Shown: piece by piece, positions 1-15,868 of the stretch
How positions within the stretch are numbered: the first letter of the stretch is position 1
Layout of the letters: every line of letters begins with the position of its first letter
Assembly: GCA_964487115.1 (NCBI GenBank)
Contig: CAZAPD010000106.1
Location: 1 to 15,868, forward strand
Source: an uncultured Thermococci archaeon
Lineage (GTDB): Archaea > Methanobacteriota_B > Thermococci > Thermococcales > Thermococcaceae
Direction: 5' to 3'
DNA: 15,868 nucleotides
Notes under the pieces: generated by a model
What the model was told of the DNA's origin: nothing
The model's input: only the letters and a program-made list of their open reading frames with translations
Database searches by the model: none
Position numbers and translations under genes: made by a program

Positions 1-1
1 G

Positions 2-112
2 GGCAACCTTGACATCTCCCACACCAAGAACGAGCACATCGACGTAAGGGATGTGGTTACGGCAAGTGAGTTTTTGAAGGCTCTCAACGAGATATATGGG
101 AAGAGCGGGTGA
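2..112 (+). CDS. 3' end of an M20/DapE/ArgE-family metallohydrolase (partial, runs off the window start)
   Basis: The frame from position 2 reads GNLDISHTKNEHIDVRDVVTASEFLKALNEIYGKSG*. This matches the C-terminal G-x4-H-x2-NE metal-binding motif and final helix of M20 peptidases and deacylases. Confidence 0.7.
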   Translation, partial: GNLDISHTKNEHIDVRDVVTASEFLKALNEIYGKSG

Positions 113-136
113 ACTCCGTCACCTTTTTAAGGAAGA

Positions 137-242
137 CCCCCACCAGTTACTGGTGGGGGGGTTAAGGGTACCAAAAACCCCGGAAAGTGGAACCCTTTCT
201 TGCATGGAACCGGGGGTTTTGGGGGCCCGCCGTTGGTATCCC
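137..242. repeat. GC-rich inverted repeats (two hairpins) in the intergenic region
   Basis: CCCCCACCAGT (137-147) and ACTGGTGGGGG (149-159) form a perfect inverted repeat. CCAAAAACCCCGG (171-183) pairs with CCGGGGGTTTTGG (210-222) at 12 of 13 positions. GGGTACCAA (166-174) can also pair with TTGGTATCCC (233-242) with one bulge. Confidence 0.7.
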
Positions 243-247
243 GCATT

Positions 248-262
248 CGAAAACTTTATTTC
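248..262 (+). promoter_or_regulatory. BRE-TATA promoter of the 314-1380 gene
   Basis: CGAAAAC followed by TTTATTTC lies about 55 nt upstream of ATG 314. A near-palindrome AGGGAATG/CATTCTCT (281-296) sits at the expected start site. Confidence 0.5.
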
Positions 263-313
263 TCTTGAGGCCGAGGAATTAGGGAATGCATTCTCTCTTA
301 CGGGGGCGGGGAG

Positions 314-1380
314 ATGATCCTCAGGCACAGAAAAAGGAAGGGATACATCATAGAGAAGGGATTCCTCGGGCGGGAGAAGAAGGTAGAGAAGGATTACTTA
401 TACGAGCACCACGCGGGAGTGGCGCCGCTCGCAGATCATGTGAGCGGAGAGAAACACGGTGTGGGCTCCACACACACTGGAAGGGAGGTATACACTACGC
501 TAACGTCGCGGAATCCCACTACGACGCCCTGTATGCGCTTGGAAAAGAAATAATAAAGACCGTAACGAAATACCACGATCCCGAAGGAACCATGTTGTAC
601 TTACTGCACAGCTTCGGAAGGGAAGATGACAGCATATATATAAAAAATACCCGTCCGGACGATCCGAATCTCGAGGGTCGCAAACCACATATAATCGTAT
701 ACCACAAGCCGTACGAAGAGTTCTACTCAAAGCACAGGGAAGAATTCGTAAGAAGAGCCACAGATACGGTGGAAAGAATACTGGGAAGGAAGCTCACCTC
801 AGATGAGAGGCGTAAGCTCGAAAGGGCTTTTGAACTGGCAGTGGAATACGGCAAAAGATTCCACGACATTTACAGGGGAGTGGGGGAAGACGTCTACGAC
901 AGGACAGCAACGGCCGCAAAGGTATATCGGACAGAGGGGTACAGATCCGTTGAGCATGCAGAGAAAACGCTCGGGATAGACTTCTTGGAAAAGGTCGGGG
1001 ATATTATCCTGGAAATAAACCACATCATCCCGGGAATTACAAAGCCAGAAGAGATATACGGAGACCGCTGGTACGAGTTCCTCAAGAAGAAGGGGATTGA
1101 TCCCAAGACGCTGGAGCCGGTCAGCGGGGATAACCAGCGAAAAGGGCCGGCCGATGGTGGAAAAAGCGCCCTTCCTCCAGAGGTCCTCGCCATAGCCAAG
1201 GGCCTCGAGTTCTCGGACTTCTCGGAGAATGTCATGAAGAAGGCCGAGGAGGAACTGCTGAAGCTCATAGATGAACTTTTGGAGAATGAAGCCAACGCCC
1301 TCCAGCTCTTCCACGCGGTCAGGCTCCTCAGGCTCGTGCAGAAGAGAGATAGGAACGGAATCAAAAAGTTCGGAGGCTGA
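314..1380 (+). pseudogene. Frameshifted hypothetical protein (about 355 aa if restored)
   Basis: ATG 314 has a purine-rich RBS (GGGGAG) and a protein-like N-terminus (MILRHRKRKGYIIEKGFLGREKKVEKDYLYEHH...). The 286-1380 frame only looks protein-like from about LHTHWKGGIHY onward. Adding 1 nt in the G run (463-465) or removing one CA unit from (CA)4C (469-477) joins the two frames. Confidence 0.65.
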
Positions 1381-1422
1381 AAGCTCAGGGTGCTGGAATT
1401 TAATTTAACTCTCAGGTTTGCT

Positions 1423-4200
1423 TCACGACTCTTCCTCGGCATCTTCGTCCTTCTTCCTATCCATCCAGAACCTCCTCGTCCTTATGAATTCCCTTTCCCG
1501 CTCCATGAGTGCAACAAGCAGAGCCTCACCTCTGTACTGGCTCAAAAGTCTTGCCGCTGTATCCGGCCCCGTCCCATAGCTCGCTAAAGCCAAAACTGCA
1601 TCGAAGCCGTAGCTCTGAACCAGATCTGCCGCCTTTATTAGCTTCCTATAAGCACGCTCTTCATATGGTTCGAGTTTTTCTCCCCGTTTTACCTTCCTTA
1701 GGGATTTAATAAACTCCTCCGCATCAATTGGATGGGCAACTGCGATCATTATAGAACCGCACTTGGGACACTCAAGGAATTTCAGCCTGTCTTTTAAGCG
1801 GTTAACCTTCGTCCTGCTCTTCCAGCCGCAGTTTGTGCAGAGCACGACGACCTCAGTAGCCATAATGCGTTTTCTGAAGAGCTCAAGAATTTCATCCCTC
1901 TCAAGCTCCCCTCCAATCAGAAACTCACCTCCAATGCTCATGTTTATTCTGGCAAGTTTTGATGGCTCTTTTCTCAGAATGGACTTTACACGCAGAAATC
2001 CGTTCTTGATTTCCCTGAGAACATACTCTGCACCGCCTGCATCAAGCTTATCATGGAAGAGCTCATTCAGGGTTTCTTTCTCCACGATTGTCCCTTCAAA
2101 GAGCCTTTCTATACGTCTGATCCTTGAATCCCGCCTGAGTGCACCGAACCGCTGTGCAACGTTCCTCATCCTCCATTTATAGATGGTGCTCTCTCTCATG
2201 GCTTTTACAAGTATGAACTTCATCGCTTTTGGTTCCTGAAGGAGATAACCTTTAACTTCCTCTGGGTTCAGATGAAAGGGGGTTTTAATTACAACGGCAT
2301 GTGCCTGGCTCCTTATGGTGAAGACATTTCCATAGCGCATTCTTAAGAAGGAATGGACGAACCTCCCGAGGGCTTCATTCGTCCTGTTGCCAAAGTCACT
2401 GTGGATTACCAACGCTTTTGGCGTGCTCTCAACAATTATATCCCTGTCTGTGGAGAAGGGTTCGTTTTTGATTTCCTCTAAGGCTCTTTTGAGTTCTTCT
2501 TCTCTGAATTCGACACCTTTCAGGATGTCAACAGCCTTCTTGAAGTCATAAGAAAGCTCCCTCTTCAGCCTTCCAACCTCCACGGCCACTGCGAGAGGAA
2601 CGGGTATCATCTCTCCCTCCCAGCTCGGGATGGCGCTTTCAAGGCTTTTGCTCTCGCGAACTTTGAGAAGTCTTGCTTCCTCGTCGATCTTAAGCACAAT
2701 CCAACTTCGACCGTGCATCACAAACTCCATACCTTCTTCAAGCTCCATAACAAATTTCTCGTCGAGACGGCCAATTATATGCGCATTTTTGGTGTCAAAA
2801 ACTCTGTAGGAAATTTCATCCGGAATCGTCGAGAGGTTCTCGTAGTAGTATTGATAAGCTCCCCTCCTCAAATAGAGCATCTCTTTATGCTCATCGTAGC
2901 CAATCAGCCTTGCATCCATCAGAAGCTTGAGGACAGCCCCGTAATCCTGCCAGTTCAGATTTCTGTAGGGATACGCCCTTCTGGCGATTTCAAAGGGCTT
3001 CTCCTTTGGAAGCCTCCTTTTTTCAATTAAAAGCCCGACAATAAAATGGGCGAGAACATCGAGAGCATTTTCATATGGCTCAATGGGCTCCAGCCTGCCT
3101 TCAAGCGCGTGCTTTGATATCACGAGGCTCTGGAGATAGTCCTCAACATTCGCAGCTAAGATGTAACCCTCGCTCACCTCACCAAGCCTGTGTTTTCCTC
3201 TTCCTATCCTCTGGATAAGTCTGTTTACCTGCCTTGGACTCATGTATTGAATCACAACATCGACGTCACCAATGTCTATGCCGAGCTCCATCGAAGAGGT
3301 GCAGACTAACGCCTTTATTTTTCCCTCTTTTAAGGCTTTTTCAGCCTTAAGCCGGGCTTCTTTCGAAAGAGAACCGTGGTGGACTTCCACTGGTTTCCCC
3401 CATGCCTTCAGCCTGTGGGCCAGGATCTCAGCGAACTGCCTTGTGTTAGTAAAGATGAGCGCTTTTCCATGCTTCTCAACAATCTCCCAAAGAATCCTGA
3501 GTCTTGCCGTGACGTCTTGTGGAAGGCTGAGCTTCTGAGCGAGCTTAGAGTCCCCTTCATCAGGCTGAGGATAAAGAACATGAATGCGGTATTCCTTCTT
3601 CCATCCGGGTTTTACTATGGTATCTGCCCCCAGCCACTGCTTTATCTCCTCTTCATTTCCGAGGGTGGCTGTCATTCCGATTCTCTGGAAATCCGCAATC
3701 TCTGCAAGCCTTTCAAGAGACAGAGTAAGCTGGGCACCGCGTTTGTTGTCGGCCAGCTCGGCAATCTCATCGATAATAACGAACTTTAAATTGCTCAGGG
3801 CTTTTCTAAATGACCTCATTGTGAGAAGTATCCCCAGGGTTTCGGGTGTTATTATTAACATATGAGGAGGATTTTTTACCTGCTTTGCTTTCCTGTATGC
3901 GGAGGTATCACCATGCCTCACCTCAACATTCAGACCGAGCTTTTCTCCCCACCAGAGGAGTCTGTCGAGTAAATCCCTGTTGAGAGCCTTGAGCGGAGCT
4001 ATATATAGGGCTACAACTGGCTTGAGAGCGTTCTCAAGGATTGTATTGAAAACCGGTAGGACAGCCGCTTCCGTCTTTCCTGAGCCTGTGGGAGCTATAA
4101 TCAGGACACTCTTCCCAGAGCTAATCTCACGGAAAGCTCTCTGCTGAAGTTCGTTGAGTTTGAACCTCTCTTTTATTGTCTTTTTCAAAATTGGATGCAT
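1423..4200 (-). CDS. lhr: Lhr-family SF2 ATP-dependent helicase with a C-terminal Cys-rich Zn-binding motif (probably aLhr1 type)
   Basis: Walker A APTGSGKT, YIAPLKALNRD, RHGDT, TPETL, HHGSLS, TSSMELGIDIG, QRIGR, LDVLAH and STIPD motifs are present. The C-terminus has CTNC...CPKC. Length is 925 aa. Confidence 0.92.
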   Translation of the reverse strand: MHPILKKTIKERFKLNELQQRAFREISSGKSVLIIAPTGSGKTEAAVLPVFNTILENALKPVVALYIAPLKALNRDLLDRLLWWGEKLGLNVEVRHGDTSAYRKAKQVKNPPHMLIITPETLGILLTMRSFRKALSNLKFVIIDEIAELADNKRGAQLTLSLERLAEIADFQRIGMTATLGNEEEIKQWLGADTIVKPGWKKEYRIHVLYPQPDEGDSKLAQKLSLPQDVTARLRILWEIVEKHGKALIFTNTRQFAEILAHRLKAWGKPVEVHHGSLSKEARLKAEKALKEGKIKALVCTSSMELGIDIGDVDVVIQYMSPRQVNRLIQRIGRGKHRLGEVSEGYILAANVEDYLQSLVISKHALEGRLEPIEPYENALDVLAHFIVGLLIEKRRLPKEKPFEIARRAYPYRNLNWQDYGAVLKLLMDARLIGYDEHKEMLYLRRGAYQYYYENLSTIPDEISYRVFDTKNAHIIGRLDEKFVMELEEGMEFVMHGRSWIVLKIDEEARLLKVRESKSLESAIPSWEGEMIPVPLAVAVEVGRLKRELSYDFKKAVDILKGVEFREEELKRALEEIKNEPFSTDRDIIVESTPKALVIHSDFGNRTNEALGRFVHSFLRMRYGNVFTIRSQAHAVVIKTPFHLNPEEVKGYLLQEPKAMKFILVKAMRESTIYKWRMRNVAQRFGALRRDSRIRRIERLFEGTIVEKETLNELFHDKLDAGGAEYVLREIKNGFLRVKSILRKEPSKLARINMSIGGEFLIGGELERDEILELFRKRIMATEVVVLCTNCGWKSRTKVNRLKDRLKFLECPKCGSIMIAVAHPIDAEEFIKSLRKVKRGEKLEPYEERAYRKLIKAADLVQSYGFDAVLALASYGTGPDTAARLLSQYRGEALLVALMEREREFIRTRRFWMDRKKDEDAEEES

Positions 4201-4221
4201 GGTGATAGATGGGTTTCAATC

Positions 4222-4229
4222 TTTATAAA
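4222..4229 (-). promoter_or_regulatory. TATA box of lhr (probably leaderless mRNA)
   Basis: Minus-strand TTTATAAA lies 22-29 nt upstream of ATG 4200, with no Shine-Dalgarno sequence in between. Confidence 0.55.
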
Positions 4230-4408
4230 CCTGCATATAGTTCGACCTCCTTCCCCTTTGGGATTTTGTTGAACCAGCCCGGAGTTCGCCCTTCTTGCTG
4301 AGGACGAAGAATGAGCGCTATATTCCAGATTACTGCTGTGACCTGGATCGGGGTCGTTCCCCCTTTAATCAAGAGTTTCATAGCTCCGGTTACTGCAACT
4401 CCTAACCC
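4223..4408 (-). pseudogene. Possible degenerate membrane-protein (EamA/DMT-like) remnant
   Basis: The minus frame reads GLGVAVTGAMKLLIKGGTTPIQVTAVIWNIALI, and a 1-nt shift continues FVLSKKGELRAG. This resembles the N-terminal helices of EamA transporters, but the similarity was judged by eye only. Confidence 0.3.
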
Positions 4409-4572
4409 CCTGATTCGTCTGTACTTTTGGGTATGGTTTTGTTTTCCTTCATTCTGGGTCTGACGGGGGGTGGTGTTGCCGAAGGGCTCCTGGAGATGAT
4501 GCTCAGACAGTATCGATTCTTGAACCGTTAAACTTATAAACTATATATCTATCGATATGTCTGGTGATAGCA

Positions 4573-6033
4573 ATGGAGGAGTATGACCTTAAATATGCAA
4601 GGAAAGCCATGCTCGTTGTGGTCGTCCTGCCTTTACTCGTCATGTACACGGAGGCGATGCTAACTCCAGCGTTACCGACAATTCAGAGGGAATTCGGCAT
4701 AAATCCCAACGACGTTAGCTGGATTCTCACAATCTACCTGCTTGTCGGAACGGTTAGTGCTGCAATAATGGGAAAACTCGGCGACATGTATGGCAAGAAA
4801 AAGATGTTTTTAGTCGCCCTCGGCTTCTACACCATCGGCGTTATTCTAAACGGATTTGCCCAGAGTTATCAGTGGCTTTTAGTTTCGCGGGGGATACAGG
4901 GCGTTGGAATGGCGATATTCCCGCTCGCCTTCAGCCTCGTCCGTGAAGAGTTCCCTCCGGAGATGGTGCCCCAAGTTCAGGGAATGATCAGTGCGATGTT
5001 TGGGGTGGGTATGGTTATAGCCCTTCCGCTTGGAGCATATGTGACTCAGCACTGGGGCTGGCGCTGGACTTACCATTCAGCCGCACCTTTTGCAGTGCTG
5101 ATGTTCCTCATAGCTTGGAAGGTTCTTAAGGAAAGTAGATACGTTAATCCCGGAAAACTTGACTGGCTCGGCACTCTGTTCCTCATTGTGGCCGTCGTTC
5201 CGGCGTTGGTGGCTGTAACGAGGGCACCAAATGTTGGATGGAGATCAAGGGAGACCCTTGTGTTATTTGGAGTGGCAGTCATCGGCATGATTTTGCTCAT
5301 TCTCTGGGAGAGAAAAGCTGAGAATCCATTAATTCCGCTTGATATAATCTCTGCCAGAAACCCTGCAATAGTGAACTTAGGAATAATGTTTGCTGCTTTT
5401 GGCATCTCCATGATGAGTCAGGCAAACACTTACATCTTCCAGATGAAGCCTCCCTATGGCTTTGGCAAAACAATACTCCAGAGTGGCCTTTTAATGACTC
5501 CTATGGCCGCGGTAATGCTCATAATTGCGCCTCTTGCTGGAAAGCTCATGCCAAAAATCGGGGCAAAACCTCTCGCAGTAACAGGAGCACTTGTTGCGAG
5601 TAGCGGTCTCGCATTTCTTTCAAAATATGCCACCCAGCTTTCGCTCTGGCAATTTGTGGGCATGATAACCTTCATAGGTACAGGAATAACGCTCATGAAC
5701 ATCTCCCTGATCAACGTGCTGGTCTTTTCAGTTCCGCCGAGGGTTATGGGAGTTGCAACAGGAGCAAACAGCCTCTTCAGAAACTTTGGTTCAACATGGG
5801 GACCGGCAATAGCAGGTACAGTCATGAGCACATACTACACCCTGCTTCACATACCGGGAGTCCCAATGGCGATAAAAATTCCAACTTCGAAGGCATATGA
5901 AGTGCTCTTTGGGGCTTCAGCAGGAATATACCTTTTCCTCGCTCTGCTGAGCCTTGCCATAGTCGAGGTAATGAAAGGCGGTAAAATAAGGGAAGTAGAA
6001 AATGGGGGAGAAAAGGAAATCATTCTCAGCTGA
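4573..6033 (+). CDS. MFS transporter, DHA2 (EmrB/QacA-like) drug efflux type
   Basis: It has about 14 hydrophobic segments, motif A (GKLGDMYGKK), ALPTIQREF, SRGIQGVG and GWRW. The RBS GGTGAT precedes ATG 4573, with GTG 4564 as an alternative start. Confidence 0.9.
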   Translation: MEEYDLKYARKAMLVVVVLPLLVMYTEAMLTPALPTIQREFGINPNDVSWILTIYLLVGTVSAAIMGKLGDMYGKKKMFLVALGFYTIGVILNGFAQSYQWLLVSRGIQGVGMAIFPLAFSLVREEFPPEMVPQVQGMISAMFGVGMVIALPLGAYVTQHWGWRWTYHSAAPFAVLMFLIAWKVLKESRYVNPGKLDWLGTLFLIVAVVPALVAVTRAPNVGWRSRETLVLFGVAVIGMILLILWERKAENPLIPLDIISARNPAIVNLGIMFAAFGISMMSQANTYIFQMKPPYGFGKTILQSGLLMTPMAAVMLIIAPLAGKLMPKIGAKPLAVTGALVASSGLAFLSKYATQLSLWQFVGMITFIGTGITLMNISLINVLVFSVPPRVMGVATGANSLFRNFGSTWGPAIAGTVMSTYYTLLHIPGVPMAIKIPTSKAYEVLFGASAGIYLFLALLSLAIVEVMKGGKIREVENGGEKEIILS

Positions 6034-6039
6034 TTTCCT

Positions 6040-7179
6040 TTATTTCCCTTTATATGCCTCCAGATACAGCTCCTTTATCTCATCTACTGTTGGTTCTACA
6101 GGATTAAAGTTTATCAGTGGGTCGTGGTAGGCTTTTTTGCTCATTTCATCGAGCTTTGCAAGGAATTTCTTTTCATCCACAATCTCATTCAATGCCGGGA
6201 CTCCTAACATCTCATTGAGCTCTCTGACTTTTTCAAGGAGTTCTTTTTCATCCTTCATTCCAAGCTCTTTGGCCAGCTTTCTGTAACGAAATCTTGCTTT
6301 TTCTTCCCTCATATTGAATTCCATAACGTAGGGATGGAGAATAGCATTCAACAGGCCATGGGGAGCCATCCAAGCTCCTTTGTGGCTCATGGCATGGCAG
6401 AGACCCAAGCGACCGTTGAGGAAGGCTATCCCTGCCATTGTAGCGGCATAGTGCATATTTTCCCTTGCCTTCTCATTTCCTTCAACAGATTCAGGGAGCC
6501 AGCTGAACACAGCTTCAGCAGCTTTAACAGCCATAGCATCGCTGAGAGGAGTTGCCGCTTTGCTAACATATGACTCTATCGCATGGACGAGAACATCAAG
6601 GCCTGAGTTCCTTGCGACTTCAGCCGGCATTGTCACCGGAAGGCGTGGGTCAAGAACCGCAAAATTTGGGGCTATCTCAAAGGAAACTATGTTGTATTTT
6701 ACCCCATCTCTTTTGAGGACACTTGCTCCTGAGACCTCACTTCCTGCTCCGCTTGTTGAAGGAATTGCTACGAGATGTGTTTTCAGCCTTGGAATTGGCT
6801 TTGGTTTCTGAAAGCGGGAGAAGAATGCTATTTCATCGAAAGCTGTCCCGGGTGCATCATAGAAAACCTTAACTGCCTTTGCGACATCTATAACGCTCCC
6901 TCCACCGATAGCGGCTATGAGCTCAGGTTGAAATTCTCTCGCTCTTGGGAGGATTTCCTCAACATACTCGTATGAAGGCTCTGCTGAAATCCCTGCTATG
7001 CTCTCCACCTCTGCTCCTGCCTCGCTTATGTAATCCTCAGCCTCCTTCAGAAAGCCTTCTCGTGCCATAGACCTTGATACAAGGAGCAGAACTCTGTCAT
7101 AGCTGCTTACAATCTTCTTGAGCCTGCTCAGACTGCCCTCGCCCAGAATTACCTGAGTTTTCAAACCGAAAATCTGCAT
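6040..7179 (-). CDS. Iron-containing (type III) alcohol dehydrogenase
   Basis: Motifs GGGSVIDVAK, IPSTSGAGSEV, GLDVLVHAIESY, LGLCHAMSH and PHG (Fe ligands) are present. The RBS GGTGAT precedes ATG 7179, with GTG 7188 and ATG 7185 as alternatives. Confidence 0.92.
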   Translation of the reverse strand: MQIFGLKTQVILGEGSLSRLKKIVSSYDRVLLLVSRSMAREGFLKEAEDYISEAGAEVESIAGISAEPSYEYVEEILPRAREFQPELIAAIGGGSVIDVAKAVKVFYDAPGTAFDEIAFFSRFQKPKPIPRLKTHLVAIPSTSGAGSEVSGASVLKRDGVKYNIVSFEIAPNFAVLDPRLPVTMPAEVARNSGLDVLVHAIESYVSKAATPLSDAMAVKAAEAVFSWLPESVEGNEKARENMHYAATMAGIAFLNGRLGLCHAMSHKGAWMAPHGLLNAILHPYVMEFNMREEKARFRYRKLAKELGMKDEKELLEKVRELNEMLGVPALNEIVDEKKFLAKLDEMSKKAYHDPLINFNPVEPTVDEIKELYLEAYKGK

Positions 7180-7220
7180 GAACATCACCCGAATAAAGAA
7201 AGATATTGAAGAATTAAAGT

Positions 7221-8297
7221 TTATCCTTTGTTTTGGCTTTCGTTAAACATTTTCTTCAAATTTCTTTTGAAAGGTGGCCAGATAACGCCCCTGTCGGTTA
7301 TTATGCCCGTGAGGTACCTGTGGGGTGTCACGTCGAAGGCTGGGTTGTAGACGTCAACGTCGGGGGCAATCCTGCACCCCCCACAGGTCAAAACTTCCTC
7401 CGGCTTCCTCTCCTCGATGGGTATCTCCTCTCCGCTCTTCAGGCTCATATCAATTGTCGAGAGCGGTGCGACGGTGAAGAAGGGAATCCCGTGCTCCTTC
7501 GCGAGGATTGCTAAGGTGTATGTCCCTATCTTGTTGGCGAAGTCACCATTGGCCACTATTCTGTCGGCACCGACTATTATTGCATCAACCTTTCCCTGCT
7601 TCATCACGAAGCCGGCCATGTTGTCGGTTATCAGCTTGAGTGGAATCCCGTCATAGTGGTACTCCCACGCGGAAAGCCTCGCGCCCTGCAGAACCGGCCT
7701 CGTCTCATCCACCCAGAGGAGTTTGAGCATTTTCTCCCTATTCATGACGCGCAGAACCGCTCCAACCGTTCCGAGATGAACTGTTGCCAAACTTCCAGCG
7801 TTACAGTGAGTGAGAACGTTTCCCTCTGGCAGAACCTCTGCACCGTAGTGTCCCATTCTGAGGTTCGCCTCAACGTCCTCGTCCGCTATCTTTTGAGCTT
7901 CCTCAACTATGAGACGTCTTATCCCCTCCAGTGAGCTTTCGAGGTTCTCCTCCACCAGCTTCTTAATTCTGTTTAGAGCCCAGAAGAGGTTCACAGCGGT
8001 TGGCCTTGTGTTCTTCAGCTTATCGTAGGTTGAGTAAAAGCCGTCTATGAACTGATCCTTTGTTCTGGCTTTCGTTGTATCGGCATAAAGAGCCAGACCG
8101 AACGCGGCAGTTGCACCTATTGCTGGAGCACCGCGCACCTTCATAGTGATTATCGCCTCGACAATTTCACCAACGGTTCCCAGCTCGATCGTCCTGAACT
8201 CTCCCGGCAGAAGGGTCTGGTCTATCATGATGACCTTTCCTCTCTCATAACTCACGCTTCTCGGAAGTCTTGTGAGTGCATCTGGTTTGTACTTCAT
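7221..8297 (-). CDS. mtnA: S-methyl-5-thioribose-1-phosphate isomerase (eIF-2B alpha-like family)
   Basis: Motifs IDQTLLP, VRGAPAIG, RPTAVNL, THCNAGSLAT, DETRPVLQGARL, GADRI, NKIGTY and NPAFDVTP are present. The start was moved to ATG 8297 (RBS GGTGGTG) because the longer ORF overlaps the divergent gene. Confidence 0.9.
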   Translation of the reverse strand: MKYKPDALTRLPRSVSYERGKVIMIDQTLLPGEFRTIELGTVGEIVEAIITMKVRGAPAIGATAAFGLALYADTTKARTKDQFIDGFYSTYDKLKNTRPTAVNLFWALNRIKKLVEENLESSLEGIRRLIVEEAQKIADEDVEANLRMGHYGAEVLPEGNVLTHCNAGSLATVHLGTVGAVLRVMNREKMLKLLWVDETRPVLQGARLSAWEYHYDGIPLKLITDNMAGFVMKQGKVDAIIVGADRIVANGDFANKIGTYTLAILAKEHGIPFFTVAPLSTIDMSLKSGEEIPIEERKPEEVLTCGGCRIAPDVDVYNPAFDVTPHRYLTGIITDRGVIWPPFKRNLKKMFNESQNKG

Positions 8298-8358
8298 CAG
8301 CACCACCCTAAAAGCTTTATCTTCAGAGTTTAAAAATTCAGTTGGTGGTTCTGTGAGT

Positions 8359-8883
8359 ATGAGAATATTCATTACGGGAAAGCCAGGGGTAGGAAAAACG
8401 ACACTCATTCTTGCGGTAGTTAATGAGCTGAAAGAGAGAGGTTATAGTGTTGGGGGTATAATTACCAAGGAGATTAGAGAGAAGGGAAAACGGGTGGGAT
8501 TTATGATCAGGGCCCTGGACACGGGGGAGGAGGGCATTTTAGCCATGGTTGGAGATGGATACCCTCGAATTGGCAGGTATGCCGTTAATATCCCTGATTT
8601 GGAGAGGATTGGGGTCGGTGCAATCAAACGAGCGGTGAGAAATGCACAGATAATTGTTATCGATGAGATAGGATCTATGGAATTCAAAAGCAGGGAGTTC
8701 AAGAGAGCAGTTGAAGAAGCCATAGACAGTGGAAAACCTCTGTTGGCAGTTGTACACAGAAGATACGTGGATAAGTTCAGGAAGTTTGGCGGGATTTATA
8801 CGCTGAACTATTCAAATCGGGAACAGATGATGAAGGAAGTCCTAAAGTTTCTTTTAAAAAGCATTGAGAGAGACACCTATTGA
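8359..8883 (+). CDS. Nucleoside-triphosphatase, THEP1/NTPase_1 family
   Basis: It has the Walker A motif MRIFITGKPGVGKTT, plus GGIITKEIRE-GKRVGF and Walker B IVIDEIG-ME. The start is ATG 8359 or GTG 8353 (RBS GGTGG). Confidence 0.9.
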   Translation: MRIFITGKPGVGKTTLILAVVNELKERGYSVGGIITKEIREKGKRVGFMIRALDTGEEGILAMVGDGYPRIGRYAVNIPDLERIGVGAIKRAVRNAQIIVIDEIGSMEFKSREFKRAVEEAIDSGKPLLAVVHRRYVDKFRKFGGIYTLNYSNREQMMKEVLKFLLKSIERDTY

Positions 8884-8905
8884 TGATAAAAAAGCAGAAA
8901 TGCAA

Positions 8906-9439
8906 TTACTGTCCTCTTATAAGGTCTTTACAACTTTCGCAGACCCAGATTTCATTGCCTTCATGTATGACTTTGTATAACGCTCCATACTGTCCGCATA
9001 ACTCACAGATCCCATAGACTTCTGTTTCAGGCTCCTCTTCGGTTTCTTCGGTGTTATAAGTGTTGAGGGCTGTCAAGAGATCTGCTGCGGTTACAAATCC
9101 AATGGGCTTTCCGAGTCTTGTAACCAGAAGCCTTCTTATTCCTTTATCCATCATTTTATCGATGGCATCTTGTACATCATAGTCATCCTCAATGGTTATT
9201 GGATTTTTGGTCATAACCTCAGAAACCTTGACAGTTTTTGGGTCTCTTTCCCTTGCAACAACCTTATTGAGTATGTCTCTATCTGTGATTATGCCAACAA
9301 TTTCATCATCCTCAACAACTACTGCACTACCAACCTTATTCTTCGCTAAAATCCTGGCTGCTTTATAGATAGTATCGTCAGGATGCACAATTACGGCCTT
9401 TCTCTTTACCACTTGTCCCACAGCTACCCTTGGAGCCAT
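8906..9439 (-). CDS. CBS-pair protein with a C-terminal Zn ribbon
   Basis: It has tandem CBS repeats (VGIITDRDI, VSEVMT, GIRRLLV, GFVTAADLL), an acidic linker and CELC...CESC. The RBS GGAGGTG precedes ATG 9439. Confidence 0.88.
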   Translation of the reverse strand: MAPRVAVGQVVKRKAVIVHPDDTIYKAARILAKNKVGSAVVVEDDEIVGIITDRDILNKVVARERDPKTVKVSEVMTKNPITIEDDYDVQDAIDKMMDKGIRRLLVTRLGKPIGFVTAADLLTALNTYNTEETEEEPETEVYGICELCGQYGALYKVIHEGNEIWVCESCKDLIRGQ

Positions 9440-9477
9440 TGCTACACCTCCTGTCAATGGAGGATTTGGTAGAGAAC

Positions 9478-10110
9478 TTAAAAATGTTTTGGGATTCGTC
9501 TTCCGAGATAGTGTGTGAGTATTAGAAAGACGGCAATAAACGTGCCAATTGCGGCTATAAGGGGCAAATATCCGTGTATTCCAAGTCCTGCACTCTTATT
9601 AACGGCAGCGGTGGTGCTCGTATTTGTTGTGGCCTTTAGGACAAACATTCTCGATGTATTTGTAGATGTCTCAACAACTTTAGTGTGATTGACAGCTGTA
9701 ACAGCAGGTTTCACGATGTCTTTCATGGCTTCGTACACGCCGAGAGATATCAGACCAGCTATGGTCAAACTTATGACTTGAACTTTTTCAAATGTTCTAA
9801 GAAACTTCTTTTTGGCCTGAGGTTTTCCTGGCAGGAGGAGAATTGGCTTTGGAGAAGCTCTGTAGAGCTTAACTTCTTGCAGTCTTTTTCCATATTTCTT
9901 TCCGGCAATCTCTACAAGACCAACCTTTGTCATCTTATCAATATGATATGATACAGTTGAAATTGGCATACCGAGCCTTGAGGCAATTTCACTGATTGAA
10001 AGCTCTTCATCCTGTAGAAGTTGAAGAATAGCAAGAGCTTTTTCGTTTAGCAGGATTTGAGCAAGCTCTTTAGCCTTCTCTTCGCTGGCATGAATTGTTT
10101 CAAATTTCAA
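9478..10110 (-). CDS. ArsR-like winged-helix regulator with two C-terminal transmembrane helices
   Basis: The N-terminal HTH reads LSISEIASRLGMPISTVSYHIDKMTKVGLV. Hydrophobic segments VISLTIAGLISLGVY and YLPLIAAIGTFIAVFLIL flank a Thr/Asn-rich loop. The start is TTG with an AGGTGGGAG RBS. Confidence 0.8.
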   Translation of the reverse strand: MKFETIHASEEKAKELAQILLNEKALAILQLLQDEELSISEIASRLGMPISTVSYHIDKMTKVGLVEIAGKKYGKRLQEVKLYRASPKPILLLPGKPQAKKKFLRTFEKVQVISLTIAGLISLGVYEAMKDIVKPAVTAVNHTKVVETSTNTSRMFVLKATTNTSTTAAVNKSAGLGIHGYLPLIAAIGTFIAVFLILTHYLGRRIPKHF

Positions 10111-10212
10111 GAACTCCCACCTAATAAAGCTTTAAGAAGAAGGATATTAAGTTTTCTATCACTTCAGAACAGGTTGCAGTGTAAAGTTATGAAAAGGAAA
10201 GAAAAGCTAAAC

Positions 10213-10488
10213 TCATGGCTTCTCCATGATGATCTCAATTGTTGAGGTGTTTGCAGTCCTGCCATCGGCAGTTGGAAGCTCCTCGGTACCAATCTTAATC
10301 TCCTTAACTCTGACCTCTGGGAGGAACCTGTTTCTGACGATCTCAGCGACATCAACAGCTCTGCTAATGGCCCTTCCTCTGGCCTTGACGCTAACTTCCT
10401 TAGCGCCCTCGTTGAACTGGGTTATAACGGCGAGGACATAGTTCATAACAGGCTTCTTTCCTATGTAGACAACATGTTCTTCTGCCAT
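10213..10488 (-). CDS. albA: DNA/RNA-binding chromatin protein Alba
   Basis: [56 protein letters not shown] is the Alba signature. The RBS GGAGGTG precedes ATG 10488. Confidence 0.97.
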
Positions 10489-10534
10489 CTTTGGCACCTC
10501 CGAAATTTTGTCGTAACATTCTCAGGGAATTAGG

Positions 10535-10638
10535 TTAAATACTTTTCGGTGTTTTCTCGGCTTTATGTGGCGTTAGTAGAGTGATTAAATCTTCATCCAT
10601 GCTCCTGCAAGTTTGTGTCAAAGCGAAAGGTTTTAAGG
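10535..10638. promoter_or_regulatory. Divergent BRE-TATA promoters for albA (-) and purB (+)
   Basis: The minus strand has CGAAAAG-TATTTAA (10548-10535) and the plus strand has CGAAAGG-TTTTAAGG (10624-10638). Confidence 0.6.
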
Positions 10639-10668
10639 TTTAAGAATTGCCATAGACTTGGTGATTAC

Positions 10669-12024
10669 ATGGCCGTTCATCCGATCGATTACCGCTACGG
10701 GAGCGAGAAGATGAGGCGCATCTGGGACGAGAAGAACAAGCTGCAAAAACTTCTGGACGTTGAGGCGGCTTTAGCAAGAGCCCATGCCAAGGTAGGAAAT
10801 ATACCCGAAGAAAGCGCCCGCATTATCTCCGAAAAGGCCAATACGAAATGCGTGAAACTTGAACGGGTTAAAGAGATAGAAACTGAGATACACCACGACA
10901 TAATGGCCGTCGTCAGGGCTCTGAGTGAGGTCTGCGGCGAGCATGGTAAGTACGTCCACCTCGGGGCGACCTCGAACGACATAATAGACACCGCCAATGC
11001 CCTCCTCATAAAAGAGAGTCTTGAAATAGTGGAAAACGACCTTAATGAGATACGCTCGATTCTCAAAAACCTTGCCCACGAGCATAAATACACCGTTTGC
11101 ATAGGAAGAACCCATGGTCAGCACGCGGTTCCGACAACATACGGCATGAAGTTTGCGATATGGCTCGACGAAATACAGAGGCATCTGGACAGGATAGAAG
11201 AGCTGAGGCAGAGGGTTTTAGTCGGGCAGATGAGCGGTGCCGTTGGGACGATGGCAAGCTTTGGAGAGAAAGGCATTGAAATACAGCGCCTCGTTATGGA
11301 AGAGCTTAGCCTAAAGCCGGCCAGAATAAGCAACCAGATAATCCAGCGTGACGTCTATGCAGAACTTATGATGGTTCTGGCTCTCATTGCCTCGACACTC
11401 GACAAGATAGCCCTCGAAATCAGAAACCTTCAGAGGACGGAGATACTTGAGATCAGCGAGCCCTTTGGGAAAAAGCAGGTTGGTTCTTCAACCATGCCCC
11501 ACAAAAGGAACCCAATAAGGAGTGAGAAGGTAAGCGGACTCGCAAGGGTTCTCTACTCAAATGTTATTCCAGCTTTGCTAAACAATCCCCTCTGGCATGA
11601 GAGAGACCTCACTAACTCCTCCGTTGAACGTGTTATCCTTCCAGAGAGCTTTGTCCTGCTCGACGAGATGTTGAAGAGTATGAAAAAAATCCTTGCGGGC
11701 CTTGAGTTCTTCCCGGGAAACATCGAGCGCAATCTCTATCTTACAAAGAACCTTATCATGGCCGAGCCGCTGATGTTGAAGCTGACGGAAAGGGGCATGG
11801 GGAGGCAGGAAGCGCATGAACTCGTCAGACAGCTCGCCATGAAGGCGTTTGAAGAAAATAGAGATCTAATAGAGATGGCCATGGAAAACAGAGATGTGAG
11901 GAGGTTCTTAACTGAAGACGATTTTGAAAGCCTGAAGCCGGAGAACTATATAGGTATGGCACCTCTGATAGTTGACAACGTAATCGCATGGATAGAGGAG
12001 AGAGAGCGAGAAAAAAGATTTTAA
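10669..12024 (+). CDS. purB: Adenylosuccinate lyase
   Basis: Motifs MAVHPIDYRYGS, HLGATSNDI, GRTHGQHA, the fumarate-lyase signature GSSTMPHKRNP and LWHERDLTNSS are present. The RBS GGTGAT precedes ATG 10669. Confidence 0.97.
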   Translation: MAVHPIDYRYGSEKMRRIWDEKNKLQKLLDVEAALARAHAKVGNIPEESARIISEKANTKCVKLERVKEIETEIHHDIMAVVRALSEVCGEHGKYVHLGATSNDIIDTANALLIKESLEIVENDLNEIRSILKNLAHEHKYTVCIGRTHGQHAVPTTYGMKFAIWLDEIQRHLDRIEELRQRVLVGQMSGAVGTMASFGEKGIEIQRLVMEELSLKPARISNQIIQRDVYAELMMVLALIASTLDKIALEIRNLQRTEILEISEPFGKKQVGSSTMPHKRNPIRSEKVSGLARVLYSNVIPALLNNPLWHERDLTNSSVERVILPESFVLLDEMLKSMKKILAGLEFFPGNIERNLYLTKNLIMAEPLMLKLTERGMGRQEAHELVRQLAMKAFEENRDLIEMAMENRDVRRFLTEDDFESLKPENYIGMAPLIVDNVIAWIEEREREKRF

Positions 12025-12028
12025 GCCC

Positions 12029-12105
12029 TTTTTTTGTTATTTTAGGGCGTATGCTTCTTTTTTGAGATCCTGCTCTGAGGGTGCATGATAACCCTCAAAT
12101 TTTTT
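12029..12105 (+). terminator. Putative purB terminator (oligo-T tracts plus hairpin)
   Basis: A T7 run (12029-12035) lies just after the stop. A 7-bp stem TGAGGGT/ACCCTCA (12076-12097) is followed by a T6 run. Confidence 0.5.
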
Positions 12106-12120
12106 GGTGTGTTTTTACTT

Positions 12121-12270
12121 TTTGATTTAGTTATAATTTTTAGATTTAATTTATAATATTTTTATTTATTGTTTGTCTATTTTTAATTTAATTATAAAAT
12201 CGTTTTAAAATTAATATTTAAATTATTAAATTTTAGTTATTTCTAACTATAATTAAACGTAAAAATTTAA
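12121..12270. other. Left extreme AT-rich block flanking dif
   Basis: Manual count gives 13 G/C in 150 nt (about 91% AT), with no ORF. Confidence 0.85.
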
Positions 12271-12543
12271 TCAGGTATTAGTAGTTCCCGCAACAACTTA
12301 AGAGTATGTTGGGGGAGCATATTCATAGTACTCTGGCGTTTATCATCTCGATGTGAGACTTCCCAGGGTGCATCATGTCAAGGTTCATAGATTCCTAATA
12401 GTTATCATCTAAGCCGGCTTTCATGGTACAAAATTTGATTACAATTAAAGGTAGTACAAATTCTATGATGGAAGTATATCGCTCGGAGTGCACGGAATTC
12501 CACATAGGCATATCGCTCCTTGTATGTACAAGGTTGTTCTTCG

Positions 12544-12575
12544 ATTTTGGATATAATACACCTTATATCCAAAAT
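12544..12575. other. dif: dif site (XerA chromosome-dimer resolution site)
   Basis: ATTTTGGATATAA-TACACC-TTATATCCAAAAT has perfect 13-bp arms and a 6-bp asymmetric spacer. The 28-bp core (12546-12573) has the 11-6-11 tyrosine-recombinase layout and the GATATAA-N6-TTATAT pattern I recall for Thermococcales dif sites. Confidence 0.88.
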
Positions 12576-12810
12576 TGGTGTACATCAACATACATTATTC
12601 AAAGACGAAAAAAGTTGTATCCTTTAGAATTTAACGCTTCTTATAATAGTTTAATACTCTATTAGGAAAGATTACATAGGGACAACAAACCAATACTCAC
12701 AGATATGCTTTTTAAGTAGATTTCTCATCTTAGTAGCTTTGTGATGTTTATGCTCCATCGAATGTATTCATCTTAGCTGTTGTTCCTTTTCTATATGGTA
12801 ATTTCTTCAA

Positions 12811-12970
12811 ATTTTTTACAATTATAAATTTTTAGAATATATTTTTATTTAGAGTAATAATTTAAATTGATTTTTGTACATTTAATAATTTTAGTTTTAT
12901 AAGTATAAATAATTAAATATATAAAAATTTAAATATTTATTTTTAATAAAAGTCAAAATTAATCAAAAAT
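12811..12970. other. Right extreme AT-rich block flanking dif
   Basis: Manual count gives 12 G/C in 160 nt (about 92% AT), with no ORF. Confidence 0.85.
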
Positions 12971-13080
12971 TTTGAGAGATGAAAATGGATAAATTAGGAT
13001 AGCCTAAAACCAAAAACAAGTGGATAAGTGACATATTAATGGATAAGCGATGGAAATTGATTTTTTGGAAAAATAACTTG

Positions 13081-13425
13081 TTACAATACTTCTTCACTGG
13101 AAACCTTTGGAACTTCATTCCCCTGGGCCAAAATTATAAGCTCTCTTCCTTCAACCAGCATTTGGGCAACTTTTCTTCTTGCTGAATTTAATGCTCTCCA
13201 TACAGTCCCTCGTGAAATTCCCATCCTCTTACCAGCTTCTTCTTGGGTTAATCCTTCAAAATCAACGAGTCTTAAAGCCTCAAACTCTTCGTAGGTCATA
13301 AATATTGGAGGTTTAGGCTGTCCCAGTGGCGGTAGGGCAGGATAAAAATGCCTGACCTGCGGTATGAATCCTATCATACGCATCTTTCTTCTCCTTCCTC
13401 TTCCTCTACCCATTCCCCATGGCAT
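13081..13425 (-). CDS. DUF134 (UPF0251) family HTH DNA-binding protein
   Basis: EEFEALRLVDFEGLTQEEAGKRMGISRGTVWRALNSARRKVAQMLVEG matches the family, with a basic GRGRGRRRK N-terminus. The start was trimmed to ATG 13425. Confidence 0.88.
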   Translation of the reverse strand: MPWGMGRGRGRRRKMRMIGFIPQVRHFYPALPPLGQPKPPIFMTYEEFEALRLVDFEGLTQEEAGKRMGISRGTVWRALNSARRKVAQMLVEGRELIILAQGNEVPKVSSEEVL

Positions 13426-13495
13426 TTTAATCCCGTTAAAGGTTGGAAAGAAGGGTTTATAGGAGTTTCCCCATATATTGTTACGGGGAAAATTT

Positions 13496-13609
13496 ATGAA
13501 GAGTATTGAGTTTATATGTCCATTTTGTGGATATCGAGCAAAAAGCATGGAAGAACTTAAAAAGCATATCATGAAAAAACATACTCTTAAGATCTTGGAA
13601 AAATCTTAA
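13496..13609 (+). CDS. 37-aa single C2H2 zinc-finger protein (absent from the ORF track)
   Basis: MKSIEFICPFCGYRAKSMEELKKHIMKKHTLKILEKS* fits F-x-C-x2-C-x9-L-x2-H-x4-H. It has a GGGGA RBS-like sequence at 13485-13489 and a TTTATA box at 13456 preceded by a purine-rich BRE. Confidence 0.8.
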   Translation: MKSIEFICPFCGYRAKSMEELKKHIMKKHTLKILEKS

Positions 13610-13648
13610 TAAGACTTCCTAAACTATAGCTGCTTATGGTGAAAAAAG

Positions 13649-14107
13649 GTGAGATTTAAAATCGTAGAGCGGAAGATAGGCTGGCACAAGGACTTTGACA
13701 GCTCGCACTTCCTCGCCCTACCGTACGAGAGCAAGTGCCTCAGAGTACACGGGCACACGTATAATGTCGACGTCGAGATATGGGGTGAGCTCAACGAGAA
13801 TGGCATGATATTTGATTTCAATCACTTAAGCAGTTTAATTAAACTCTTAGATCATCGTATTATTCTGAGTGAGAACTGGGTGGTTGAGATGAGAGGCGAC
13901 CTTGTTACTATCGAAAAAAACAGGAAACATCTGGAATTATCGAAGGATGAAGTTGTAATCCTCAATAAGCCCAATGTCACAGCTGAATACATAGCAGAGT
14001 GGTTTGCTGAAAAAGTTGCTGAAAAAGCAGGGAATAACGTCAAACGTATCAGAGTAAAAATATGGGAAGACCCCCGGAGCTACGCGGAGGTAACCCTGGA
14101 GCGGTGA
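13649..14107 (+). CDS. queD: 6-carboxy-5,6,7,8-tetrahydropterin synthase (PTPS/QueD family)
   Basis: Motifs FDSSH...CLRVHGHTY, GMIFDF, LDHR, NVTAEYIA and IWE are present. The start is GTG with a GGTGA RBS. Confidence 0.88.
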   Translation: MRFKIVERKIGWHKDFDSSHFLALPYESKCLRVHGHTYNVDVEIWGELNENGMIFDFNHLSSLIKLLDHRIILSENWVVEMRGDLVTIEKNRKHLELSKDEVVILNKPNVTAEYIAEWFAEKVAEKAGNNVKRIRVKIWEDPRSYAEVTLER

Positions 14108-14236
14108 CTTTTCGACGATAACTGTGGAATGCCTGTTGACTTTAAGGGCGTCGAGTTCGGTCACCACGATAGGATCTACCTATACGACGCGATGTAAGCC
14201 TACTTCAAGAAGCAGATTGAGGAGGGAAAGGCTTAG
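14106..14236 (+). pseudogene. Relic of a chromate-resistance ChrB-like gene (5'-truncated, internally deleted, nonsense mutation)
   Basis: It reads DFSTIT/GMPVDFKGVEFGHHD joined to RIYLYDAM*AYFKKQIEEGKA*. The ChrB-like P-x-D-x2-GVEFGH motif is fused directly to the C-terminal YDA-x-(Y)-AY motif, with TAA at 14195-14197. Confidence 0.55.
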
Positions 14237-14781
14237 TAGCCCTTCTCCCTTTTTCGGAAAGCGTTCCGTTGATTCCGCATTTTCTGTAAACCTCCTCAAG
14301 CATTTCTTTGGCCTTCTCCTTGAGTTCGCTGAAATACCTCCCTCCGAAAGTTTCCTCCGCTTCGATCGTTAGCAGGTAGGCGGTTTTCATGTATGTTGCG
14401 CTCAATTCGCAGTCGGACCTTTCCGCAATCTTGCCTGCTGTCCACGAGGTACCCCACGAACGAGTGAAGGAGCCTTCTGTAGTCGTTCTCGAAGTTGTTT
14501 TCATTGAGCCAGCCCTTTAGGGTCAGGAAAATCTTGAACGCGGGTACCTCTACGCTTTCGTCCCCATAGCGACGGTATCTGATGAGAGGGTACTGGAATA
14601 TTGAGATGAGGAACCTTCCAACGTCTGCCTTCGTCCCGCCGTTTTCCTCAACGAACTCCTCAAACTCCCTCAGACTGGTTTTTCCACTATCGAGGAAGGC
14701 CATCAGCAGGGCCCCGTAGGGAGTTGAGTACTGAGAGAAGTCAACCTCTTCGAATTCCGGAATCTCGGGAAAAATACGCAT
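14233..14781 (-). pseudogene. Frameshifted hypothetical protein (about 183 aa if restored)
   Basis: ATG 14781 (GAGG RBS) reads MRIFPEIPEF...HSFVGYLVD. The frame shifts at about 14439 into AGKIAERSDCEL...YRKCGINGTLSEK. A probable second 1-nt loss in the A5 run (14250-14254) would give ...EKREKGY* ending at TAA 14233. Confidence 0.65.
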
Positions 14782-14857
14782 TATTGCCTCTTTAATTGTC
14801 CAATCACCCAAAACTGTTAAATTGTGATTATGCTTATTAGCTTTGAGGTGAAGCGTC

Positions 14858-15280
14858 GTGAGATTTTCTAAGGGAAGAAATTTTTTGTTTAGAATTCCTG
14901 AAGGAGAGGAGTTTCTAAACTTTATTAACAAATTTGCAAAGAAAAACAATGTTCTCATTGGGACAATTAGTGCCATTGGAACTCTTAGAAATCCCAAAAT
15001 CGGTTACTTTGATGAAGAAGCCGGCAAATACAGGGTTATCGAGCTGACTGGGACATACGAACTGGTTTCTCTCTTAGGGAATATAAGCGTCAAAGATGGT
15101 AAACCTTTTGCTCACATTCATGTAGCACTTGGTGATTCAGATGGCATGCTTTATGGAGGGCATCTTATTGAAGGGGAAGTATTTGTAGCCGAAGTTTTTA
15201 TCCAAGAACTTCTGGGAGAGATTCTTGGGAGGAAACCACAGGAGAATGGATTAGCACTTTGGAATGCAATCAGCATCTGA
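14858..15280 (+). CDS. PPC-domain (DUF296/AF0104-like) protein
   Basis: Motifs AIGTL, YELVSLLGNIS, FAHIHVALGD and YGGHL are present. The RBS GAGGTGA precedes GTG 14858. Confidence 0.9.
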   Translation: MRFSKGRNFLFRIPEGEEFLNFINKFAKKNNVLIGTISAIGTLRNPKIGYFDEEAGKYRVIELTGTYELVSLLGNISVKDGKPFAHIHVALGDSDGMLYGGHLIEGEVFVAEVFIQELLGEILGRKPQENGLALWNAISI

Positions 15281-15303
15281 AATGTTTTTCCTAATGTTTT
15301 GAG

Positions 15304-15864
15304 TTATTTAAAGAACATGTTCCATAGCAGTGTGTAGTGCCAGATTGCTATTGTTAAAATTCCTATAAATTCGGCAATTGCAACACCTCTGAAAGTGTTA
15401 AACGCCCATTTCGTAAGAACAGCTTCAATGGTAAAAACAATGACTGTGAAGATTCCAAACTTTTTATCCCCCTCAAATCCTATTCCAACACCAGCTATTA
15501 AAAATCCAATGCTCCCCGCCAGGAAGAAGCCCCAGCTGACCTCATAGTGCGGCCCGGTCCCCTCCGGAAAGATGGCTATCCCCGCGAGGAAGAAGAGGCC
15601 GAGTATGAACACCAAAACGCCCAGCTTTGAAACCGGGTTTTTCATTTCCTTAAGGAGACCGAGCGCGTAGTAAATCGCGAGGATTGCGGATATTAAGAGC
15701 GGGACGTTCATCACCCAGCTGTGGGGCAGGCCGACCTTTCCCAGGTCGCTTATTGCGTTGTCCGTGAGACTCCACCAGGAGCGGTTTATGATGATGGCCA
15801 CTGCTATCCCCGATAGGGCTATGATGGGTGAAGCGATGCCTGCCCAGAGCTGGTTCTTTCTCAT
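15304..15864 (-). CDS. DUF998-like integral membrane protein
   Basis: It has about 6 hydrophobic helices, a WWSLTDNAISDLG motif and IFPE...H. Confidence 0.75.
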   Translation of the reverse strand: MRKNQLWAGIASPIIALSGIAVAIIINRSWWSLTDNAISDLGKVGLPHSWVMNVPLLISAILAIYYALGLLKEMKNPVSKLGVLVFILGLFFLAGIAIFPEGTGPHYEVSWGFFLAGSIGFLIAGVGIGFEGDKKFGIFTVIVFTIEAVLTKWAFNTFRGVAIAEFIGILTIAIWHYTLLWNMFFK

Positions 15865-15868
15865 GGCT

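Follow-up and report, generated by a model that had tools for sequence, protein, structure and literature searches.

AT-rich arms bracketing dif in Thermococcaceae and their probable relation to the Smc boundary of Thermococcus kodakarensis

RESULTS

Genes and features of the dif locus

The window (a stretch of 15,868 nucleotides from contig CAZAPD010000106.1 of GenBank assembly GCA_964487115.1) belongs to an uncultured Thermococci archaeon of the family Thermococcaceae, whose genome (G000) comprises 2.06 Mb in 132 contigs with an overall AT content of 56.8%. On its plus strand, purB (adenylosuccinate lyase, positions 10615 to 12024; TIGR00928 over the cutoff) ends at position 12024, and on its minus strand a DUF134 gene (13081 to 13572; PF02001) ends at 13081. 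The two genes are therefore convergent, and both end at the intergenic region, as an earlier reading made from the sequence alone (the sequence-only reading) had stated. This region contains dif (12546 to 12573), the presumptive XerA recombination site, with 11-bp arms around a 6-bp spacer and an inverted repeat that is perfect out to 13 bp. A single mismatch, in the spacer, separates it from the published Thermococcales consensus. The conserved repeat arms on either side (12524 to 12545 and 12574 to 12595), which correspond to the ~23-bp conserved flanks of Thermococcales dif sites (Cortez et al. 2010, PMC2958812), scored 13.6 and 13.4 bits against a matrix of 158 flanks from other genomes, and the 99.9th percentile for random stretches of the window was 7.0 bits. 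The 11-6-11 layout, the fit to the consensus, and the conserved flanks are those of a Thermococcales XerA/dif site.

The proteins expected to act at such a site are also encoded. A single xerA gene (NF040815 over the cutoff) lies away from dif on contig C131, smc exceeded its profile cutoff and is adjoined by scpA, scpB is present, and trmBL2 was identified (NF041141 over the cutoff); the full set of Smc, ScpA, ScpB, and TrmBL2 that accompanies a T. kodakarensis-type boundary is thus available in G000. Binding and recombination of dif by XerA have been demonstrated in relatives (PMC2958812, PMC11840125). The 28-bp consensus dif, the conserved flanking inverted repeat, and the single distant xerA all resemble the Thermococcales XerA/dif system as described in the available text of PMC2958812 and PMC4640148; that text (the second paper being Cossu et al. 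2015) deals with the core and its immediate flanks, whereas the arms considered below are more distant.

Two AT blocks flank dif. Maximal-scoring AT segments were found at 12112 to 12271 (160 bp, 91.2% AT) and at 12799 to 12973 (175 bp, 92.0% AT), and these ranked first and second among the six above-threshold AT segments of the genome (57 and 66 bits; the next scored 31 bits), which bears out the two 91 to 92% AT blocks noted previously. Among 3,000 3-kb windows drawn at random from G000, not one contained, on each side, a 150-bp block with an AT content of 79% or higher. The left block lies 274 bp from dif, as had been reported, and the right block 225 bp; the 236 bp given before for the right side holds if the block is taken to start at 12810. 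The spacers had been called ordinary in composition, which is true of the left one (60% AT) and less so of the right one (70% AT). Homology between the two blocks amounted to low-complexity inverted matches of 70 to 88%, and AA/TT periodicity within them was weak.

An ORF of 80 amino acids (12423 to 12665) was regarded as spurious; it spans dif and had no Pfam match. A sigma-70 promoter scan gave chance-level results with a bacterial model that is unsuited to archaea. Immediately outside the left block, a 7-pair hairpin precedes a T run (12076 to 12105); immediately inside this block, an inverted repeat that is imperfect and G+C rich was noted by eye (12284 to 12319).

Conservation of AT blocks across Thermococcales

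A dif pattern search gave a match in 85 of the 99 genomes of the order. From 106 stretches of about 3 kb, 25 were set aside as non-dif by sequence and 81 were kept, of which 5 more, on short contigs, were dropped; the contig-end dif of G048 lies outside this locus set. Both blocks, defined on each side by an AT content no lower than 79% in a 150-bp window within 1.5 kb of dif (a threshold picked after the data had been seen), were present in 45 of 47 loci of genus g1 (G000 included), 2 of 2 in g2, 1 of 8 in g3, 9 of 11 in g4, 1 of 7 in g5, and 1 of 1 in g6; because the genomes are kin and the counts are not independent, these figures describe spread and not significance. With the threshold at 75% AT the g1 count became 46 of 47, and at 82% it became 27 of 47. 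Among the 25 set-aside stretches, which served as a control, none had both blocks (one of them, from G012, was later shown to contain an off-centre real dif). The comparison of dif flanks in relatives that the sequence-only reading had proposed as a check thus found AT flanks conserved. A second dif-like site in one genome (G025:C1:363131, L022) has broadly AT-rich surroundings without two blocks.

The spacing of the blocks was less constant than their presence. In the 45 two-block g1 loci, block centers lay 223 to 1,421 bp from dif, the left and right distances differing by a median of 114 bp, and the locus in the window had the shortest span and the highest AT content of all 45. Because the spacing between block and dif varies among relatives, the near-symmetry of the window, correctly described before, is incidental.

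Orthology with the T. kodakarensis boundary

The main chromosomal boundary of T. kodakarensis (boundary 1) is a 1.9-kb convergent intergenic region containing dif, in which two Smc peaks, each on a TrmBL2 peak, flank dif in DNA of >75% AT (Yamaura et al. 2025, PMC11840125). According to the available text of that study, the boundary requires trmBL2 and the intergenic DNA, the latter being both necessary and sufficient; 66 Smc peaks overlap TrmBL2 peaks; and the two TrmBL2 sites of top efficiency have AT contents of 78% and 73.5%. Relative to the Smc summits, those of TrmBL2 are shifted inward by ~100 bp, and the authors explained the strong stalling and the offset by AT content and DNA shape.

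One comparison genome, G026, contains the published 28-bp T. kodakarensis dif and the boundary and probe primers. The gene families on the two sides of its dif are those found beside dif in the window; the purB pair groups together in a BLAST cluster with 48 flanking ORFs as members, and the DUF134 gene clusters likewise with the right flank of G026. The locus in the window is therefore the orthologous one. The AT blocks of G026 are at positions -772 and +733 relative to dif, and 200-bp windows having the AT percentages of the top TrmBL2 sites occur in that genome solely 677 to 860 bp from dif, on the blocks. The window locus also has a high-AT tract on each side of an intergenic dif, as in a T. 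kodakarensis-type boundary, and the two loci agree in flanking gene families, in a long dif-bearing intergenic region, in one AT block per side, and in all trans factors. They differ in intergenic length (1,056 bp in the window versus ~1.9 kb) and in block AT content per 200 bp (85 to 89% versus 79 to 80%). Judged from sequence, the window locus is the orthologue of T. kodakarensis boundary 1 and hence not undescribed, so the proposal that it is the best candidate for an undescribed system does not stand: the equivalent T. kodakarensis locus has been dissected (PMC11840125).

A tandem element at the dif-facing edge of each block

The A-tract tetranucleotides of 130 blocks were compared with shuffled sequences; the median z score was 0.87, with 108 blocks above the shuffle mean and 17 with z >2 (0.95 and 1.53 for the window blocks), so that the enrichment was modest. 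Motif discovery in the same 130 blocks recovered a near-palindromic 24-bp core (EM log-likelihood, 722 versus 82 for shuffles), with TAC-n11-GTA observed 59 times against 5.7 expected and GTA-n16-TAC 45 times against 5.8. Together these form an element, P, with the pattern TAC-n11-GTA-n16-TAC-n11-GTA, located at the dif-facing edge of each block. The blocks are thus not featureless AT DNA, each containing a specific element. When each genus in turn was left out of training, P was recognized in 119 of 131 arms (83/94, 4/4, 4/4, 20/21, 6/6, and 2/2 by genus), and a matrix trained on the arms of one side recognized those of the other (42 of 45 and 44 of 47). It occupies the same block edge in both arms and in all six genera of the family.

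In the window, P was found at 12784 to 12833 on the minus strand (core, 12797 to 12820) and, in a more degenerate form, at 12212 to 12261 on the plus strand (core, 12225 to 12248). With the window left out of its training set, a matrix scored just two G000 sites higher than 14 bits. There was one in each block, the right P being the best match genome-wide (29.4 bits) and the left P the second best (27.9 bits). A profile built from 78 arms (R2) and run over the 99 genomes matched the right P (E = 0.003); the left P was absent from its matches at E ≤ 1. The best 150 of 214 R2 rows represented 119 distinct P sites, many of the near-dif ones being training sites, and 115 of these 119 top sites lay within 6 kb of dif: 105 at ≤1.5 kb and 10 at 1.5 to 6 kb. 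The remaining sites among these best 150 rows were one at 17 kb, one on another contig, and two in genomes without a located dif. The best-scoring strand of P faced inward in 118 of 123 arms. Since the core is nearly symmetric (correlation with its own reverse complement, r = 0.89), the direction of an arm comes largely from the order of AT block, P, and spacer.

P resembles the operators of TrmB-family regulators, for which TACT-N3-AGTA and TACT-N7-8-GAGTA have been given (review PMC4158304). It shares with them TAC/GTA inverted half-sites at constant spacing, and its half TAC-n11-GTA has the longer halobacterial spacing, whereas P itself consists of two such halves in tandem (period, 33 bp) and is embedded in very AT-rich DNA; the likeness is one of resemblance only. 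For TrmBL2 itself, nonspecific DNA binding at high concentration is reported in PMC4877046, and the available text of PMC3031468 reports a search in which no TrmBL2 consensus was found. P scored at just two sites in G026, compared with the 66 TrmBL2-overlapping Smc peaks of T. kodakarensis, and is therefore not a generic TrmBL2 motif; it could bind another protein. In G026, P lies 680 bp left and 656 bp right of dif. The published AT percentages of the two best TrmBL2 sites would allow summits 0 to 50 bp from P there, but the fit is not unique, and solutions extend to ~180 bp from P.

A 46-bp motif between block and dif

A second motif, M46, is present in one copy in G000, between the left block and dif (12410 to 12455, plus strand); none was found on the right arm of the window, whereas the T. 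kodakarensis locus has a right and a left copy. M46 had 75 copies, spread over 55 of the 81 loci. Its 61 inward-facing copies were centered a median of 210 bp (quartiles, 193 to 225 bp) inward of the block center, and its distance to dif varied from 127 to ~1,200 bp while the distance to the block stayed. Including divergent copies at the expected place, M46 was present in 89 of 131 arms and in all six genera; it was found in none of 36 genomes outside the family (f1). Of 79 genome-wide matches at E ≤ 0.006, 78 lay within 1.5 kb of dif (64 were training copies, and 14 of the other 15 were near dif), as did 7 of 14 weaker matches. Viral contigs had no match to M46 (one exact degenerate pattern), and plasmids had short chance matches only. 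M46 also led to real dif sites that the pattern search had missed in G072 (L128), G044 (L129), and G012 (L155, G012:C1 near 778980), all three of which have divergent outer arm bases. M46 is likely a site for a further DNA-binding protein.

TK0795, which was pulled down with T. kodakarensis boundary probes (PMC11840125), was considered as a conserved M46 binder and rejected. It resembles McrB and has an McrC-like gene as its neighbor (L126:7395-10954 in G026), and no orthologue of either was found in G000. One M46-like copy in G069 (L130:2374-2413) sits between convergent genes near two ORFs, one large and ATPase-like and the other coiled-coil, with no AT block or dif nearby; this stretch is possibly an integrated element.

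Arms farther from dif

The dif sites of g3 match published Pyrococcus entries (PMC4640148). The low two-block count of this genus, obtained within 1.5 kb at 79% AT, had suggested that it generally lacks two arms, and G037, G091, and G093 had been regarded as one-sided loci; a wider search with P overturned both assignments. Second arms with blocks of 79 to 89% AT were located ~2.0 to 2.3 kb from dif in G012, G037, G091, and G093, and others lay farther off, at 3.0 kb in G014, 5.2 to 5.3 kb in G007 and G013, and 6.2 to 7.1 kb in G009 and G010. On the side of its near arm, G006 has another one 6.7 kb from dif, and G008 has, beside its near arm, two extra arms of AT block and P facing dif, 19 kb to the left and 17 kb to the right (L153 and L154). 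In far arms with a located dif, the AT peak was outward of P in 11 of 12 and coincident with it in the twelfth. Across the family, the distance between arm and dif thus ranges from ~0.14 to 19 kb, and genes may be enclosed. A fixed symmetric spacing is thereby refuted.

DISCUSSION

The AT blocks probably serve as twin TrmBL2-coated roadblocks at which Smc-ScpAB coming in from left or right would stall, so that a domain boundary around dif would be kept, a reading to which a probability of about 0.8 was assigned. The function of the window blocks is carried over by orthology from T. kodakarensis: Smc-ScpAB would stall at TrmBL2 on the two AT tracts, leaving a domain boundary around dif. P may determine that the roadblock protein, for which TrmBL2 is the likeliest candidate, sits at the inner block edge, and would thereby give the arm its direction. 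The view of the region as an extended cis-acting module is upheld by the conserved arms with P and M46, and the link to SMC suggested in the sequence-only reading agrees with the Smc peaks that flank dif in T. kodakarensis (PMC11840125).

The block architecture is already known from T. kodakarensis; P, M46, and the convergent layout across the family appear to be undescribed detail. No description of P, M46, or a family-wide comparison of arms was found in the literature in the portions available, although logos of ≤15 bp in Fig. 7h of PMC11840125 may overlap P. A fuller account is tentatively offered, and is somewhat less probable than its negation: two convergent directional arms, each with an outer AT tract and an inner tandem TrmB-type operator (P), would bracket dif at ~0.1 to 19 kb; P would set the register of the TrmBL2 filament, explaining the 100-bp offset between Smc and TrmBL2; and M46 would recruit a family-specific factor tying the boundary to dimer resolution or decatenation. 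That the arms aid dimer resolution or decatenation at all is speculation. A sequence grammar of this kind, if real, would involve more than AT richness and be the archaeal equivalent of convergent CTCF sites. Like CTCF/cohesin, MatP/matS, and the exclusion of SMC from ter by XerD, the arrangement has facing arms and would keep SMC off the dimer-resolution region (PMC11840125); it differs in that the proteins are unrelated and that direction here comes from the order of AT block, P, and spacer, not from an asymmetric core. The T. kodakarensis study, in its available text, left open why two TrmBL2 sites outdo dozens of others at stalling Smc and why the TrmBL2 and Smc summits are offset by ~100 bp (PMC11840125). 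Since P, M46, and the dif-facing polarity offer short mutable targets in a tractable organism, both questions are directly testable. In genus g3 the motifs predict gene-containing, Smc-poor zones of 2 to 7 kb or more.

Recombination at cer and psi requires short accessory DNA at a fixed distance and phase from the core. The arms and motifs could, by analogy, be accessory sequences that directly control XerA recombination, with Smc stalling secondary; outside the dif region both P and M46 are nearly absent, they are kept with dif despite changed flanking genes, and a partner binding the dif flanks was suggested by Cortez et al. (PMC2958812). This reading is improbable. The distance between arm and dif spans more than 100-fold (~0.14 to 19 kb), at odds with the fixed geometry of cer/psi; neither P nor M46 showed helical phasing to dif (Rayleigh test, p ~0.12 for P and 0.73 for M46); and the spacing of M46 is constant to the block, not to dif. 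In vitro, the XerA of Pyrococcus abyssi needs no accessory proteins to recombine dif (PMC2958812), and the T. kodakarensis boundary is independent of xerA and dif, its loss having no discernible phenotype as far as the available text of PMC11840125 reports. The earlier idea that the flanks license recombination is therefore unsupported.

A second alternative is that the blocks are terminators or promoters of the neighboring genes and M46 a small-RNA promoter. Both neighboring genes end in this region, T-rich tracts adjoin the blocks, M46 has an A/T-rich box, and two orphan transcription starts have been mapped in the T. kodakarensis intergenic region (PMC4247193). The T-rich tracts, however, lie immediately outside the blocks (AT skew, -0.39 at 125 to 150 bp outward), and the blocks are retained where a neighboring gene points away (e.g., G021, G022, G023, G032, and G035) or is unrelated. 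M46 occurs in either orientation at a similar distance from the block (the 14 outward-facing copies lay a median of 218 bp inward of the block center), and no consensus RNA fold was found for it. An Rfam scan of positions 11900 to 13200 gave three matches, each with E >2.9 and far under gathering scores. In the T. kodakarensis start-site table (PMC4247193, as available), no start lies directly downstream of either M46 copy; downstream of the right copy, the first mapped start comes after ~210 nt, and the left copy is followed by none on the plus strand. This alternative is largely refuted and was given little credence.

That the blocks are decayed foreign AT-rich DNA piling up at dif, which the sequence-only reading had named as an outcome that would count against it, could draw on the genes inserted between dif and arm in several genomes and on the M46-like match in the mobile-element-like stretch of G069, but it is refuted for the blocks by the presence of the patterned element P at the same block edge across genera, and it is the least credible of the three. 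Viral contigs gave no exact match to the pattern, and plasmids no near-full one.

Some variation at the locus concerns dif and its immediate surroundings. Among 48 dif loci next to purB, 21 had the dif spacer in one orientation with respect to that gene and 27 in the opposite one. This mixed orientation and the 14 reversed M46 arms suggest that this region has been inverted repeatedly or that the ends of the spacer have changed. In 13 loci (L067, L038, L042, L043, L045, L047, L048, L052, L053, L054, L058, L059, and L101), one flank beside dif is swapped for another shared sequence. The swapped flank sometimes adjoins conserved ORFs (BLAST clusters 2 and 8) between dif and the arm, and such loci look like cases of an element integrated at dif that pushed one arm outward.
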